Shown: piece by piece, positions 1 through 47,750 of the stretch
How the letters are laid out: each line of letters starts with the position of its first letter
Numbering within the stretch: the first letter of the stretch is position 1
Virus genome (UHGV): UHGV-1789659
Source: a virus
Length of the DNA: 47,750 nt
Direction: 5' to 3' (one strand)
Position numbers and translations under genes: made by a program
The notes under the pieces: generated by a model
The model's database searches: none
Told to the model about the DNA's origin: nothing
Seen by the model: the letters and a program-made list of their open reading frames with translations, nothing else

Positions 1-3
1 CTA

Positions 4-570
4 TTAATCATTCAATAATCTATATTTTCTTTTGATTAAATCTTCACCTTTTTTGGTGAACACAAAACCAAATTGCGATTTTTTGTTTAGACGAAGGACT
101 CTGTTATCCAACGCATCGGTTGATGGAATCAATGTTTGATCATCTATCCAATTAAGTAGCGTAAGAAAGTTCAGCAGCCTCAACGTTGTTGTGCGAAGCT
201 CTTTCGATATATTTTCAATGCTGGCAATTCGTCTTTCTTTTTTCTCAGGTGGTACAGATAATTGTTCTTGAGGTTTCGTGGATAGATAATCAATTTCGTT
301 TGCTGCATCGAATGATATGTGTGGCGTAATTTTGCTAAAAAAGCCTTTCGCTGACTCACTTGATAATAAACCAGACCTATTCATATCGTTTGTTATTCTG
401 TACAGGAGTGGACTGTGTTTCATTTCAGGATAACGTTGATAAAAGTTAAGCAATTCAAAAGCAGCATTAGCACCAACAAGAAAATCAGAAGGATCGCTGA
501 CTTTCCAGAAAGAATGATTTTTCTTAGCGCCAGTGGTGTCAACAAATGATAATTCTTTTAACCAACTCAT
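4..570 (-). CDS. hypothetical protein; start moved to the ATG at 570, which follows a GGAG-type RBS (ORF track opens at 603)
   Basis: Long minus-strand ORF; RBS (plus-strand CTCCTTTC at 577-584) lies upstream of the internal Met (MSWLKEL...). No recognisable motif. Confidence 0.45.
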   Translation of the reverse strand: MSWLKELSFVDTTGAKKNHSFWKVSDPSDFLVGANAAFELLNFYQRYPEMKHSPLLYRITNDMNRSGLLSSESAKGFFSKITPHISFDAANEIDYLSTKPQEQLSVPPEKKERRIASIENISKELRTTTLRLLNFLTLLNWIDDQTLIPSTDALDNRVLRLNKKSQFGFVFTKKGEDLIKRKYRLLND

Positions 571-635
571 GATGTGCTCCTTTCTAACAAGTGAGCACAT
601 CATAGAATTAGTTGATAGGGGGTAAATATGAAATG

Positions 636-914
636 TTACGGCAACCTGCTCAGTATTTCCTCTAGATCTTTTTTTGTCATATTGGAGTTTTCATAGATGC
701 GCATGATTTTCTCACGCGTCTTAGCGGAAACCCCAACGGCAGATGTGACTTTGTCAAATTCAGCCATAGTCATCGTCTCCAGAATGGCATTGATAACTTC
801 AGCCTTAGACATCTTGATTTTTTTCTCTTTGAGTTTTATTTGGAATTTTCCAAGTTTTTCATTGGCCTTATCAGACAATGCCACTTGGCAATAAGTTGTT
901 TTCTTTTCGCTCAT
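636..914 (-). CDS. hypothetical small lysine-rich protein
   Basis: 92-aa ORF with ATG start, immediately downstream of the helicase gene on the same strand. Confidence 0.4.
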   Translation of the reverse strand: MSEKKTTYCQVALSDKANEKLGKFQIKLKEKKIKMSKAEVINAILETMTMAEFDKVTSAVGVSAKTREKIMRIYENSNMTKKDLEEILSRLP

Positions 915-916
915 AA

Positions 917-2476
917 CTAATCTCGTTTCAGAACTCCAAAATCGAATGCGCCATCAATAGGCAATACACCTTCTGCAAAGCCAGGTGTGGTGTCGATGAT
1001 GTGTTTTCGCTCATAAGAGTGAGACAACAGGTATTTGTTGCTAATGTCAATGAAATCAGTGATAAAACACACGTTTGCCTGATTCTTCTTGGCTCGTAAG
1101 CCACGACCGACACGTTGTCTCATTTCAACTTCTGCTTTCCCGCCACCAGCAAGAATGACCGCACCAACGCTTGGCACATCAACACCGACATCCAGAATAG
1201 TCGAGCCTATTAAAACATCTATTTCACCAGACGCTAAACTGTTCAGCTTTGCTTGCCTTGTCGCCTGGTTCGATTCCCCATAGATGAAGTCAACTCTAAG
1301 ACCGGACTCCTTCATCATCTCCATCAGGATTTGCCCGTGGCGTTTAAGACGAACCAGAGTCATGCAGTTGAGAGAGTGTTGCTTATAGAGCAATGCTTCG
1401 CGCACAATGGCCTCGTTACGTCCCAAATTATACACGATCCCCAACTGATAAGCCTTTTGGTAGGCAGTGCTCATACCAACTCTAAAATTGAGGTGTTTGT
1501 TAGCAAGTTCTGCCTTGATTCTGACCTCGTCCGGTTTGTAGGCAACTTTATGATAAAGGAAGTATGGCTTTGCCAGAATGCCTTTATCAATCAGGTACTT
1601 TTCCGTGACTTTTATTTCAATTCGCCCGGCCACAGCCATCAGACGCATGTTGGCTTCCGTAGAATCCTTCATGAACGGCGTTGCCGTAAGCGCCAGGCGA
1701 TAGTCTGCGTTCGCACATAATCTGGCAATGTCATAGAAATTAGAGCCTGAAGACTCATGCGCCTCTTCCAGAATAAGAAGAGAGACACTTGAAAGGAAGC
1801 GTTTCACCAACTCCCGACGTTTGAGGTGGTAGCTTTTCTTATCTGGTGTTGCATCGCGTGGTGGTTCTTCGAGGAAACTTGCAAGAGTTTGAACTGTAGC
1901 AACGTTGATATGTCGCGATACCTGGAACTCACCCGAGCCAATTACTCCAACCTTTTGGTCTTTTAACCACGGTTCGCCATTTTCGGCGCGGTAGTCGATG
2001 GATCTCTGGAAGTTTTCGGCCATCTGAAACATCAGAACAGAGCGGGTTGTTAAAAATAATGTCATTCGACCGATACGTGCAGCTGCTTTGCAGGCAACAT
2101 TAGATTTCCCGCCACCAGTAGCGATCTGCGCAATCATCATTCCCTCGCGAACTAGCGTTTCCACAGTCTGATCCTGATACGCATAATCAGGATTGTATGG
2201 GAATGGGTTAACCGCCGGATTTGGCTTTCCAAGCGCCGGGGCTTTGTCTTTGCGGATATGAACACATTTGATGCCCGCCTTGTTCAAGTTCGTCGCTACA
2301 GGCTTGGCAAAGCCAGCAGGGAACGAGTTTTTACTCCAGTTGAACATCGTGCTTGTGCCTTTCCAGTCGCCAGTCTCGACTTCGTAGCTCAACATCTGTT
2401 GCACCAGTTGCTTTACCTTGTCATCTGCGCCAGAAATAAGCGCATTTACTGCGTTAGATACAATCCGAACAGTCAT
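917..2476 (-). CDS. SF2 DEAH-box helicase
   Basis: Motif I ATGGGKS, motif II LILEEAHE (DEAH variant), motif III LTATP, motif VI RQRVGRGLR in the translation; strong RBS (AAGGAAAGAGG) upstream of the ATG at 2476. Confidence 0.8.
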   Translation of the reverse strand: MTVRIVSNAVNALISGADDKVKQLVQQMLSYEVETGDWKGTSTMFNWSKNSFPAGFAKPVATNLNKAGIKCVHIRKDKAPALGKPNPAVNPFPYNPDYAYQDQTVETLVREGMMIAQIATGGGKSNVACKAAARIGRMTLFLTTRSVLMFQMAENFQRSIDYRAENGEPWLKDQKVGVIGSGEFQVSRHINVATVQTLASFLEEPPRDATPDKKSYHLKRRELVKRFLSSVSLLILEEAHESSGSNFYDIARLCANADYRLALTATPFMKDSTEANMRLMAVAGRIEIKVTEKYLIDKGILAKPYFLYHKVAYKPDEVRIKAELANKHLNFRVGMSTAYQKAYQLGIVYNLGRNEAIVREALLYKQHSLNCMTLVRLKRHGQILMEMMKESGLRVDFIYGESNQATRQAKLNSLASGEIDVLIGSTILDVGVDVPSVGAVILAGGGKAEVEMRQRVGRGLRAKKNQANVCFITDFIDISNKYLLSHSYERKHIIDTTPGFAEGVLPIDGAFDFGVLKRD

Positions 2477-2540
2477 AAACCTCTTTCCTTAGTGCCTTTT
2501 GTATGTTATTTGGCTATTATAATAAGTAAGTAATTACTTA

Positions 2541-3239
2541 GTGGATTGTAGCAATAAAATGGATGTAAAAATCACGATTTTGCAGGTTGATGTTGCCAAC
2601 CTTCGCCCGAATACCTGGAACACCAATTCGGTTGGTGCGCAGAATTTTGAAAAACTGAAAGGTTCTATCGAAAAATTGGGCTTTTTTAAGCCAATTTTGG
2701 CTCGTGAACTTGAAGATGGATTTTTTGAAATCCTCGGCGGCGAACATCGCTGGCGTGCTGCTATTGAGCAAGGAATTTCAACGGTTCCGGTGCTTTCTGT
2801 GGGCAAAATTAGCGATGTCGTAGCTAAACAGATGTCACTAGTGGACAACGAGCGATACGGTGAAGACGACCAAATCGCATTGCAACGCTTCATTGAAGAA
2901 ATTCAGTCAGAACTTGACTATCAACTGTCTGAAATCGCCCCGTATGACGACGAAATCTCGATGGTTTTAGCAAAAGAGGCGGCAATCGACCTTGAAGCAC
3001 TGGAGGCGTTGTCTCGTGGTAGTGATGAGCCTGTCGATACCGACAAACGAGAGAAAACCGAACGTGTGGGTGCGGAACATCAGACCATGCGCTTCAAAGT
3101 AACTTTCGATGCGTCAGATCGTGTTGCAGAAACCATAAAAAACATCATCAAAGAGCAGGCTATTAACACCGGTAATGAAATGGAGAACGCTGGTGAGGCT
3201 CTGGTGTGGCTGGTCGACTACTACAAGGAGCGTATGTAA
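2541..3239 (+). CDS. ParB/sulfiredoxin-like N-terminal domain protein with acidic C-terminus
   Basis: ILGGEHRWRAAIEQGISTVPV matches the ParB N-domain GxxRxxA box; stop overlaps the next start (TAATG). Confidence 0.7.
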   Translation: MDCSNKMDVKITILQVDVANLRPNTWNTNSVGAQNFEKLKGSIEKLGFFKPILARELEDGFFEILGGEHRWRAAIEQGISTVPVLSVGKISDVVAKQMSLVDNERYGEDDQIALQRFIEEIQSELDYQLSEIAPYDDEISMVLAKEAAIDLEALEALSRGSDEPVDTDKREKTERVGAEHQTMRFKVTFDASDRVAETIKNIIKEQAINTGNEMENAGEALVWLVDYYKERM

Positions 3240-3907
3240 TGACCAAAAAGTTTGAAATCGTATATCGCGACCCGGCAGATCTTATTCCCTATGAGATGAA
3301 TGCCAAAAAGCATGATGAACAGCAGATCCGAGATCTGGCCGCAGCCATTAAAAAGCGCGGATTTGACCAGCCAATTACGGTCGATAAGAACGACGTAATT
3401 ATTACTGGCCACGGCCGCCGTGAGGCTGCAATTTTTGCTGGACTTGAGCGCGTACCGGTTATTGTTCGCGATGATCTCAGTGATGACGAGGTTCGTGCGA
3501 AGCGCCTTGAAGATAACCGACTTGCCAGCATTGATTACGATGCAATTAAGCTACAGAAAGAGCTTGAGTCGCTTGTTCTGGACGATATCGAGGTTTTCGG
3601 CTTTGAAGAGCGGGAGTTGAATGTTCTCGTTGGCAGCATGACAGAAGAAATGGACACCGACTCGCTAGTTATCGATCTGGGCGAAGAAACTAAACGACAG
3701 AAGGATGAACACACCGAGATCAGTCGTGAAGTTGCAGCGGAAGAAGTACGTGTTGTCGACGTATTGGGCTTTAAAACGCTCCCTGCTGGCTCTGCCATTG
3801 TTGTTGGTGATTTGCTTGCCCACATGGAAGAAATGACGGGAGAAAGCGGGGTAGACGCATTTGTGGCATATGCGGAGAAGATCTCTTCCGGGGAGATGGC
3901 TGCATGA
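3239..3907 (+). CDS. second ParB-like N-terminal domain protein (start set at ATG 3239 with AAGGAG RBS)
   Basis: ITGHGRREAAIFAGLERVPVIV ParB-type box; acidic C-terminal half; translationally coupled on both sides. Confidence 0.7.
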   Translation: MTKKFEIVYRDPADLIPYEMNAKKHDEQQIRDLAAAIKKRGFDQPITVDKNDVIITGHGRREAAIFAGLERVPVIVRDDLSDDEVRAKRLEDNRLASIDYDAIKLQKELESLVLDDIEVFGFEERELNVLVGSMTEEMDTDSLVIDLGEETKRQKDEHTEISREVAAEEVRVVDVLGFKTLPAGSAIVVGDLLAHMEEMTGESGVDAFVAYAEKISSGEMAA

Positions 3908-4569
3908 GCAAATACATCATCAACGTATCGTTTCAGACTCGCGTAAATAAAACCACGCGCACGTTAGAAATCGCCGAATCGTTCGGGCTTGGTCTGGACG
4001 AAAAAGAGTGGACGCTTTACGACAATCTGGAGCTGGAAGTTAGGCAGGGCGATGTGGTGTACATCACCGGCCAATCCGGTTCAGGTAAATCCGTTGTGCT
4101 GCGCGAGCTGCAACGCCAGATGAAGGATGAAGGGCTTTCTGTAGCTTCTATTGATGACTTTACCTTCGATAATGAGGTTAACGTCATTGACCAACTGGGC
4201 AAAACTACCAGTGATGCGCTTGGGTTGTTATCTATGGCAGGTCTGAACGATGCATATCTGTTTGTTCGCAAGCCTTCTGAAATGTCAGACGGTCAGAAAT
4301 ATCGTCTCAAGATTGCCAAACTGATTGAGTCAGGCGCTAAAGTGTGGGCTGCTGACGAGTTCGGTGCTGTTCTCGACCGTGTAACCGCTCAGGTTGTGGC
4401 ATCTAATCTCCAGCGTGCCGCTCGAAAGGTTGGTGCGACGGTAATGGTGGCGACGACTCACGAAGACCTGAAGAACGCGCTGCGCCCGGATATGCAGATC
4501 ACCAAGCACTACAAAGAACGCGTGAAGGTGGAATATCACAATGGTAGTCATGATGAGGTCCATTCATGA
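3904..4569 (+). CDS. small ABC-type ATPase (Walker A/B, signature-like motif, H-loop)
   Basis: Walker A GQSGSGKS, signature-like SDGQKYRL, Walker B VWAADEFG, H-loop ATTHED; ATGA overlap with flanking genes. Confidence 0.65.
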   Translation: MSKYIINVSFQTRVNKTTRTLEIAESFGLGLDEKEWTLYDNLELEVRQGDVVYITGQSGSGKSVVLRELQRQMKDEGLSVASIDDFTFDNEVNVIDQLGKTTSDALGLLSMAGLNDAYLFVRKPSEMSDGQKYRLKIAKLIESGAKVWAADEFGAVLDRVTAQVVASNLQRAARKVGATVMVATTHEDLKNALRPDMQITKHYKERVKVEYHNGSHDEVHS

Positions 4570-5456
4570 CGGACATCATCATTAAACGCTACCGCACTGA
4601 AGAGTTTCCGCGTCATCTGGACTTTCTGGAGCGAATGACTGTTACAAAGGGAACTGTAGAGGACTGGCACGCTCTTAAGTCGCTTCACTACAAAACAGAC
4701 GGCAAACCTTTCGCGCCAACTTACTATCGCTGCGAACTTGATGACCGTCTGGTGGGCGTCGTGGTTATGGCTTACCCGAAACTACTGTTGGCACCTCGCC
4801 ACCGCATGTTTCCTAAGTTGAAACCAACCACTAATACCACCGTGGCTAACCAGTACTGGGGTCGGTACGTGAATAACAACTTTGCGGTGATTAGTCGCTC
4901 AGTTGTGGATACTCAGTATCGTGGCGTAGGCGTCTCTTATCGAATGATTAACCTGGTTAGCAGGATGCATGACCGGCCAATCATTGAGATCCAGTCCTCG
5001 ATGAGCAAATACAATCCCTTCGCCATGAAAGCAGGGTTTAAGTTCATCCGCCCTGAGCGACCGAAGAGCTATGAAAGTGCACTGCGTGTTTTCCAGCGTC
5101 ATTTTCGTTCCGACCCGGGTGATAACGAGGCGATCGTCAAAGAGTTGTTCGCAATGAGCGAGTCACGTCGTCGCCGTGCACTGCGTGATCTGGTGGCGGA
5201 CTACCACAAGAACAGTTCCCTGGCAAAAGCTGGGCGGAATCGCGGCACGACGATTCAGGACATTGCCGACAGTCTGGTGGACGAGGCCAGTATTGTGAAG
5301 CTGCTCAAGGACATTCACAACCTTAGCTTTACGTCTCCGTTGTATGGTGTGTATCGAAACCCTGACTTTGGTCGTCGACTGCCTGACACGCTGCCACTGC
5401 TGGCATTCGACAAACAACCTTTGGATAAACCGTTAGAAATTGCTTTACCGGCATAA
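4566..5456 (+). CDS. hypothetical protein with GNAT-like motif A
   Basis: 296-aa ORF; QYRGVGVSYRMINLV resembles the acetyl-CoA-binding motif A (Q/RxxGxG/A) of GNAT folds; coupled start (ATGA). Confidence 0.5.
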   Translation: MTDIIIKRYRTEEFPRHLDFLERMTVTKGTVEDWHALKSLHYKTDGKPFAPTYYRCELDDRLVGVVVMAYPKLLLAPRHRMFPKLKPTTNTTVANQYWGRYVNNNFAVISRSVVDTQYRGVGVSYRMINLVSRMHDRPIIEIQSSMSKYNPFAMKAGFKFIRPERPKSYESALRVFQRHFRSDPGDNEAIVKELFAMSESRRRRALRDLVADYHKNSSLAKAGRNRGTTIQDIADSLVDEASIVKLLKDIHNLSFTSPLYGVYRNPDFGRRLPDTLPLLAFDKQPLDKPLEIALPA

Positions 5457-5465
5457 GGATTTGCC

Positions 5466-5732
5466 ATGACGTTAACCGACAAACAAAAGGACATCATCAA
5501 AACGCTCAATCTCGGTTATGAGCGAGGTCATCTACTTGATCTGGACGAATTGCTTGAAGTTTTGCCGTACAAGACAACAAAGCAAAGTATCCAGTTCTCA
5601 ATTCGCGCTCTGATAAAAAAGGGGCTGGTGGAGAAAGGGCATACGCGCCAACGCAGTGACAATCGCTATCACCGCCGGACTCTTGGGTTAACCACTTTAG
5701 GTCGAGCCAAAGCGAAGTTACTGGTGATGTAA
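5466..5732 (+). CDS. small basic protein, possible winged-helix DNA binder
   Basis: 88-aa ORF with AAGGA RBS, last gene of the five-gene operon; basic C-terminus. Confidence 0.45.
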   Translation: MTLTDKQKDIIKTLNLGYERGHLLDLDELLEVLPYKTTKQSIQFSIRALIKKGLVEKGHTRQRSDNRYHRRTLGLTTLGRAKAKLLVM

Positions 5733-5756
5733 TCGGTCTGGGACGTTATTTAAAGA

Positions 5757-5811
5757 CCTGCTTCTGTATATATAAATAATAAGTAACTTATTAAATATAT
5801 ACGGAAGCAGG
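5757..5811. repeat. 55-bp near-perfect palindrome (copy 1) with AT-rich core containing AATAAGTAACTTATT
   Basis: Arms CCTGCTTCTGTATAT / ATATACGGAAGCAGG read directly; a second copy lies at 36597-36645. Confidence 0.8.
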
Positions 5812-5875
5812 CTTAGTAAGACATGCCCAGACCTAATTAGACACACCAGAAAACAAGTTGGTTAGCAGATGCAGT

Positions 5876-5890
5876 AAACAAGTTGTTTTA
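5876..5890. promoter_or_regulatory. AAACAAGTTGTTT operator-like inverted repeat upstream of the terminase operon
   Basis: Near-palindrome; a related GAAAACAAGTTGG lies at 5847-5860; similar sites upstream of parA and the dnaB-like gene. Confidence 0.35.
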
Positions 5891-5928
5891 GAGCGCATGG
5901 ACGCGCTCTGTGTGTTTTAGAGGGATCT

Positions 5929-6561
5929 ATGACTGTCGAAAAAGACGAGGTAAAAACTCGCCTGACACCAGCGGAGTGGGCCGAAGCTGAAGCCAAATGG
6001 ACGTCAGGCGAATATACACTCTCAAAGCTGGAGGAAGAGTACGGCATTCGTCGTGAAACACTCTCCAGACATTTCAAAAAGCGAGGATTAGAGAAAGGCG
6101 CGGACTCTGTTGGGAAGATGGTTCGTGAGTCTCTTAAATCTGACGCAGAGCTTCGCGCTAAAGCCCGTGCGGAAAAGATAGAAGAACGTCGTACACGTTA
6201 TGACGGCTGGGCGTATGCGTTGGGGCAGATGGTGATGGTCGAAGTCACTACGGCCAAACGTGAGGGTAAGCCTTTAGGGGCGATTGAGGGTTCTCTCAAG
6301 AGCTTACAGAGAGCCAGTAATACCCTTGCAAAATGCTTTGAAGTTTCGTCCAAAGCATTGGGCATGGATCATGCGGAAAATGACGAGGAAGAAATTCCGA
6401 ACCTGGTATTTGGTGAGCTTACGCCTTCCCAGGTGGCGAAATTACGTCAGGAAGACGACGAGCCTGAAATCATCGATGACGAATTGCTTGAGACGTTGGA
6501 AGAAGAAGCTCTAAGCGAATTTGATGCGACAGATGATGGAAGTGAAGGGGAGGACGAATAA
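5929..6561 (+). CDS. putative terminase small subunit
   Basis: 210-aa ORF directly upstream of and coupled to the large terminase (TAATG); acidic C-terminal tail; GAGGGA RBS. Assignment is by position only. Confidence 0.45.
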   Translation: MTVEKDEVKTRLTPAEWAEAEAKWTSGEYTLSKLEEEYGIRRETLSRHFKKRGLEKGADSVGKMVRESLKSDAELRAKARAEKIEERRTRYDGWAYALGQMVMVEVTTAKREGKPLGAIEGSLKSLQRASNTLAKCFEVSSKALGMDHAENDEEEIPNLVFGELTPSQVAKLRQEDDEPEIIDDELLETLEEEALSEFDATDDGSEGEDE

Positions 6562-7817
6562 TGGTAATCCCGTCCTCGCTCAGTCTTGTGCAACTGCATT
6601 CTGGACAGATGAAAGTCTTCCAGTCTCCGCATCGATTTAAAGTTGTTTGTGCTGGTCGACGCTGGGGAAAATCCCGGTTGTCGATCTCCACTATTATTCG
6701 TGCGGCGGCAAAGGAAAAAAAGCAAAGGGTCTGGTATGTCGCTCCTACTTACCAGATGGCTCGCCAGATTTTGTGGGACGATCTACAGGAAGTTCTGCCC
6801 CGTAAGTGGGTTAGGAAAAAGAACGACACCACGATGACAATCGTGTTGAAGAACGGTTCGGAGATCGCCCTCAAAGGTGCTGATAAACCTGACACTCTGC
6901 GCGGCGTAGCGTTGCATTTTGTAGTGCTTGATGAATTTCAGGATATGAAGGCTGACACCTGGTACAAGGTGTTACGACCTACTCTTTCATCGACACGCGG
7001 CGGTGCACTGATTATTGGTACGCCAAAAGGCTTCTCGGAATTTCACAAACTGTGGACTATAGGCCAGAACGTAGAGCTGCAAAGAAAGGGACAGTGGAAG
7101 AGCTGGCAGTTTGTAACTGCTGATTCGCCGTTTGTGCCTACGGCGGAAATTGAAGCTGCTAAGAACGATATGGACCCTAAATCGTTCGCTCAGGAGTACC
7201 TGGCCAGCTTTGAAAATATGTCCGGGCGCGTTTACTACCCGTTCGATCGAAACGTGCATGTTAAACCGCTTCAGTTCAACCCTCGGTTGCCTATATGGGT
7301 AGGACAGGACTTCAACATTGACCCGATGTCTTCCGTAATTTTGCAACCTCAGCCAAATGGTGAGCTATGGGCAATTGATGAATTGGTGCTCTTTTCCTCT
7401 AACACGGCAGAGGTTTGTGATGAGCTTGAGAGGCGCTTCTGGCGCTGGAAATCACAGATAACGGTATTTCCAGATCCGGCAGGTGCTTATCGCCAACATG
7501 CTCGCGGGGAGTCTGACGTAGACATATTCAAAGAGAAGGGATTCTTACGTGTCGATTATTCGAAAAAGCACCCGCCAATTGCGGATCGTGTTAATGCTGT
7601 TAACCGAATGCTGATGACCGCATCTGGAGATATCCGGCTGTATATCGATCCGAAGTGCAAGCATTTGATTGATTCACTGGAAAAGGTCATCTACAAGCCT
7701 GGAACACGAGATATGGATAAGACAGGTGGCATTGAGCATAGTGCAGACGCATTGGGCTATCCAGTACATCGTAGGTATCCAGTCAAAAACCGTGTTATTC
7801 TTGGTGGTTCTCGATAG
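6561..7817 (+). CDS. terminase large subunit
   Basis: Walker A-like VVCAGRRWGKS and Walker B HFVVLDEFQD in the N-terminal ATPase region; C-terminal nuclease-sized domain; GAGG RBS. Confidence 0.85.
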   Translation: MVIPSSLSLVQLHSGQMKVFQSPHRFKVVCAGRRWGKSRLSISTIIRAAAKEKKQRVWYVAPTYQMARQILWDDLQEVLPRKWVRKKNDTTMTIVLKNGSEIALKGADKPDTLRGVALHFVVLDEFQDMKADTWYKVLRPTLSSTRGGALIIGTPKGFSEFHKLWTIGQNVELQRKGQWKSWQFVTADSPFVPTAEIEAAKNDMDPKSFAQEYLASFENMSGRVYYPFDRNVHVKPLQFNPRLPIWVGQDFNIDPMSSVILQPQPNGELWAIDELVLFSSNTAEVCDELERRFWRWKSQITVFPDPAGAYRQHARGESDVDIFKEKGFLRVDYSKKHPPIADRVNAVNRMLMTASGDIRLYIDPKCKHLIDSLEKVIYKPGTRDMDKTGGIEHSADALGYPVHRRYPVKNRVILGGSR

Positions 7818-7832
7818 GTAAGTAATTATCTA
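7813..7832 (+). promoter_or_regulatory. GATAGGTAAGTAATTATCTA conserved intergenic motif
   Basis: Member of the GATA(A/G)GTA(A/G)GT palindromic family, immediately upstream of the portal gene. Confidence 0.4.
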
Positions 7833-7843
7833 AGGTTATTCAA

Positions 7844-9418
7844 ATGGAATTGAACGACAAACAAATTAAGGATCTGGTGGCGCGACGCCACCCGGAATAC
7901 GAAAAGAAAAAAGAACATTGGGACTTCCTCGCCAGCACTTACGCTGGCGGGCGTGGTTGGTTTACAGACAATATCTTTCGTTACTTTAAAGAGGGAGATC
8001 AGGAGTTTAAGGAGCGAGTTGAGCGTGCTTATCGCTTCAACCACACTCGTGAGGTGGTAAACCTCATCAACAAATATCTCTTTAAAGAAGACATTCATAG
8101 AAATATCGAAGAGGCACCAGAGCAGATCCGCAATTTCTGGAAACGTGCGACCCGCCAGAATGCCTCTATTGACTCATTTATGGCCGCTATTGATTTGCAG
8201 TCGTCTATTTACGGTCGCATATGGGTTGTTGTCGATAGCACGATGAGTGGTGATGTTGAGTCAGTAGCTGACGAGAAAAAGAAAGATGCTCGCGCCTACG
8301 CCTACTGGATTTCACCTCAGCAAATGCTGGATGTGGCATGGGACGACGACGGGAATATGTTGTGGGCGTTAATTGTGGAAGTCGCTCGTGATGACGCAGA
8401 TCCTTTTACTTCTACAGGTCAGGAATACCAACGTTATCGTCTGTGGACACAAAACGAGTGGTATCTGTTTCGTGAGGAAGTGAAGAAGGGCGCTGGTGGA
8501 GCAGGTCGCCGTCAGGCAAAAGTTATTTTAGAGGATAGCGGTGCGCATAATCTCGGCGTAGTTCCTGTGTTTCCTGTTGATTGTATTGGAGAAAGTGAAT
8601 CACCGTATTTCAGCCCATCGTTGATCGATGATATCGCTTATCTTGATCGTGCGGTTGCAAACTATCTGTCAAACCTTGATGCCATTATTCAGGATCAGAC
8701 ATTTAGCCAGTTGGCTATACCGGTACAGTCGCTTTTACCTGGTGATGAAAACCACACTAAAGTGCTTGAAATGGGCACAAAGCGAGTCTTCACCTACGAT
8801 TCTGAAGGTGGAAACCAGCCGTTTTATCTGTCACCAGACCCGAAACAAGCTCAGATGATCATCACTACGATTAAGACGGTGATTAACGAAATCTACCATT
8901 CAGTTGGTGTAGCTGGTGAGCGAACGAAGCAGGACAACGCACAGGGAATCGATAACTCATCTGGTGCCGCAAAAATGTATGACTTCCAGCGTGTAAATAG
9001 CTTGCTTGTCACAAAAGCAGAGCGTCTGGAAAGGGCTGAACGCCAAATCATGCTACTGGTTGCGAAATGGATGGGGGTAGATCTGGACGAAGACCACTCT
9101 TTAATTGCGTATCCAGAAAGTTTCGATATTCGTGGCCTTACTGATGAATTTTCTGTTGCCGAGAAACTGTCGTTACTTCAGGCACCGGACTCTGTACGTC
9201 GTCACCAGATGGAAATGCTGATTGAGAAGATTTTCCCGAACATCACTGAGGCGATGAAGAAGGAATTTGATAAAGATCTCTTGAATTTTCCGCCAAAAAA
9301 TGATCTAAATACCCTTGAAAATAAGTCAGTACTTACTTATGATCAAGACGCAGCCCAAGAAAGCGGGCAAGATCAACCCCGAGGGAATGGGGACTCATCT
9401 ACTCAAGAGAACGAGTGA
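7844..9418 (+). CDS. portal protein (by size and position)
   Basis: 524-aa ORF between large terminase and scaffold; acidic C-terminus. Confidence 0.65.
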   Translation: MELNDKQIKDLVARRHPEYEKKKEHWDFLASTYAGGRGWFTDNIFRYFKEGDQEFKERVERAYRFNHTREVVNLINKYLFKEDIHRNIEEAPEQIRNFWKRATRQNASIDSFMAAIDLQSSIYGRIWVVVDSTMSGDVESVADEKKKDARAYAYWISPQQMLDVAWDDDGNMLWALIVEVARDDADPFTSTGQEYQRYRLWTQNEWYLFREEVKKGAGGAGRRQAKVILEDSGAHNLGVVPVFPVDCIGESESPYFSPSLIDDIAYLDRAVANYLSNLDAIIQDQTFSQLAIPVQSLLPGDENHTKVLEMGTKRVFTYDSEGGNQPFYLSPDPKQAQMIITTIKTVINEIYHSVGVAGERTKQDNAQGIDNSSGAAKMYDFQRVNSLLVTKAERLERAERQIMLLVAKWMGVDLDEDHSLIAYPESFDIRGLTDEFSVAEKLSLLQAPDSVRRHQMEMLIEKIFPNITEAMKKEFDKDLLNFPPKNDLNTLENKSVLTYDQDAAQESGQDQPRGNGDSSTQENE

Positions 9419-9439
9419 TAAGTAACAAAGGGAATTTTT

Positions 9440-10327
9440 ATGAAACTGTGGCAAATGCTTTTGGCCCGTCGTGGTCTGATGGATGTTGCTGAAGCGTATG
9501 AGCGTGGAGGCGCTGGCGGTGTAGCTGCTGATAATGAGCAGAGTACACAAGATCCTGACAAACAGGGTGAACAAAAAGAGCAGCCGAAGGGTGATGACGA
9601 ATACGCTGGCATGACTCATGAAGAGTTACTGGCCGAACTTCGCAAAACCAAGAAAGCTGGTGCTGAACTGCTGAAAGAGAACATGAAGCGCAAAGAGAAA
9701 GAGCGCACATTGGCCGATCAGCTTGCTCAGTACGGTGATATCGACCCGGCGCGTGCTCGCCAGCTTTTAGAAGCTGAACAGGCCGCAGAAAATGCACGTC
9801 GTGAGGCGGAGCAAGCTGAACTGGAGCGTCGTGGTGAGTTCGATGCTGTTAAAAAACAGATGATCGAAGCACACCAGGCAGAGCTGGCACAGCGTGACGA
9901 ACGTTATACAGCACTGGAAAGTGAAAACGCATCACTGAAATCTCAATTAGTCGAGATGACCGTGGGCGCTTCCTTCAGTAACTCTCTCTTCCTACGTGAC
10001 AAAGTTCTGATGACTCCGGCAAAAGCCCGCGTGATCTACGGTTCTCATTTTGAAGTGGGTGAAGACGGTAGCGTAGTGGGTTATGACAAACCGGCAGGTC
10101 ATAAAGAACGAGCTGTTCTGGTTGACGGTGAAGGTAAGCCGTTGCCGTTTGAATCCGCGATTGAACGCATTGTGCGGGCAGATCCGGAAGCTGACGCATT
10201 GATGCGTAGCGAAGCCAAGCAGGGTGTAGGCTCACATTCTAAATCGACCTACACAATATCCCAACCGAAGAACAAGTCGACTATGGATAAGTTGGCCTCC
10301 GGTCTGGGGAAAATTGGACTTAAGTAA
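9440..10327 (+). CDS. scaffolding protein
   Basis: Charged, Ala/Glu/Arg-rich helical sequence (AELERRGEFDAVKKQMIEAHQAELAQRDERY) between portal and capsid genes; AAGGGA RBS. Confidence 0.6.
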   Translation: MKLWQMLLARRGLMDVAEAYERGGAGGVAADNEQSTQDPDKQGEQKEQPKGDDEYAGMTHEELLAELRKTKKAGAELLKENMKRKEKERTLADQLAQYGDIDPARARQLLEAEQAAENARREAEQAELERRGEFDAVKKQMIEAHQAELAQRDERYTALESENASLKSQLVEMTVGASFSNSLFLRDKVLMTPAKARVIYGSHFEVGEDGSVVGYDKPAGHKERAVLVDGEGKPLPFESAIERIVRADPEADALMRSEAKQGVGSHSKSTYTISQPKNKSTMDKLASGLGKIGLK

Positions 10328-10352
10328 CATCTAAATCAAAGGGAATTGATAG

Positions 10353-11228
10353 ATGCCATTACTGCGTGAAGAAGCTGAAAAGCTGTCTAACAACGAACTC
10401 GAACAGGGTGTGATCGAAACTATCATTGATCGCGATGACCTGTTTGCCATCCTGCCTTTTATGAAAATTAATTCAAAGGCATATCTGTACAATCGTGAAA
10501 AAACGCTGAGTGAAGCTACCTTCATCGACGTTAATGACACCATCCCGGAAGGTGCAGCAACCTTCGAAGAATGCGTTGCGAAACTGCGTATTCTGGCTGG
10601 TGACGTAGACGTTGATAAATTCCTGGCAACCACTATGGCCGACACCAATAACCAGTTGGCTATTCAGGTTCGTCAGAAAGTTAAAGGTCTGGCTCGTGCG
10701 TTCCGTCGCAATCTGATTTTGGGTGACTCCAGCACCAACAACAAAGCGTTTGACGGCATTCCACGCCTGATGCACGCAGATCAGAAGATCGATATCGCCG
10801 GTGCATCTATGACTTTCTCTATGTTCGACGAACTGGTCGATGCGGTGAAAGATCTTGGTGCTGACTGCATCATGATGCGTTCAGAGCACCTGCGTGCTTA
10901 CCGTGCGCTGCTGCGTACAGTAAACGTAGGCCCGTCTGAAATCATGATGGAGAACTTCGGTCGTCCGATGCTGTGTCATAACGGCGTTCCGTTCATCATC
11001 AACGACTTCATCCCGACCGATGCTGGCAAAGCAAGCATCTACTGCCTGCATCTGTCAGAAGAGAACGGCGTTACTGGTCTGTATGGCGGCGACAACGCAG
11101 GTATCGTTGTTGAAAACATTGGTACTGTACAGAACAAAGACGCAGTACGTACCCGTGTGAAGTGGTACTGCTCTCTGGCGAATAAGCACGATAAGGCTAT
11201 CGCTGCACTGACCAATGTAAAAATTTAA
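10353..11228 (+). CDS. major capsid protein (by position)
   Basis: 291-aa ORF after the scaffold gene, followed by a strong hairpin terminator. Confidence 0.6.
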   Translation: MPLLREEAEKLSNNELEQGVIETIIDRDDLFAILPFMKINSKAYLYNREKTLSEATFIDVNDTIPEGAATFEECVAKLRILAGDVDVDKFLATTMADTNNQLAIQVRQKVKGLARAFRRNLILGDSSTNNKAFDGIPRLMHADQKIDIAGASMTFSMFDELVDAVKDLGADCIMMRSEHLRAYRALLRTVNVGPSEIMMENFGRPMLCHNGVPFIINDFIPTDAGKASIYCLHLSEENGVTGLYGGDNAGIVVENIGTVQNKDAVRTRVKWYCSLANKHDKAIAALTNVKI

Positions 11229-11237
11229 TCAGTGTGG

Positions 11238-11255
11238 TAGATAAGTAATTATCTA
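11238..11255 (+). promoter_or_regulatory. TAGATAAGTAATTATCTA conserved intergenic palindrome
   Basis: GATAAGTA-family motif between the capsid stop and the hairpin. Confidence 0.4.
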
Positions 11256-11262
11256 TGTTTAA

Positions 11263-11288
11263 GGGTGGGCTATACGCCCACCCTTTTT
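11263..11288 (+). terminator. rho-independent terminator after the capsid gene
   Basis: GGGTGGGC-TATAC-GCCCACCC stem-loop followed by TTTTT. Confidence 0.65.
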
Positions 11289-11301
11289 GTAGGAGCAAGA
11301 A

Positions 11302-12222
11302 ATGCCAGAACAAAAGATGAAGATTACGGAAGAGGCATTTTCGGATTTTACGGGGCATATGTGCCGCGCCGGATTTACCAATTCTATCTCCGATGAACCT
11401 TTAACCGAGCGGCAACAAAGTCAGCTATCTGCTTGTTTGCAGGCGGTTCCCTTCTCCCAATCCGTAAACATAACTCCGGCTTCACCATCAGTTTTGGTTG
11501 GGAAAACTGTTCAACTTAGTGCAGGTATTAGTATGGGTAAGAGTGCCAGTTCATTCACCTGGAAGTCAGCCAATGATCAAATTGCAACCGTTAACGGCAC
11601 TGGATTAGTAACTGGCGTAGCCCCAGGCAAAGTAAAAATTACTGCAACTGATCAGGAAACCCAGCTTTCCGCTTCAGTGGAAGTCACCGTAAATCCGGTA
11701 GCCGTTCAATCCGTAACGGTAACGCCAGACTCAACCTCTGTTGAGAAAGGAAAATCAGTCAGTCTGAAAGCGAATGTTCAGCCGTCAAATGCGACGAATA
11801 AGGCTGTTACCTGGTCTTCCAAAAATGAAGATAAGGCAACGGTAGACCAGAGCGGGAACGTAACTGGTGTAGAAGTTGGCACTGCGACGATTGAGATCGT
11901 TTCCCAAGATGGTAGCAAAAAGGCAACTGCAACGGTGGAAGTAACTGCGCCTGTTGTGGCTGTTACAGGCGTCGAAATCGACCCAAATAGCACAACCGTT
12001 GAGGCAAACAAAACTGTTCAGCTGACCGCAAATGTCGAGCCGGTAGGAGCCACAAATAAAACCGTTACTTGGGAATCCAAAAATACCGAGTTTGCAACGG
12101 TGGACAGCGAAACCGGTGTTGTAACTGGTGTTGCGGCTGGCACTGCCACAATCGAGGTTACTACCCAAGATGGTAGCCACAAAGCGACAGCGACCGTAGA
12201 GGTCACTGCCGCACAGGAATAA
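11302..12222 (+). CDS. Big_2 (bacterial Ig-like) domain protein, likely capsid decoration
   Basis: Three tandem roughly 85-aa Ig-like repeats (VTVTPDSTSVEKGKSVSLKANVQP...ATATVEVTA pattern); AGGAG RBS. Confidence 0.75.
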   Translation: MPEQKMKITEEAFSDFTGHMCRAGFTNSISDEPLTERQQSQLSACLQAVPFSQSVNITPASPSVLVGKTVQLSAGISMGKSASSFTWKSANDQIATVNGTGLVTGVAPGKVKITATDQETQLSASVEVTVNPVAVQSVTVTPDSTSVEKGKSVSLKANVQPSNATNKAVTWSSKNEDKATVDQSGNVTGVEVGTATIEIVSQDGSKKATATVEVTAPVVAVTGVEIDPNSTTVEANKTVQLTANVEPVGATNKTVTWESKNTEFATVDSETGVVTGVAAGTATIEVTTQDGSHKATATVEVTAAQE

Positions 12223-12266
12223 CCGATATTGGGCGGCGAAAGCCGCCCAAGTGGAGAGAAAGCGTT

Positions 12267-12701
12267 ATGAAACCAGCAAAAATTGTTTTATTAGAACCGC
12301 AATTTTCCGGTTATTCGGGAATGCTGTGCGGCGTTCAGTTCGAGAACGGGGTATCCGTAGCGGAGTTGCCTTTTATCGATCAGCAGAGGATTTGTGCTTC
12401 AATGCGAGCGTCAACAGTAGAGGGCAAAAATGTCTCTCCGTCTGCCGCATACAGTGATCGTGGTGAATTGACAGCAGACCTGATTACCGAGCCAGCAGCG
12501 CCTGACATTGTGCCAATGAAACGTGGAACACCAGATGAACCGGCCAAACAGATCCAGGCTTTCACACGAGAAGAGCTGGAGTCCATTGCAGACAACGAAG
12601 GTATTGCCGGTCTACGAGTTATTGGTAATCAGGTTGGTGTCAAAGCGAAAGGAATTGTCGAGATGATTGAAGGCATCCTGAAAGCACAAGGCGGTGAGTA
12701 A
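12267..12701 (+). CDS. hypothetical head/connector-region protein
   Basis: 144-aa ORF in the structural operon. Confidence 0.45.
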   Translation: MKPAKIVLLEPQFSGYSGMLCGVQFENGVSVAELPFIDQQRICASMRASTVEGKNVSPSAAYSDRGELTADLITEPAAPDIVPMKRGTPDEPAKQIQAFTREELESIADNEGIAGLRVIGNQVGVKAKGIVEMIEGILKAQGGE

Positions 12702-13534
12702 TGGCGCAGATCGACTCGTATCGTAGCGGTGAAGCTGTTTCTCTTTCATTTGCCTTCAACGTGCTGGATATCGAATCTGCCACCTACACAGTAAAGGACA
12801 GCACCGGGGCTATTCTCGTTGATGGCGAGCCGCTAGAAATTACCAGCGGGCAAATGTCGATTCCGGTTGTCGTGTCGGCTGAATATAACCAGCTCTCTGA
12901 GAAAGAACGCGATCTGCGGTACGTCATTGTGAAGGCTGTTGCATCGGGTCTGACGCATGAAGAGCGGCAAATGTATGTTCTGCTGAATAGTTTTGAACTG
13001 TCGATACCAGAACAGTCGTTTGCAACTGTCGCTGATGCTCAAATGCAGGCGATTGATATGCTGAATGGGGACACTTTGCTGTCGGATGGTGAAGGCTTAA
13101 TGCGCAAGCGTCTCATTGAGGCTACCAGACGAATTAAAACTTTACCGTTCTCAATCCGCAAAATTCTACGTATCGACTTTGACCGATACGATCGCCCTCA
13201 AAATATGCTGAATGTGTATGACATTCCGTGGGGAGCAGATGGAGCGTACCGGCATGATTTAGTCGATTGGGAAAAGATGACGCAGGAGAAGTTTGAAGAG
13301 TTCCCTGACTACTTCAAAGAAGCGTTGATGCTTGCCGTTGTCAACGAAGCGTGTGAGATCGCAAATGGCAATGATGTTGCCGCAGCACGAGAAGATGGCA
13401 TTTTGTCAGAGTCCATCGGTGAAACAACCAACATGTACCGTACCGGTAAAGCTGCAAACGTGCATGTGGCTCGCAGTACCTGGCGCTTGCTGGTCAGTTA
13501 CATTAACAACCGTATGATTGTTCGCCGTGCGTAA
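12701..13534 (+). CDS. hypothetical structural protein
   Basis: 277-aa ORF, coupled to the previous gene (TAATG). Confidence 0.5.
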   Translation: MAQIDSYRSGEAVSLSFAFNVLDIESATYTVKDSTGAILVDGEPLEITSGQMSIPVVVSAEYNQLSEKERDLRYVIVKAVASGLTHEERQMYVLLNSFELSIPEQSFATVADAQMQAIDMLNGDTLLSDGEGLMRKRLIEATRRIKTLPFSIRKILRIDFDRYDRPQNMLNVYDIPWGADGAYRHDLVDWEKMTQEKFEEFPDYFKEALMLAVVNEACEIANGNDVAAAREDGILSESIGETTNMYRTGKAANVHVARSTWRLLVSYINNRMIVRRA

Positions 13535-13613
13535 CGCTAGTCGCATTATTTACTTTTGGTCGAAATGGTTTTTGGCCAGTAATGAGAGCGACCGACAACA
13601 ACAGGGAGAGAGC

Positions 13614-13958
13614 ATGAATATTTCATGGCAAACAGAAATTGCGATCTACCGCTTTGGCGCAAAGAACGTTTACGGCGAGGCGCAATTGCAATTCGTCAGG
13701 AAGACGAATGTCGGCGTGGTTAAGTTCGAACAGAGTAATGAGAAATCGTCAGTTCGTGCTGATAGCTCTGGTAGCCGTGGTAAGGCGAGTCTGGAGCTGT
13801 TTGATGCTGTGTTAGTTGTCCCTTTAGAAGCGGCTGTACAACTTGATGATGTGCTGATCCTTGAAGGTCAAAAATTAAAGGTGTCCAGTGTTCATCGCCG
13901 CTGGGGGCTACGAGGAAGACCTGGGCATCTTGAAGTGGGGGCGAATATATGGGTCTGA
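13614..13958 (+). CDS. putative head-tail joining protein (start set at ATG 13614 after GGAGAGAG)
   Basis: ORF track begins at 13518 overlapping the previous gene; the in-frame ATG at 13614 has an RBS. Confidence 0.4.
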   Translation: MNISWQTEIAIYRFGAKNVYGEAQLQFVRKTNVGVVKFEQSNEKSSVRADSSGSRGKASLELFDAVLVVPLEAAVQLDDVLILEGQKLKVSSVHRRWGLRGRPGHLEVGANIWV

Positions 13959-14422
13959 AATACGATGCGCATCAGTTCAAACGTGCGGGGAATAGACTCA
14001 ACAACAGCCAGAAAGCATTTAAGCGATATCTTATTCGGGACATGGAAAAGCTGGCGCGTTTGGTTGAGCGTCTCAGCCGTGCAATGGCTCCGCTGGAAAC
14101 CGGATCTCTGGAGACAGCTATCTTTGCCAGGGTGATTAAAGAAGGTTATTCAGGGCTGCGCATTGAGCTTTCTGTGTCTGGAGCAAAACCACGTCAGGGG
14201 CATCCGGGCGTAGAAGTAGGTGACTATGCTAAGTACATGGAGCTGGGTAAATATCGACTCGGTTATCTTTCTCGAATGAAGAACGTGACAAACCCACCAA
14301 TTGCCGGTGTTAAACCTCGTGTTGGGCCACACTTTCTGGAAAGAGCGGTGGAAATTAGCGAGAAGCAGTGCTCAGAAGCGATTCTTGAGGCTGCCAGAAA
14401 AGCCGGTTTTACGAGAGGTTAA
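13949..14422 (+). CDS. putative tail completion protein (by position)
   Basis: 157-aa ORF in the head-tail joining block. Confidence 0.45.
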   Translation: MGLKYDAHQFKRAGNRLNNSQKAFKRYLIRDMEKLARLVERLSRAMAPLETGSLETAIFARVIKEGYSGLRIELSVSGAKPRQGHPGVEVGDYAKYMELGKYRLGYLSRMKNVTNPPIAGVKPRVGPHFLERAVEISEKQCSEAILEAARKAGFTRG

Positions 14423-14423
14423 T

Positions 14424-14807
14424 GTGTTTATCGAAGCGTTTGCAAGTTTGATGCAGAAGGCAAAGATTGGCACGGTCGGGACTGACATTTTCTGTCACTA
14501 CTTGCCTGCCAATGTGAAATCTGGCGTCCTGCTTATTAACCCAAATACCGGCATCAGCATCGATCATGAGCTACAGGGCTTTTATCACGAATCATTCACA
14601 ATCATTGTGCGTGGTTCGTCAATTACTACGACGGTTGATAAAGCCAATAAAATCATTGAGATGTTTCCAGTAGAGGAAACGGAATCTGGTGGTGTTTATT
14701 TTCGACTTGTACGACCGATGGCGATGCCAATCATTTATCCCAAAAATGATGGGGCATTAATAGAAGCAGGCATTCCTGTTGAATTTGCTGGCTATTTATT
14801 GAATTAA
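14424..14807 (+). CDS. putative tail terminator (U-like by position); GTG start after GAGAGG
   Basis: ORF track opens at a TTG (14301) overlapping the previous gene by 120 nt; the in-frame GTG at 14424 has a 5-nt spacer to the RBS. Confidence 0.4.
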   Translation: MFIEAFASLMQKAKIGTVGTDIFCHYLPANVKSGVLLINPNTGISIDHELQGFYHESFTIIVRGSSITTTVDKANKIIEMFPVEETESGGVYFRLVRPMAMPIIYPKNDGALIEAGIPVEFAGYLLN

Positions 14808-14814
14808 GTTAATC

Positions 14815-14832
14815 GGTAAGTATATACTTACC
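14815..14832 (+). promoter_or_regulatory. GGTAAGTATATACTTACC perfect 18-bp palindrome
   Basis: GATAAGTA-family motif upstream of the major tail gene. Confidence 0.4.
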
Positions 14833-14881
14833 ATTAGCGCAATGAATGCGTAGAATTAACGGAAAAAGGAGTTTTCCATCA

Positions 14882-15628
14882 ATGTCTAATACCCATGTAA
14901 AAAACATCAAACTTGGTGCCTGTAAGGTGTCGTTTGGTGGTGTGGATTTGGGTTACACCAAAGGTGGTGTTCAGGTTGAAGTAGCCACTGAAACGCAGAA
15001 AATCACCGTTGACCAGAGAGGTCAAACCGTAGTCTCAGAAGTAGTTATGGGGCGTAACATTACCATTACCGCACCTCTGGCCGAATCTGTGCTCCGAAAC
15101 ATGGTTGACCTGATGCCCGGTTCTACTCTGAGCGAAGATGACAACTCTGTCACGATCACATCTGCTCAGGGCGTAAACCTGATGGATGTAGCGAAGGAGC
15201 TGGTTCTGACTCCGCAGGACACCACCGACTATGTGTTGACCATTCCGAAAGCGGCAACCGCGGGCAACTTCACTATGACCTACCAGTCTGATGATGTTCG
15301 TGTGTTCTCTGTTCAGTTCAGCGCATACCCGGATGATGAAGGCGTTCTGGGCAAAATGAGCGGTCCCAAACCGGTAAAAACTGTGACGATCACACCGGAA
15401 TCTCCAACCGTAAAAGCTGGAGAAACTGTGCAACTGACAGCCGAAATCACTCCAGCTGATGCCGCAGACAAAACCGGTGTTTGGGAATCTGAAGACCAGG
15501 AAAAGGCCACGGTAGATCAAACGGGTCTTGTGCGTGGTGTGGTGCAGGGTACTGCAAACATCTCCTTCACCAGCAATAGCGGTGCTAAGAAGGCAACTAA
15601 GTCAGTAACGATTAACTCCGCAGATTAA
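14882..15628 (+). CDS. major tail protein with C-terminal Big_2 Ig-like domain
   Basis: ATG at 14882 after AAAAGGAG; C-terminal 80 aa carry the Big_2 pattern; sits immediately before the chaperone and tape-measure genes. Confidence 0.7.
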   Translation: MSNTHVKNIKLGACKVSFGGVDLGYTKGGVQVEVATETQKITVDQRGQTVVSEVVMGRNITITAPLAESVLRNMVDLMPGSTLSEDDNSVTITSAQGVNLMDVAKELVLTPQDTTDYVLTIPKAATAGNFTMTYQSDDVRVFSVQFSAYPDDEGVLGKMSGPKPVKTVTITPESPTVKAGETVQLTAEITPADAADKTGVWESEDQEKATVDQTGLVRGVVQGTANISFTSNSGAKKATKSVTINSAD

Positions 15629-15641
15629 TCAGTAATTAAGC

Positions 15642-15668
15642 AGAGGCTCAGGATGAGCCTCTCTTTTA
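15642..15668 (+). terminator. stem-loop terminator after the major tail gene
   Basis: AGAGGCTCA-GGA-TGAGCCTCT followed by CTTTTAAAA. Confidence 0.5.
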
Positions 15669-15683
15669 AAAGGATTTTAACCA

Positions 15684-16001
15684 ATGACCAAATTACTCGA
15701 TCTCGATTCCATTCTGCCTCCGAAGAAAAGTATCAAATTTGGCGGTCAGGAATATCCCATCGTTGAAATGACGGTAGGTCTGTTCGTTTCCATCAAGCAG
15801 ATGGAAGGTAAAGATCTCATGAACATGTCTCCTGTTGAGCAAGTGACAGCTTATGCAGATCTGGTTCGTAAGGTTATCCCTTCAGTACCTGACGAAGTTC
15901 TTGAAAAACTGACTGTTCCGCAACTCCAGCAGATCTTCACCTTCGCTATGGAAGTGATTGATGAAGAAAACGAAAAAGCGGCTGGCGAAGGGGCAAAGTA
16001 A
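15684..16001 (+). CDS. tail assembly chaperone (G-like)
   Basis: 105-aa acidic protein directly upstream of the tape measure; a -1 frame ORF overlaps its 3-prime end. Confidence 0.6.
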   Translation: MTKLLDLDSILPPKKSIKFGGQEYPIVEMTVGLFVSIKQMEGKDLMNMSPVEQVTAYADLVRKVIPSVPDEVLEKLTVPQLQQIFTFAMEVIDEENEKAAGEGAK

Positions 16002-16351
16002 TTTCCCGCGATGAATCCGGGACAAGGACCGTTTCAATAGATCTCGGATTCTATTTCAGTCGTGTAGTTGCTCACTACGCTGTGTCGCCATTAGAGCTAT
16101 TGAACATCCCTCTCACGATGTTCTGGATGCTCAGTCGCAATATAGACCGTCTGCGTGCGGAAGAGGATGTCCGCAACTTACAAGTCGCTCGTGCGTCCCA
16201 GGCGGATGGCGAGGCTGTGAAGGCGTTCATGGAGGGTTTGCAACTCAGGATTGGAAGACCAGTCGTAACAGATAAAGTCTACGATCCAAGCCAGGATAAG
16301 GCAGACCCTGACGCCAAAGAGCAACTGATGCAAATATTTGGCAGAGGATGA
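15965..16351 (+). other. -1 frame ORF overlapping the chaperone 3-prime end; putative G-T frameshift extension
   Basis: The -1 frame is open from 15965 to the stop at 16351, overlapping frame 0 for 34 nt; an A5 run (GAAAAAG, 15972-15978) lies in the overlap. Confidence 0.5.
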
Positions 16352-16358
16352 CAAGGGA

Positions 16359-19300
16359 ATGTCACAAAACGTAGAGTTTATCCTGTCGCTGGAAGACAAA
16401 CAGTTTACAGCGTCAATCGATCGTGCGGGGAAACTGCTTACTCGATTTGGTGAGCAGGTAACAAAGCCTGCTCAAAAAATCCAAACCTTTGAACGCTCTT
16501 TGGGTTCGGTCGCCCGTATCATTGGCGTTCTGGAAAGCAAGCTCGATTCTACGGCAGATAAACTACAGGATGTAGCTGCCGGTTTTGAGCTTGCTTCAGA
16601 TGCTACGCGTAAAATGCGTGGCAACATCACCAGCCTCAATTCTGGTCTTAAAGCCCTGATTGAGCGCGTCGATACGACAACTTCTTCAGTAGATAAACTC
16701 ACCGCGTCATTACGTAAAGTGCAATCAGAGCTAAATGATTTCTCTGATTGGGCGACCTATGCAAGCAAAAGCGCAAGCCGCTTTGGTACGGAGGTCAAAG
16801 AAGCCTCTGCGTCCGTGAGTGGCATGAATACGCGCCTTAATACCACGACGAAGCGACTCAGTAATTGGGGTGTCACAACGAGTCAGGCTGCCGAGGGACT
16901 GAAAAAGGTTCGTGAGCAGATGGACGAAGTTATCGGACGTCAGCAACTGATTAGCAAGCCGGTACGCGTTCGTACATCTGGAAGTGGCGATGGTGGTAGC
17001 GGGCAGCGTAGCGGCAGTTCTGGTCACAGCGGTAAAAATAACGAAGGAGGTATGTTCTCTGGCCTTCGTGGCAACATTTTCCTGCTTGGCGAGATCGGAG
17101 ATGCAGCCAGAACGGTTACTGACATCATGTTTGGGTGGCAGAAGCCTATTGTTGAAGCTGCGGCCGAAATGGAGCGTATGCGGGTGATGCTTCGAGGGTT
17201 GAATAAGGAGAAGTCCAACCCTGGCCAGGCTGCCGCTGATGATATGAAGTACATCGTAGACATGGCTCAAAATGCGCCGTTCGCGATGCAGGCGTTAACA
17301 GATTCCTTCGTGAAGTTTCGTTCTGCTGGCTTAGATCCAACCGATGGTTCTCTGAAGGCGCTGGTGGACTCCGTTGCTCGTTTTGGTGGTGATAGTGAGC
17401 TGTTGAAACGTGCGGCTGTGGCCGTTCAGCAGATGTCCGGTAAGGGCGTCGTGTCAATGGAAGAGCTACGTCAGCAATTAGGTGAAGCCGTTCCTAACGC
17501 GATGCAGGCAATGGCAGACGCCGCAGGCATCACTATGGGGGAACTGACTAAAGCCGTTGCCAGCGGTACGGTTGAGGCAAAACAGGCGTTGTCTCTGATG
17601 TTTGTTGGTCTGCGTGCGGAGAATGAGAACGCAGCGAAAGACATGATGCAAACCTACACAGGTGCGCTGGCGCAACTTCAGACGTCATTCACGTTATTTG
17701 CTGATCGGGTTGGTCAGGCCGGATATCTGGATTCTCTATCGAAGGGGATGAAAGAACTGGTTTCAATCATGAATAGCGCCGAAGGGATTTCGTTTGCCAA
17801 TTCTTTAGGCTCGGGGTTAACGACGGCAATCGATGGGTTGCGTCAGCTTGCTCAATGGTTAGCAAAGAACCAAGAGCTGGTAATTAATCTCGGTAAGGTC
17901 GTGGCCGCGATGGTTGCGTTCAAACTGATGCGAGCAGGGATCATGGGGGTAGTTGGCGCTGGCAGCCAGATGGTTAGCACCTTTGCCACGATGGCGACCG
18001 CCATACAGACTCCATTTAACCTCGGCGCTACAGCAGTAACTCGATTCAATCGTGCGGCACGTATGGGGCTGGCTCCGATCCCCTCTCTTATTTTCGCCAT
18101 CCGTGGGGCGATTACGGGGCTTAAAGGCGCTTTTGCTGGCTTGACTGCGTTTATTGCGGCGAATCCGATAGGTTTTGTTTTCACTGCTGCAATGACCGCT
18201 GTTGCTGGCTTAATCACGTATATGACCATGCTTCGTAGCGAAACTTCAAAGGTCGTTGACGAGATTAGGAAAATACCAGAAGCGATGACGGCGGCCAAAC
18301 GTGCACAGATGGCGGAGTATAAAGCGCGTCTCGAGCAACAAATCACGCAAAAGGAACAACAGTTAAAATCTGGCGAAAAGGTGGTTTATGGGCCGGGTAT
18401 GGCCGGAACCACAGTAAAGATTGATCAGGATGAACGGAAGCGAATAGAAACTGGGCTAAATGATCTTCGTAAGGAACTCGATAAAACTACTGGGGCTATT
18501 GAACGTGGAGACACAGCTGTTGCAAAACGTCTTGCAAAAGATGCGGCAGAATCACAGATAGAGAAAATACTCGAAGAGAATAAAGACTTTGCGGCAACAT
18601 TCGTTAAATCTCGTCAGGAGGCTCTGGAGAAGATTCAGAAAATCAAGGATGACGGTTCACTTTCAGATGACGAAAAGAACAAGCTATTGGCACCGTTACG
18701 TGAAACGGTAAACAAAAGCTATCTGAAACCAGCGCAAGAATTGATTGATTCACTTTCTTCTCGTAAGAATGCTGTCGAGGGGCAAATAGCCACTCTTAAT
18801 GATCAGCTTGAAAAAGCGAAAAGGGAAGGAAACACCGAGCAGATCAAGAAACTGCAAGGCAGTATTCGTGGTTATCAGGAGAATTTGGAAGTCGTCGCTC
18901 AGGAACTGACTCAGGCAGAGTTTAAGAGGGATAACGCGGCCAAAAGTGGTAATGGCTTAGTGTCAATCAATGGAGATGTTCTGGGGTTAGGTACAACTGA
19001 TAAAGCTGCTCAGAAGGCGCTGGCGCAATATATGCGAAACCAGATGGATTCTGCGACTTATCAGCGTACTTTGCCTGACGGCACTCCGATGATGGACTTC
19101 GAAGGTAAGCCGATTATTGGGCCTAAACAACTCAAGACGCAGCTTAATTTGCAGAAAGCATCCAGTGCCAGCTCTCTGGAGAAAATGAGCGATGAAGAGC
19201 GTGCCGCAGCCATTGCTGCACTGACTAAAGCTCGTGAACAGGATGCAGCAGCAGCCGAGAAAGCAGCCCAACGATCAGCTAACGCCTCGCAGCGTGCGGC

Positions 19301-20918
19301 CAAGAAGGAACAGGCAGCGCAACAGAAACTGGCAGCCGGATACCAGAAGGCTCTGGACAAAGCCGATCAGCTTATGGGGCAAATGGGTGAAAGCTCTAAG
19401 GCTACGGTATCGTTTGATCAGTCTCTTCGCGATACAACGAAATCGCTGACAGATTTGGCTAATGCGGTTCCTAACGAGTTCATCACTCAAGAGATGATCG
19501 ACAAGGCGAAAAAACGTCTTGAGGACCTCAAAAATGCGACACCTGAATATCGCGAGATGTTTAATCGCCGCAATGTTGAGCAGATGATCTCCACTTGGGC
19601 ACCGGAGGCGGATTCCATTATTAGTGCTGGCTATACGCCGTCTCGTGAAGAGAAAGTTGCTGATTTCGAAGACACTTACAACCGCAATCTCAAAGCGTTG
19701 ATAGAACTTCGTGATAAGGCGTCTGATCCTAAAGTTGTGGCGCTTTATACAAAGAAAATCAATCAACTTATTGCTGCTGGCAATACCGCGCTTATTAAAG
19801 AGACGGGGACCGCGACGCAGAAGTTGGCACTGGAATACGAAAACCTGGCAGAGCAGATCGAAAGCACCTGGACTGATTTGTTTAGTGGCTTAACGGATGT
19901 TCTGACTGATTTCGTTATTAACGGAAAGATGAGCTTCTCCAGCCTGTCTCAGTCCATTTTGAAAGATATCACCAATATGGTCGTGAAGTCGCAGATCACG
20001 CTGCCTCTAATGAACATGTTGGGGATGGGAACCACCGCAGCTGGTAGTTCACAGAGTGGTAATTTGCTGACCGGGGTTGCTTCCGCCGTTGCCAATCAAG
20101 GGGTACGAATGGGCAACACTGTTAACGGCGACAAGTCGGTAGGAGAAGCCACGAAGGAGACGTCCAGTTCGGTAACTGGATTGGGGCAAACAACACAGCA
20201 GACCACCAGCGCAATTGGCACTGCAACAAATGCGATTGGTAGCTGGGTATCAGGGCTATTTGATAGCACTGAAGCCAAAGATGCCGAGACAAAAGCCGTG
20301 AAGGACTCCATCTTCTCGATGCAGAACCTCAGCTCTGTTACCGGCGCGTTGTCTGCCGCGTTTGCAATGCTTGGAGCTAATGCTTCCGGCTCTGGTAATA
20401 AGTGGTTGAGTTTTGGAGCAACGGTTGCATCTGGTCTTGTTTCAGCTTGGGCTGGCGGTGGTTTCGACAGCGTGACATCAAGCTCTGCTAAAACCGCAAC
20501 CAGCAGTGTGGCTGACGGAACTAAAGGCATTCCTGCAATCCCGAAGTTTGCAAATGGAGGAATATTCGGAAAAGACGGCGTGATCCCGCTCCGGGCATAC
20601 CAGAAAGGCGGTATTGCTAACTCACCTCAATTGGCGTTGTTTGGGGAAGGTTCTATGAATGAGGCGTATGTTCCATTGCCTGATGGCCGAACAATCCCTG
20701 TAACGCTCAGTACCGATGGTATGAGTGGAGGAGGAAATGTTCTTTCTCCGGTATCAATTGAGATCAACGTCCATAGTGACGGTAGCACAACTGAATCCGG
20801 CGATACAGAAAGCATATGGAACAATGCCGCTCAACGGATGAAAGCAATCGCGCTTGAGACTATCGCGCAAGAGAAACGCCCTGGCGGATCACTCAACCCA
20901 AACACTCAACGTAACTAA
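16359..20918 (+). CDS. tail tape measure protein
   Basis: About 1520 aa, Ala/Gln/Lys-rich helical sequence with hydrophobic segments; ATG at 16359 after AAGGGA (ORF track opens at an upstream TTG). Confidence 0.85.
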   Translation: MSQNVEFILSLEDKQFTASIDRAGKLLTRFGEQVTKPAQKIQTFERSLGSVARIIGVLESKLDSTADKLQDVAAGFELASDATRKMRGNITSLNSGLKALIERVDTTTSSVDKLTASLRKVQSELNDFSDWATYASKSASRFGTEVKEASASVSGMNTRLNTTTKRLSNWGVTTSQAAEGLKKVREQMDEVIGRQQLISKPVRVRTSGSGDGGSGQRSGSSGHSGKNNEGGMFSGLRGNIFLLGEIGDAARTVTDIMFGWQKPIVEAAAEMERMRVMLRGLNKEKSNPGQAAADDMKYIVDMAQNAPFAMQALTDSFVKFRSAGLDPTDGSLKALVDSVARFGGDSELLKRAAVAVQQMSGKGVVSMEELRQQLGEAVPNAMQAMADAAGITMGELTKAVASGTVEAKQALSLMFVGLRAENENAAKDMMQTYTGALAQLQTSFTLFADRVGQAGYLDSLSKGMKELVSIMNSAEGISFANSLGSGLTTAIDGLRQLAQWLAKNQELVINLGKVVAAMVAFKLMRAGIMGVVGAGSQMVSTFATMATAIQTPFNLGATAVTRFNRAARMGLAPIPSLIFAIRGAITGLKGAFAGLTAFIAANPIGFVFTAAMTAVAGLITYMTMLRSETSKVVDEIRKIPEAMTAAKRAQMAEYKARLEQQITQKEQQLKSGEKVVYGPGMAGTTVKIDQDERKRIETGLNDLRKELDKTTGAIERGDTAVAKRLAKDAAESQIEKILEENKDFAATFVKSRQEALEKIQKIKDDGSLSDDEKNKLLAPLRETVNKSYLKPAQELIDSLSSRKNAVEGQIATLNDQLEKAKREGNTEQIKKLQGSIRGYQENLEVVAQELTQAEFKRDNAAKSGNGLVSINGDVLGLGTTDKAAQKALAQYMRNQMDSATYQRTLPDGTPMMDFEGKPIIGPKQLKTQLNLQKASSASSLEKMSDEERAAAIAALTKAREQDAAAAEKAAQRSANASQRAAKKEQAAQQKLAAGYQKALDKADQLMGQMGESSKATVSFDQSLRDTTKSLTDLANAVPNEFITQEMIDKAKKRLEDLKNATPEYREMFNRRNVEQMISTWAPEADSIISAGYTPSREEKVADFEDTYNRNLKALIELRDKASDPKVVALYTKKINQLIAAGNTALIKETGTATQKLALEYENLAEQIESTWTDLFSGLTDVLTDFVINGKMSFSSLSQSILKDITNMVVKSQITLPLMNMLGMGTTAAGSSQSGNLLTGVASAVANQGVRMGNTVNGDKSVGEATKETSSSVTGLGQTTQQTTSAIGTATNAIGSWVSGLFDSTEAKDAETKAVKDSIFSMQNLSSVTGALSAAFAMLGANASGSGNKWLSFGATVASGLVSAWAGGGFDSVTSSSAKTATSSVADGTKGIPAIPKFANGGIFGKDGVIPLRAYQKGGIANSPQLALFGEGSMNEAYVPLPDGRTIPVTLSTDGMSGGGNVLSPVSIEINVHSDGSTTESGDTESIWNNAAQRMKAIALETIAQEKRPGGSLNPNTQRN

Positions 20919-20960
20919 CTATCGACTGCCCCGACCGGGGCAGTCTCACAAGGATGTGAG

Positions 20961-21296
20961 ATGGAAAGACAAACGTTTAATTGGTATCCAGATTACGAAT
21001 CTGAAAAAAGCGTAAAACCGAATGTAACGGTACTTAATTTTGGTGATGACTACGAGCAGCGACAGGCTCAAGGTCTTAATCGTATTAAAGAAGAATGGTC
21101 GTTAACCTTTACCAGATCATACAACGAAATTAATGCAATCGATGACTTCCTGACTGAGCGATCAGGCGTTGAATCGTTCTATTGGGTTAATCCAAGAGGC
21201 AAGCAGATTGTAGTTGTATGTGACAGTCATACGGTCAAGCGATATCAGGGGTACTGTGTCTTAACAGCTACATTCAGACAAGTATTTGAGGCTTAA
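20961..21296 (+). CDS. minor tail protein M-like
   Basis: 111-aa ORF that shares a residue pattern with lambda M as recalled from memory (FGDxYxQR...GLN...FL.E..G...F.W); first gene after the tape measure. Confidence 0.6.
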   Translation: MERQTFNWYPDYESEKSVKPNVTVLNFGDDYEQRQAQGLNRIKEEWSLTFTRSYNEINAIDDFLTERSGVESFYWVNPRGKQIVVVCDSHTVKRYQGYCVLTATFRQVFEA

Positions 21297-21303
21297 GCAT
21301 CTG

Positions 21304-21325
21304 GATAAGTAAGTGCTAATTTACT
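21304..21325 (+). promoter_or_regulatory. GATAAGTAAGTGCTAATTTACT conserved motif
   Basis: GATAAGTA-family motif, followed by the GGCGCT...AGCGCC hairpin (21343-21365), upstream of the L-like gene. Confidence 0.4.
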
Positions 21326-21378
21326 ATCATTGTGGCGCTGACAGGATGTTAGCGCCTACTTATTTCAAGGATGAAACA

Positions 21379-22077
21379 ATGGGAATTAAAGCTGATATTC
21401 AGAGCTTATCTCCCTCTGCACTCATTGAGTTGTTCGTACTGGATATGTCGAACACAACTTCAGGGGGGAAGCTATTCTTCCACGCCGGAACAAACGAACT
21501 GATGCAACCGGTCGTCTGGCAAGGAGTGACATACGAGCCGTGGCCAATCAAAGCATCAGGCTTTGACAAAACGGGCCAGGGAACGTTGCCACGTCCAAAA
21601 ATTCAGGTATCGAACTTTGCCGGAACTGTCTCTGCGGAAGTTCAGGCAAACGACGATCTTGTTGGCTGCCGCATTATTCGCAAGATGACGCTGGCTCGCT
21701 TCCTCGATGCCGTTAATTTTAAAGACGGCAACCCAACAGCAGATCCAAACCAACATTTCCCGGATGAAATGTGGTTTATCGAACAGAAAACTCTCGAAAC
21801 TCATCAGGTTGTCGAGTTTGAATTGTCCAGTGTGTTCGATTTGATGGGGGTGCAACTGCCGTATCGTCAGATCATTAAAAATACCTGCCCGTGGAAATAC
21901 CGAGGGCCAGAATGCGGCTATACCGGTCCATATTTCGACAAAAATAACCAGCAGACGTCTATGTCTGGTGCGGATTACTGCACAAAACGTTATGACGCCT
22001 GTAATGCGCGTCGAAATTATTTTGCCGACGGTGTGATCCATTTTGGCGGATTTATTGGAGCTACGCGGTATGGGTAA
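21379..22077 (+). CDS. minor tail protein L-like
   Basis: 232 aa from ATG 21379; shares with lambda L (recalled) VWQG..Y.P.PI...GF, ARFLDAVNF and the Cys cluster CxWxYRGxECGY. Confidence 0.8.
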   Translation: MGIKADIQSLSPSALIELFVLDMSNTTSGGKLFFHAGTNELMQPVVWQGVTYEPWPIKASGFDKTGQGTLPRPKIQVSNFAGTVSAEVQANDDLVGCRIIRKMTLARFLDAVNFKDGNPTADPNQHFPDEMWFIEQKTLETHQVVEFELSSVFDLMGVQLPYRQIIKNTCPWKYRGPECGYTGPYFDKNNQQTSMSGADYCTKRYDACNARRNYFADGVIHFGGFIGATRYG

Positions 22078-22867
22078 TAAAGCAATCCCTGAGCTTGGCT
22101 CTGACGTTATGCAGCAAATCTATCTCTGCGCCATAAATCGCTACCCTAATGAAGCGTGTGGCTTTCTGGTTAGAACTAATGGCGACAAATATCGCTTTAT
22201 GGAAGCGCGGAATGTTTCGGAGAACCCGCAGAACACTTTTGTAATGCACGTTGACGACATTATGGCGGCAGAGGATGCGGGTGATGTTATCGCAATCTGG
22301 CATTCACATACTGATGAATCAGCAGAAGCATCTGATGCCGATCGTGCAGGCTGCGAAGCGACGGAAGTTCCGTGGATGATTCTGGCTATTCGCAAGAATG
22401 TTGAGGGAGATGCCCCTTTCCATTTTAGCGAGATGAATGTGATCACACCTGATGGTTTCGAAATGCCATACCTGGGCAGACCGTATGTATTTGGCGTATT
22501 CGATTGCTGGATGTTGTGTCGGGACTATTTGAAGCGTGAGTTTAACGTCGAACTAAACCCGAACGCACACCTGCATATTCCATCGTGGTACACCGGCGAT
22601 AACGACATTCTCGATCAGAACTACCGTAACGAGGGATTGGTGCGTCTTGCGCCCGGAACAGAGCCTCAACGTGGGGACATCTTCTTTATCCAATACGGGA
22701 AAATGCCTGACCACTGCGCGGTTTATATCGGCGATGGAATGATTCTTCATCACCAGATCGACCGCCTTAGTTGTCGTGCTTATTACGGCGGAATGTATCA
22801 GAAACATACGACGCATCACTTGCGTCACAGAGACTTGCTCAAGGGAGATGAGACGTGTCTGAGTTAG
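22070..22867 (+). CDS. tail assembly protein K-like (JAB/MPN plus NlpC/P60-type domains)
   Basis: JAMM-like WHSHTDESAEASDAD motif and a downstream Cys/His region (DCWMLCRDY...HH); start overlaps the L stop. Confidence 0.75.
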   Translation: MGNKAIPELGSDVMQQIYLCAINRYPNEACGFLVRTNGDKYRFMEARNVSENPQNTFVMHVDDIMAAEDAGDVIAIWHSHTDESAEASDADRAGCEATEVPWMILAIRKNVEGDAPFHFSEMNVITPDGFEMPYLGRPYVFGVFDCWMLCRDYLKREFNVELNPNAHLHIPSWYTGDNDILDQNYRNEGLVRLAPGTEPQRGDIFFIQYGKMPDHCAVYIGDGMILHHQIDRLSCRAYYGGMYQKHTTHHLRHRDLLKGDETCLS

Positions 22868-23448
22868 TTCATGTGCAGCTTGGCGGCTCTATGGCCAAAC
22901 ATTTTGGCCGCCACTGGCATCTAAAGGTGCGCAATACAAAACAGGCTCTGGATTTAATTGAGGCCAACAAGCCTGGGTTTAAAGCATGGATGAAGCGCAA
23001 CATCAAAACCTATGACAGATACCACATCCAGATCACCAATAAACAGGGCCACAAGTGGTCTGTGGACGAGAGTGAATATCAGATGATGGGGCAGTCTGAC
23101 AACATTGCCAAAATCCGCATTACCCCTGTTCCGCGAGGAAGCGGCGGTTCTGCTTTTGGGTGGTTTCAGACGGTAGTAGGAGCCGCTTTGTTGGTTGTAT
23201 CGGCGGTAATGATGCCTGCTTTAGCACCTCTCGGTTTGTCACTAATGATGGGCGGCATATCACAAATCATATCGCCGCAAGCCACTAACGAAAGTGTGAG
23301 GCAGGCGGATAACTCGAACTCTTATTATTTCGACGGCCCTCAAAATACAGAAAACCAGGGCAACCCAGTACAACTTATCTATGGTGAGGAAATTCTGGTT
23401 GGCTCACAGGTTGTGAGTTCTTCAATCACGATTGACCAGCTAATGTAA
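22855..23448 (+). CDS. tail assembly protein I-like
   Basis: 197-aa ORF between K-like and J-like genes with a hydrophobic C-terminal segment; GTG start as called by the ORF track. Confidence 0.6.
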   Translation: MSELVHVQLGGSMAKHFGRHWHLKVRNTKQALDLIEANKPGFKAWMKRNIKTYDRYHIQITNKQGHKWSVDESEYQMMGQSDNIAKIRITPVPRGSGGSAFGWFQTVVGAALLVVSAVMMPALAPLGLSLMMGGISQIISPQATNESVRQADNSNSYYFDGPQNTENQGNPVQLIYGEEILVGSQVVSSSITIDQLM

Positions 23449-23465
23449 ACAAGGATTTTTTGAAC

Positions 23466-26400
23466 ATGGAACAGTTCAAGAAGAAAAAGTTACCGCTGTT
23501 TATTGCAGGTGCGGGTGGTAAAAAAAGCAGCAAAAGCTCCAGCCGTACACCGGTTGAAGCCGACGATACCGTAAATTCTCGTGCAATGGCCGCTATCCTC
23601 GATCTTCTTGGGGAAGGTGTAATTGGCGGCTTGGTAAATGGCGCAAGATCTATTTTTATCGACGATCTGCCGATTGTAAATGAAGACGGTTCCTCCAACT
23701 TCAGCGGAATCACATGGGATTTTCGCGACGGTTCGCAAGACCAGACTCCAATGTCTGGCTTTGATTTCGTTGAAACGCCTAAATCCGTCAATATCCAGTT
23801 AAAAAAAACACATTATGTAACGGTTTCAATCGATAACGATGAAGCTGATCGGGTTCGTGTCATCATGAAGTTTCCTTCTTTGCGAAGCATAGATAAAAAA
23901 ACTGGTGACACGAACGGCACAACCGTTGAGTACAAGTTCCAGATAGCAAATGGCGACTCAACATTTGTAGATGTGGGCGCAGAAGGTGAAAAAAGCGTTG
24001 GCATTAAGCTAACAGCAAAAAAGACAGGTGTTTATTACCGTAGCTATGAGCTGAAGCTGCCTAAGCCTGGACGCGCGTACAAGGTTCGTGTAGTCCGTAT
24101 TACCGATGATAACAGCAGCCAGTATCTCTATAACGATACATGGGTGGACTCAATAGGTGAGATTGTAGATACACCGATGAACTACCCAAACTCTGTGCTG
24201 GTGGGTCTGAAGGTTAATTCTGAGCAGTTTGGTAGCACCATGCCATCTCGTTCGTATTTGGTACGTGGATTAAAAATTCGCGTGCCGTCAAACTACAACG
24301 AGGCCAGCAACACTTATGATGGTGTATGGGATGGCACTTTTAAGCTGTTGTCTTCTTCAAACCCCGCGTGGATTCTCTTTGATTTGCTTACCAATGCTCG
24401 ATATGGCCTTGGTCAGTATGTGTCGGAATCTATGATTGACCTCGGCCAGCTATACCAGATCGGTCGATATTGTGACGAAGAGGTTGATGATGGCTTTGGT
24501 GGTAAAGAGAAACGCTTTGCAATCAATACGCAGATCACCAGTCGACAGGACGCATACCGATTAATTCAGGATATTGCCGGTGCATTCCGCGGTATGGTGT
24601 TTTGGGCTGGTGGCATGGTTAACATCATGCAGGATAGCCCATCAGATCCGGTAATGATGTTTACCAACTCCAACGTCAAAGATGGATTGTTTACCTATAA
24701 AGGTTCTGCGCGTAAAGATCGCCCATCCGTTGCGCTCGTAACCTACAACAACAAGGAGGACGGTTATAAGCAAAACATCGAGTACGTTGAAGATCAGGAC
24801 GCAATGCGCCGTTATGGTGAGCGTAAAACAGAAGTCGTAGCATTTGGATGTACAAGCCGAGGCCAGGCTCACCGAGTTGGTTTGTGGCTTTTGTATACCG
24901 CCAGAATGGAGTCGGATGTAATTACATTTACTGCCGGCTTAGACGCCTCATTTCTGATGCCCGGTGAAACCGTTCTGATTCAGAACAAATATCGTGCAGG
25001 TAAACGTAACTCCGGTCGAATTGTGGAGTTTACCAAAAACAGCATCACTCTCGATGCGCCTGTGTCGTTAGCTAAAAGCGGCAGCTTTATTCGGATATTG
25101 AATCAGGAAGGCAAAATCGTTGAACGCGATGTTCTTGAAACTGGCGAAAACGTAACAAAGGTTACGTTTTCAAAAGCTCTGTCGTCAGCGGAAACGCCTG
25201 TTTTGAACGGTGTCTGGACAATTACAGAACCAGATCTCGAACCTATGCGCGTTCGCATCGTTAACATCGCGCAGGGGGAAACGCCGGGTAGCTTTGACAT
25301 CACCGCTGTTGAAAACAATCCGTCTAAATATGAGGCGATCGACAATGGTGCAACGCTTATCCCGCAGAATACGACGGTATTGGACCCGACTTACTCCAAG
25401 CCGTCTAATTTGCAAATCACTGAAGGGACTTACCTCTCAAGCCCGGGCAACCTGTCGGTAAAACTGACTGCAACATGGGAAGGGAAATCTCCAGAGTATT
25501 GGATCAGTTGGCGACGTTCTGATGAAAACAATGTATCGAACTGGCAATCGGCGCGTGTAACCGAAGAGCAATACGAAATCGTTAATGTCGCGGAGAATGG
25601 ACGCTACGACTTCCAGCTGTATGCGGTTTCATTCAACGGTAAAAAAACAGAGATTATCAGTACCGTTTATCAGGTGTTGGGCACAATGACACCGCCGGAT
25701 GCCCCAACGTCATTAACGGCCGTTGGAGACTATCGTAATGTGATACTGAATTGGGTTAATCCAGATTCGGTAGACCTTGATCACATTAATGTTTACGCAT
25801 CCCAGACCAACAATCTGGATACGGCGAAACTGATCGCAGAGTCTGCAAGCACCACCTTGACACATGCTGGTCTTGGGGATAGCGAAACGTGGTATTACTG
25901 GGTTCGAGCATCGAACAAGCGCGGCATGTTAAGTCCTCCGAACTCAAACTTGGGTACAGAGGCGACAACTCGCGATGTACTGTCGTTCCTGACTGGCAAA
26001 ATTACATCTTCCGAGCTTGGTCAGGCTCTGCTTGAGGACATCAACAGCAAAGCCTCTCAAGAAGCAGTTGACGAGTTAAATGAGCATATTAACCAGAGCG
26101 TCGAATCTTTGGAGGGGGCGGTAAACGACGTTAAGGAAGATATAGCTGAATTAGATAAGCAGTTCAGCGATAACCTCGCGGATTTTGAAATAAAATTCAA
26201 CGAGCGTAGCGATGCTTTGGAGAGCGCGCAAACCGAGCTTAAAGGTGAGGTTTCGGCAACGATCGACAAGGTCAATGAAGCGTTTGAAAAAATTGATGCT
26301 ACTGATGCTGCAATTGTTGAAATCGAAAACACCGTATCTGAACACGATAAAGCTCTCGCTAATACAGTCGAGGCAATAAAGGCTGCAAGAGACGAAGCGG

Positions 26401-28193
26401 CGGCTCTTATTGCTAAGGAAAGCGAGGCTCGTGTTGAAGGCGATGCTGCAAACGCTAAACAACTGGAAGTGTTGCAGTCAATGGTAGAGGAAAGCTCCGC
26501 TGCCGTTGAAGAAATGAAAAAGACGGTTGCAGAGGTCGATCGTGCAAGTGCAGAGCTGACTACGAACATTGAGGCGTTGGCCAAAACAAATATTGACCTG
26601 GCTCTTCGTCAAGATGAAGACCAGCACAAGCAGATGGTCAATAACGCGAAGATCGCAACAACACAGAAAACCTTTGCTGATGATATGTCTGCAATGGCCA
26701 CGAAGGTTGAGGAAATTCGCGTAGAAATTGGCGAAGACATTAAGGCCAGTATTCTGGAAGAGTCCACCGCTCGTGCCGATGGCGATGAAGCGTTGGCAAA
26801 GCGTGTCACTCAGCTGCAATCTAAGTTTGAAGGAGATATCAGCGCGGCGATTAGTACAGAGCAGGAGGCTCGTACATCTGCCGATGAAGCTCTGACGACA
26901 CAGATCACTCAGCTTGAGTCGAAAGTAAGCAACGATATCGTCGCAGCTATTAAGGAAGAGCAAGAAGCCCGAGCAACGGAAGATTCGGCTCTGGCAAGCC
27001 AGATCACCCAACTTCAGGCAAAGGTTGATGATGATATTTCTGCTGCAATACGTAGTGAGCAGGAGGCTCGAGCAAGCGGGGACTCTGCGTTAGCCAAACA
27101 AATAAACCAGCTTCAGTCAAAGGTTGACGGTGATATATCCGCTGCCATCACTCAGGAGCAGGAGGCCAGGGCAAGTGCTGACCAGGCTCTCTCACGAGAA
27201 ATTAACAGCCTGCGAGCACAGACCGGAACTGATATTGCCGCAGCGGTTGCTGTAGAGACAAAGGCAAGGACTGATGCCGATAGTGCATTGTCCACTCAGA
27301 TTACGTCTCTTACAGCAAAAGCTAATGATCTCGAGGCATCTCTTGCCAGAGAAACAACGGCTCGTGCAGATGGTGATACCGCTTTAACAAAAGAGGTTTC
27401 AAGTTTAAAAGCACAGACTGCGAAAGATATTAGTGCGGCCGTTGCAGTTGAAACGAAGGCTCGAACTGATGCTGACTCGGCGTTGTCATCTCAGATCACC
27501 AAGCTGACCTCTCAATATAAAGAGGATATTAAAGCGGCTGTAGCAACCGAAACGAAAACGCGTACAGAGCAAGATGCGGCACTGGCGACTCAAATCACAA
27601 ACTTAGAGTCTCAAACAGCAGCCAACATTTCTGCGGCGGTCGCAACTGAAACGACAGCGAGAACGCAGGCAGATAATGCTCTAAGTGGGCGAATCGATAC
27701 TCTGAAAGCAGAGGTGGATGGAAATACCGCGACAATTCAACAGCAGGCAACAGCCATTGCTGACACCAACAAAAAAGTCTCAACCGCGTGGACGTTGAAA
27801 ATGGAGACTTCAACGAGCGGAGGGCAGAAGTATGTTGCTGGTATTGCGCTTGGTATCGACACCACTGGCCTTTCTCAGTTTTTGGTGCAGGCGGACAGAT
27901 TTGGTTTGGTCAACTCTGTTAACGGGAAGATCACCACACCATTTGTTATCGAAAACAGCATCGCCTATATGAATGGTGCGTATATCAAGGATGGCACAAT
28001 CACCAATGCAAAGGTAGGCGATCTGCAATCGACCAATTTTGTTAGCGGTAGATCTGGATGGCGATTCGGCAAAAATGGAACGCTTGAGATCAACGGTAAT
28101 AGCGGCGGCAATGGGCGATTGGTCATAAATGGTCAGCGGATTGACGTTTATGACGATAACAACGTCCTCCGAGTGAGAATTGGCCTTCTGTGA
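23466..28193 (+). CDS. central tail fibre / host specificity protein J-like, with a long coiled-coil repeat insertion
   Basis: N-terminal 600 aa align by eye to lambda J (YPNSVLVGLKVNSEQFGS..., RVPSNYN...WDGTF, FGCTSRGQAHRVGLWLL); FN3-like segment; about ten tandem 33-aa repeats; ATG at 23466. Confidence 0.85.
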   Translation: MEQFKKKKLPLFIAGAGGKKSSKSSSRTPVEADDTVNSRAMAAILDLLGEGVIGGLVNGARSIFIDDLPIVNEDGSSNFSGITWDFRDGSQDQTPMSGFDFVETPKSVNIQLKKTHYVTVSIDNDEADRVRVIMKFPSLRSIDKKTGDTNGTTVEYKFQIANGDSTFVDVGAEGEKSVGIKLTAKKTGVYYRSYELKLPKPGRAYKVRVVRITDDNSSQYLYNDTWVDSIGEIVDTPMNYPNSVLVGLKVNSEQFGSTMPSRSYLVRGLKIRVPSNYNEASNTYDGVWDGTFKLLSSSNPAWILFDLLTNARYGLGQYVSESMIDLGQLYQIGRYCDEEVDDGFGGKEKRFAINTQITSRQDAYRLIQDIAGAFRGMVFWAGGMVNIMQDSPSDPVMMFTNSNVKDGLFTYKGSARKDRPSVALVTYNNKEDGYKQNIEYVEDQDAMRRYGERKTEVVAFGCTSRGQAHRVGLWLLYTARMESDVITFTAGLDASFLMPGETVLIQNKYRAGKRNSGRIVEFTKNSITLDAPVSLAKSGSFIRILNQEGKIVERDVLETGENVTKVTFSKALSSAETPVLNGVWTITEPDLEPMRVRIVNIAQGETPGSFDITAVENNPSKYEAIDNGATLIPQNTTVLDPTYSKPSNLQITEGTYLSSPGNLSVKLTATWEGKSPEYWISWRRSDENNVSNWQSARVTEEQYEIVNVAENGRYDFQLYAVSFNGKKTEIISTVYQVLGTMTPPDAPTSLTAVGDYRNVILNWVNPDSVDLDHINVYASQTNNLDTAKLIAESASTTLTHAGLGDSETWYYWVRASNKRGMLSPPNSNLGTEATTRDVLSFLTGKITSSELGQALLEDINSKASQEAVDELNEHINQSVESLEGAVNDVKEDIAELDKQFSDNLADFEIKFNERSDALESAQTELKGEVSATIDKVNEAFEKIDATDAAIVEIENTVSEHDKALANTVEAIKAARDEAAALIAKESEARVEGDAANAKQLEVLQSMVEESSAAVEEMKKTVAEVDRASAELTTNIEALAKTNIDLALRQDEDQHKQMVNNAKIATTQKTFADDMSAMATKVEEIRVEIGEDIKASILEESTARADGDEALAKRVTQLQSKFEGDISAAISTEQEARTSADEALTTQITQLESKVSNDIVAAIKEEQEARATEDSALASQITQLQAKVDDDISAAIRSEQEARASGDSALAKQINQLQSKVDGDISAAITQEQEARASADQALSREINSLRAQTGTDIAAAVAVETKARTDADSALSTQITSLTAKANDLEASLARETTARADGDTALTKEVSSLKAQTAKDISAAVAVETKARTDADSALSSQITKLTSQYKEDIKAAVATETKTRTEQDAALATQITNLESQTAANISAAVATETTARTQADNALSGRIDTLKAEVDGNTATIQQQATAIADTNKKVSTAWTLKMETSTSGGQKYVAGIALGIDTTGLSQFLVQADRFGLVNSVNGKITTPFVIENSIAYMNGAYIKDGTITNAKVGDLQSTNFVSGRSGWRFGKNGTLEINGNSGGNGRLVINGQRIDVYDDNNVLRVRIGLL

Positions 28194-28222
28194 TGTAGAA
28201 AAAAATATTTACATCGGTAAAA

Positions 28223-28240
28223 ATAAGTAGGTACTTACTT
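28223..28240 (+). promoter_or_regulatory. ATAAGTAGGTACTTACTT conserved motif followed by GGTGGGC hairpin
   Basis: GATAAGTA-family motif, then GTGGTGGGC-AAGGATA-GCCCACCA hairpin (28244-28268), upstream of the side fibre gene. Confidence 0.4.
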
Positions 28241-28285
28241 TGTGGTGGGCAAGGATAGCCCACCAAATCAAGGAGCATATTCAAC

Positions 28286-31200
28286 ATGTGGTACAGGGAA
28301 GGTACTATCACATTTACACAGGGTAGCAATACTCTGGTTGGTGTTGGAACAGCCTGGAACGTAACAGCTAATGGTGTGTTGCCGGGCATGATCGTCATTG
28401 GTCCCGACAATAAGCTGTATGAGATCAAGCGCGTAACAAGCGATACGAATATTGTTCTCTCAGAACCTTATACCGGCGAAACTCAGTCTGAAGTTCCGTG
28501 CCGAATCATTACGACCTATGAAGGCGACTTAACACAGTTTAGCGCGCGCTTTACTGCGCTAATGTCGCGTATGTCGGCTGATTCCAAGTCCATGCGCAGT
28601 TGGTTGACTGCTCTGGATGAGGTGACAATCGAGCGTGAAGACGGTACAGAAGTGACCGTTAAGCCGCTAATGCAGATCGTCAACGAGCACAACGAAAACG
28701 TTGAGTGGTATAAAAATAACACCGACGCGATAGACGCTGCTGGCGACAAAGCTCGTGAGGCGGCGGCCAGTGCTGCCGCAGCAGCAGAAAGCGCCAATAC
28801 CGCTGGAGAAAAAGCCTCTCAAGCGTCTCAAAGTGCATCCGCTGCGGCTTCCTCACAAAGTGCTGCAAGTGCGAGTGCAACTGCTGCGAAAAAATCTGAA
28901 ACGAACGCAGAAGCCGCAAAAGAAGCGGCAGCAGAATCAGCGTCTGTAGCATCGACCAAAGCATCGGAGGCTGCAACATCTGCGTCCAGTGCCTCTGCAT
29001 CTAAGGATGCAGCCAAAGCATCAGAGACTAACGCTTCATCGAGTGCAAACGCGGCGGCATCATCGGCAACAGAAGCTGCAAATTCGTCTAAGGCAGCAAA
29101 AACGTCAGAGACAAACGCAAAAGCATCTGAAAAGGCAGCCGAACAGAGTGCATCGTCTGCAAACAGTTCGAAATCTGCGGCAGAAGCGTCAGCCAGCGCA
29201 GCCTCAGCAAGTGCGGATAGTGCTTCATCGAGTGCAACTGCGGCAGGAAGAGCTGCGGAAAGCGCGTCTTCATCCGCGACAACAGCTACCACAAAAGCGA
29301 CAGAGGCGACGAGTCAGGCTACAGCTGCTAAAAATTCAGCATCGGCAGCAAAAACCTCTGAAACAAATGCAAAGGCCTCAGAAGACAATGCTGCTTCCTC
29401 TAAGGCGGCAGCTGCTGAATCTGCAAGTTCTGCGTCTGCATCAGCCACCTCGGCATCCGCTTCAAAAGATGAGGCGACCAAGCAGGCATCAGCAGCGAAG
29501 GGTAGTGCTTCAACGGCATCCACAAAGGCAACAGAGGCGGCAGGCAGTGCGACGGCTGCATCTCAGAGCAAAACTGCTGCCGAATCTGCTGCGACTCGTG
29601 CAGAAGCTGCTGCTGATCGTGCTGAAGAGATTGCCGGTGCAGTTGCGATGGAAGACGCAAGCCTTACAACTAAAGGTGTTGTGAAACTTAGTAGTGCGAC
29701 AGATAGCACCAGTGAATCACTGGCTGCAACTCCAAAGGCAGTTAAAGCTGCGAATGACAATGCGAATAGCCGATTGGCGAAGAACCAGAATGGTGCTGAT
29801 ATACCAGGTAAGGATACCTTCACGAAAAATATTGGCGCTGGTCGAGCATTTGGAGGCTCTGTAAGCACAACAGCAGGAAACTGGACTACGGCACAGTTTG
29901 TCGAATGGTTGGACTCTCAAGGGGCCTTTAATCATCCGTACTGGATGTGTAAAGGCTCATGGTCGTATGGCAACAACAAAATCATTACTGATACTGGTTG
30001 TGGCGATATTCATCTTGCCGGGGCAGTAATTGAGGTAATGGGGATAAAGTCCGCAATGACGATCCGCGTTACCACACCAACAACATCTAGCGGTGGTGGT
30101 ACTGCTAACGCTCAATTTACTTATATTAACCACGGGACAGATTATTCTCCAGGCTGGCGACGAGACTACAATACAAAATACAAACCTACGCCATCGGATA
30201 TAGGTGCATTATCAACATCAGGAGGGACGGTTTCAGGTCCGTTGTCTGTTACTGGTGGGTTAACTGGTTCATTGAATGGCAATGCGAGTACCGCCACGAA
30301 ATTGCAGACTGCAAGAACTATCGGCGGCGTGGCCTTCGATGGATCTGCGAACATAAATTTGCCTGGTGTAAACACGGCAGGTAATCAGAGCACCACTGGT
30401 AATGCCGCAACCGCTACAAAACTTCAAACGGCAAGAACGATTGGTGGCGTTTCATTTAACGGAACTGCCAACATCGACTTGCCCGGAGTTAACAAAGCTG
30501 GCAACCAAAGCACCACAGGTAATGCTGCTACAGCTACTAAATTGCAGACAGCAAGAACCATCGGTGGTGTTAGCTTCGATGGCACTGCGAATATTAATTT
30601 GCCTGGTGTTAATGCTGCCGGTAATCAGAACACTACCGGTAACGCGGCTACAGCGACCAAGTTGCAAACTGCGAGAACTATTAACGGGGTGTCGTTTAAC
30701 GGCTCTGCGAATATTTCGATACCAACAATTACGTCCAGAGGACGCGTTACTGCGCTCACAGGCACAACGCAAGGCGCTACTACTGGATTGCAGATGTACG
30801 AGGCATATAACAACGGCTATCCTTCGACTTACGGGAATGTGCTTCATCTTAAGGGGGCAACAGCCGTTGGTGAAGGCGAGTTGTTCATAGGTTGGAGCGG
30901 TACAAGTGGCGCTCATGCACCTGTACATGTACGTTCGCGACGAGATACTGATACAGCCAGTTGGTCAGAGTGGGCGCAAGTTTATACGTCCAAAGACTCA
31001 ATTCCAGGTGTCAATGCCACCGGTAATCAGAACACTACTGGCAATGCAGCATCAGCAACGAAGTTGCAAACTGCCAGAACAATTGGAGGTGTATCGTTTA
31101 ATGGTACCGCCAATATTAACTTGCCGGGCGTCAATATAGCGGGTAATCAGAATACGACTGGTAACGCTGCTTCAGCCACGAAGTTACAAACGGCTCGTAC

Positions 31201-31813
31201 TATTGGTGGTGTTAGTTTTAACGGTACAGCCAATATTAACTTACCTGGTGTGAATACGACCGGTAATCAGAACACTACTGGTAATGCTGCAACCGCCACA
31301 AAATTGCAGACAGCAAGGAAAATTGCTGGTGTGGCGTTTGATGGCTCTGCCGATATAACTTTGACTGCGGCTAACCTTAATGCTTATACGAAAACAGAGG
31401 TAACAAACCTTCTCAGTTCCTATGTGAAGAGTAGTTCTCTTCCAAGCATGACTGTGCGAACTTCCTCTGTTTCTGGTGGGGATATGGGCATGAGTTTGTC
31501 CACATTCATTAGCCACCTTAAATCAAATGGGGCATTTAGCAAAAGTTATTGGATTGGCTTTGGCGATGCTATGGGATTCAATGCTGGCAGTATCAACAAT
31601 ATAACGGGATTTGGTGCTGTAGAATTAGCAGAATCCATAATCGAAGTTTTTAATCTACCGAATGGTGATTATACAATTCGTTTAACGACGTCACACAAAG
31701 CTGACTACGGTGGGATTACAAACGCAATCCTCGTTTATCACTACCGCAGTAATAGAAACCCGACAGGTCAATGGCTTAAATTTGCCGGTACTCTTGGGGC
31801 TACAAACAACTGA
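28286..31813 (+). CDS. side tail fibre protein (Stf-like) with Ala/Ser-rich region and tail-fibre repeats
   Basis: AAKTSETNAKAS-type low-complexity region as in lambda Stf (recalled); eight copies of a roughly 40-aa repeat NQ.TTGNAATATKLQTARTIGGV.F.G.ANI.LPGVN. Confidence 0.8.
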   Translation: MWYREGTITFTQGSNTLVGVGTAWNVTANGVLPGMIVIGPDNKLYEIKRVTSDTNIVLSEPYTGETQSEVPCRIITTYEGDLTQFSARFTALMSRMSADSKSMRSWLTALDEVTIEREDGTEVTVKPLMQIVNEHNENVEWYKNNTDAIDAAGDKAREAAASAAAAAESANTAGEKASQASQSASAAASSQSAASASATAAKKSETNAEAAKEAAAESASVASTKASEAATSASSASASKDAAKASETNASSSANAAASSATEAANSSKAAKTSETNAKASEKAAEQSASSANSSKSAAEASASAASASADSASSSATAAGRAAESASSSATTATTKATEATSQATAAKNSASAAKTSETNAKASEDNAASSKAAAAESASSASASATSASASKDEATKQASAAKGSASTASTKATEAAGSATAASQSKTAAESAATRAEAAADRAEEIAGAVAMEDASLTTKGVVKLSSATDSTSESLAATPKAVKAANDNANSRLAKNQNGADIPGKDTFTKNIGAGRAFGGSVSTTAGNWTTAQFVEWLDSQGAFNHPYWMCKGSWSYGNNKIITDTGCGDIHLAGAVIEVMGIKSAMTIRVTTPTTSSGGGTANAQFTYINHGTDYSPGWRRDYNTKYKPTPSDIGALSTSGGTVSGPLSVTGGLTGSLNGNASTATKLQTARTIGGVAFDGSANINLPGVNTAGNQSTTGNAATATKLQTARTIGGVSFNGTANIDLPGVNKAGNQSTTGNAATATKLQTARTIGGVSFDGTANINLPGVNAAGNQNTTGNAATATKLQTARTINGVSFNGSANISIPTITSRGRVTALTGTTQGATTGLQMYEAYNNGYPSTYGNVLHLKGATAVGEGELFIGWSGTSGAHAPVHVRSRRDTDTASWSEWAQVYTSKDSIPGVNATGNQNTTGNAASATKLQTARTIGGVSFNGTANINLPGVNIAGNQNTTGNAASATKLQTARTIGGVSFNGTANINLPGVNTTGNQNTTGNAATATKLQTARKIAGVAFDGSADITLTAANLNAYTKTEVTNLLSSYVKSSSLPSMTVRTSSVSGGDMGMSLSTFISHLKSNGAFSKSYWIGFGDAMGFNAGSINNITGFGAVELAESIIEVFNLPNGDYTIRLTTSHKADYGGITNAILVYHYRSNRNPTGQWLKFAGTLGATNN

Positions 31814-31933
31814 TTTAGGGATTATTTATATGGCTGTGTGGTTTAAAAATGCGATCTCACAGCCGCAATCATAGGGATATATTTGTGAGTTACCTGATAC
31901 GAATATGAACAGCCGTTAAACGGTATATGTGTT

Positions 31934-31954
31934 GATAGGTAAGTGCATACCTAT
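31934..31954 (+). promoter_or_regulatory. GATAGGTAAGTGCATACCTAT conserved motif
   Basis: GATAAGTA-family imperfect palindrome upstream of the lysis cassette. Confidence 0.4.
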
Positions 31955-32016
31955 AATTGAAAGGAGAAGTGTGATATAAATCCGCCATCCCGATTTGACT
32001 TTTCACGGAGGAAAAC

Positions 32017-32340
32017 ATGTCGAACGAGATGGCGGGCGTTACAACAGAGCAAGTTGAGCGTATTGCCGCGATCGTTGCTCGGGAGGTTGTTGGCAAATTA
32101 GGTAAAGAGCTACGTGAAGAAATTGGCCAGGAGGTCAATGATCAGCTGAAAACCTACTTTGGTGATATGACCCCGGCGCAACATAGTATTCAACACTCTA
32201 ATTTGGACAAACTCCTTAATCGGTTAGATTCCATCTCCAGTGGGTTCTTTGGCGGCATTGTTTCTAAAATAACGTCGTTCATTATTACTGCACTGCTTTT
32301 GGGATTAGCCGCGTATGGCGTAAAAAATGGACTGCAATAA
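32017..32340 (+). CDS. putative holin-like membrane protein (single C-terminal TM helix)
   Basis: 107-aa ORF with strong RBS (GGAGGAAAAC) directly upstream of the lysis genes; C-terminal hydrophobic helix ITSFIITALLLGLAAYGV. Confidence 0.35.
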   Translation: MSNEMAGVTTEQVERIAAIVAREVVGKLGKELREEIGQEVNDQLKTYFGDMTPAQHSIQHSNLDKLLNRLDSISSGFFGGIVSKITSFIITALLLGLAAYGVKNGLQ

Positions 32341-32353
32341 CAGGAGATCAAGG

Positions 32354-33046
32354 ATGAAGACTCCGAGAGGCATTCGTAATAATAACCCCGGTAATCTTGA
32401 TAAAGGATCACCGTGGCAAGGTCTGGTTGCGAATCCAGACGAACCGCGCTTTTGCACGTTTAAAGACCCTGTTTGGGGGATTCGTGCGCTGGCGGTGACT
32501 CTAATTACCTACCACGACAAACGTCGCGCAAAAGACGGCTCAAGTATCGATACCATTCGTGAAGTTATTGAACGTTGGGCACCGCCGAATGAAAACAACA
32601 CTGACGCCTACATTAATGAGGTGTCTAAAGCCGTTGGTGTAACCGCAGACATGATCATCGATCTGCATGATTACGACATCCTTAGACCTTTGGTTGAGGC
32701 AATCATTCGCCACGAGAATGGTCGAGGTCCACTAAAAACGCTGAACACCTGGTATGCGGCAGAAGTTATTGAGGAAGGTCTGCGTCGAGCTGGCGTCGTT
32801 AAGCCGGTGAAAACCGTGAAGGCTGTTCCTGTAACTAAAGAAACCGCAGGCGCAACTGTCACAGCAGGTATTGGTCTGGCGCAGCTTGCCGATGTTATGC
32901 CGCAGGTTTCCGCTGCTATGGATAAAGCACAAGGTCATATCTCTAGCGGGGATACAGTACGCATCATCTTCGGTATTGCCACTATTGTTGTGGCAGGATT
33001 CATTGCCTGGTCGCAGGTAAGAAAACACCAGAAAGGGATGGTCTAA
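32354..33046 (+). CDS. putative endolysin / cell-wall-active protein with C-terminal TM anchor (function uncertain)
   Basis: 230 aa from ATG 32354 (RBS CAGGAG); position between holin-like and spanin genes; conserved-looking GIRNNNPGNL box; C-terminal hydrophobic helix. No catalytic motif recognised by eye. Confidence 0.35.
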   Translation: MKTPRGIRNNNPGNLDKGSPWQGLVANPDEPRFCTFKDPVWGIRALAVTLITYHDKRRAKDGSSIDTIREVIERWAPPNENNTDAYINEVSKAVGVTADMIIDLHDYDILRPLVEAIIRHENGRGPLKTLNTWYAAEVIEEGLRRAGVVKPVKTVKAVPVTKETAGATVTAGIGLAQLADVMPQVSAAMDKAQGHISSGDTVRIIFGIATIVVAGFIAWSQVRKHQKGMV

Positions 33047-33261
33047 TATGCTAGGCAGCCTGATGATAAAGCTAAAAGTTGCTTTATTCATTGCCTGGTC
33101 GCAGGTAAGAAAACACCAGAAAGGGATGGTCTAATATGCTAGGCAGCCTGATGATAAAGCTAAAAGTTGCTTTATTCATTGCCTGGTCGCAGGTAAGAAA
33201 ACACCAGAAAGGGATGGTCTAATATGCTAGGCAGCCTGATGACAAAGCTAAAAGTTGCTTT
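32998..33261. repeat. 88-bp tandem repeat, three copies (two identical, third slightly diverged) across the endolysin/spanin junction
   Basis: Unit ATTCATTGCCTGGTCGCAGGTAAGAAAACACCAGAAAGGGATGGTCTAATATGCTAGGCAGCCTGATGATAAAGCTAAAAGTTGCTTT repeats at 32998, 33086 and 33174. Confidence 0.9.
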
Positions 33262-33475
33262 GATTACGCTGGCTGCCGTTCTTTTCGTTCTGGTCGGCGC
33301 TTACACGATGGGTGGGAATGCAGCACGACGAGCAATGGAAGAGAAGGCAAAACAGGAAGACAGAAAACGACTTCAAAACACAGTGGAAGTGGTGAATGAG
33401 ACGAGCAATAAAATACGTCAGAAAGATGCTTCTGCCGTTCATCGTGAGTTGTATGATAAGTGGGTGCGTCATTAA
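33224..33475 (+). CDS. i-spanin (Rz-like)
   Basis: N-terminal TM helix (ALITLAAVLFVLVGAYTMGG) followed by a charged segment; an embedded lipoprotein ORF overlaps the 3-prime end. Confidence 0.65.
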   Translation: MLGSLMTKLKVALITLAAVLFVLVGAYTMGGNAARRAMEEKAKQEDRKRLQNTVEVVNETSNKIRQKDASAVHRELYDKWVRH

Positions 33476-33611
33476 ACCACAAACCGCCAGCGTATTGTTC
33501 TGCGATGGAGCTGAGCCTATCTATATCAGCAATAATGATGTGATGACCGAAGAAACCGAACGCCAAATCCTTTTTCACAATACGATGGGAGAGAGAGTTT
33601 GCGGTTGGTGA
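33426..33611 (+). CDS. o-spanin (Rz1-like lipoprotein), overlapping the i-spanin in another frame
   Basis: Signal peptide with lipobox MLLPFIVSCMISG-C; in-frame ATG at 33426 inside the ORF-track ORF 33396..33611. Confidence 0.6.
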   Translation: MLLPFIVSCMISGCVIKPQTASVLFCDGAEPIYISNNDVMTEETERQILFHNTMGERVCGW

Positions 33612-33619
33612 TGCGAAGT

Positions 33620-33637
33620 TCCCCTCACTTGAGGGGA
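33620..33637. terminator. hairpin between convergent spanin and toxin genes
   Basis: CCCCTC-ACTT-GAGGGG stem-loop; flanking T/A runs are weak. Confidence 0.4.
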
Positions 33638-33642
33638 GTACA

Positions 33643-34164
33643 TTATTCTTCGAACAATTTTTCGATAGATTTTGTAGGATAGAACAAAGAACGCTCGTTG
33701 TTACCAACCAGCTGGATAAAGCCTAAACTTTTATAAAACGCCTTGGCTTTGTCATTTAACGCCTCAACGAAAAGTCCATGAATGCCTACAGCAAGAGATG
33801 CATTGTACACAACCCGCATTGCATGTGTTACAAGCATTGAGCCAAATCCTTGACCTTGAAGGGACTTGTCCAAAGCCAGCCTACCCAAAGTAACACTTGG
33901 AACATTCCGATAAGGAACCTTCTTTTGCTGGCTTCTTGAAGGTAAGGACTCCTTTTCAAAGCAGCTGCCTGACAAAGTGTAATACCCTAACACTTTTGGT
34001 CTGTCTTCTTTAGTGCAAAGCACATAAGCGCGAAGAATTTTTCCCTCATGCTGCCTTTTTAAGTGGTTGGTTAAAAAGGCATTTAGTGATTCTTCACCGC
34101 AATCAAAACCATTCAAATCATAATCTTTCTCTCCAGAGAAAATTTCTATCTTTATATTATCCAC
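33643..34164 (-). CDS. GNAT-family acetyltransferase toxin (TacT/KacT/AtaT-type)
   Basis: GNAT motif A QGQGFGSMLV; about 170 aa; immediately downstream of a DUF1778-type antitoxin ORF on the same strand; GTG start. Confidence 0.75.
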   Translation of the reverse strand: MDNIKIEIFSGEKDYDLNGFDCGEESLNAFLTNHLKRQHEGKILRAYVLCTKEDRPKVLGYYTLSGSCFEKESLPSRSQQKKVPYRNVPSVTLGRLALDKSLQGQGFGSMLVTHAMRVVYNASLAVGIHGLFVEALNDKAKAFYKSLGFIQLVGNNERSLFYPTKSIEKLFEE

Positions 34165-34171
34165 GAGTAAA

Positions 34172-34441
34172 CTACTCCATGCTTTTCAGACGATCAGCAG
34201 CTCGTTTCAGCTTGTCGTTCGGTGCCGGAGGATTGCTTATAGCGTCCATAACCAGATTCCAGGATTCTTCATTCAGAACTAGTCTACGGTGTTGCTCTAT
34301 AACTTTCACGGCACGTTCAGATGCACTGCTAACCATAAACTGAGTAATGCTCTGGTTAGACATTGCGGCAGCTTCCTCGATGATGCTTTTATCGTCATCG
34401 GTTAATCTCAAATCGATGCGCTGCTTTTTTAGTGCTGACAT
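34172..34441 (-). CDS. DUF1778-type RHH antitoxin (TacA/KacA-like)
   Basis: Start set at MSALKKQRIDLRLTDDDKSI after an AGGAGG RBS (plus-strand CCTCCT at 34446-34451); the N-terminal RIDLRL plus helical region is typical of DUF1778 antitoxins paired with GNAT toxins. Confidence 0.7.
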   Translation of the reverse strand: MSALKKQRIDLRLTDDDKSIIEEAAAMSNQSITQFMVSSASERAVKVIEQHRRLVLNEESWNLVMDAISNPPAPNDKLKRAADRLKSME

Positions 34442-34710
34442 GTATTCCTCCTGATGGCCGTGATGTAGGAAGGCCATCAATCTCCTCTGTTCAAACTGAG
34501 TTTTCGACTCAAAAATTACTTTAAAAGGCTATAGCCCATTACGTGTGCATTATCAAATTGTGTACGGCATATCACCGTACTTGTAATATAGAGGTCATTG
34601 TTACTTTTTTCAACAGACAAATACAAGCTATGATTGCCAATTGTTAATCACAACCTACCATTTAACCTTTACACCGCAGCCGTAGGCATTTAGGCTATAT
34701 CACATATAAG

Positions 34711-34724
34711 AAAACAAGTTGTTT
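34711..34724. promoter_or_regulatory. AAAACAAGTTGTTT operator-like site upstream of parA
   Basis: Near-palindrome shared with sites at 5876 and 37512. Confidence 0.35.
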
Positions 34725-34759
34725 CAGACGATAATTATATACGCAAAGGGAACTCTCCA

Positions 34760-35428
34760 ATGACCAAGATCTTTGTGGTTGGCGGCACAAAGGGCGGGCC
34801 TGGCAAATCCACCGTTGCCCAGCAAATTGCCGTTTGCCTGAAAGTCAAAAAGAAGAAGAAGGTTTATATCACTGATATAGATATTCAGCGCACGACAACA
34901 AGCTGGTGTGAAGACCGTCGGCAGAACGAAGACCTTGAGCTGATTCCTTTTGCATACGTTCAGGATGACATCATTAAGCACCTAAAATCGCTTCAGGGTA
35001 GAGCTGAGTTTGTCGTGGTAGATGCTGGTGGCTTTGACTCCGAAATTCAGCGACAAGCGATGCTGATGGCCGACGTTATCATTATCCCGCTGCGTCCTAA
35101 GCGTCGTGATTTGAAATCTCTGCGTGACATCGATCCTATTATCGACAATGTTCGTAATGTAAACAATAAAGTGAAGGTCCGCGCTGTCATGAACCAGTGC
35201 CCGGCTTTGCCATCACAAGTGTCTCGCATTCTGGCGGCTAAAGAGATTGTTGAGACGTTTGGCATCGAGTCTGCGCCAGTCAATCTATATAACCGCAACG
35301 TCTATGATGATGCGGAAGAGTCTGGTCGTTCTATCTTTGAAATGACCGGTAGCGAGCGCGACAAAAAGGCGGAAGCCGAGTTTGAAGAATTTGTAGATTA
35401 TCTGTTGAGTCTGGAGGAAGAAGAATAA
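34760..35428 (+). CDS. parA: ParA-family partition ATPase (small, type Ib-like)
   Basis: Deviant Walker A GGTKGGPGKST at the N-terminus; 222 aa; followed by a coupled small DNA-binding protein gene. Confidence 0.85.
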   Translation: MTKIFVVGGTKGGPGKSTVAQQIAVCLKVKKKKKVYITDIDIQRTTTSWCEDRRQNEDLELIPFAYVQDDIIKHLKSLQGRAEFVVVDAGGFDSEIQRQAMLMADVIIIPLRPKRRDLKSLRDIDPIIDNVRNVNNKVKVRAVMNQCPALPSQVSRILAAKEIVETFGIESAPVNLYNRNVYDDAEESGRSIFEMTGSERDKKAEAEFEEFVDYLLSLEEEE

Positions 35429-35787
35429 TGTCCATGAAAATGGGTGACCTAGCAAAGCGCAAAGAGCCTGATGCACCGGCTAAGAACACAACTCCTTTGC
35501 GCCAACCAGTCAGACCACAGGGACGCCCGACTCGTGGCAAAGAGAAAATTAAAAGCCGCACAATGTCACTGGAGGACGAATACTTCGAACTGCTGGAGAT
35601 GATGAAGTTCATCCCTCGCTTCGAGAAATTCACCCGCTCTGATGTGATTCGTGCTGCTATTTTCCATCTTGCGGAGAAGACACCGCAGGAAATCGAGGAC
35701 ATCGTGAAACTTAACGAGGCGATCACAGCTGCCGACGTTACGATGCGTACCGATGAAATTAAACGAGAGTTGATGAAGAAAGGTTGA
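35428..35787 (+). CDS. ParG-like RHH centromere-binding protein
   Basis: 119 aa; basic flexible N-terminus and C-terminal beta-alpha-alpha pattern (RTMSLEDEYFELLE...SDVIRAAIFHLAEK); TAATG coupling to parA. Confidence 0.6.
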   Translation: MSMKMGDLAKRKEPDAPAKNTTPLRQPVRPQGRPTRGKEKIKSRTMSLEDEYFELLEMMKFIPRFEKFTRSDVIRAAIFHLAEKTPQEIEDIVKLNEAITAADVTMRTDEIKRELMKKG

Positions 35788-35788
35788 C

Positions 35789-35818
35789 AAGAGAAGGCGT
35801 GATTAGACGCCTTCTCTT
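35789..35818 (+). terminator. 12-bp-stem hairpin after the partition operon
   Basis: AAGAGAAGGCGT-GATTAG-ACGCCTTCTCTT read directly. Confidence 0.5.
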
Positions 35819-35831
35819 AAAAGGTATATTT

Positions 35832-36572
35832 ATGCTTTACAAATATGTTGGAAGTAGCGTCCCGGAAGACACAATAAATTATTTAAAGTATTACTTAGAA
35901 GATGGGAAAATTCGAGATTTCAACGATCCTGCCGAGTTTAAAGTTAATTTTGATTATGATGCTGATATAGACGCCATTAAGAAAAGATTTTTTGAGCTTT
36001 GGCCTAATCATCACAATGATGAATTTGAACGCTGGTTATTGAGTCAAACAGAACATAGTCGCAGTTTTGATAACTATATGATTAGAACGACTTTTCTGCA
36101 GCGTCGGGGAGTTATTTGTTTGACAAAAAGACCAGATAATTATCTTATGTGGTCGCATTATGCGCATTCTCACTCTGGTTTTTGCATCGGATTTGATGAT
36201 GGTTTTATAAATGCGTTTGATGATGTTTTTTTTGTTCGCGGTGAGGTCAAATATTCCTCTGATGTTCCGGTTGTAAATTTTTTTACCGACTCAGCTAAAG
36301 AGATTGCAGCGGCTCTTTGCCTAAATAAAAGCGATGTCTGGGAATATGAAGAGGAGGTTAGAATCGTAACCGAGAATTGTGGCGTGAAATTATTTGATAA
36401 ATCCTTAATTAAGGAAATAACAATAGGTTGTAAGGCTAGCAGTCAACTTCAAAATTATGTTCATCAACTATTTGATTCAGGTATCGAAATCTACAAAATG
36501 AAGTGCCCTACAGGATCGTATAAGCTGGAAAAAATAAGATTAGAGAAAGATACTGATTTTCTTGGATACTAG
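35832..36572 (+). CDS. AT-rich orphan gene; hypothetical protein (possibly DUF2971-like, unverified)
   Basis: 246 aa from ATG 35832; visibly AT-rich versus neighbours; conserved-looking core LMWSHYAHSHSGFCIGFD...WEYEEEVRIV; bounded by hairpin and palindrome. Confidence 0.5.
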   Translation: MLYKYVGSSVPEDTINYLKYYLEDGKIRDFNDPAEFKVNFDYDADIDAIKKRFFELWPNHHNDEFERWLLSQTEHSRSFDNYMIRTTFLQRRGVICLTKRPDNYLMWSHYAHSHSGFCIGFDDGFINAFDDVFFVRGEVKYSSDVPVVNFFTDSAKEIAAALCLNKSDVWEYEEEVRIVTENCGVKLFDKSLIKEITIGCKASSQLQNYVHQLFDSGIEIYKMKCPTGSYKLEKIRLEKDTDFLGY

Positions 36573-36596
36573 TATTGGTAGTATCAACAATTATGA

Positions 36597-36645
36597 CCTG
36601 CTTCCGTATATAATAAGTATCTTAGTATATATATACGGAAGCAGG
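36597..36645. repeat. 49-bp palindrome (copy 2) with AT-rich AATAAGTATCTTAGTAT core
   Basis: Arms CCTGCTTCCGTATAT / TATACGGAAGCAGG; same family as 5757-5811. Confidence 0.8.
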
Positions 36646-36728
36646 TCTTTTAAAGACACCCACCAGAACAACTCCCTTCTGTTTCCACTTCCAAAAACTG
36701 CCACCAGTCGCTATCATCCGCTCATTGT

Positions 36729-36750
36729 GATAAGTAAGTATCTACCTACC
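36729..36750 (+). promoter_or_regulatory. GATAAGTAAGTATCTACCTACC conserved motif
   Basis: GATAAGTA-family motif directly upstream of the replication-module first gene. Confidence 0.4.
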
Positions 36751-36761
36751 AGGTGAGCCAC

Positions 36762-37502
36762 ATGAGCCAAATCTTTTTCGATACCATCGACAACGACCAG
36801 TACGACTTCATGACAGAGTGGAATACCGCTGCTATGGACAAGTGGGTCGCTGAAAACATTGGTTTGTCGCGCTGTAAAGACGAGGCTGAACTCTTCGAGA
36901 CGAAGTGGTTTGATTACCGCGACATGCATCCTCTTATGGCCACCTGTCTATTTACGGAGGCATACAAACGTCAGTACTCAAATATCATGCTGACGCACGG
37001 TCGTGAACACTTTGAAACAGCTCCGTTCACCACCGGGTTAAAACGCCTGCCTTATCAGGAGTTGTCGACTGCCAATAAAACGTCGCTATGGAAAGCACGC
37101 CAGTTTGCTGATCGCTATTGCTGTTCATACGACTACTTTATCTCCACGGTTCTTTCCGCAGCTGCACGGCGTCTGTGGGACAAGTTGCCGCGCCCACAGC
37201 ATTTATGGCAGCCAGAGCTGATTGAGATATTTGAAGAGAAATTAGCCAGACGCGCAACAACCCGTCTGGATGACTCTCTGGTTAGCTTTAAGCATATGGG
37301 AGACATGCAGTTCAACCCGATTCAGGAAAGCTATTTTGAGTGGATTCTGGAGCGTTTACGCACCATCCCCCGCAGCAAGCGCATACGCGCAATTTTCTCC
37401 GCTATCTGGCTAATGGAAATTGTTCCAGAGCGCCTTATTTCCGCCCACTTTCCAGAAGAACTGGAAGAAGCACGGCGGTTTATTGATCCCCTATCTAATT
37501 AA
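36762..37502 (+). CDS. hypothetical replication-module protein (possible initiator or helicase loader, by position only)
   Basis: 246 aa from ATG 36762 (ORF track opens at GTG 36753); immediately upstream of the DnaB-like helicase. Confidence 0.45.
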   Translation: MSQIFFDTIDNDQYDFMTEWNTAAMDKWVAENIGLSRCKDEAELFETKWFDYRDMHPLMATCLFTEAYKRQYSNIMLTHGREHFETAPFTTGLKRLPYQELSTANKTSLWKARQFADRYCCSYDYFISTVLSAAARRLWDKLPRPQHLWQPELIEIFEEKLARRATTRLDDSLVSFKHMGDMQFNPIQESYFEWILERLRTIPRSKRIRAIFSAIWLMEIVPERLISAHFPEELEEARRFIDPLSN

Positions 37503-37511
37503 CTAATACTA

Positions 37512-37526
37512 GAAAACAATTTGTTT
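37512..37526. promoter_or_regulatory. GAAAACAATTTGTTT operator-like near-palindrome upstream of the helicase gene
   Basis: AACAA-T-TTGTT inverted repeat; same family as the sites at 5876 and 34711. Confidence 0.35.
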
Positions 37527-37545
37527 AAAAAACAAAGGAAAGCAC

Positions 37546-38886
37546 ATGACCGAACTTTGCCATACAGGACGCGGGCTGTCCGAAGAGTTTGATGAAGATT
37601 TCCAGAACAGACTGACGGCATATTTTTGTCGTGATCACGAGTTTCTTACTCGTGCGGGAGATCTGGTTGTGCCTAGCCAATTTGCCAATGCGGCCAATGC
37701 CATATTGGTTAATATGGTTTCGGGCTATTACCGTATGTACAAGAGCGCGCCCTCTTCATCTGCAATTCTGGATATGCTTAAGCGTGCGAAACGCGATAAG
37801 ACTATCCGTGAGGAACTATTCGCCGATGTTGTTGCTGCGTTTAAGCGCATCCTTGCAGAAAAATTGTCCGATACCTCGTACATGGTTGACCAGGTATCAA
37901 CCTTCGCAAAAAGCGTAGCGTTTGATGATGCTCTGATTAAGGCTGCTGAACTGAAAGAGAAGGGCGACTTTCAGGGGGCGATGGCAATCATGGCCAAGGT
38001 TCAGCAGATTGGATCGAACGAAGCGACCGGAATCTATGACTACTACACCTCCGCAAGTGAGCGATTGAAAGCGCGTGAATATGAGGCTTCAGAGGAGTAT
38101 GTACCAAACAGTATTACAACTGGACTCCCTCTTCTCGATAGGTTGCTGTACCAAAAAGGCTGGGCAAAGCGCGAAATGGTGCTCTTCATGGGGTTCGCTA
38201 AATCCGGGAAATCGACCGCAATGGGTGAGTTTTCCATAAACGCAACGCTTGCTGGCTACAATGTTCTGTATCTCTCGCTGGAGGTTCACACCAACATTTT
38301 GTCCGACCGCTTTGATGCAAGATTGTCGGAGACGGAAATGTCCAAGCTGGTGGAACGGCGCGATGAAGTTCATCGTAAGTTGGCAGAGTTGGGAGCCACT
38401 AAGGGGATTGGTAGTTTGTGGGTGGTTGAGCGCCCGTCAGGAAGTATGTCACCGGCAGATCTGGACCGTATGCTTAACAGCATGAAAGCCAATGGCATGG
38501 TGCCTGACATGGTTGTTGTCGACTACGCAGATTTGATGCGTGCCAGTTATGACCTTCGTGATGATCGCGCCAATATTCGTAGTATCTACACCGATTTACG
38601 TGCTCTTTATGACAAACATAACGTTGCTGGGATCACGGCATCGCAGACAAACCGTGAAGGTGGCGCGTCAGAAGTTGCCACAATGATGCACGCTGCCGAC
38701 AACATCGAAAAAGTACGTATTGCTGACCTGGTAATAACGATCAACAAAACCGAAGAAGAAGAAGCGAAAGGAGAGGCTCGTCTCTACTTTGCTGGTTCGC
38801 GTAACCAGCAGGGAGGGATCAGCATTCGCGTTAAACAAAACCTCGAACAAATGCGCTTCATTGAGCGAATCTTAGACGTTACCTAA
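37546..38886 (+). CDS. DnaB-like replicative helicase
   Basis: C-terminal RecA-like domain with Walker A GFAKSGKST, Walker B VVVDYADLM and ITASQTNREG; N-terminal helical domain; about 445 aa. Confidence 0.8.
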   Translation: MTELCHTGRGLSEEFDEDFQNRLTAYFCRDHEFLTRAGDLVVPSQFANAANAILVNMVSGYYRMYKSAPSSSAILDMLKRAKRDKTIREELFADVVAAFKRILAEKLSDTSYMVDQVSTFAKSVAFDDALIKAAELKEKGDFQGAMAIMAKVQQIGSNEATGIYDYYTSASERLKAREYEASEEYVPNSITTGLPLLDRLLYQKGWAKREMVLFMGFAKSGKSTAMGEFSINATLAGYNVLYLSLEVHTNILSDRFDARLSETEMSKLVERRDEVHRKLAELGATKGIGSLWVVERPSGSMSPADLDRMLNSMKANGMVPDMVVVDYADLMRASYDLRDDRANIRSIYTDLRALYDKHNVAGITASQTNREGGASEVATMMHAADNIEKVRIADLVITINKTEEEEAKGEARLYFAGSRNQQGGISIRVKQNLEQMRFIERILDVT

Positions 38887-38891
38887 AAAAT

Positions 38892-38916
38892 AAGCGTGGA
38901 GAACACCTCCACGCTT
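38892..38916 (+). terminator. hairpin after the helicase gene
   Basis: AAGCGTGGAG-loop-CTCCACGCTT; no strong T-run. Confidence 0.35.
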
Positions 38917-38968
38917 GATTCATTGCGTGAAACAACTTTTCTTTTGCCAAACCACAAAAGAAAAACAC

Positions 38969-40150
38969 ATGAGCCTTTATGTTATATCAACATTTAGGTT
39001 GGTCACAATATTGCCTGTTAAAAGTGGAATTATCGTGAGCGAGCTGAAAGAGCTAATTGCCGAATTAGATTTTGAACAATGGTTGGATACTGAAGGTATC
39101 GTTTATCGACGTGGAGGCGTGAGTGCTCGCGGTCGTGAAGTGAATATCAAGGAGTGTCCGGTATGCGGCAGCTCCAACTGGAAGGTATATTTCAATCTGA
39201 CCAGCGGCGTCGGTAAATGCTTCGCTGGTGATCATCCCGAAGAGATTCAGTTCAATAAGCTGGTCTTCCTCAAGCACCACAGCGGTAAATCACGACGACA
39301 GTTCGAGGAATATGTGCAGAACGCTCTTCTTTCCCAGGGGTGGGCACCAAAGAAAGAAGAGATAGTGCTTGCAAGCACAGTCGAGTTAGAGGGACCACTT
39401 GCACTCCCTCGTCATTACGAACTTCCTATAGATGGCCGTCTTCCAGACTATCTGGTTGAACGAAACATATCGCCTGAAATGGCAAAGTATTTTGACCTAC
39501 GATACTGCGTCGAAGGCAAGCACGCTTATGTTGATCCGTATACAGATCAGGTTAAAGGACAGATATTCGATATGCGAATACTGATACCGGTTTACGATCT
39601 GGATGGGGTAATGAAGACATTTCAGGGACGAGACATTACCGGTACAGCAGAACGCCGCTACCTCTTTCCTATGCAGCTTCCAGCTTCAGGTAAGTTTCTC
39701 TACAACGGCCATAATGCGGTCGGCAAACAGACTGTAGTTGTCTGTGAGGGGGCGTTCGATGTTATGGGGGTTAAACGAGCTATTTTTGATGAAGAAACAT
39801 TACGTGATTACGTGGAACCGATAGGAACGTTCGGGATGCATCTATCTGGTAACACCACTCAGGATGCAGAAGATCAGTTAGGCGCGTTCCTGACGCTCAA
39901 GGCGCGTGGATTACGTAATGTGATCATGATGTGGGATAGTGAAAAGCAAGCTATACGCAACACGATGGCCGCAGCCAGGCGACTGACCAGTATTGGTCTT
40001 AATGTCAAAGTTGCGTGTTTGGGCGAGGAAGGACTCGACCCCGGCGATGCGACACCGGGGCAGATTATCAAAGCCTACTATTGCGCAAAACCTTACTCAC
40101 GACAGCTTGAACTTTTAAGCAAGGTAAAAGGTATAGCAGCATTAGTTTGA
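38969..40150 (+). CDS. DNA primase (zinc-ribbon plus TOPRIM)
   Basis: CPVCGSSNW...CFAGDH zinc-ribbon-like N-terminus; TOPRIM VVVCEGAFDVMG. Start uncertain: ATG 38969, or GTG 39036; ORF track opens at 38915. Confidence 0.7.
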   Translation: MSLYVISTFRLVTILPVKSGIIVSELKELIAELDFEQWLDTEGIVYRRGGVSARGREVNIKECPVCGSSNWKVYFNLTSGVGKCFAGDHPEEIQFNKLVFLKHHSGKSRRQFEEYVQNALLSQGWAPKKEEIVLASTVELEGPLALPRHYELPIDGRLPDYLVERNISPEMAKYFDLRYCVEGKHAYVDPYTDQVKGQIFDMRILIPVYDLDGVMKTFQGRDITGTAERRYLFPMQLPASGKFLYNGHNAVGKQTVVVCEGAFDVMGVKRAIFDEETLRDYVEPIGTFGMHLSGNTTQDAEDQLGAFLTLKARGLRNVIMMWDSEKQAIRNTMAAARRLTSIGLNVKVACLGEEGLDPGDATPGQIIKAYYCAKPYSRQLELLSKVKGIAALV

Positions 40151-41395
40151 ACCAGTATTAGTCACGTAAACATTGACCGAAAATGATTTAACTTCTGTGT
40201 TGAAGTTGTCAGTCATTACCGCGAGGTAGGCATTCTTGGTATCTCTGAATTGCTTCAGGATGATTTGAACGTTATCGGTGCAAACAAACGAGGTAGCCAG
40301 ATTGCCTCCTTTCTCTGAAAAATCCTTCAAGAAGGTGCAGTCAACTTTGCCATCATTAGCGGTAAAGACGGCATCATCACCCTGCCAGGTAAATGTTGCG
40401 TTAACGCCTTTATCAATGGATTTAGCAATAAGTCGCTGAGTGTCAGATTTGGCATTTTGCTGTTTTGAAGGCGAACGGAACGTACCTTTTGCTTTCATTG
40501 CAGCAACGTTTTCGCAGCCCGTTTCGTCATCTTTATCGCAAGCAGCTTGGTAAAGCTCTGATGCTTTCCGATAATCCTGTTTGACGCCCAATCCCTTAAG
40601 ATACATGTAACCAAGGTGGTTCATGGCATAATCATTTCCTAAGCTGATTGCTTGTTCTAAAAGACTTCTGGCCTTCGAATAGTCTTTTTTTATACCTTCT
40701 CCATGCATCAACTTGTATCCAAGCGCGCTCATGGCGTTATTATTTCCTAATTCAGCTGCTTTCAAGTACCACTTAATTGCCTCTTTATTGTTGCGCTTAA
40801 CAGCAACACCATCGTCGTACATAGAGCCTAGCCCATACATTCCTGCGGCATTTCCACTATCCGCAGCCTTTTTATAAGATTTAAATGCTTTCTTGTAATC
40901 TTTCGGAACTCCCTTACCGTATTGATATAAATATCCCATATAGGCAAGCGAAGGTATATCACCAGCTTCTACTGCTAGTTTGTGATATTTTAAAGCAGCT
41001 TCTGGGTCCTCCTTTCCAGTCCAACCTCGTTCGTATATAACGGCAAGATTATGGTAAGCACTGCCGTTGCGAGCATTTCCTGCTAGTTTGTAGTACTCAA
41101 CGGCCTTATTTAGATCTTTATCTACTCCCTTCCCAATTGTGTACATAACCCCAAGCGCATAATATGCTACTTTATCTCCCTTTTCTGCGGCGAGATCGAT
41201 CCACTTCTTGGCCTCTACTAAATCCTCATCAAAGCCATTAGCCCCATCCAAATAATTTGTCCCTAACGCACTTTGTGCTGTGGTATCTCCTGCGGTGGCG
41301 GCGTCGATCAGCGTTTGTTTATTATCTGCGTTAACGTATCCAGGGCCGAAAAGCAAAGCTAATGCCAGCAACGATGAAGGTTTTATGAGTTTCAT
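40142..41395 (-). CDS. secreted Sel1-like repeat (SLR/TPR-like) protein
   Basis: Signal peptide MKLIKPSSLLALALLFGPGYVNA; about eight 36-aa Sel1-type repeats; C-terminal 110-aa non-repeat domain; 3-prime end overlaps the primase stop convergently. Confidence 0.75.
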   Translation of the reverse strand: MKLIKPSSLLALALLFGPGYVNADNKQTLIDAATAGDTTAQSALGTNYLDGANGFDEDLVEAKKWIDLAAEKGDKVAYYALGVMYTIGKGVDKDLNKAVEYYKLAGNARNGSAYHNLAVIYERGWTGKEDPEAALKYHKLAVEAGDIPSLAYMGYLYQYGKGVPKDYKKAFKSYKKAADSGNAAGMYGLGSMYDDGVAVKRNNKEAIKWYLKAAELGNNNAMSALGYKLMHGEGIKKDYSKARSLLEQAISLGNDYAMNHLGYMYLKGLGVKQDYRKASELYQAACDKDDETGCENVAAMKAKGTFRSPSKQQNAKSDTQRLIAKSIDKGVNATFTWQGDDAVFTANDGKVDCTFLKDFSEKGGNLATSFVCTDNVQIILKQFRDTKNAYLAVMTDNFNTEVKSFSVNVYVTNTGSN

Positions 41396-41622
41396 ATTTT
41401 ATGTTCTGTTGATATAGGATGAACAGTTTAGACGCGGCAAGCGTCAAGTGTGCGAAAAGGGTACTTAAATTTAGTTAATCTGTCAGCTTTGATAATTTAT
41501 GAACTGTAAAGTTGATGTGATATTAATCACCGATGGAAATAATGAGCTATGGAATTATTGTGACACGGCTCGTGTTTTGGTTAACTAATACCTACGATAA
41601 ATATAAATAAAGGGAAGTCAAA

Positions 41623-42036
41623 ATGAGCAAAAAGAAGTTGATTTTAACAGGTGCTTTATTGTCGTTGTTTGCATTAGTTGGGTGTAAGCCTACAGACGAG
41701 AAGGCTATTACTCTGGGCCAACAGGCAATTGCGGATGATATGAAAGATCCCACGTCGGTGATGTTTAGGAAAGATAAGTTTGTCAGGACTGATCATGATG
41801 ATGGGAGTGTGACAGGCTTTGTGTGTGGTGAATTAAACGCCAAAAATGGCTTTGGTGCATACGTGGGCTATCACTCATATGTTGTTGAACTCGAAATGAA
41901 GCCAAAGGGCATGTTTTCAAAAGGGGTGGTATACAAAATCCTATCGAAGTCGTTGGCACCTAATGATCCTCATGATTTACAGCGTTATAAGCAGGTCTAC
42001 AGAAAGATGTGCAACAGTGAGGCTGTAGCTCATTAA
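41623..42036 (+). CDS. putative lipoprotein
   Basis: Signal peptide with lipobox LVG-C (MSKKKLILTGALLSLFALVGC); RBS AAAGGGAAG. Confidence 0.6.
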   Translation: MSKKKLILTGALLSLFALVGCKPTDEKAITLGQQAIADDMKDPTSVMFRKDKFVRTDHDDGSVTGFVCGELNAKNGFGAYVGYHSYVVELEMKPKGMFSKGVVYKILSKSLAPNDPHDLQRYKQVYRKMCNSEAVAH

Positions 42037-42099
42037 AGGTGAATGCTGGGCTGAGGATATGCCCAGCATCTTAGTATAAAGAACTATTGCACCTAAAAT

Positions 42100-42118
42100 G
42101 ATAAGTAGATACATACTT
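42100..42118 (+). promoter_or_regulatory. GATAAGTAGATACATACTT conserved motif
   Basis: GATAAGTA-family motif upstream of the 42162 gene. Confidence 0.4.
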
Positions 42119-42161
42119 AAGTTTTTGTAAGAATACTTTCATCCGTTAGCTAGGAGTTGGT

Positions 42162-42944
42162 ATGAAAGAAGAAATTAAGAGATTAGCCTGCAACATCATT
42201 GATAAAACTGGTTTAGAAATCAGCGAGAGCAATCGGCTAGACATCATTGAAAAAGCCGTCAATACGGCAATGGATCATATCGCCACTCGTTTGGTCGAGA
42301 TCCCTCTACCGGGGCTACCTTATCTGAAGGTTAAGTTGTGCGTATGGGGCGAACCTGCACATGCACGACGTTCTGCATTAGTTGTTTTTGTACGCAAAGA
42401 AAACTTACGAACTCTAAAAGTGCAGGTTGGGGCGTGGTTTGATGGCAGAGTCATCTATACAGATACCATTATCTGTCCTCCAGGTGACGAACATATTGAA
42501 GCCGTTATTCGAGAATCAATTCGAGCTATGCGTAGTTTAGCTTTGCTGGAAGACAAGCAAAACTTTGAATATTACTTGCTGTCGGTAAAAGCTGAACCAA
42601 CATTGTCTCTGAAAGCCGATTTCGTCACCCCGACAAATCTGTTGGAGGTTTTGATTAATAAAGGGGCTAATGATGCTGTAAACCTAATCAGGGAGAGCGA
42701 ATATTCGACTCTTTGGGACATGTGCAAAAGCCAGTTGGATCTTGTGCATATCATTGTTGATGCGGGTAAGGCGTGTGATGGCATAATGGCGGAATTTGCT
42801 GGGAAGATGGTCAGGATTGCTAACGAATTACCGATGATAGAGCAAGAGGCCAAATCATACGCCACCAATCATGTCACAGAGCTTCTTGCCCCCTATCGCT
42901 TAGAAAGCGATCAGCGCAAGATGATTAGCTGGGGAAGTTGGTAA
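42162..42944 (+). CDS. hypothetical protein
   Basis: 260-aa ORF with AGGAG RBS; no motif recognised. Confidence 0.5.
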   Translation: MKEEIKRLACNIIDKTGLEISESNRLDIIEKAVNTAMDHIATRLVEIPLPGLPYLKVKLCVWGEPAHARRSALVVFVRKENLRTLKVQVGAWFDGRVIYTDTIICPPGDEHIEAVIRESIRAMRSLALLEDKQNFEYYLLSVKAEPTLSLKADFVTPTNLLEVLINKGANDAVNLIRESEYSTLWDMCKSQLDLVHIIVDAGKACDGIMAEFAGKMVRIANELPMIEQEAKSYATNHVTELLAPYRLESDQRKMISWGSW

Positions 42945-42976
42945 GCTCTCTGTGTGTCGTTTTTTACGCAAATAAT

Positions 42977-42995
42977 GATAGGTAAGCACAAGATT
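42977..42995 (+). promoter_or_regulatory. GATAGGTAAGCACAAGATT conserved motif
   Basis: GATAAGTA-family motif upstream of the 43012 ORF. Confidence 0.35.
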
Positions 42996-43011
42996 ATTTC
43001 TGGCGGTAATT

Positions 43012-43482
43012 GTGAAAGCTGATTTGTCAAAAATCCCTTCTATTTCAGGAAATAACGGTTATTCACTTCGTTGTGAGGAAGTAAAGATAAACGGTGAGTC
43101 GGCATATTGCAGCTACTCCGTTTGCCAGCACACCATTGTTGCCTTCAAAGAAAACCGTCTTCCTCGAACGTCTTTCCAGTCGTGCGCAACCGCTATTAAA
43201 GCAGGCAAATGCAAGGCATTAAAAATGATGGTTGAAGAGATTCGTAAAGGAGAATCTCTGTATTTCGAAGATATGACCGCACTCATTAGGGAGGTTGAAG
43301 AACGGAATAAACAAGCCAGAACTATAAAACGAAAACGTGACAGTGTAACAATTAATAGCATGGTTAAGAAGATCACCACATCACAAACAGCGATCACTGA
43401 CGTGTATGCGGCGTTGCTTGAAGAAACAACAAAAGAAACACATGAGCAAATCGATCAACATATGGAGGCAAAACAACAATGA
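43012..43482 (+). CDS. hypothetical Cys-containing protein (GTG start per ORF track)
   Basis: 156-aa ORF whose stop overlaps the ligase start (ATGA); start codon uncertain. Confidence 0.4.
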   Translation: MKADLSKIPSISGNNGYSLRCEEVKINGESAYCSYSVCQHTIVAFKENRLPRTSFQSCATAIKAGKCKALKMMVEEIRKGESLYFEDMTALIREVEERNKQARTIKRKRDSVTINSMVKKITTSQTAITDVYAALLEETTKETHEQIDQHMEAKQQ

Positions 43483-44801
43483 AAAAGTTGATCGCACTTA
43501 AGCATAAGCTGGACGAAATGAAAGCTATGGGAACCAATGCAAAAAAAGAGGCATTGGCCAACATGGATGACTTCGAGCAAAGCATGGTTTCATTGATGCT
43601 CAACCCTTTCATCCGTTTTGGGGTAAAGAAATACAAAGTGGCAGAGCCGCTTAGTGAGTCCGTCCCTAGTGACGAAAAAGCCATTGATATACTGAATAAG
43701 CTGGCCTCTCGCGAGCTAACGGGGAACGCAGCAATAGCTGCTGTTGAGTCTATCGTGGCGTCAATGTGCGCCGATGGGCAGGACGTGTTCCGTCGTTTCC
43801 TCTTAAAAGACCCGAAAGCGGGCGTTGGGATTAGCCTATGCAACAAGGTTTTTGAAAATCCCATTCCGAAATTCGAGGTGCAGCTGGCGTCGCCGTATAA
43901 AGAAAAAGGCGACAAATACCCCTTCAAGCCAAATCCTAAAGCAAAATGGCCGATGATTGGCAGCCTTAAGCTCGATGGTTTGCGAGTAATTTGCGAGGTT
44001 ATTGTTGACGAGGAAGAGGTTAACTTCCTTTCTCGTACTGGTAATCCAATCACGTCTCTCGATCACCTAAAGCCAGCCATGCTCGAATTAGGCAAACTTT
44101 CAGGCCACAAACACATCTTCTTCGATGGTGAAGGAACTGCCGGTTCATTTAACCAGTCCGTATCTGCATTGCGCAAAAAGAACGTGCAGGCAATTGGCGC
44201 TATTTATCATGTTTTCGACTTCTTCCTACCGGAATGGCGGACACAGGCTAAATCCAAAGAGTATGCAAAGACAGGTATGAAGCTGAAAGAGCGCCTGGCT
44301 ATGCTCGTGGCGTTGTTCAAAAACGATCGCAGTGAAGGCTACACACAAGACATTCACCTGCATCCGTTCTATATCATCCATAGCCACGAAGACTTCATCG
44401 AACGCTTCATGAAACGCCTGGACGATAACGAAGAAGGGGAGATGGGCAAAGATCCGAACTCTGTTTACGAGTTTAAACGTACCCGCAGCTGGTGGAAGTT
44501 AAAAGACGAAGATTCAGAAGATGGTGAAATTATCGACTTTGAGCCGGGCGACCCGGACTCTGGTTTTGCCAACACACTTGGAAAAATTGTTATTCGTCTT
44601 GAAAACGGCGTCATCGTTCGTGCGAGCGGCATTAAGCATAAATATCTGGACGAGATCTGGAACAACAAAGAGAAGTACCGTGGTCGTATTGTCGAGGTTC
44701 ATTGTCACGAGAAAACACCGGACGGCAGCTTACGCCACCCACGACTGAAATGGCCGCGTTGCTTACGCGATACAGAAGATCGAATCGGAGATAAAGAATG
44801 A
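43479..44801 (+). CDS. ATP-dependent DNA ligase
   Basis: Adenylation motif I KLDGLR (lysine in SLKLDGLRV), motif III FFDGEG, motif V WWKLK, in correct order and spacing. Confidence 0.8.
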   Translation: MKKLIALKHKLDEMKAMGTNAKKEALANMDDFEQSMVSLMLNPFIRFGVKKYKVAEPLSESVPSDEKAIDILNKLASRELTGNAAIAAVESIVASMCADGQDVFRRFLLKDPKAGVGISLCNKVFENPIPKFEVQLASPYKEKGDKYPFKPNPKAKWPMIGSLKLDGLRVICEVIVDEEEVNFLSRTGNPITSLDHLKPAMLELGKLSGHKHIFFDGEGTAGSFNQSVSALRKKNVQAIGAIYHVFDFFLPEWRTQAKSKEYAKTGMKLKERLAMLVALFKNDRSEGYTQDIHLHPFYIIHSHEDFIERFMKRLDDNEEGEMGKDPNSVYEFKRTRSWWKLKDEDSEDGEIIDFEPGDPDSGFANTLGKIVIRLENGVIVRASGIKHKYLDEIWNNKEKYRGRIVEVHCHEKTPDGSLRHPRLKWPRCLRDTEDRIGDKE

Positions 44802-44977
44802 TGCTCGGCTGGATGATTGCATTTTTAGCGGTTGGTTTTTTAATCGGTATTGTGGTGATGTCCAGTTGCATCAATGACTACATTAAAAGCGGTGTTATAG
44901 AACGACGCGGTCGTATTTATCGCATTGTAGAAATAACCCACACAGTGAAGGAGATTAAGGATGATCGTATTAAGTAA
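44798..44977 (+). CDS. small single-TM membrane protein (59 aa)
   Basis: ATGATG start overlapping the ligase stop; hydrophobic N-terminus MMLGWMIAFLAVGFLIGIVVM; falls below the ORF-track size cutoff. Confidence 0.4.
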   Translation: MMLGWMIAFLAVGFLIGIVVMSSCINDYIKSGVIERRGRIYRIVEITHTVKEIKDDRIK

Positions 44978-45176
44978 GCGGGAGAAGGAAACGCTTCATG
45001 AAATCAGTAAGTGGCCGGAGTTCCCTGAGTACTGGAGGCCTAAAACGCGGGCTAAGTTAGAGCGTTTAGGGTTGGTTGCAAACGTTTCTGAAACGAAGTG
45101 TTCGGCCAACTACCAGTTAACTGATAACGGGAAAGTATTGCTACAGCAATTAGTAGAATCAGGAGCATTAGAATGA
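44961..45176 (+). CDS. hypothetical small protein
   Basis: 71-aa ORF with GGAG-containing RBS region, overlapping the previous small ORF. Confidence 0.4.
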   Translation: MIVLSKREKETLHEISKWPEFPEYWRPKTRAKLERLGLVANVSETKCSANYQLTDNGKVLLQQLVESGALE

Positions 45177-45199
45177 TTCCATACATCTAATTAGCTTTT

Positions 45200-45325
45200 A
45201 TGGTTGGCTTCCTTATCGGCTTCGGCATCTGTCGTGATTTAATTAAGCAGGAACTTAAAACCAAAACACTGTGCATCGGAAAGCGCGTGTATCGGGTAGT
45301 TCATGAAACAAAGGTGAAAAAATGA
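45200..45325 (+). CDS. small ORF (41 aa), truncated paralogue of the 44798 membrane protein
   Basis: VGFLIG...C...IK.....G.R.YR.V..T shared with the 44798..44977 product; stop overlaps the next start (ATGA). Confidence 0.3.
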   Translation: MVGFLIGFGICRDLIKQELKTKTLCIGKRVYRVVHETKVKK

Positions 45326-45612
45326 GCAAATTAACTTCTTGGGAATGGTGGTTGGCCACCTATTTCTTAGCGGCCGGAGTCGCATTCGCCTTTTACGTAG
45401 GTCAGTTAGTCGTAAAACTGTTGCTTATTAAATTTGCTAGTCATAAACGTATCGATGATGGTCTGTGGCGTCTTGGTACCCTGGTGGAAACTCGCTACGG
45501 GCAACTTAAGGAGAACGAAACCATTACTATCCAAGCGAAACGATTCACTGCCACCATCACAAGAACACCTGATCGTAGAGTGGCCTTGATCAAAAAAGTC
45601 ACAACCGAATAA
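45322..45612 (+). CDS. small membrane protein
   Basis: 96-aa ORF with N-terminal TM helix (WWLATYFLAAGVAFAFYVGQLVV). Confidence 0.45.
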   Translation: MSKLTSWEWWLATYFLAAGVAFAFYVGQLVVKLLLIKFASHKRIDDGLWRLGTLVETRYGQLKENETITIQAKRFTATITRTPDRRVALIKKVTTE

Positions 45613-45621
45613 AAATACAAT

Positions 45622-45643
45622 GATAAGTATTTACTTACTTATC
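45622..45643. promoter_or_regulatory. GATAAGTATTTACTTACTTATC palindrome
   Basis: GATAAGTA / TACTTATC arms with 6-nt spacer at the start of the noncoding tRNA region. Confidence 0.4.
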
Positions 45644-46391
45644 TTTTATGTATAAGATGACTTTGTTTTCGTTGAGACGCGACTGTTTGAACTTAAATAC
45701 AAGTGCAAACGAAGAAGTCTATCTGGCAGTAGCCTAATAAGCCAAACACCAGCGAGGTCAGTTTCCAGCCTCGTTACCGAAATGGGACACACTGAGCGAG
45801 TGTGATTGCAGAACGCAGGAGGGAACATGAGTGTTCCCTCCGATGAAGTAACAGAATGGGCGGTCGGTATATTTTCAACTCCATATGACTCCCGGATTCT
45901 TAGCCACTGACCGCCCATCCTGTTACGTCATTTTGTTCAATTATGTCGTTTATACTGGGTTAAAAAGCGGCGACGTAGCCCGGCTGGTATGGTTAGCCAG
46001 CACACAACGTTGAGGCCATTACATTTTTATCAATTCTAAGGTTCTATTCACAGAGATACCGGCGAGCGTTGATATGTAACATGTTGGGCAAACATTCAAT
46101 CGGAGTAGTGGCCTCAACGTTGTGAAGACAGGATTGTTGTGTAGGTTTAACCACTGTTGCCATTGGTGCCTGTTTTCACAACAAATGATTCCATACATCA
46201 CATTGTATAAATTACAAAGTAGGTGCTGTCCTCAGAAACATCATCTACTTAAAGAGTTTGCCTTCTACTATTGAGCGAAGTCGAAAGCGTCTGGCACTAA
46301 CGAAAAGTGCAAGTAGCGGTGCGTTTCTTGGCAGAAACTAACACCGCCGCGATTGGCACTGTTGAGTAATAAATACTGTCAGTGCTGAATT

Positions 46392-46466
46392 GATGGTGTA
46401 GCTCAGCGGTAGAGCAGTTGGCTGTTAACCAACTGGTCGGTGGTTCGACTCCATCACTCCCCACCA
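46392..46466 (+). tRNA. tRNA-Asn(GTT)-like; acceptor stem pairs poorly, so possibly a pseudogene
   Basis: D-arm GCTC-AGCGGTA-GAGC, anticodon loop CTGTTAA, T-arm GGTGG-TTCGACT-CCATC, 3-prime ACTCCCC-A-CCA; 5-prime strand GATGGTG gives only 3 of 7 pairs. Confidence 0.5.
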
Positions 46467-46470
46467 AATT

Positions 46471-46546
46471 GCCGGTTTAGCTCAGTTGGTAGAGCAGTCG
46501 CTTTGTAAGCGAATGGCCAGCGGTTCGAGTCCGTTAACCGGCACCA
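46471..46546 (+). tRNA. tRNA-Thr(TGT)
   Basis: Acceptor GCCGGTT/AACCGGC pairs perfectly; D-arm GCTC...GAGC; anticodon loop TTTGTAA; T-arm AGCGG-TTCGAGT-CCGTT; encoded CCA. Confidence 0.8.
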
Positions 46547-47192
46547 ACATAATATTGAGAACATTGGCGTAACGGGGTCATATCCCAATCTATGAATAAA
46601 TGTTGCGTTGCCGCGTGACAACCAGTGTTCTCAACATTGTGGTGAATGCACAGGCTGATGTGCCGCAACTACAGTAGTGCGCGCTTTGCGGGGCTTGCTA
46701 CAACCCTGTGTCGGAGCTCAGCACCGACCATCACAATTTGGCTCTCTTGCAACAGCATAACGCTGGAATATGTCCAACCTGGTGCGGTCTGATCACCCGC
46801 CGTTAGCTCCACGAAACGGAGCGCACAACAGATAAGAGAACTTCCCATATGGGGCTTGTCTTAAATGCATCGAGTTCTCTTATCGCTGTGTCACAGACAA
46901 AATTCCGACAGCCCTGTTTATCATCGGACGCAACCTAAAAGGTCGAGGCAAAGCCAGGTAATAGCGGAGGGAGTGACACAGCACACAACAGGTAAGAGCA
47001 TTTTCAGAGTTCGACTCTCTGAGTTGCCATTCGTGGTGGCACGCGAGACGTGAATGCTCTTTCCGTTGTGGTGAATGTGGCTAAGCGCACGCGGGGAAAT
47101 GGTTATATTGATCATTTTATGACATCTGTGGCCCCGTTCACGGTGGATAACCAGCCAAAGGACACCGGGAGGCACCCGGCACCACAACAATT

Positions 47193-47278
47193 GGAGAGTA
47201 GGGAGCATGGTGCTCAAGCGGTCTTGAAAACCGCCCCATTGCGCAAGCGATGATGGTTCGATTCCATTACTCTCCGCC
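47193..47278 (+). tRNA. tRNA-Ser(TGA)-like with long variable arm
   Basis: Acceptor GGAGAGT/ACTCTCC, anticodon stem-loop GCGGT-CTTGAAA-ACCGC, T-loop TTCGATT, encoded CCA; D-arm spacing atypical. Confidence 0.6.
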
Positions 47279-47433
47279 AGACACAGCGTTGAGCGGTTTG
47301 GCCTTTTAATCACCCAGATTAAGACTCCGCTAACATAAACCAGACCGCTCAACGCTGTGATAGACAATTACGGCAGACGTTCTTAACCATAGCTTGCTAA
47401 CATCCTAGCAACACTTTTTTCAGCGCAAAATTC

Positions 47434-47456
47434 AAAGGGGCTTCGGCCCCTTTTTT
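47434..47456. terminator. bidirectional rho-independent terminator
   Basis: AAA-GGGGC-TTCG-GCCCC-TTTTTT between the tRNA region and a convergent minus-strand gene. Confidence 0.7.
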
Positions 47457-47458
47457 GG

Positions 47459-47750
47459 TTACTGATTATCTAAGTATGCTATTAACTCATTTTTAATGAT
47501 CAGTGAATATTCTAAAATCTCACCTAATAAATATTCTGCTTTATAAAAATACCGCCCCATATAGCCTAATTTTTTTGAAGGTCCTTCTAACAACATTATA
47601 ATATCGCTGTCTTGCTCTTTAGCAATGTATTGTCTTATTTCTATCTCCAAATTATTTCTTGTCTTTCCACTTATTGATGATTCATCCAAAACTTTAGTTA
47701 TAAACTTTTCCGTGTCGGTGAACTTTCCTGCATTATGCACAATTGTATGT
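47459..47750 (-). CDS. AT-rich hypothetical protein, N-terminus at or beyond the window edge
   Basis: 93-aa or longer minus-strand ORF ending at the terminator; the start may lie beyond 47750. Confidence 0.4.
   Translation of the reverse strand, partial: HTIVHNAGKFTDTEKFITKVLDESSISGKTRNNLEIEIRQYIAKEQDSDIIMLLEGPSKKLGYMGRYFYKAEYLLGEILEYSLIIKNELIAYLDNQ

Follow-up and report, generated by a model that had tools for sequence, protein, structure and literature searches.

An exchangeable DUF2971 gene in the cargo slot of an SSU5-type phage-plasmid, with a predicted ADP-ribosyltransferase fold and a probable role in defence

The 246-amino acid gene at positions 35832–36572 (plus strand) of the window, that is the whole 47,750-nucleotide stretch of viral DNA analysed here, is best read as exchangeable accessory cargo. 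It encodes a stand-alone DUF2971 (PDC-S31) protein with a predicted DarT-like ADP-ribosyltransferase fold that would act in abortive-infection defence, in an allele that is probably impaired. We put the probability of this reading at roughly 0.6.

A cargo slot between partition genes and a conserved palindrome

Escherichia phage Cyrano, apparently one and the same as the E. coli LF82 plasmid NC_011917 (equal identity to our query), matches region 34700–37600 over its full length at 97.4% identity, and 25 more E. coli and E. fergusonii plasmids of ~105–115 kb are 97–98% identical to this region. The par genes of Salmonella phage SSU5 are 85% identical to those of the window. Together, these similarities assign the window to the SSU5-type (SSU5-like) phage-plasmids. 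Its genes run from lysis genes through a TacT/TacA-type toxin-antitoxin pair, parA, a 119-amino acid parB-like gene and the DUF2971 gene to a conserved 246/249-amino acid gene, a DnaB-like helicase and a primase, so that a ParA-type ATPase and its 119-amino acid partner lie upstream and the replication genes downstream, as described in the initial annotation. The parA gene (34760–35428, plus strand; 222 amino acids; NCBIfam ParA_partition, E 4.1e-33), annotated as ParA in Cyrano and PhiR41_1, belongs to the conserved backbone, left of the cargo, and differs from its Cyrano counterpart by six synonymous and two nonsynonymous changes. For the parB-like gene (35428–35787, plus strand), a Pfam search found no family; its stop codon forms the left edge of the variable slot.

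When we compared plasmids with ~97% identical backbones, we found different cargo between the same boundaries. Similarity to sister plasmids ends at the parB-like stop codon (35785–35787) and resumes ~20 bp ahead of a palindrome, and blastn boundaries against three of them (L002, L003 and L004) delimit an exchangeable cassette, hairpin plus DUF2971 gene, at 35788–36575. At an empty site (L009; pOkiPb01698_2), ~24 bp resembling window positions 36576–36594 connect the parB stop to the palindrome. We take the interval from the parB-like stop codon to the palindrome to be a cargo-exchange site, where related phage-plasmids, compared for presence and absence, hold a DUF2971 gene, unrelated genes or nothing. 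The backbone region is matched by 263 of 5,426 complete E. coli genomes, 21 of which carry this DUF2971 allele.

The alternative occupants include several matches to defence genes. One sister plasmid carries a minus-strand LEM-3-type GIY-YIG protein matching PD-T4-3 (E 1.6e-23), another a 567-amino acid KAP NTPase matching PDC-S49 (E 2.8e-22), and a third a different DUF2971 gene together with PD-T7-5 (E 1.8e-139). PD-T4-3 and PD-T7-5 are listed in E. coli and Shigella SSU5-type elements, which reportedly also carry anti-defence genes (bioRxiv 2025.09.12.675607). Three further cargo types, encoding 352 amino acids (L006, 1149–2207, minus strand), 250 and 140 amino acids (L007, 1140–2307, plus strand) and 225 amino acids (L008, 1127–1804, minus strand), are mostly AT-rich and gave no Pfam match and no significant PADLOC match; their position makes them candidate defence genes. 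Across cargo types, we found neither a co-varying neighbour gene nor a linked antitoxin-like gene.

DUF2971 alleles also occur near parB in more distant relatives. In SSU5, a ~50% identical allele follows two small genes; in Klebsiella phage pJN2-26, an allele lies ~1.1 kb beyond parB; and in phage vB_Kpn_1825-KPC53, a 27%-identical homologue sits on the opposite strand directly beside parB. Other alleles are at most 56% identical while the backbone is 80–88% identical, and among 603 plasmid matches none falls between 60% and 95% identity. This gap indicates that alleles are replaced rather than gradually diverging.

The slot resembles the old/tin locus and tail-gene hotspot of P2 and the hotspot of P4 (PMC9122126, PMC13586616), where defence cargo, mostly AT-rich and with one type excluding another, occupies a fixed position between conserved core genes. 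It differs in belonging to an SSU5-type phage-plasmid, where the partition operon and a conserved palindrome flank it, and a literature search found no description of it. Distant DUF2971 homologues occupy comparable surroundings: one belongs to the tail-gene cluster of P2-like prophages, which has been described as a hotspot for accessory and defence genes (PMC13586616), one to a Shewanella prophage, where it adjoins a CI-like repressor, and one to a Serratia island that also contains type I R-M, PIN and CbtA/CbeA genes.

In base composition the gene is foreign to its surroundings. It starts with an ATG at 35832, preceded by AAAGG, and has 35.2% GC (GC3 30.0%) in a window of 46.7% GC. The four flanking genes lie at 47–49% (parA 47.2%, parB-like 49.2%, downstream gene 48.9%, dnaB 48.8%), confirming the initial impression that it is AT-richer than its neighbours. 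It is the lowest-GC 741-bp stretch of the window (0.28% of sliding windows are equally low) and has the lowest GC among the 36 open reading frames of at least 150 amino acids (z = -3.5 for GC, -3.0 for GC3); most slot cargo is likewise AT-rich, at 30–44% GC. The gene thus combines two marks of a moron, foreign composition and presence/absence polymorphism among related genomes.

The insulation proposed for this moron held on one side. Upstream, the predicted 12-bp-stem hairpin is present at 35789–35818 (plus strand) with perfectly complementary 12-nucleotide arms (35789–35800 and 35807–35818) around a 6-nucleotide loop; its RNA folds at -20.6 kcal/mol (z = -5.2), and none of 200 shuffled sequences folds as well. 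We assign this hairpin to the cassette because Cyrano carries it without any difference, while the other cargo types each bring a distinct stem-loop immediately past the parB stop. The hairpin has no U-tract, terminator prediction left it uncalled, and we found no sigma-70-like promoter on the plus strand between hairpin and ATG. Because the hairpin lacks a U-tract and no promoter was found before the ATG, the gene is probably read through from parAB rather than being an autonomous transcription unit.

Downstream, by contrast, the palindrome lies outside the insert. The 49 bp originally noted (36597–36645) lie within a 53-bp element at 36595–36647 (plus strand), whose 18-nucleotide, fully complementary arms (36595–36612 and 36630–36647) are separated by 17 nucleotides and which is followed by TCTTTT. 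The foreign cargo with its own hairpin was seen correctly, but the palindrome, which accompanies each of the cargo types and recurs at the empty site as well as in SSU5, is a conserved backbone element. It folds at -29.6 kcal/mol (z = -8.1 against shuffled sequence). Among 12 distinct copies, the stem varies between C-G, U-G and U-A, with one C-A break, and thus pairing of the plus-strand RNA is kept; the right arm and TCTTTT are almost invariant. The palindrome is probably an intrinsic terminator, ending the parAB-cargo unit in front of the replication genes.

Another copy, loop sequence included, occupies 5755–5813, ~115 bp upstream of terS, which encodes the small terminase; 0.02 occurrences would be expected in the window by chance where two are found. 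All 12 SSU5-type phages in our collection have at least two palindrome loci, at 83–98% identity, and parA is only ~79% identical between E. coli and Klebsiella, below the conservation of the palindrome. This high conservation suggests an additional role as a putative protein-binding site, centromere- or operator-like. Beyond the palindrome, the gene at 36753–37502 (plus strand; RefSeq start 36762) has no match in Pfam, PADLOC or NCBIfam. It accompanies all cargo types as well as the empty site, and is backbone, not a partner of the cargo.

Other parts of the window also vary or may carry accessory genes. Between the lysis genes and parA (33643–34480, minus strand) lie a GNAT-type toxin of 173 amino acids and a TacA-family antitoxin of 102 amino acids (Pfam TacA1, E 8.6e-26). 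SSU5, PhiR41_1 and pS2-S1K81-2 have two unrelated hypothetical genes there, and this position is therefore a second variable slot. At 4–603 (minus strand), a strongly AT-rich 199-amino acid open reading frame (35.8% GC, GC3 32%), which is also in Cyrano (CYRAN_116) and adjoins a 92-amino acid open reading frame and a helicase, has no match in Pfam or PADLOC and may be another acquired accessory gene. The 519-amino acid ResIII/DEAD helicase at 917–2476 (minus strand), UvsW in the Cyrano annotation, has partial PADLOC matches to PbeA (E 2.6e-23) that extend over no more than the helicase portion of the profiles and probably reflect similarity shared by helicases in general. Upstream of the terminase region, positions 2541–3907 encode two proteins with ParB-like N-terminal domains, which the Cyrano annotation names ParB and ParB-like nuclease; they are distinct from the parA/parB-like pair at 34760–35787. 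Directly after the primase gene, where the GC skew is inverted, positions 40142–41395 (minus strand; 42.7% GC) encode a 417-amino acid Sel1-repeat protein (Pfam Sel1, E 5.4e-56).

A DUF2971 protein with a predicted ADP-ribosyltransferase fold

The initial annotation had suggested a resemblance to DUF2971 proteins from the motifs LMWSHYAHSHSGFCIGFD and WEYEEEVRIV, both of which the protein contains. The Pfam search bore this out: PF11185 matches with 41.5 bits against a gathering cut-off of 22 (E 3.5e-10) over profile positions 1–89 of 89, and all 58 aligned homologues (58/58) also match DUF2971. In a defence-system database, PADLOC, residues 2–234 match positions 9–255 of 259 of the single-gene profile PDC-S31 (PDLC04990; E 3.1e-38). 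The protein further matches PHROG 1762, whose function is unassigned (E 5.9e-61), and RefSeq labels near-identical plasmid genes ‘DUF2971 domain-containing protein’. It shares with PDC-S31 and PF11185 the full-length match and the form of a single stand-alone protein of ~250 amino acids; PDC-S31 is a computational candidate, and a literature search for ‘PDC-S31’ returned nothing.

The gene is no orphan, as it had been called. A profile built from the 58 homologues finds 36,754 protein clusters (50% identity, E ≤ 1e-3), and among the best 150 of these matches nearly all are stand-alone proteins of ~240–290 amino acids. Nor is the family without an assigned function: DUF2971 proteins are predicted ADP-ribosyltransferases, placed beside DarT and AbiGi in the ART superfamily with a conserved tyrosine and an ExE motif, ~18% of them are predicted secreted effectors (PMC12522546), and one family member has been tested.

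In its predicted structure, the DUF2971 protein displays the ADP-ribosyltransferase core fold. Sequence and profile searches of the PDB gave no match, DarT included, a Foldseek search gave no significant match, PADLOC at E ≤ 1 gave only PDC-S31 models, and Pfam at E ≤ 1 gave no DarT family in any of the 58 members. The model presents a predicted ADP-ribosyltransferase whose fold is closest to DarT, at 8–14% identity in structural alignments. Unlike DarT, it has large helical inserts and an extra C-terminal subdomain; a helical insert (residues 46–91) and the C-terminal subdomain (~185–246) lie outside the ~128 residues that align. DarT is adjoined by the macrodomain antitoxin DarG in DarTG, whereas no such gene lies beside the DUF2971 gene, which forms a one-gene cassette followed by the backbone gene without a Pfam match. 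The helical insert and the C-terminal subdomain are candidates for holding the enzyme in check without a DarG-like partner.

Residues that are invariant or nearly so in our alignments are Y5, N31-D32-P33, W107-S108-H109-Y110, H114, K166, W170, Y172, E173, E175 and R177. Of the two glutamates, E173 never varies, and E175 is unchanged in 145 of 145 sequences and conserved to at least 90% in alignment A3. E173-x-E175 sits at the start of the strand formed by residues 175–180, and, following the motif assignment of PMC12522546 rather than a superposition, we equate the pair with the catalytic motif III (ExE) of ADP-ribosyltransferases.

A private deletion in the window allele

Upon comparing the window allele with Cyrano, the 90%-cluster representative P0001 and six other plasmid alleles, we noticed an in-frame 15-bp deletion (junction 35915–35916, plus strand), a new point that the initial annotation had missed. 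It removes A29-T-R-P-N33 of the 251-amino acid reference, just before the invariant FNDP, and distinguishes the window copy from the PDC-S31 proteins that it otherwise resembles. The deletion is absent from seven other sequenced alleles and is not shared by any of the 26 plasmid and 21 E. coli genome matches, whose spans are 15–21 bp longer than the query. The segment between β-strand 2 and FNDP counts nine residues in all 201 other homologues examined (57 of 57, and 144 of 144 further sequences, that is 143 representatives and the reference allele), and four in the window protein; in the models, β-strand 2 covers residues 26–30 in the reference and 26–28 in the window protein. This departure from the family-typical spacing bears on activity, not on homology.

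Substitutions accompany the deletion. The window branch has three private amino acid changes (K16N, C96R and P232T), beside a single private change that is synonymous. Compared with Cyrano, the gene has five nonsynonymous changes to one synonymous, and four backbone genes together have 6:56 (Fisher p = 2.4e-4, on small counts). The private five-residue deletion in a segment of invariant length and the excess of amino acid changes make it probable that the window allele is weakened or inactive; at the least it may be attenuated. Deletion and substitutions, small as the counts are, fit relaxed constraint or decay, and also diversifying selection.

The strongest alternative, to which we give nearly even odds, is that the window copy is a decaying, non-functional remnant, in which the reading frame is intact and the enzyme inactive. 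The deletion, the trimmed β-strand next to FNDP and the ratio of private changes all point that way. Loss of the gene also appears to be tolerated, since IS1A cuts the same allele to 151 amino acids in one sister E. coli plasmid (L005, NZ_JBQRBK010000004.1, 1633–2814), and the slot is empty in some plasmids. Against a remnant, the frame is open and the window protein keeps every family-invariant signature residue (FNDP, WSHY, His114, Lys166, Trp170, Glu173-x-Glu175 and Arg177), the AF2 model has pLDDT values of 88–94 around the deletion, and an in-frame deletion would be expected of a tolerated or specificity-changing variant too.

A probable defence function and its alternatives

Of the functions that the initial annotation had entertained for such genes, defence has the best support, and we infer it from four lines of evidence: the match to PDC-S31, the validated defence genes PD-T4-3 and PD-T7-5 in the same slot, the homologues in accessory positions of prophages, and the published activity of a DUF2971 protein. 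This protein is Aristaios, which gives Lactococcus protection that sets in after DNA injection and has the phenotype of abortive infection (PMC11381338). By description, it resembles the window protein in being a DUF2971 protein with an ART-like predicted fold, encoded by a single gene on a mobile element (the lactococcal plasmid pUCCL641_199; PMC11381338). It differs in its length (316 versus 246 amino acids), its Gram-positive host, and its reported best structural match, which is 5ZJ5 and not DarT.

A mechanism along these lines can be proposed. In the lysogen, the DUF2971 gene would be transcribed with or just after parAB, ending at the conserved palindrome, and its product would stay inactive until a competing phage infects. 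Infection would then lead to NAD+-dependent ADP-ribosylation of a nucleic-acid or protein target, which would block phage replication at a cost to the cell and so amount to abortive infection, as with Aristaios. A more specific version, doubtful in all its parts taken together, holds that the DUF2971 proteins of SSU5-type elements are antitoxin-less, self-restrained DarT-like enzymes that ADP-ribosylate the nucleic acid of competing phages. Their genes would be single-gene cassettes recombining at the 3′ end of parB and at the dispersed palindrome, itself a terminator and putative centromere- or operator-like site, and the window deletion would mark an attenuated or retargeted allele.

Phages also use ADP-ribosyltransferases offensively: T4 Alt, ModA and ModB modify host or defence proteins. 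That the DUF2971 protein is such a host-takeover or counter-defence enzyme, rather than one that defends the lysogen, seems unlikely to us. It is phage-encoded with a predicted ART fold, a share of its family is predicted to be secreted as effectors (~18%; PMC12522546), and anti-defence genes are reported in SSU5-type elements (bioRxiv 2025.09.12.675607). Yet the alternatives in its slot are defence and not anti-defence genes (PD-T4-3, PD-T7-5, PDC-S49), it adjoins plasmid-maintenance genes and is not part of an early lytic operon, the homologue next to a CI-like repressor points to expression in the lysogen, and the sole tested family member defends.

The toxin-like ART fold and the location beside the partition genes, with the TacT/TacA-type pair just upstream (33643–34480), would also suit an addiction toxin that kills cells losing the phage-plasmid. 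We consider this distinctly improbable: no antitoxin candidate is present, the sole neighbour being the backbone gene that stays with every cargo and with the empty slot, and the gene is missing from most sister plasmids. A housekeeping accessory of partition or replication, supported only by the gene's location, with the par operon on one side and the replication module on the other, is hardly credible given the foreign composition, an allele found in 21 of 263 backbone-bearing E. coli genomes while the others hold unrelated genes or nothing, and alleles no more than 56% identical (~50% in SSU5) on backbones of 80–88%.

As the gene is already annotated in public plasmids, the gain is incremental; the useful by-products are the defence cargo slot of SSU5-type phage-plasmids, the natural deletion allele and the conserved dispersed palindrome. 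SSU5-type phage-plasmids are common, at the frequency seen among complete E. coli genomes (263 of 5,426), and the slot’s cargo is therefore spread widely among enteric bacteria. As a point of exchange for defence genes, the slot would make new candidates for anti-phage genes easy to collect, because three of its cargo types belong to no known family. For the DUF2971 family, 36,754 clusters with only one tested member, the 251-amino acid allele and its 246-amino acid deletion form would provide a natural pair with which to probe the mechanism.

What the first reader, a model, noticed from the sequence alone, without database searches (positions are those of the whole stretch)
40142..42944. Accessory block: secreted Sel1-repeat protein, lipoprotein and an unknown 260-aa protein between primase and ligase
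A signal-peptide-bearing Sel1-like repeat protein is encoded convergently to the primase, overlapping its 3-prime end, and is somewhat AT-rich. It is followed by a predicted lipoprotein and a 260-aa unknown protein. Secreted Sel1-repeat proteins in bacteria are typically periplasmic adaptors or host-interaction factors; in a phage-plasmid this looks like a lysogenic-conversion or envelope-modifying moron, possibly a superinfection-exclusion function.
Basis: partly seen in the sequence, partly recalled or inferred. Interest (0 to 1): 0.5.

Follow-up and report, generated by a model that had tools for sequence, protein, structure and literature searches.

The report
Two envelope cargo genes plus a core gene
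In this SSU5-type phage-plasmid of E. coli, an exported Sel1-repeat protein and a small lipoprotein are optional cargo sitting in a recurrent insertion slot after the primase gene, while the 260-aa "unknown" is a fast-evolving gene that every relative carries; this is an ordinary kind of phage cargo whose function is still untested.

Summary
The three ORFs, the 9-bp overlap with the primase gene, the export signals and the low G+C are all real. The "block" is not one unit.

**Cargo.** Nucleotides 40151-42095 are about 1.95 kb of optional cargo in a slot directly after the primase gene. SSU5-like phage-plasmids fill this slot differently: Sel1 plus lipoprotein, Sel1 alone, lipoprotein alone, unrelated reverse-strand genes, nothing, or a deletion scar. 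The two genes therefore occur independently.

**Sel1 protein.** It has a Sec signal peptide, 7 Pfam Sel1 repeats, a Cys-x7-Cys linker and a conserved all-beta C-terminal domain of about 100 aa. E. coli alleles of 417, 381 and 345 aa differ by whole 36-aa repeats. Their repeat arrays are only 52-58% identical, inside backbones that are 98-100% identical.

**Lipoprotein.** It carries a lipobox (LVGC) and has a cystatin/NTF2-like fold. Its family has no Pfam model and recurs as cargo in other temperate phages.

**260-aa gene.** It is present in every relative examined, but evolves far faster than its neighbours.

**Function.** The function is inferred only: the cargo proteins probably act in the periplasm as binders or inhibitors that benefit the lysogen. 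This is a new member of a known kind, of modest interest.

The parts
40151..42095 (.). Optional cargo segment (about 1.95 kb) in the slot between the primase gene and the 260-aa gene
   Evidence: Homology to Cyrano and PhiR41_1 stops at the primase stop codon and resumes about 65 bp upstream of the 260-aa ATG. In those phages only 75 bp separate the two genes. G+C is 41.7% against 46.7% for the window.
40142..41395 (-). Exported Sel1-like-repeat (SLR) protein, 417 aa (allele A)
   Evidence: Pfam Sel1 5.4e-56 with 7 repeats; phrog_8741 1.8e-199; best PDB match is EsiB/c5321 (4bwr) at 1.2e-55. In complete E. coli genomes it is found only on plasmids, in 62 of 5426.
41327..41395 (-). Codons for the Sec-type signal peptide (aa 1-23, predicted cleavage VNA|D)
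   Evidence: Read directly from the sequence: n-region with 2 Lys, hydrophobic core PSSLLALALLFGPG (mean Kyte-Doolittle 1.41), V-x-A at -3/-1. The pattern is kept in all alleles.
40547..41290 (-). SLR array (aa 36-283), the hypervariable and repeat-number-variable part
   Evidence: Against pYLPM7a, whose backbone is 98-100% identical, nt 40440-41350 fall to 52-91% identity in ungapped 100-nt windows, with a 108-bp gap. Over aa 101-223, pS is 0.83 (saturated) and pN is 0.26.
40619..40726 (-). One 36-aa repeat (aa 224-259) present in allele A but absent from the 381-aa and 345-aa alleles
   Evidence: Protein alignments.
40145..40450 (-). Conserved C-terminal all-beta domain (aa 316-417) with Cys353 and Cys372, preceded by the Cys286-x7-Cys294 linker
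41396..41622 (.). AT-rich divergent intergenic region (33.5% G+C), the presumed promoter region for both cargo genes
   Evidence: for composition. There is one promoter-like site on the - strand at 41621-41594 (TTGACT-16-TATCGT), but the scan as a whole does not exceed chance. No Rfam match.
41623..42036 (+). Small lipoprotein, 137 aa, cystatin/NTF2-like fold
42043..42069 (+). Stable 9-bp G+C-rich hairpin 7 nt after the lipoprotein stop codon, with no U-tract
   Evidence: In the fold of the 71-nt stretch 42030-42100 that contains it, MFE is -22.9 kcal/mol and z is -3.4 against shuffles. It lies inside the cargo segment.
42162..42944 (+). 260-aa protein: a gene of the replication module that is always present in relatives but fast-evolving
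   Evidence: phrog_4248 1.4e-130. Present in all SSU5-type relatives examined and in 233 of 5426 complete E. coli genomes. 36-44% identical across genera, against 84-94% for helicase, primase and ligase. dN/dS is 0.31-0.47 against 0.02-0.13 for those neighbours.
39035..40150 (+). Primase gene (flank). Its last 9 nt overlap the 3' end of the Sel1 gene
   Evidence: phrog_47 2.2e-62; annotated as DNA primase in relatives.

Best explanation
**Shown.**
- The region is a composite. A conserved slot directly downstream of the primase gene of SSU5-type phage-plasmids holds interchangeable cargo.
- Here the slot carries two divergently oriented genes that occur independently of each other and whose products are sent to the cell envelope.
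  - The first is a Sec-exported Sel1-like-repeat (SLR) protein. It is built as signal peptide, 7 SLR repeats, a Cys-x7-Cys linker and a conserved beta domain of about 100 aa.
  - The second is a lipoprotein with a cystatin/NTF2-like fold.
- The adjacent 260-aa gene is not cargo. It is always present in the replication module, but it diverges unusually fast.

**Inferred.**
- Both cargo proteins act in the periplasm of the carrier cell as stoichiometric binders or inhibitors.
- The SLR solenoid is the exchangeable specificity module. Old, diverged SLR cassettes, differing by whole repeats, have been swapped by recombination into near-identical backbones.
- The invariant C-terminal beta domain supplies a constant function such as anchoring or inhibition.
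- The most likely benefit is protection of the lysogen against proteins that act in the periplasm: lysins of superinfecting phages, type VI or bacteriocin-type toxins, or muramidases. This would be a superinfection-exclusion or immunity-type moron.

**My confidence.** About 0.85 for the anatomy and evolutionary history, about 0.6 for "periplasmic binder that benefits the carrier", and about 0.3 for the protective or immunity mechanism specifically.
For: **Cargo status**
- Cyrano and PhiR41_1 have primase, 75 bp, then the 260-aa gene.
- The slot holds Sel1 only in Enterobacter p4-20710 and in E. coli pG749_2. It holds the lipoprotein only in Cronobacter pFS2.
- It holds unrelated reverse-strand genes in SSU5 (SSU5_041) and in Klebsiella pJN2-26.
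- CP088502 carries an internal-deletion scar.
- Among 5426 complete E. coli genomes, the 260-aa gene is in 233, Sel1 in 62 and the lipoprotein in 59. All copies are on plasmids.
- The segment has low G+C.

**Export**
- Signal peptide and lipobox.
- Four conserved Cys in the Sel1 protein, plus Cys68 and Cys130 in at least 90% of the aligned lipoprotein family, fit disulfides in an oxidising compartment.
- 90 of 149 lipoprotein-family representatives match a lipobox pattern. Many of the others I inspected begin with a signal-peptide-like hydrophobic N-terminus; some are truncated.
- A few family members are fused to peptidoglycan-binding SPOR or SH3 domains.

**Modular SLR**
- Alleles of 417, 381 and 345 aa differ by 36-aa units. 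The arrays are 52-58% identical while the C-terminal domain is 97-98% identical.
- The divergence is sharply local within a 98-100% identical backbone.
- Synonymous sites are saturated, which points to imported old alleles.
- The genes are intact and dN is below dS, so they are functional.

**Moron behaviour of the lipoprotein family**
- A homologue sits between ogr and int of the P2-like phage SEN5.
- Another sits in a prophage cargo patch next to the tail genes.

**Precedents for periplasmic SLR proteins as direct inhibitors**
- PA3978 inhibits the lytic transglycosylase MltF, and an outer-membrane lipoprotein counteracts it (PMC10746161).
- Sel1E neutralises the type VI effector VgrG4 (PMC7108748).

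**Fold hints**
- The cystatin/latexin-type fold of the lipoprotein and the small beta-barrel of the C-terminal domain are both folds used by proteinaceous inhibitors. For the beta-barrel, matches include the PliC and YdhA lysozyme inhibitors and the BtaiB type VI immunity protein.
Against: - There is no evidence of expression. The promoter scan found 3 sites against 7.0 expected by chance, and there is no canonical terminator.
- No cognate toxin or effector gene lies nearby. The neighbours are replication genes.
- There are no meaningful PADLOC hits for any of the three proteins.
- The sequence motifs that define cystatins (QxVxG) and MliC/PliC are absent.
- The best sequence match of the SLR array is EsiB, a host-interaction protein, not an immunity protein. 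The PA5087-type immunity proteins match only at about 1e-6.
- Lipoprotein relatives also sit as solitary genes among chromosomal housekeeping genes, so the family is not specifically phage-defensive.
Confidence: 0.5

Rival explanations
1. Host-interaction factor. The SLR protein reaches the cell surface or the medium and binds a host molecule, as EsiB binds secretory IgA and dampens neutrophil activation. The SLR allele diversity would then reflect immune or host-ligand pressure. This would be lysogenic conversion towards colonisation or virulence.
For: - The best solved relative is EsiB/c5321 (4bwr), at 1.2e-55 over aa 27-270. EsiB function is described in PMC3735183 and PMC3851747.
- Carriers come from human blood, urine and stool and from livestock.
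- The allele pattern of variable repeats with a conserved remainder is compatible with antigenic or ligand variation.
Against: - The similarity is at the level of generic repeats. Human SEL1L and Legionella SLR proteins score nearly as well.
- EsiB is 467 aa in the crystallised chain and lacks the C-terminal beta domain, so the architecture differs.
- There is no signal for crossing the outer membrane.
- Synonymous sites are saturated and dN is below dS, which argues for old swapped alleles rather than ongoing positive selection.
- Carriers also come from soil, river water and seawater.
Confidence: 0.15
2. Two-gene system. The SLR protein and the lipoprotein work together on a host peptidoglycan hydrolase, like the PA3978 inhibitor and PA5502 lipoprotein anti-inhibitor of MltF in Pseudomonas aeruginosa. 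This would tune envelope remodelling for the phage-plasmid.
For: - The two genes are adjacent, share one intergenic region and are divergently oriented.
- They co-occur in most E. coli carriers: 62 genomes have Sel1 and 59 have the lipoprotein.
- There is a precedent for a periplasmic SLR inhibitor paired with an outer-membrane lipoprotein partner (PMC10746161).
- Some lipoprotein-family members carry SPOR or SH3 peptidoglycan-binding domains.
Against: - Each gene occurs without the other in the same slot. Sel1 is alone in Enterobacter/Citrobacter elements and in E. coli pG749_2. The lipoprotein is alone in Cronobacter.
- The lipoprotein family is carried by other phages and chromosomes with no SLR gene next to it.
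- The lipoprotein stays 90-100% identical while the SLR array is swapped, so there is no co-variation.
- The chromosomal SLR copy in E. whittamii has no lipoprotein partner.
Confidence: 0.1
3. The C-terminal domain is a small outer-membrane beta-barrel that anchors the SLR array to the outer membrane. The protein would then be an envelope-modifying or receptor-masking factor acting at the membrane, rather than a soluble inhibitor.
For: - The last strand alternates hydrophobic and polar residues (read from the sequence).
Against: - About 95 residues for 8 strands, most of 6-8 residues, is short for a membrane-spanning barrel (my judgement from known barrels).
- The protein ends in ...TNTGSN, without the terminal aromatic residue typical of barrel proteins inserted by the Bam complex (established knowledge).
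- It has a conserved Cys pair.
- The model is low-confidence. Soluble barrels score as high or higher: DUF4251 at 9.6, DUF1842 at 9.0 and PliC at 8.2.
Confidence: 0.08
4. One reading: the three genes are one accessory lysogenic-conversion block.
For: The genes are contiguous. G+C is somewhat low throughout (42-44%).
Against: - The 260-aa gene is present in every relative, with or without the cargo.
- It has no export signal.
- The homology breakpoints place it outside the insertion.
Confidence: 0.03

Closest known systems
[quoted passage not shown]
   Same: - Presence/absence polymorphism at a fixed position in an otherwise collinear backbone.
- Deviant base composition.
- Genes unrelated to the surrounding module.
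- Products targeted to the envelope, as with many known morons.
   Different: - The slot lies inside the replication module and abuts the primase stop codon, overlapping it by 9 bp.
- An autonomous promoter and terminator are not demonstrated.
- Two independent cargo genes share the slot.
[quoted passage not shown]
   Same: A Sec-exported SLR protein next to an outer-membrane-type lipoprotein. It is a precedent for SLR proteins acting as direct inhibitors of periplasmic enzymes.
   Different: - PA3978 has 3 repeats and no beta domain.
- There is no detectable orthology.
- Here the two genes occur independently, which argues against an obligate pair.
SLR immunity proteins of type VI secretion: Sel1E against VgrG4 in K. 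pneumoniae (PMC7108748); PA5086-5088 against PldB (PDB 5jkp, 5jjo)
   Same: An SLR array followed by a C-terminal extension of unknown fold (Sel1E). The function is binding-based neutralisation of an incoming toxin. Paralogues have different specificities.
   Different: - No effector gene is adjacent.
- Sequence similarity to PA5087 is weak (1e-6).
- Relatives of the C-terminal domain turned up only in a few Enterobacterales: two Escherichia species, Enterobacter, Citrobacter and Pantoea.
EsiB (c5321) of extraintestinal pathogenic E. coli (PDB 4bwr; PMC3735183, PMC3851747)
   Same: The best-scoring solved relative of the repeat array (1.2e-55). It is an E. coli accessory protein.
   Different: - EsiB is longer and made entirely of SLR repeats, with no beta domain.
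- EsiB is encoded in the genome of strain CFT073 (locus c5321), whereas this gene has no chromosomal copy in 5426 complete E. coli genomes.
- IgA binding was not tested.
Receptor-blocking or exclusion lipoproteins of phages (T5 Llp, Cor of phi80/N15) and the periplasmic lysozyme inhibitors PliC/MliC and T4 Spackle (from my own knowledge)
   Same: Small envelope proteins encoded by phages or mobile elements that protect the carrier by binding a receptor or an incoming muramidase. The PliC-type barrel resembles the weak C-terminal model.
   Different: - No sequence or family match to any of them.
- The MliC/PliC motifs are absent.
- The lipoprotein fold is cystatin/NTF2-like, not a barrel.

Membership tests
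Sel1-like repeat (SLR) proteins, Pfam PF08238 | Tandem repeats of about 36 aa that match the Sel1 model above the gathering score | tested here: met
   185.5 bits against a cut-off of 30.7, with 7 repeats. 32 solved SLR proteins match at E up to 1e-3.
EsiB (c5321) orthologue | Same all-SLR architecture and close full-length sequence relationship | tested here: not met
   The match is confined to the repeats, in two overlapping local alignments, and the extra C-terminal beta domain has no counterpart. There is no DNA-level match on any E. coli chromosome.
EsiB (c5321) orthologue | Binds secretory IgA | not testable with these tools
   Needs a binding assay.
Type VI SLR immunity proteins (Sel1E, PA5086-5088) | Encoded next to the cognate effector (vgrG or tle) | tested here: not met
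   The neighbours are the primase gene, the lipoprotein gene and the 260-aa gene. In E. whittamii the neighbours are IS3 remnants and yciA/yciB.
Type VI SLR immunity proteins (Sel1E, PA5086-5088) | Neutralises a periplasm-acting effector | not testable with these tools
   Needs co-expression or competition assays.
NCBIfam equivalogs MerG, AlgK, MotX, ExoR | Score above the curated cut-off | tested here: not met
   59.8 against 350, 50.9 against 700, 50.2 against 330 and 35.1 against 450 bits.
PA3978/PA5502-type inhibitor/anti-inhibitor pair | The SLR protein and the lipoprotein act as partners, so co-occurrence is expected | tested here: not met
   Each gene occurs alone in the same slot in relatives.
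Bacterial lipoproteins | Lipobox [LVI][ASTVI][GAS]C after a positively charged n-region and a hydrophobic h-region | tested here: met
   KKK, then LILTGALLSLFALVG, then C21. The lipobox is LVGC. Lys at +2 implies outer-membrane sorting by the +2 rule (established knowledge; not tested).
Cystatin superfamily (protease inhibitors) | Cystatin fold | tested here: met
Cystatin superfamily (protease inhibitors) | QxVxG inhibitory loop motif and sequence-family membership | tested here: not met
   No QxVxG motif. No Pfam hit for the protein or for 65 relatives.
PliC/MliC lysozyme inhibitors | Pfam family match and the conserved SxSGAxY and YxxxTKG motifs | tested here: not met
   No Pfam hit at E up to 1. 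The motifs are absent.
PliC/MliC lysozyme inhibitors | Eight-stranded beta-barrel fold | tested here: inconclusive
Moron (in the sense of Hendrix and colleagues) | Present in some but absent from other closely related phage genomes at the same position | tested here: met
Moron (in the sense of Hendrix and colleagues) | Base composition differs from the flanks | tested here: met
   41.7% against 46.7% G+C, the 2.4th percentile.
Moron (in the sense of Hendrix and colleagues) | Own promoter and terminator, with expression from the prophage or plasmid state | tested here: inconclusive
   There is one promoter-like site at 9 of 12 matches upstream of the Sel1 gene, but the scan is below chance. A stable hairpin without a U-tract follows the lipoprotein gene. 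There are no expression data.
Known anti-phage defence systems (PADLOC-DB 2.0) | Significant match to a defence-protein model | tested here: not met
   Only a spurious hit of the Sel1 protein to PtuA (18.7 bits, 41 residues) and nothing for the other two proteins.
SSU5-type phage-plasmid (context) | Collinear SSU5-like structural and replication modules on a plasmid of about 110 kb | tested here: met

The most novel reading that the evidence does not exclude
The SLR protein is a modular, phage-plasmid-borne periplasmic "immunity receptor". An invariant beta-barrel domain would inhibit or anchor. An exchangeable SLR cassette (alleles of 417, 381 and 345 aa) would retarget it to different incoming periplasmic threats, such as phage tail lysins, type VI effectors or bacteriocins. 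The neighbouring fast-evolving 260-aa replication-module gene would belong to the same diversification hotspot. This would be a previously undescribed envelope-level defence with cassette-swapped specificity.
Probability: 0.1. Interest if true: 0.65.

Novelty: new member of a known kind. Interest (0 to 1): 0.3.

Why it matters
SSU5-type phage-plasmids are in about 4% of complete E. coli genomes (233 of 5426), and about a quarter of those carry this cargo. The result gives three concrete handles for experiments.

1. It defines an insertion slot after the primase gene that different genera fill with different genes. This is a place to look for carrier-benefit or defence genes.
2. It provides a natural allele series of an exported SLR protein, with a conserved beta domain and swapped repeat arrays, in near-isogenic backbones. 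That is ideal for testing what periplasmic SLR proteins on mobile elements bind.
3. It identifies a gene that is always present yet diverges rapidly, inside an otherwise highly conserved replisome module.

None of this overturns current ideas. The proteins are already in RefSeq and PHROGs as proteins of unknown function.

Tried and rejected
**Sequence and family searches that gave nothing**
- Sequence or profile searches of the lipoprotein family, the C-terminal domain family and the 260-aa family against the PDB found nothing significant.
- Pfam at E up to 1 gave nothing for the C-terminal domain or the 260-aa protein. NCBIfam gave only sub-threshold SLR equivalogs. PADLOC gave nothing meaningful.
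- The word-indexed homologue searches were shallow: 5, 8 and 4 hits.
- Rfam found no RNA family in 39800-43200.

**Structure searches**
- BFVD gave only uncharacterised phage proteins for the lipoprotein.
- The afdb50 library was unavailable.
The C-terminal domain therefore had only a 5-sequence alignment and gave a weak model. No prediction quota was left for the 260-aa protein.

**Ideas rejected**
- Iterons or an origin inside the 260-aa gene. The 14-nt repeat at 42193 and 42241 has only two copies, which encode NIIDK and DIIEK.
- Flanking direct or inverted repeats marking a transposon-like insertion. None lie at the boundaries.
- Recent positive selection on the SLR array. Synonymous sites are saturated and dN is below dS, so these are old alleles moved by recombination.
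- A toxin or effector neighbour for relatives of the lipoprotein. Five contexts showed housekeeping genes, small hypothetical genes or prophage cargo regions. The only toxin-family neighbour was a YafO-type toxin-antitoxin gene two genes upstream on a 2-kb contig; no secreted toxin or effector was seen.
- The 146-aa ORF next to the E. whittamii SLR gene as a lipoprotein homologue. It is not one.

Full report
**1. Observation**

- a 417-aa ORF at 40142-41395 on the minus strand;
- a 137-aa ORF at 41623-42036 on the plus strand;
- a 260-aa ORF at 42162-42944 on the plus strand.

They lie between a primase gene (ending at 40150) and, after a further 156-aa ORF, an ATP-dependent ligase gene (43479-44801). 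The Sel1 gene converges on the primase gene and overlaps it by 9 bp. Relatives are annotated with the same overlap.

The 417-aa protein has 7 Pfam Sel1 repeats (5.4e-56). Its N-terminus reads as a Sec signal peptide: MKLIK, a hydrophobic core, then VNA|D. The 137-aa protein has a canonical lipobox, LVGC.

The cargo segment has 41.7% G+C against 46.7% for the window, which is the 2.4th percentile of equal-sized sliding windows.

**2. Context**

The window is an SSU5-type phage-plasmid of E. coli.
- Its first 25 kb are 97.6% identical to phage Cyrano and 80.8% to Salmonella phage SSU5. This stretch holds the terminase, head, tail and host-specificity genes.
- The region of the finding is 99.7-99.8% identical to plasmids of about 110 kb such as MF554642 and pGMI17-003_2.
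- All three proteins fall into PHROG families of unknown function: phrog_8741 (1.8e-199), phrog_2320 (1.9e-39) and phrog_4248 (1.4e-130).
- In pGMI17-003_2, whose DNA is 99.7% identical across the region and 100% identical across the lipoprotein gene, RefSeq annotates the three genes as "tetratricopeptide repeat protein" and "hypothetical protein".

**3. The block is not one unit**

In phages Cyrano and PhiR41_1 the primase gene is followed, after 75 bp, directly by the 260-aa gene. Alignments place the left breakpoint at the primase stop codon and the right breakpoint about 65 bp upstream of the 260-aa start codon. So 40151-42095 is an optional segment of about 1.95 kb.

The same slot is filled differently in other SSU5-type elements:

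| Element | Content of the slot |
|---|---|
| This window and about 55 complete E. coli genomes | Sel1 (reverse strand) plus lipoprotein |
| Enterobacter hormaechei p4-20710 | Sel1 only, with the same 9-bp overlap |
| E. coli pG749_2 | Sel1 only |
| Cronobacter pFS2 | Lipoprotein only |
| SSU5 | Unrelated 321-aa reverse-strand gene |
| Klebsiella pJN2-26 | Unrelated 388-aa reverse-strand gene |
| Cyrano, PhiR41_1 | Empty |
| CP088502 | Deletion scar keeping 130 bp of the Sel1 3' end and about 140 bp of the lipoprotein 3' end |

Among 5426 complete E. coli genomes, the 260-aa gene is in 233, Sel1 sequence in 62 and the lipoprotein gene in 59. All copies are on plasmids and none on a chromosome.

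Three conclusions follow:
- Sel1 and the lipoprotein are cargo.
- They are independent of each other.
- The 260-aa gene belongs to the backbone.

**4. The Sel1 protein**

*Architecture.* Signal peptide (aa 1-23), SLR array (aa 36-283), a linker with Cys286 and Cys294, and a conserved domain (aa 316-417) with Cys353 and Cys372.

*Alleles.* E. coli phage-plasmids carry at least three length alleles, of 417, 381 and 345 aa, which differ by whole 36-aa repeats. The SLR arrays are only 52-58% identical, while the C-terminal domain is 97-98% identical.

*Local divergence.* Against pYLPM7a, whose backbone is 98-100% identical to the window from the helicase gene to the ligase gene, identity collapses only within nt 40440-41350. 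Synonymous sites there are saturated (pS 0.83) and pN is 0.26. These are therefore old, diverged cassettes exchanged by recombination, not recent positive selection.

*Distribution of the C-terminal domain.* It has no Pfam or PDB sequence relative. Relatives turned up only in a few Enterobacterales:
- SSU5-type plasmids of Enterobacter and Citrobacter;
- a Pantoea protein;
- a full-length chromosomal copy in Escherichia whittamii, next to IS3 remnants between yciB and yciA;
- an IS-truncated remnant in Enterobacter kobei.

*Similarity of the SLR array.* The best match is EsiB/c5321 (1.2e-55). Human SEL1L and Legionella SLR proteins score almost as well, so the similarity is generic to the repeats. 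NCBIfam equivalogs (MerG, AlgK, MotX, ExoR) all score far below their cut-offs.

**5. The lipoprotein**

An exhaustive HMMER search found 1311 relatives at E up to 1e-3. Among the 149 representatives I inspected the median length is 129 aa, and they share the motif LKDPxSAxFR...GxVCGEVNAKNSFGAYxG.
- No member matches a Pfam family for this domain. A few are fused to SPOR or SH3 domains.
- 90 of 149 representatives match a lipobox pattern. Many of the others I inspected begin with a signal-peptide-like hydrophobic N-terminus, and some are truncated.
- Cys68 and Cys130 are conserved in at least 90% of the 65 aligned family members.

Relatives sit in typical cargo positions of other temperate phages:
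- between ogr and int in the P2-like Salmonella phages SEN4 and SEN5, at 48% identity;
- in a cargo patch beside the tail genes of a prophage.

Others are solitary chromosomal genes. No secreted toxin or effector neighbour was seen. The only toxin-family neighbour was a YafO-type toxin-antitoxin gene two genes upstream on a 2-kb contig.

Within E. coli phage-plasmids the gene stays 90-100% identical while the neighbouring SLR array is swapped. A stable hairpin without a U-tract follows the stop codon; the 71-nt stretch containing it folds with z -3.4.

**6. The 260-aa protein**

It is present in all SSU5-type relatives examined, including SSU5 (44% identity) and Klebsiella elements (33-36%). 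It is strikingly more diverged than its neighbours.

| Comparison | 260-aa protein | Helicase | Primase | Ligase |
|---|---|---|---|---|
| Identity across genera | 36-44% | 93-94% | 90-91% | 84-91% |
| Identity within E. coli (Cyrano, pGD31-F25) | 80-84% | 99.8% | 97-99% | 99.1-99.5% |
| dN/dS | 0.31-0.47 | 0.02-0.03 | 0.06-0.13 | 0.03-0.05 |

The N-terminal 150 aa are the most variable part, and their dN/dS is 0.39-0.54.

The protein has no export signal and no hit in Pfam, NCBIfam, PADLOC or the PDB. It is a backbone gene of unknown function under relaxed or diversifying constraint.

**7. How it most likely works**

*Shown:* cargo status, independence of the two cargo genes, export signals, modular allele structure and intact reading frames under purifying selection.

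*Inferred:* both cargo proteins act in the periplasm as binding proteins. Periplasmic SLR proteins have been shown to act as direct inhibitors:
- PA3978 binds and inhibits the lytic transglycosylase MltF, and an outer-membrane lipoprotein counteracts it (PMC10746161).
- Sel1E neutralises the type VI effector VgrG4 (PMC7108748).

The combination seen here is a constant beta domain with an exchangeable repeat array in near-identical backbones. It fits a binder whose target varies. That favours exogenous targets, such as lysins of superinfecting phages, type VI or bacteriocin toxins, or host factors, over a conserved housekeeping enzyme. I therefore rank a protective, immunity-like or exclusion role first, at about 0.3.

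The rivals rank as follows:
- an EsiB-like host-interaction role, about 0.15;
- a PA3978/PA5502-like two-gene system, about 0.1, weakened by the independent occurrence of the two genes;
- an outer-membrane-anchor reading of the C-terminal barrel, about 0.08.

Weaknesses of the leading explanation:
- There are no expression data.
- The promoter scan is below chance.
- No defence-database hit was found.
- No partner toxin gene is nearby.
- The fold evidence is generic.

**8. Novelty and verdict**

Two of the three genes are envelope-targeted morons in a phage-plasmid. The third is not accessory, the genes do not form one block, and the function is untested.

Variable cargo is known to be abundant in the SSU5 supergroup (PMC7969092). 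These proteins are already catalogued as proteins of unknown function. I therefore class this as a new member of a known kind, with interest 0.3.

The parts most worth following up are the cassette-swapped SLR alleles on a constant beta domain, the recurrent slot after the primase gene, and the fast-evolving 260-aa backbone gene.

Noticed in passing
window 35784-36572 (+): A 262-aa DUF2971 protein matches the PADLOC candidate defence family PDC-S31 (7.7e-39). It sits in a second variable slot between the partition genes and the 249-aa gene. In that slot, relatives carry PD-T4-3 (PhiR41_1, 1.6e-23), a P-loop NTPase (pGMI17-003_2), a reverse-strand DUF2971 gene (Enterobacter) or an unrelated 351-aa gene (Cronobacter). 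This looks like a defence-gene hotspot.
   Followed up: partly
L010 3282-4247 (-) (SSU5_041); L011 3046-4212 (-) (pJN226_0090): SSU5 and Klebsiella pJN2-26 carry unrelated reverse-strand genes of 321 and 388 aa in the same post-primase slot. Neither has a significant Pfam or PADLOC match.
   Followed up: partly
L006 4001-4276 (CP088502); also NZ_AP027577 and NZ_JBRNIK010000002: These larger plasmids (158-240 kb) keep a deletion scar of the cargo. It consists of 130 bp of the Sel1 3' end joined to about 140 bp of the lipoprotein 3' end. At least some empty or near-empty states therefore arose by loss.
   Followed up: yes
L012 3620-7008 (Escherichia whittamii chromosome): A full-length 436-aa homologue of the Sel1 protein, with a C-terminal domain 88% identical, lies in a small island between yciB and yciA/tonB. 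It is next to fragmented IS3-family transposase ORFs. An IS-truncated 156-aa remnant lies in a prophage-like region of Enterobacter kobei. The gene therefore also moves outside phage-plasmids.
   Followed up: partly
window 43012-43482 (+): A 156-aa ORF (phrog_5055, unknown function) overlaps the ligase start codon by 4 nt. It shows intermediate divergence, 67-75% identity across genera.
   Followed up: no
window 45322-45612 (+): Homologues of this 96-aa ORF are annotated "C-type natriuretic protein" in RefSeq plasmids and in SSU5. This is almost certainly a propagated misannotation.
   Followed up: no
window 46393-47279 (+): A tRNA cluster of Asn(GTT), Thr(TGT) and Ser(TGA), matching the tRNA set annotated in Cyrano. 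SSU5 and pJN2-26 show only tRNA-Asn in the stretches I fetched.
   Followed up: no
L003 7379-12581 (PhiR41_1): In phage PhiR41_1 the ligase position holds only a 34-aa ORF. It is followed by a "mobile element protein" and other genes. The ligase gene may be disrupted or replaced in a phage-plasmid recorded with E. coli MG1655 as host.
   Followed up: no
window 38915-39035: The primase start is ambiguous. The longest ORF starts at a TTG at 38915 (411 aa). Relatives are annotated with 371 aa (equivalent to a start at 39035) or 393-394 aa.
   Followed up: no

What the first reader, a model, noticed from the sequence alone, without database searches (positions are those of the whole stretch)
45613..46391. 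Approximately 780-bp noncoding region upstream of the tRNAs, rich in long inverted repeats
The region contains a 9-bp-stem hairpin GGAGGGAAC/GTTCCCTCC (45818-45841), 10-bp arms ATGGGCGGTC/GACCGCCCAT about 50 nt apart (45852-45920), and 15-bp arms CACAACGTTGAGGCC/GGCCTCAACGTTGTG about 80 nt apart (46000-46113). There is no convincing ORF. This suggests structured ncRNA(s), a processing region for the tRNA transcript, or an origin or packaging site.
Basis: seen in the sequence. Interest (0 to 1): 0.45.

Follow-up and report, generated by a model that had tools for sequence, protein, structure and literature searches.

The report
Phage RNA that mimics, targets tmRNA
This "noncoding" stretch encodes a conserved, tightly folded phage RNA that carries its own copy of the bacterial ribosome-rescue tag message but no tRNA part, and whose 5' end is complementary to the host rescue RNA (tmRNA), so the phage probably blocks or re-programmes host ribosome rescue.

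Summary
All three inverted repeats exist, fold far better than shuffles (z -5.5 and -6.2) and keep pairing through compensatory changes in relatives.

The window is an SSU5-like phage-plasmid. The region is the + strand leader of a tRNA operon, made of RNA modules.

The first ~340 nt (45665-46001) belongs to an unannotated RNA family. I found it in SSU5-like plasmids (including Yersinia pestis pMT1), P1, HK620-like prophages and Felix-O1-like phages. It has three features:
- A tmRNA-like message: A-rich linker, GCA resume codon, and a 10-codon tag (here ANEEVYLAVA**) whose variation sits at wobble positions.
- Pseudoknots after the tag, supported by covariation.
- An invariant 5' end (GUUUUCG...GCGACU) that is antisense to host tmRNA across its resume codon. 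This is statistically strong in the P1/lambdoid class but weak in this window's class taken alone.

No tRNA-like domain was found by ARAGORN, Rfam or manual search.

Best reading: the RNA pairs with host tmRNA and blocks or replaces its message. That step is inferred, not shown.

I found nothing like it in Rfam, in RefSeq annotation or in the searched literature.

The rest of the region (46003-46391) is a chain of long, probably processing, hairpins.

The parts
45630..45658 (+). Predicted sigma-70 promoter: -35 TTTACT (45630-45635), 17-nt spacer, -10 TAAGAT (45653-45658). It would start the RNA at about 45664-45666.
   Evidence: Read from the sequence. It matches 8 of 12 positions, below the 9-of-12 threshold of the scan tool, which reported nothing. 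Relatives keep a -35 box, a 17-nt spacer and a -10 box (TATGAT, TATAGT, TAAGAT) 7 nt before GTTTTCG. Felix-O1-like phages have TTGACA-17-TAAGAT at the same distance. No transcript data.
45665..45688 (+). 5' 'anti-tmRNA' segment. Block 1 is GUUUUCGUU (45665-45673) and block 2 is GCGACUGUUU (45679-45688), separated by a variable 5-nt loop. It is complementary to E. coli tmRNA nt 81-105, which cover the linker with A86, the resume codon G90-C91-A92 and codons 2-5.
   Evidence: RNAduplex gives -26.3 kcal/mol for phage nt 1-25 against tmRNA 81-105, versus -13.8 against the phage's own message. Alignment with the antisense strand of ssrA is shown. GTTTTCG and GCGA..T.TTT are invariant in 17 relatives while the loop between them varies. 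On its own this class is not significant (460/2000 shuffles score as well). Homologous 5' ends in P1, lambdoid and L165 copies are significant (0/2000).
45689..45704 (+). A/U-rich linker before the resume codon (GAACUUAAAUACAAGU), with A at -4 as in E. coli tmRNA (A86).
   Evidence: blastn aligns 45702-45747 with ssrA nt 79-125 (32/47 identities, E 0.007 against that single sequence).
45705..45740 (+). tmRNA-like message: resume codon GCA, 10-codon tag ANEEVYLAVA, then two stop codons TAA TAA. No start codon and no Shine-Dalgarno sequence.
   Evidence: Every genuine copy has exactly 10 codons, AN[DE]..., a hydrophobic-A-A or A-V-A end, and in-frame stop(s). Across 42 distinct sequences the variation sits at wobble positions (codon 3 entropies 0/0/1.40; codon 10 0.16/0/1.40).
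45752..45787 (+). Pseudoknot A. Stem 1 is 45752-45757/45769-45774. Loop bases 45763-45767 pair with 45783-45787.
   Evidence: helices 2 and 3: 100% paired, with compensatory changes in each. The same pseudoknot occurs in lambdoid and Felix-type copies (helices 1-2: 99-100% paired, 5 pairs changed on both sides).
45788..45804 (+). Stem of pseudoknot B (CACACU/AGUGUG, 45788-45793/45799-45804). The second stem is unclear in this class.
   Evidence: helix 4 (C-G to G-C change in L021/L049). In lambdoid and Felix-type copies both stems are seen, with changes on both sides (helices 3-4).
45818..45841 (+).
   Evidence: helix 5: 6 of 10 pairs change on both sides among relatives. Loop length and sequence vary freely.
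45843..45931 (+). A conserved A-G mismatch sits at 45847/45927.
   Evidence: helix 6: 25 pairs, 97.4% paired, 7 changed on both sides.
45942..46001 (+). 3' end of the conserved ~340-nt unit. Helix 45942-45948/45971-45977 may form a pseudoknot with GGGU 45957-45960/GCCC 45978-45981. A terminal hairpin follows at 45983-45988/45996-46001.
   Evidence: helices 7 and 8 (98-100% paired; one compensatory pair in helix 8). The divergent relatives L021/L049 are homologous up to ...GCCAGCACA and then switch to unrelated DNA, which marks the unit's end. The pseudoknot partner was read by eye only.
46003..46124 (+).
   Evidence: helix 1: 19 pairs, 98.5% paired, 3 changed on both sides. Similar stems with CACAAC/GUUGUG feet recur at 46545-46644, 46825-46890, 46984-47073 and 47282-47359, and in P1, HK620 and Carvaje.
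46119..46182 (+). Hairpin GUUGUGAAGACAGG/CCUGUUUUCACAAC. It shares the GUUGUG foot with the previous stem, so the two pairings are alternatives.
   Evidence: helix 2: 5 of 8 inner pairs change on both sides.
46185..46199 (+). Conserved 15-mer ATGATTCCATACATC, with a second exact copy at 45173-45187. It may be an internal promoter or a protein-binding site.
   Evidence: 2 exact copies, 0.18 expected. It is conserved in all SSU5-like relatives. Function unknown.
46200..46392 (+). Remaining leader, with local hairpins (for example 46295-46311, 46314-46345, 46350-46388). It runs directly into tRNA-Asn at 46393.
   Evidence: Minimum-free-energy fold. It is only partly conserved among relatives. Covariation was not tested.

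Best explanation
The region is the + strand leader of a phage tRNA operon, made of separate folded RNA modules.

Module 1 (about 45665-46001) is a tmRNA-derived RNA that has lost, or never had, the tRNA-like domain. It keeps a linker, a GCA resume codon, a translated 10-codon degradation-tag message with stop codons, and flanking pseudoknots. It begins with a short segment complementary to the host tmRNA across that RNA's own resume codon.

Proposed mechanism:
1. The RNA is made from its own promoter, so the anti-tmRNA segment sits at the extreme 5' end.
2. That end anneals to host tmRNA nt 81-105. In P1 and lambdoid relatives the pairing reaches nt 54-105 and invades pseudoknot 1. This masks the host message.
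3. Host trans-translation is then either blocked, or the phage message, now tethered beside pseudoknot 1 of a charged, SmpB-bound host tmRNA, is read in its place. Stalled proteins would then receive the phage-specified tag.

The rest of the region (46003-46391) is a chain of long stems. They most likely act as processing or insulating hairpins, of the kind RNase III cuts, separating the modules from each other and from tRNA-Asn/Thr.

Shown here: the structures and their covariation; the tmRNA-like message and the coding-type constraint on it; the linkage of the 5' segment to the message; the complementarity to E. coli tmRNA; and the failure to find a tRNA-like domain.

Inferred: transcription and the 5' end; pairing in vivo; blocking or message replacement; and processing of the stems.
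For: Structure:
- Fold z-scores are -5.5 and -6.2.
- Pairing is 96-97% with many compensatory pairs in three alignments, against 30-49% in slid controls.
- Invariant G-U pairs fix the strand.

tmRNA-like message:
- blastn to E. coli ssrA nt 79-125.
- ARAGORN recognises the 'resume consensus' and the tag in a relative.
- The tag has 10 codons in every genuine copy, with AN[DE] at the start, Y/F/M/V at position 6, a hydrophobic-AA or AVA end, and in-frame stops.
- Variation is at wobble positions, and 39 of 42 distinct tags have stops in the +1 frame.

Antisense segment:
- The 5' ends align with the antisense strand of ssrA nt 105 to 54.
- Local-alignment scores beat 2000 shuffles for the lambdoid copy L016, P1 and L165 (0/2000). 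HK620 gives 4/2000 and Michonne 24/2000.
- Duplexes with tmRNA are -39 to -46 kcal/mol, z -3.5 to -5.
- Every representative maps to the same tmRNA site, ending at nt 105.
- GTTTTCG lies 39-59 nt upstream of the resume codon in 120 of 120 copies found by the tag alone.
- The segment is invariant, while the phage's own codons 3-5 and positions -3 to -1 differ from the host and vary freely. It therefore matches the host message (-21 to -28 kcal/mol) much better than its own (-12 to -18).
- Substitutions in block 2 among lineages (C/U opposite G87, G/A opposite U85) keep pairing to the host.
- Cofolding is favourable: ddG -12.4 for the window and -25.5 for the lambdoid copy.
- The exact 29-nt target occurs in ssrA of Escherichia, Klebsiella, Enterobacter, Kluyvera, Citrobacter and other species.

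No tRNA-like domain:
- ARAGORN finds none in the window or in 130 loci. Its single 'permuted' call is built from neighbouring tRNAs.
- Rfam tmRNA models give no hit at E<=10.

From my own knowledge: synthetic anti-ssrA oligonucleotides against this same stretch are used to block tmRNA in ribosome display (Hanes and Pluckthun 1997). tmRNA tolerates replacement of pseudoknot 1 by a hairpin.
Against: - There is no expression, 5'-end or interaction data. The promoter is weak by consensus, and the scan tool reports none.
- In this window's class the complementarity is short: 9 + 10 bp including G-U pairs, around a 5x4 loop. It is not significant alone (z -1.9; 460/2000). RNAduplex energies of this size also arise for arbitrary 40-mers of the same RNA. 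For the window, the claim rests on homology with the longer P1 and lambdoid versions and on the conservation pattern.
- In folds of the isolated 5' part, the segment can pair with the phage's own tag start. A purely internal role is therefore not excluded.
- The phage tags look like ordinary ClpXP-type degrons, so the benefit of swapping messages is unclear.
- A 25-50 bp duplex next to the mRNA channel might simply jam the ribosome.
- A Y. pestis RNA-seq survey that listed two pMT1 sRNAs did not list one at this locus.
Confidence: 0.55

Rival explanations
1. Pure inhibitor. The RNA is a trans-acting antisense RNA that only silences host tmRNA, by masking its message or by RNase III cleavage of the duplex. 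The tmRNA-like part serves as a scaffold or decoy, for example for S1, SmpB or RNase R, and is not translated. This overlaps with the best explanation in the pairing step.
For: The same complementarity evidence applies. Antisense oligonucleotides to this stretch block tagging in vitro (own knowledge). No new ribosome mechanics are required.
Against: It does not explain the fixed 10-codon length, the in-frame stops, the wobble-position variation and the retained A at -4 of the phage message.
Confidence: 0.2
2. Split tmRNA with a phage-encoded partner. The message RNA works with a separate tRNA-like RNA made by the phage. Candidates are one of the long-stem modules that carry a T-arm-like hairpin, or the permuted tRNA-like gene seen in Felix-O1-like phages. 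The resemblance to the antisense of host ssrA would then be a relic of an inverted duplication.
For: Some neighbouring modules have T-arm-like hairpins (window 47006-47022; P1 and Carvaje). Michonne has a permuted tRNA-like gene about 600 nt upstream. Two-piece tmRNAs exist in nature (own knowledge).
Against: No such partner is shared by all lineages. HK620 has no tRNA-like gene at all in the leader. No acceptor-stem complementarity to the message RNA was found. The closing stems of the long-stem modules covary locally, not with the message RNA. The permuted gene lacks G3-U70. The 5' segment tracks the host sequence rather than the phage's own.
Confidence: 0.1
3. Ordinary leader. The region is only a structured 5' leader and spacer of the tRNA operon, for processing, stability or antitermination. 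The tmRNA-like piece would be a captured, decaying fragment of ssrA without a function of its own.
For: It sits upstream of tRNAs in several phages. Long stems are typical processing sites. There is no experimental evidence for a discrete RNA.
Against: A decaying fragment would not keep tag length, stops, wobble-only variation and covarying pseudoknots across SSU5-like, P1, lambdoid and Felix-O1-like lineages that share about 75% identity or less. In HK620 it occurs without any tRNA. In L021/L049 the unit is kept while everything downstream is replaced.
Confidence: 0.08
4. Conventional Hfq-type sRNA. The RNA acts on host or phage mRNAs, like the neighbouring STnc100/PasD family. The match to tmRNA would be incidental to that seed.
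For: Prophage late-leader regions do produce Hfq-bound sRNAs such as PasA-D and STnc100 (PMC8550237; bioRxiv 10.64898/2026.05.13.724894). A 5'-end seed is typical of such RNAs.
Against: In the P1 and lambdoid class the match to tmRNA is 32 of 33 aligned bases over about 45 nt in tmRNA's own order, far beyond a seed. The message part is unexplained. No terminator-type 3' end follows the unit in the window.
Confidence: 0.05
5. DNA-level element (replication origin, packaging site or recombination site) or small protein-coding genes.
For: Long inverted repeats occur at origins and pac/cos sites. A 90-codon open frame exists on the minus strand (45646-45918).
Against: The helices rely on conserved G-U pairs, which makes them strand-specific. 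There are no iterons. Open frames are not conserved in strand, frame or length. The same modules occur in unrelated genomes at unrelated positions.
Confidence: 0.02

Closest known systems
tmRNA (SsrA; Rfam RF00023 and clan)
   Same: A-rich linker with A at -4, a GCA resume codon, and a 10-codon tag beginning AN[DE] and ending in a hydrophobic-A-A-type degron with UAA(UAA). A small stem surrounds the stop codon, and H-type pseudoknots follow the message. Overall size is about 340 nt in the SSU5 class. There is direct sequence similarity to E. coli ssrA nt 79-125.
   Different: It has no tRNA-like domain: no acceptor stem, no T-arm, no CCA end, no G3-U70. ARAGORN and the Rfam models do not detect it. 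Its 5' end is antisense to tmRNA, a feature no tmRNA has. It is encoded by phages and phage-plasmids inside tRNA clusters or late-operon leaders.
Two-piece tmRNAs from circularly permuted ssrA genes (alpha-proteobacteria, cyanobacteria, some beta-proteobacteria)
   Same: A working tmRNA is assembled from two RNA molecules held together by base pairing. This shows that the tRNA-like part and the message part need not be covalently joined (own knowledge).
   Different: There, both pieces come from one gene and pair through the acceptor stem and helix 2. Here the proposed partner is the host's intact tmRNA, and pairing is through the host's message region. No permuted tRNA-like half is present in the window.
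Phage-encoded tmRNAs (mycobacteriophages Bxz1, Catera and others; Bacillus phage G) and the tRNA-like-domain-only RNA of mycobacteriophage DS6A (PMC4131195)
   Same: These phages also carry ribosome-rescue RNA genes. DS6A keeps only one half of tmRNA and is thought to interfere with host tmRNA.
   Different: Those are complete tmRNAs or the tRNA-like half. This family is the mirror image (message half only) plus an antisense segment. The 2014 exhaustive search reported none in enterobacterial phages.
Phage and prophage trans-acting RNAs (DicF, OOP, anti-sRNAs AgvB/AsxR, STnc100/PasD)
   Same: They share genomic niches: late-operon leaders and the P1 ban-operon leader next to a 'dicF-like region'. 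They act through base pairing. A sub-threshold STnc100 match lies 1 kb downstream in the same transcript.
   Different: The predicted target is a stable housekeeping RNA (tmRNA), not an mRNA or sRNA. The RNA is much larger and carries a translated-looking message and pseudoknots.
Synthetic anti-ssrA oligonucleotides used in ribosome display and cell-free translation
   Same: They are complementary to the same stretch of tmRNA (resume codon and first tag codons). They are known to suppress tagging (own knowledge; 'anti-tmRNA' reagents appear in PMC3384345 and PMC7038980, listed).
   Different: They are artificial DNA oligonucleotides and carry no replacement message.
RNase III processing stems of rRNA/tRNA operons and of phage T7 early RNA
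   Same: The 3' half of the region consists of 14-26 bp stems with conserved bulges or mismatches. The stems bracket variable interiors between stable-RNA genes.
   Different: Cleavage was not tested. The stems share a family-specific foot (CACAAC/GUUGUG), and adjacent stems share one strand, which allows alternative pairings.

Membership tests
tmRNA (SsrA) | tRNA-like domain: 7-bp acceptor stem with G3-U70, T-arm, 3' CCA | tested here: not met
   ARAGORN with tmRNA search finds none in the window or in 130 related loci. Its single 'permuted' call uses pieces of neighbouring tRNAs. Rfam tmRNA models give no hit at E<=10. Manual search found no acceptor pairing between the 5' and 3' ends of the unit.
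tmRNA (SsrA) | Resume codon (usually GCA) followed by a short tag reading frame that ends in a hydrophobic/Ala-rich degron and stop codon(s), with no start codon | tested here: met
   45705-45740 reads GCA...ANEEVYLAVA**. There are 42 distinct homologous tags, all of 10 codons, with wobble-position variation.
tmRNA (SsrA) | Single-stranded A-rich linker upstream of the resume codon, with the conserved A at -4 (E. coli A86) | tested here: met
   The window has ACAAGU|GCA, SSU5 has UAUAACU|GCA and P1 has GUAAAU|GCA, all with A at -4. The functional role was not tested.
tmRNA (SsrA) | Pseudoknots flanking the message | tested here: met
   Two pseudoknots 3' of the tag are supported by covariation (helices 2-4, helices 1-4). 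A pseudoknot 5' of the tag was seen only by eye in lambdoid copies.
tmRNA (SsrA) | Alanylation, SmpB binding and tagging activity | not testable with these tools
   Needs biochemistry.
Two-piece (permuted) tmRNA | Gene order of T-arm, acceptor 3' strand, CCA, spacer, then acceptor 5' strand followed by the message | tested here: not met
   A pattern scan for this arrangement found it only in the Felix-O1-like loci L005 and L102, about 600 nt from the message and separated from it by three tRNA genes. It is absent from the window and all other loci.
trans-acting antisense RNA against tmRNA (proposed here) | Complementarity to the target beyond chance, conserved across homologues | tested here: inconclusive
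   Met for the family: the lambdoid copy L016, P1 and L165 give 0/2000 shuffles, and all copies hit tmRNA at a site ending at nt 105. For the window's own sequence it is weak (z -1.9; 460/2000). There the support is invariance of the two paired blocks against a variable loop.
trans-acting antisense RNA against tmRNA (proposed here) | Physical pairing with tmRNA in cells and an effect on tagging | not testable with these tools
   Nothing in the searched literature.
STnc100/PasD prophage sRNAs (RF02076) | Match to the Rfam covariance model | tested here: not met
   There is no match inside 45613-46391. A sub-threshold match (38.6 bits, gathering score 47) lies at 47067-47186, outside the finding.
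tRNA or degenerate tRNA remnant | Cloverleaf detected by ARAGORN or Rfam RF00005 | tested here: not met
   tRNAs are found only at 46393-46466, 46471-46546 and 47193-47279.
Replication origin / packaging site | Iterons or other direct repeats, and DNA-level (strand-symmetric) inverted repeats | tested here: not met
   There is no repeat family in the region beyond one 12-nt pair. The helices depend on G-U pairs.
RNase III-type processing stems | Cleavage within ~20-bp stems that releases the flanked RNAs | not testable with these tools
   Only the anatomy fits: 14-26 bp stems with conserved mismatches between modules.

The most novel reading that the evidence does not exclude
Message graft. 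A phage RNA with no tRNA-like domain docks by antisense pairing onto the host's charged tmRNA. It masks the host's resume codon and presents its own linker, resume codon and tag frame at the position of pseudoknot 1. The host's ribosome-rescue machinery then writes a phage-specified peptide tag onto stalled proteins. This would be a natural two-molecule tmRNA assembled across the host-virus boundary. It would be present in P1, HK620-like prophages, Felix-O1-like phages, SSU5-like phage-plasmids and Y. pestis pMT1.
Probability: 0.3. Interest if true: 0.95.

Novelty: categorically new. Interest (0 to 1): 0.88.

Why it matters
tmRNA is the universal bacterial ribosome-rescue system and a drug target. 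I know of no natural RNA antagonist or "re-programmer" of it, and the searches made here found none.

This family would show that phages interfere with trans-translation at the RNA level, either shutting it off or redirecting what is written onto stalled proteins. It would also be the first message-only relative of tmRNA. That makes an old question directly testable: how far can the tRNA-like and message functions of tmRNA be physically separated?

The family is common and sits in model systems. It occurs in 350 of 5426 complete E. coli genomes, all unannotated, in hundreds of SSU5-like and P1-type plasmids, and in the Y. pestis virulence plasmid pMT1. It lies in P1's ban operon and in the HK620 late leader, so experiments are easy.

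It also shows that the "empty" leaders of phage tRNA clusters are dense arrays of structured RNA genes. Some annotated ORFs there, such as P1 plp/upl, may be artefacts.

Tried and rejected
1. Rfam, at gathering and at permissive thresholds, found only tRNAs. It also gave a sub-threshold STnc100 match outside the finding, plus chance snoRNA/YrlA hits that I discarded.

2. ARAGORN's one "permuted tmRNA" (L102) was rejected. Its tRNA halves come from neighbouring tRNA genes.

3. I looked for an acceptor stem or a helix-2-like long-range pairing between the 5' and 3' ends of the 340-nt unit. One candidate (GCGAC.../...GUCGU plus UUGAAC/GUUCAA) exists in the window but is not kept in SSU5 or L021, so I rejected it.

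4. I considered that the stems flanking the message in lambdoid copies (E1 3' strand with E2 5' strand) might form a helix-2 analogue. I rejected this because each stem covaries with its own local partner.

5. RNAduplex energy is not a usable statistic here. Arbitrary 40-mers of the RNA reach -30 to -36 kcal/mol with sprawling target sites. I used compact alignments and shuffles instead. These are significant for the P1 and lambdoid classes but not for the window alone.

6. The +1 frame starting at AUG/GUG (MQTKK...) was rejected as the coding frame. It is closed early in P1, it has no start codon in SSU5 or Klebsiella copies, and 39 of 42 tags have stops in that frame.

7. The minus-strand 90-codon ORF was rejected because it is not conserved.

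8. The neighbouring small proteins have no informative Pfam or PHROG matches.

9. For expression evidence, I checked the Y. pestis sRNAs sR082 and sR083 on pMT1. They map elsewhere.

10. Literature searches for the tag peptides, anti-tmRNA RNAs, phage tmRNA mimics and Pas sRNA-ssrA links found nothing relevant.

11. I could not test covariation between the 5' segment and the tmRNA of divergent hosts.
Full report
CONTEXT. The window is an SSU5-like phage-plasmid. The closest records are Escherichia phage CMS-2020a and Cyrano and E. coli plasmids at 97-99% identity. Salmonella phage SSU5 and Y. pestis pMT1 match at about 78-80%. The finding lies between a small conserved ORF (45322-45612) and tRNA-Asn (46393-46466), tRNA-Thr (46471-46546) and tRNA-Ser (47193-47279). 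The only strong intrinsic terminator nearby is at 47434-47453. The whole 45.66-47.46 kb stretch therefore looks like one + strand transcription unit.

THE OBSERVATION.
- 45818-45827/45832-45841.
- 45843-45868/45906-45931, with 26-nt arms.
- 46003-46022/46105-46124, with 20-nt arms.
- A fourth, 46119-46132/46169-46182.

Both halves of the region fold far better than dinucleotide shuffles (z -5.5 and -6.2).

On an alignment of 17 SSU5-like relatives, a model of eight helices is 97.3% paired, against 33-45% when the partners are slid. Eighteen pairs change on both sides (0 of 500 shuffles). The third stem and its neighbour give 96.9% pairing and 8 such pairs. Many invariant G-U pairs show that the structure belongs to + strand RNA, not DNA. 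No long ORF is conserved.

WHAT MODULE 1 IS. A 110-nt piece of the region (about 45653-45807) has roughly 76% matches in unrelated phages, always in unannotated DNA:
- Felix-O1-like phages, inside their tRNA clusters.
- HK620-like lambdoid phages, between pR'/qut and the late terminator.
- Klebsiella phage Carvaje.
- P1, in the C1-controlled ban operon, between a "dicF-like region" and tRNA-Asn.

Read in frame, the piece is a tmRNA message: an A-rich linker, GCA, then ANEEVYLAVA and two stops (45705-45740). E. coli tmRNA reads ANDENYALAA**. blastn aligns 45702-45747 with ssrA nt 79-125, and ARAGORN recognises the "resume consensus" and tag in a relative.

Two scans of viral contigs recovered about 190 copies. 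Every genuine copy has exactly ten codons of the form AN[DE]x-x-[YFMV]-[LM]-x-[AV]-A, plus in-frame stop(s). Among 42 distinct nucleotide versions the variation is concentrated at wobble positions. Codon 3 has entropies 0/0/1.40 and codon 10 has 0.16/0/1.40, and there are synonymous CUG/UUG and GCC/GCU/GCG variants. The +1 frame carries stops in 39 of 42. This is the signature of a translated peptide, yet there is no start codon or Shine-Dalgarno sequence.

Downstream of the tag are two H-type pseudoknots. They are supported by compensatory changes both in the SSU5 class and in the lambdoid and Felix class.

The divergent relatives L021/L049 keep everything from the promoter to ...GCCAGCACA and nothing after it. 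This defines a unit of about 340 nt, roughly the size of tmRNA.

WHAT IT LACKS. No tRNA-like domain could be found.
- ARAGORN finds no tmRNA in the window or in 130 loci. Its one "permuted" call is assembled from adjacent tRNAs.
- Rfam tmRNA models are silent at E<=10.
- I found no conserved pairing between the ends of the unit.

By its defining feature, therefore, it is not a tmRNA.

THE 5' END. Comparison with E. coli ssrA (taken from MG1655) showed that the region upstream of the linker matches the antisense strand of ssrA. The antisense of ssrA nt 105 to 54 reads AGTTTTCGTC-GTTTGCGACT-ATTTTT-TGCGGCTTTTTA. P1 and lambdoid copies read (A/G)GTTTTCGTC..GTTAGCGACT-TTGCGG.CTTTTTAG. SSU5 and Felix-class copies keep the first two blocks, GTTTTCG(T) and GCGACT plus a T-run.

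The target is the 3' part of pseudoknot 1, the linker with A86, the resume codon G90 and codons 2-5 of the host tag.

Statistics:
- Local alignment to the antisense strand beats 2000 dinucleotide shuffles for the lambdoid copy L016, P1 and L165 (0/2000). HK620 gives 4/2000 and Michonne 24/2000.
- The window (460/2000), SSU5 and L021 are not significant on their own.
- Duplex energies tell the same story: -39 to -46 kcal/mol with z -3.5 to -5, against -26.3 with z -1.9 for the window.
- RNAduplex energies are in any case a poor discriminator here.

For the window, the argument is therefore homology plus the conservation pattern:
- GTTTTCG and GCGA.T.TTT are invariant in 17 relatives, while the 5-7 nt between them vary.
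- The substitutions that do occur (C/U opposite G87, G/A opposite U85) preserve pairing.
- Every copy found through its tag alone has TTTTCG 39-59 nt upstream (120/120).
- The segment is invariant, while the phage's own codons 3-5 and positions -3 to -1 vary and differ from the host. It fits the host message about twice as well as its own.
- If its partner were the phage's own message, the two should covary. They do not.
- The exact 29-nt host target is shared by Escherichia, Klebsiella, Enterobacter, Kluyvera, Citrobacter and other genera, which matches the invariance of the segment.

PROMOTER. In the window, TTTACT-17-TAAGAT ends 7 nt before GTTTTCG. Relatives keep the -35 box, the spacing and a -10 box (TATGAT, TATAGT). 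Felix-O1-like phages have TTGACA-17-TAAGAT at the same distance. The antisense segment would thus be the extreme 5' end of the primary transcript. The scan tool does not report the window's promoter because it matches only 8 of 12 positions, and there are no transcript data.

MECHANISM (inferred). A message under coding selection, with no tRNA-like domain and no initiation signals, can only be read if something delivers it to a stalled ribosome. The only candidate supported by sequence is the host tmRNA, to which the RNA's 5' end is complementary.

In the SSU5 class the duplex would end at host nt 81, right after pseudoknot 1. In the P1 and lambdoid class it would replace most of pseudoknot 1. 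In both cases the phage linker (10-18 nt) and resume codon emerge where the host's own linker normally starts. This suggests a "message graft", to which I give a probability of about 0.3. The simpler outcome is plain inhibition of tagging, as achieved by synthetic anti-ssrA oligonucleotides (own knowledge). Cofolding is favourable (ddG -12.4 here and -25.5 in a lambdoid copy).

Arguments against are the weak complementarity in this class, possible self-pairing of the segment with the phage tag start, degron-like phage tags that give no obvious reason for a swap, and the complete lack of experimental evidence.

THE REST OF THE REGION. Positions 46003-46124 form a long closing stem around a variable interior, and 46119-46182 is a hairpin that shares its GUUGUG strand. 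Both covary.

Stems with the same CACAAC/GUUGUG feet recur downstream of tRNA-Thr and in P1, HK620 and Carvaje, where they flank the tmRNA-like module. Their interiors differ completely, and some contain a T-arm-like hairpin. I read them as processing or insulating stems around separate small RNAs. Cleavage was not tested.

A conserved 15-mer at 46185-46199, repeated at 45173-45187, may mark an internal promoter.

COMPARISON AND NOVELTY. The family shares the message half of tmRNA and fails the tRNA-half test. It is the mirror image of the tRNA-like-domain-only RNA of mycobacteriophage DS6A, and it differs from the complete tmRNAs of other phages (PMC4131195).
- It is absent from Rfam 15.
- It is unannotated in RefSeq although present in 350 of 5426 complete E. 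coli genomes. It is also unannotated in the P1, HK620 and SSU5 records.
- Full-text searches found no description of the tags, of a natural anti-tmRNA RNA or of a phage tmRNA mimic.

I therefore rate it as lying outside the known kinds, with the caveat that its function is inferred from sequence alone.

Noticed in passing
window 46393-46466: The tRNA-Asn gene looks chimeric and probably dead. From the T-loop onward it reads ...TTCGACTCCATCACTCCCCACCA. This does not pair with the 5' acceptor strand GATGGTG and resembles the 3' end of the nearby tRNA-Ser. Relatives (Cyrano, SSU5, E. marmotae plasmid, P1) have the matching CACCATCGCCA. The Rfam score is 47.7 here against 74.5 in P1.
   Followed up: partly
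window 46547-47192: The stretch between tRNA-Thr and tRNA-Ser is a chain of long hairpins with CACAAC/GTTGTG(GTG) feet, plus a sub-threshold STnc100 match (47067-47186). It is about 90% identical to the P1 'plp/upl' region, whose ORFs are annotated on the opposite strand. It is missing altogether from phage Cyrano. The P1 Plp frame is not intact here, so plp/upl may be + strand RNA genes rather than proteins.
   Followed up: partly
window 47006-47022; L003 (P1) 2838-2856; L006 (Carvaje) 1680-1700: Some of the long-stem modules enclose a T-arm-like hairpin (5-bp stem with a TTCGANT loop). This makes them tRNA-like or Y-RNA-like. Other modules with the same closing stem have unrelated interiors.
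   Followed up: no
window 45173-45187 and 46185-46199: The exact 15-mer ATGATTCCATACATC occurs twice on the + strand (0.18 expected). The second copy is conserved in all SSU5-like relatives and is followed by a -10-like TAAGAT/TATAAA. It may be an internal promoter or a regulator site.
   Followed up: partly
L005 (Citrobacter phage Michonne) 924-990; also L102: A circularly permuted tRNA-like gene. The order is T-arm, acceptor 3' strand ACCCTTC, G, CCA, then AACA, then the acceptor 5' strand GAAGGGT, TA and a D-arm. It lies in an unannotated 420-nt gap of the tRNA cluster, about 600 nt upstream of that phage's tmRNA-like module.
   Followed up: partly
L007 (Y. pestis KIM pMT1) 1243-1588: The plague plasmid pMT1 keeps the complete ~345-nt tmRNA-like unit (tag ANEDTYLAVA) directly beside caf1R. 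The downstream tRNA part has been replaced. Published Y. pestis sRNA lists do not include it.
   Followed up: partly
L003 (P1) 2076-2177 and 2171-2350: In P1 the tmRNA-like module (tag ANDDLMMVAA) starts immediately after the terminator-like hairpin of the annotated 'dicF-like region'. Both lie in the C1-repressed ban operon leader, so two candidate regulatory RNAs sit in tandem ahead of tRNA-Asn.
   Followed up: no
window 47282-47359 and 47434-47453: After tRNA-Ser there is another 20-nt-arm hairpin of the CACAGC/GCTGTG type. It is followed by the only strong intrinsic terminator of the region, the likely end of the transcription unit.
   Followed up: no

Follow-up and report, generated by a model that had tools for sequence, protein, structure and literature searches.

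Organization of the tRNA region and the surrounding RNA island

The window, a 47,750-nucleotide stretch of viral DNA (UHGV-1789659), belongs to an SSU5-group Escherichia coli phage-plasmid. Its positions 46392 to 47278, previously and rightly proposed to hold an element-encoded tRNA cluster, form the 3′ half of a noncoding "RNA island" of about 1.8 kb on the plus strand (about 45.6 to 47.46 kb), and the same tRNA cluster is annotated in hundreds of relatives of the element. Within the island, tRNA genes and cassettes of structured small RNA are arrayed together; all features described below lie on the plus strand unless stated otherwise. An Asn-like gene (46392 to 46466) is followed by a canonical tRNA-Thr(UGU) gene with an encoded CCA end (46471 to 46546; ARAGORN; Rfam, 69.1 bits), a spacer of 650 bp, and a tRNA-Ser(UGA) gene (47193 to 47279). 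The Thr gene, which had been described correctly from the sequence, differs from that of CMS-2020a by a compensatory change (G5-C68 in the window versus A5-U68).

The upstream part of the island (45843 to 46182) contains strong hairpins at 45843 to 45931, 46003 to 46124, and 46119 to 46182 (inverted repeats I1, I2, and I5), with folding z-scores of −6.6, −6.7, and −3.3, respectively, and no Rfam match was found for any of them. A Pfam scan gave no match for the minus-strand open reading frame (ORF) at 45646 to 45918, which overlaps the first hairpin and was the ORF that the scan covered in this part of the island. At the other end, a consensus scan detected a terminator-like hairpin of the intrinsic type with a T tract (47434 to 47453), which is the likely 3′ end of the RNA-island transcript. 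The consensus scan detected no promoter ahead of the island, and we therefore infer the transcription unit from the common strand and the terminator and by analogy to the ban operon of P1. The island would probably be transcribed as a single precursor up to this terminator and would then be cleaved by RNase P and other RNases.

Origin of the Asn-like gene

ARAGORN called an Asn(gtt) gene at 46393 to 46466 (plus strand), and homology to intact orthologues places its start at G46392. Its D, anticodon, and T arms are intact, as the preliminary description held, with one G·U pair in the T arm (GGTGG/CCATC), and the CCA end is encoded. The acceptor strands GATGGTG and ACTCCCC, again as described, pair at only three of seven positions when read from the sequence (G1-C72, G4-C69, and G5·U68); the four mismatches include 2-71 and 3-70. 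The gene thus lacks the 7-bp acceptor stem of a functional elongator tRNA, and the Rfam alignment marks four noncanonical pairs. The Rfam tRNA model gave it 47.7 bits, versus 75.5 bits for the intact gene (threshold, 29). In the RNAfold prediction the acceptor stem is not formed, and UGGUG pairs with the 3′ CACCA instead.

Comparison with relatives indicates that this gene is a tRNA-Asn fused to the neighboring tRNA-Tyr through a 92-bp deletion between T-arm repeats. In CMS-2020a, pZ1323HEC0016-2, pMRY16-002_2, and Ro157c2YLVW, Asn is separated by 5 nt from Tyr, which in turn lies 4 nt ahead of Thr. Alignment of the window to the relatives opened a single clean gap of 92 bp with its edges at the repeat GGTGGTTCGA, which comprises the 5′ strand of the T stem and the start of the T loop and is found in the relatives at offset 47 of the Asn gene and again at offset 59 of the Tyr gene. 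The 5′ portion of the intact Asn gene in CMS-2020a (L005) recurs without change at 46392 to 46438, a segment that holds GATGGTG as the 5′ strand of the acceptor stem, the D and anticodon arms, and the variable loop. Pairwise alignment places the deletion junction at 46439 to 46448, the sole remaining copy of this 10-bp direct repeat. The stretch from 46449 to 46466 runs from the end of the T loop through CCATC (3′ strand of the T stem) and ACTCCCC (3′ strand of the acceptor stem) to the discriminator, A73, and CCA; it matches exactly the tRNA-Tyr 3′ terminus of four relatives (L005, L006, L007, and L008), whose Tyr acceptor 5′ strand is GGGGAGT. The gene is therefore not collinear over its full length with any intact tRNA, its 5′ 57 nt corresponding to Asn and its 3′ 18 nt to Tyr, and its acceptor stem pairs so poorly because the two strands derive from different genes. 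Two other origins were rejected: the Ser-like tRNA as donor of the 3′ end matched at only 21 of 25 positions, whereas the tRNA-Tyr of the relatives matched at 100%, and the scar of a tRNA-integrating element was ruled out by the clean deletion without inserted sequence.

We propose that the ancestral island had the order Asn(GUU)-Tyr(GUA)-Thr(UGU)-cassettes-Ser(UGA). A 92-bp deletion between the repeat copies, likely caused by replication slippage or by recombination at this short repeat, then joined the first 57 nt of Asn to the last 18 nt of Tyr. The product retains the D, anticodon, and T arms, and the element has most likely lost both tRNAs. Given the mismatched acceptor stem and the combination of an Asn anticodon with the Tyr A73, the hybrid is most likely nonfunctional and, judged by its structure, a dead gene.

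The preliminary description had left the choice between a pseudogene and an unusual tRNA. The first option is supported; the deletion that produced the gene had escaped notice, and the fusion explains the aberrant tRNA so that exotic biology is unnecessary. That the gene is an unusual tRNA-Asn that works despite mismatches at most positions of its acceptor stem is very unlikely. Such a reading could draw on the three intact arms, on the calls by ARAGORN and Rfam, and on the presence of the allele in two distinct elements without further changes, but all orthologues have a perfect 7-bp stem (GATGGTG/CACCATC in P1, P7, D6, and Cyrano), the hybrid combines strands of two genes with its mismatches at 2-71 and 3-70, its discriminator is A73 rather than the G73 of the intact gene, and its CCA end is sequestered in the predicted fold. 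Rejection of the Asn-like and Ser-like candidates by tRNA-finding software had been named as the outcome that would speak against them; ARAGORN calls both, and the Rfam tRNA model accepts the hybrid. Because these programs accept it, software could not settle the status of the Asn-like gene, and the comparison with relatives was decisive.

The fused allele is rare, with one other instance versus hundreds of intact loci. In 328 complete genomes of E. coli and 300 plasmids from PLSDB, all top matches contain the extra 92 bp and are annotated as Asn, Tyr, and Thr. The hybrid junction was absent among the complete-genome, plasmid, and phage matches listed and had no match in IMG/VR or in GTDB genomes, as would be expected if it were an assembly or sequencing artifact and the true element carried Asn-Tyr-Thr. 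However, the identical junction occurs in one distinct, independently assembled metagenome contig (95.8 to 97.5% identical to the window over about 8 kb), and we judge a 10-bp repeat too short for assembler collapse. Because of this second instance in a contig that differs elsewhere by about 4%, we treat the deletion as real and an artifact as highly improbable.

Since the hybrid is found in two elements that differ by about 4%, it may have been tolerated or even retained, as opposed to having arisen through two independent deletions. One could suppose that it is kept as a nontranslating, tRNA-like RNA, for instance a decoy that would offer its intact Asn anticodon arm to anticodon nucleases, or a regulatory or processing element. 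Its intact anticodon stem-loop and its presence in two diverged elements would fit this idea, as would the Thr-position gene of one of them (contig OKFU01000529.1), which has likewise been remodeled into a tRNA-like RNA. Nonetheless, we consider this improbable: positive evidence is absent, the allele is rare, and repeated slippage at the same repeat or recent shared ancestry would explain the recurrence equally well. A deletion-derived pseudogene remains our preferred reading of the hybrid. Conserved T-arm sequences in tight tRNA clusters would be deletion hotspots, of which the window offers a clear example, and annotators need caution because chimeric genes arising from such deletions are still called as tRNAs.

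The tRNA-Ser(UGA) gene

The Ser-like gene had been placed at 47193 to 47278; ARAGORN called Ser(tga) from the same start but to position 47279. It has a long variable arm, G73, an encoded CCA, A8, and a compact D arm. The D arm (GAGCA/UGCUC) consists of 5 bp plus a G·A and a 3-nt loop, UGG, and so combines a long stem with a small loop as in tRNA-Sec. Its spacing had been flagged as atypical, and it is indeed compact; this is no reason for doubt, however, but a family trait of a conserved and covarying phage tRNA-Ser, with compensatory variants of the D arm in Roth50, AM_K4, and TAC1. The gene is conserved in P7, D6, Cyrano, Vequintavirus, and Klebsiella and Acinetobacter phages. Across the cloverleaf, 92.5% of alignment cells are paired and 19 of 28 pairs are changed on both sides, a level reached in 0 of 500 shuffles. 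A long variable arm and G73 are identity elements of SerRS; both are present here, and the variable arm covaries (5- to 6-bp stem, GCAA loop). The anticodon stem (GCGGU/ACCGC) stops at 5 bp, since the A and C on either side of it are unable to form a sixth pair. From sequence comparison, we identify 47193 to 47279 as a genuine, widely conserved tRNA-Ser(UGA) of phage type that is predicted to be functional. Several deposited annotations miss this gene or leave it untyped. A loose pattern search of IMG/VR (ATGGTGC...CTTGAAAA) returned mostly chance matches, with Ser tRNAs in only 9 of 120.

The best Rfam match of the gene, and its only one among the tRNA models, was nevertheless tRNA-Sec (RF01852; 45.1 bits, with 43.1 to 46.6 bits in relatives), which, with the Sec-like D arm, might suggest a selenocysteine or suppressor tRNA. 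We regard this as extremely unlikely. The score lies below the gathering threshold of 47, the acceptor/T branch has 12 bp rather than 13, and the anticodon UGA reads the serine codon UCA, whereas the Sec anticodon UCA reads the stop codon UGA. Most family members carry the UGA anticodon, and L031gga has GGA, also a serine anticodon.

Within the assignment to serine, the 12-bp branch can be drawn either with 8 bp in the acceptor stem and 4 bp in the T stem (8/4) or as 7/5, because position 65 pairs with A8 or with G49 in most members. The minimum-free-energy fold is the 8/4 cloverleaf. Pair 8-65 is AU in 11 sequences, CG in 1, and unpaired in 1, and pair 49-65 is GU in 10, CG in 1, and unpaired in 2; L041 and L031gga favor 8/4, and L015 favors 7/5. 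We consider the 8/4 layout probable.

An 8/4 layout has been described in (8/4) tRNA-Ser of the allo-tRNA group (Mukai et al. 2017, PMC5389517). Like members of that group, the window gene has a long variable arm, a serine anticodon, and a Sec-like D arm with long stem and small loop; its 12-bp acceptor/T branch can be drawn as 8/4, occurrence in both phages and proteobacteria is a common trait, and it is a near-miss in tRNA-Sec searches. Unlike them, its anticodon stem has 5 bp without extension. The tRNA-Ser(UGA) of P7, D6, SSU5-group plasmids, and Vequintavirus would be a member or close likeness of this noncanonical class.

Codon use fits the tRNAs that survive in the element. In the window's 30 long ORFs, a mechanical rather than curated set, ACA accounts for 26% of Thr codons and TCA for 18% of Ser codons, and tRNA-Thr(UGU) and tRNA-Ser(UGA) read ACA and UCA, codons heavily used in the element relative to E. 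coli frequencies.

Structured RNA cassettes and comparison with known systems

The 650-bp spacer between the Thr and Ser genes is a mosaic of conserved structured-RNA cassettes whose combinations differ among relatives. Several strong hairpins lie in the region (folding z-scores of −4.3 to −10.2). The hairpin that had been singled out in the spacer, GATAAGAGAACT/AGTTCTCTTATC, pairs over 12 nt with 100% complementarity (46831 to 46842 and 46873 to 46884) and falls within such a cassette. An Rfam scan at an E value of ≤10 gave no match for the long hairpins, and weak matches to YrlA, a snoRNA, and sR46 were regarded as chance or tRNA driven.

The first unit after Thr is a long-stem hairpin at 46545 to 46644 (inverted repeat I4; z = −4.8). 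At its 3′ arm the hairpin overlaps the following unit's 5′ closing strand, and it is nearly invariant in P1, P7, D6, Ro157c2YLVW, CMS-2020a, and IMG/VR contigs. Farther downstream, a direct repeat (D2; AGC[G/A]CACAACAG[A/G]TAAGAG, 160-nt spacing) bounds an extra cassette at 46823 to 46982 that is missing from the closest relatives, CMS-2020a and L081; it folds with a z-score of −4.3, shows two compensatory pairs, and contains the hairpin singled out earlier (46823 to 46896), which lies directly 3′ of the Thr gene in P7 and Ro157c2YLVW. Next comes a four-way-junction RNA at 46984 to 47072 (z = −4.5), in which an 18-bp closing stem holds three hairpins, the first of them T-arm-like (CAGAG TTCGACT CTCTG); compared with a 76%-identical copy, 7 of its 34 pairs are changed on both sides. 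Directly 3′ of the Ser gene, a near-perfect 20-bp hairpin at 47280 to 47362 (inverted repeat I3; z = −10.2) is conserved in relatives.

Only 3 nt separate the Ser gene from the last spacer unit, a structured small RNA at 47065 to 47189 that resembles STnc100. It matched Rfam RF02076 with 38.6 bits over model positions 31 to 147 of 206, and relatives scored 33 to 43 bits, all below the gathering score of 47. Compensatory changes affect 9 of 30 pairs in nine homologues. A covariance model, R1, scored the RNA at 133 bits by construction, since the window is among the sequences from which R1 was built; at additional sites of related loci R1 gave 40 to 59 bits. It also matched over its full length a weak, diverged second copy at 46631 to 46742 (18.9 bits; rough E value, 0.003), in which the TTGTGGTGAATG 5′ terminus, the hairpin, and the CAYCACAA 3′ end recur and whose own folding z-score is only −0.97. 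A divergent GTTGTGGTGGATT...CCACCACAAC unit in L136 went undetected by R1. Like STnc100 and PasD prophage RNAs, the window RNA has two conserved segments, UGGUGAAU on the 5′ side and CACCGGGAGGCACCCGGCACCA on the 3′ side, shows the same arrangement of the closing stem, is phage borne, and adjoins tRNA genes. Unlike them, it scores below the Rfam threshold with partial cover of the model, has a different central domain, and sits in the tRNA operon of a phage-plasmid rather than in a lambdoid prophage.

In P1, the region corresponding to 47065 to 47189 is annotated on the opposite strand as upl/plp, and a minus-strand ORF of 59 amino acids in the window (46669 to 46848) overlaps the upl homology. 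The spacer might on this basis encode minus-strand homologues of Plp and Upl, with the hairpins incidental, but there is little chance that it does. Substitutions between P1 and the window number 5, 11, and 7 by codon position, without the third-position excess of a coding pattern; upl is broken in the window by a 1-nt deletion and stop codons and plp by a 4-nt insertion and stop codons, so no conserved ORF persists. The spacer ORFs lack Pfam matches, P1 plp is antisense to and overlaps tRNA-Thr, entire blocks are present or absent among relatives, and it is the plus-strand RNA structures that covary. A literature search on plp/upl gave no match. The P1 plp/upl region would be better read as a conserved STnc100-family structured small-RNA locus, which offers a concrete experimental target in a classic phage.

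Homology breakpoints with relatives fall at repeated motifs, and in our account phage families exchange the spacer cassettes, including the STnc100-like RNA, at boundary motifs that they have in common. Tentatively, and as a possibility we hold well short of probable, the island may be an array in which structured small-RNA cassettes are shuffled, rather than a tRNA cluster with junk between its genes; the cassette boundaries would serve as both processing sites and recombination points, with cassettes moving between unrelated phage groups and P1 plp/upl as a misannotated small-RNA locus. The boundaries may then consist of a CACAAC...GTTGTG-type closing stem or a tRNA-like ...GGCACCA(C)AACA end, and cassettes may pass between phage-plasmids of the P1 and SSU5 groups and reach lambdoid prophages by way of the STnc100/PasD family. 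CACAAC is enriched only locally; over the whole window there is no enrichment (36 observed versus 28 expected). If the island does shuffle in this way, the Asn/Tyr fusion and the Thr-like RNA of OKFU01000529.1 would be by-products of repeat-driven plasticity.

Taken together, these results suggest that the region comprises (i) a pseudogene formed by a deletion fusion of Asn and Tyr, (ii) a normal tRNA-Thr, (iii) a phage-type tRNA-Ser, and (iv) conserved RNA cassettes that have been exchanged; we put the probability of this account as a whole at about 0.85.

The closest known counterparts are the P1/P7 ban operon (trnA Asn, trnT Thr, and trnI Ile) and the Asn-Tyr-Thr-Ser clusters of the SSU5 group. 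They contain orthologues of Asn, Thr, and Ser (82 to 98% identical) in the same order and on the same strand, and spacer cassettes are common to them and the window. The P1 cluster lies downstream of the C1-controlled Pban promoter. In contrast to P1, the window has an SSU5-group backbone, and its island stops at the terminator, whereas P1 runs on into tciABC-trnI-ban; the Asn/Tyr deletion fusion, common to only one other sequence, sets the window apart from both kinds of cluster. The tRNA cluster of phage T4 contains cotranscribed stable RNAs known as species 1 and 2, or RNA C and RNA D. The window resembles it as a polycistronic phage array of tRNAs and other small stable RNAs, which in T4 are freed by tRNA-processing enzymes and in the window would be released in a similar way. 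The two arrays are not related in sequence, and the non-tRNA units of the window are, unlike those of T4, long-stem hairpins and STnc100-like RNAs.

The tRNA cluster and its element

Over 20 kb of tail genes, the window shares 95-96% identity with Escherichia phages Cyrano and CMS-2020a and 80% with Salmonella phage SSU5. By backbone sequence, the element is an SSU5-group phage-plasmid. Homology of its tRNA region extends to the tRNA region of P1, P7, and D6. According to the P1 annotation, the counterpart sits in the C1-controlled ban operon, in the order Pban, a dicF-like region, trnA (Asn), trnT (Thr), plp and upl (opposite strand), tciABC, trnI, and ban. The window's RNA island, a noncoding plus-strand stretch of tRNA genes and structured small-RNA cassettes at about 45.6-47.46 kb, is preceded upstream by a 440-aa ORF (43479-44801) whose product has an ATP-dependent DNA ligase domain (Pfam PF01068, E = 5e-13); Cyrano and related plasmids likewise carry this ORF there.

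The preliminary description had proposed an element-encoded tRNA cluster, and ARAGORN calls three plus-strand genes: tRNA-Asn(gtt)-like (46393-46466), tRNA-Thr(tgt) (46471-46546), and tRNA-Ser(tga) (47193-47279). The cluster is confirmed with two small adjustments of coordinates: the Ser gene ends at 47279 rather than 47278, and the Asn-like gene, which ARAGORN begins at 46393, starts at 46392 by homology to intact orthologues. Both irregular candidates, Asn-like and Ser-like, are called by software, and the Asn-like gene also passes the Rfam tRNA model. The cluster is of an ordinary, already annotated phage-plasmid kind. tRNA-Thr is canonical with an encoded CCA, as first described (ARAGORN; passes the Rfam tRNA model at 69.1 bits). 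Pair 5-68 is G-C in the window and A-U in CMS-2020a, a compensatory difference consistent with selection on the fold of this tRNA. Its anticodon stem opens with a G27.A43 mismatch (46497-46513; GTCGC/GCGAA) common to CMS-2020a, whereas the P1 stem is perfect (CCTGC/GCAGG).

Across 30 mechanically chosen long ORFs in the window, ACA occurs at 17.3 per 1000 codons (26% of Thr codons) and TCA at 13.5 per 1000 (18% of Ser codons); Tyr codons showed no enrichment in these ORFs. Each of the two codons occurs at roughly 7-8 per 1000 in E. coli. Because their use in the window exceeds that level, the retained Thr(UGU) and Ser(UGA) tRNAs fit a classical codon-supply role.

Origin of the aberrant tRNA gene

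The Asn-like gene has intact D, anticodon, and T arms. The acceptor-stem defect reported for it was borne out by reading the sequence: 5' GATGGTG and 3' ACTCCCC pair only at G1-C72, G4-C69, and G5.U68. In P1, P7, D6, and Cyrano, the Asn acceptor stem is perfect (GATGGTG/CACCATC, then G73 and CCA), and the differences in the window gene are confined to the T-loop and the sequence 3' of it. In the closest relatives (CMS-2020a, pZ1323HEC0016-2, pMRY16-002_2, and Ro157c2YLVW), Asn (75 nt) is followed after a 5-nt spacer by Tyr(gta) (87 nt) and then, after a 4-nt spacer, by Thr. Alignment with CMS-2020a leaves one clean 92-bp gap in the window, bounded at both edges by the 10-bp repeat GGTGGTTCGA (offset 47 in Asn, offset 59 in Tyr), and the final 18 nt of the Asn-like gene, CTCCATCACTCCCCACCA, match the tRNA-Tyr 3' end exactly. 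Given this repeat-edged gap and the Tyr-identical 3' end, sequence comparison identifies the gene as a fusion of an Asn 5' part and a Tyr 3' part. Short direct repeats are known to undergo deletion by slippage, the obvious mechanism by which the fusion would arise. The "aberrant member" of the cluster is a deletion-generated Asn/Tyr chimera.

The T arm of the hybrid is intact because GGTGG is common to both parents, and the acceptor stem fails because its strands derive from different genes (the 5' strand of tRNA-Tyr is GGGGAGT). The Rfam tRNA score falls from 75.5 bits for intact Asn to 47.7 bits for the hybrid. RNAfold pairs UGGUG with the 3' CACCA, without an acceptor stem, at -22.8 kcal/mol versus about -30 for either parent. 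The hybrid joins the Asn anticodon to the A73 discriminator of Tyr, where the intact Asn gene has G73. The hybrid is probably nonfunctional in translation, and the element would have lost its Asn tRNA as well as its Tyr tRNA.

A junction-centered query was compared with 328 complete E. coli genomes and 300 PLSDB plasmids holding the locus. All best matches cover it in two pieces with the extra 92 bp between them. All but one of the matches listed from RefSeq E. coli genomes are annotated tRNA-Asn, tRNA-Tyr, tRNA-Thr; the gene table of PLSDB omits RNA genes. The exact 37-nt junction had no match in IMG/VR or GTDB representative genomes and was found once in a metagenome collection, in contig OKFU01000529.1, which shares 95.8-97.5% identity with the window across about 8 kb but carries other cassettes downstream. 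This single occurrence, in a contig of only that identity and with other cassettes, indicates that the fused allele is genuine and rare, either passed down within a small lineage or produced more than once at the same repeat. In the same contig, the sole other element with the fusion, the gene at the Thr position (8756-8888) is 133 nt long and retains the acceptor, D-like, and T arms of tRNA-Thr, with the anticodon arm replaced by about 57 additional nt that fold into several hairpins. Called by neither ARAGORN nor Rfam, it may be a tRNA-like RNA, a tRNA with an intron, or one more decayed gene.

Structured RNAs between and around the tRNA genes

In the spacer of about 650 bp between tRNA-Thr and tRNA-Ser, P1 annotates plp and upl on the opposite strand, with plp overlapping trnT in antisense. 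A conserved upl/plp coding region was rejected: mismatches between the P1 frames and the window number 5/11/7 by codon position, frameshifts and stop codons interrupt the window frames, and spacer ORFs have zero Pfam matches. The plus strand of the spacer bears conserved structures, and a by-product of moderate interest is that the P1 plp/upl region can be reread as cassettes of structured small RNA.

A spacer hairpin noted in the preliminary description is real, with 100% complementary arms (46831-46842 and 46873-46884). The plus-strand structures comprise a nearly invariant hairpin (46545-46644), a hairpin with two compensatory pairs (46823-46896), a four-way junction RNA (46984-47072) whose fold is kept in a 76%-identical copy (7/34 compensatory pairs), and an STnc100-like unit (47065-47189; 38.6 bits, under the Rfam threshold, with relatives at 33-43 bits). 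STnc100, a relative of PasD, is a small RNA of prophages that is often located close to phage tRNA genes. Across nine homologues, the unit has invariant ends, a variable core, and compensatory changes in 9 of 30 pairs, and a covariance model built from them with the window copy included, R1, detects both a weak second copy in the window (46631-46742; 18.9 bits) and extra copies in D6-like loci. At least three lie along the same operon in D6-like elements (40-137 bits), as in retrieved loci L004 (D6; 1326-1435, 2941-3075, and 4121-4245), L119, and L078. Within the four-way junction RNA, a perfect T-arm-like motif (47005-47021; CAGAG TTCGACT CTCTG), conserved in the 76%-identical copy, may hint that this cassette derived from a tRNA.

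Cassette blocks occur in varied combinations among relatives: the Thr-Ser distance is 8 nt in Cyrano, pZ1323HEC0016-2 lacks 46738-47171, CMS-2020a lacks 46823-46982, and the STnc100-like unit sits after Ser in P7 and D6. Homology breakpoints land in the repeated boundary motifs AGC[G/A]CACAACAG[A/G]TAAGAG and GGCACCA(C)AACA. Eight of the 36 CACAAC/GTTGTG sites in the window fall inside 46003-47188, and a plus-strand terminator-like site (47434-47453) closes the RNA island, for which we infer co-transcription and RNase processing. Upstream of the tRNAs, a 780-nt noncoding stretch contains two very stable long hairpins, 45843-45931 (26-nt arms; folding z-score -6.6) and 46003-46124 (20-nt arms; z-score -6.7). 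Neither has an Rfam match, and their conservation among SSU5-group relatives is 98-100%. Directly 3' of the Ser tRNA, a 20-bp near-perfect hairpin (47280-47362; z-score -10.2) has a stem base, CACAGCGTTGAG/CTCAACGCTGTG, resembling that of hairpin 46003-46124, CACAACGTTGAG/CTCAACGTTGTG, and is possibly an RNase III site.

Architecture of the serine tRNA

In a 14-sequence alignment, the Ser cloverleaf is 92.5% paired, with both sides changed in 19 of 28 pairs; none of 500 shuffles reached these values, and sliding the pairing partners lowers pairing to 36-60%. Pairing and covariation beyond both controls identify the Ser-like gene as a real tRNA. It has a long variable arm, a G73 discriminator, a UGA anticodon, and A at position 8, where U is usual; the D arm, whose spacing was described earlier as atypical, is compact (5 bp plus G.A, 3-nt loop). 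The tRNA-Sec model was its sole Rfam match (45.1 bits; threshold, 47), and tRNA-Sec identity was rejected on the wrong anticodon, the 12-bp acceptor branch, and the subthreshold score.

Cyrano, P7, D6, and CMS-2020a share this gene at 88-98% identity, and relatives of it are found in Vequintavirus phages (about 89%), in phages of Klebsiella and Acinetobacter (74-77%), and on IMG/VR contigs. Annotation of this tRNA type is systematically incomplete. It is missing from the annotation of the P7 RefSeq record (NC_050152; 3105-3191 of retrieved locus L003) and of phage JEP1 (400-490 of L130), and the D6 record notes that tRNAscan-SE left its amino acid unassigned. Another irregular phage tRNA, a 99-nt "tRNA-Lys" in phage LL12 (590-688 of L129; "isotype prediction via tRNAscan-SE inconsistent"), belongs to a Vequintavirus tRNA cluster that includes a related Ser tRNA.

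RNAfold gives the Ser tRNA an 8-bp acceptor stem and a 4-bp T stem. This 8/4 layout gains two Watson-Crick pairs, A8-U65 and a C-G at the variable-arm base, in place of the single G49.U65 pair of the 7/5 model. Pair 8-65 is AU in 11 sequences, CG in 1, and unpaired in 1; the 7/5 pair is GU in 10, CG in 1, and unpaired in 2. Informative variants number two for 8/4 and one for 7/5, and we lean toward 8/4. The noncanonical architecture of a phage tRNA-Ser is a by-product of moderate interest. The (8/4) tRNA-Ser of the allo-tRNA group occur in phages and proteobacteria and are near-misses of tRNA-Sec searches (Mukai et al. 2017, PMC5389517); the window Ser tRNA closely resembles that group, save for its anticodon stem of 5 bp.
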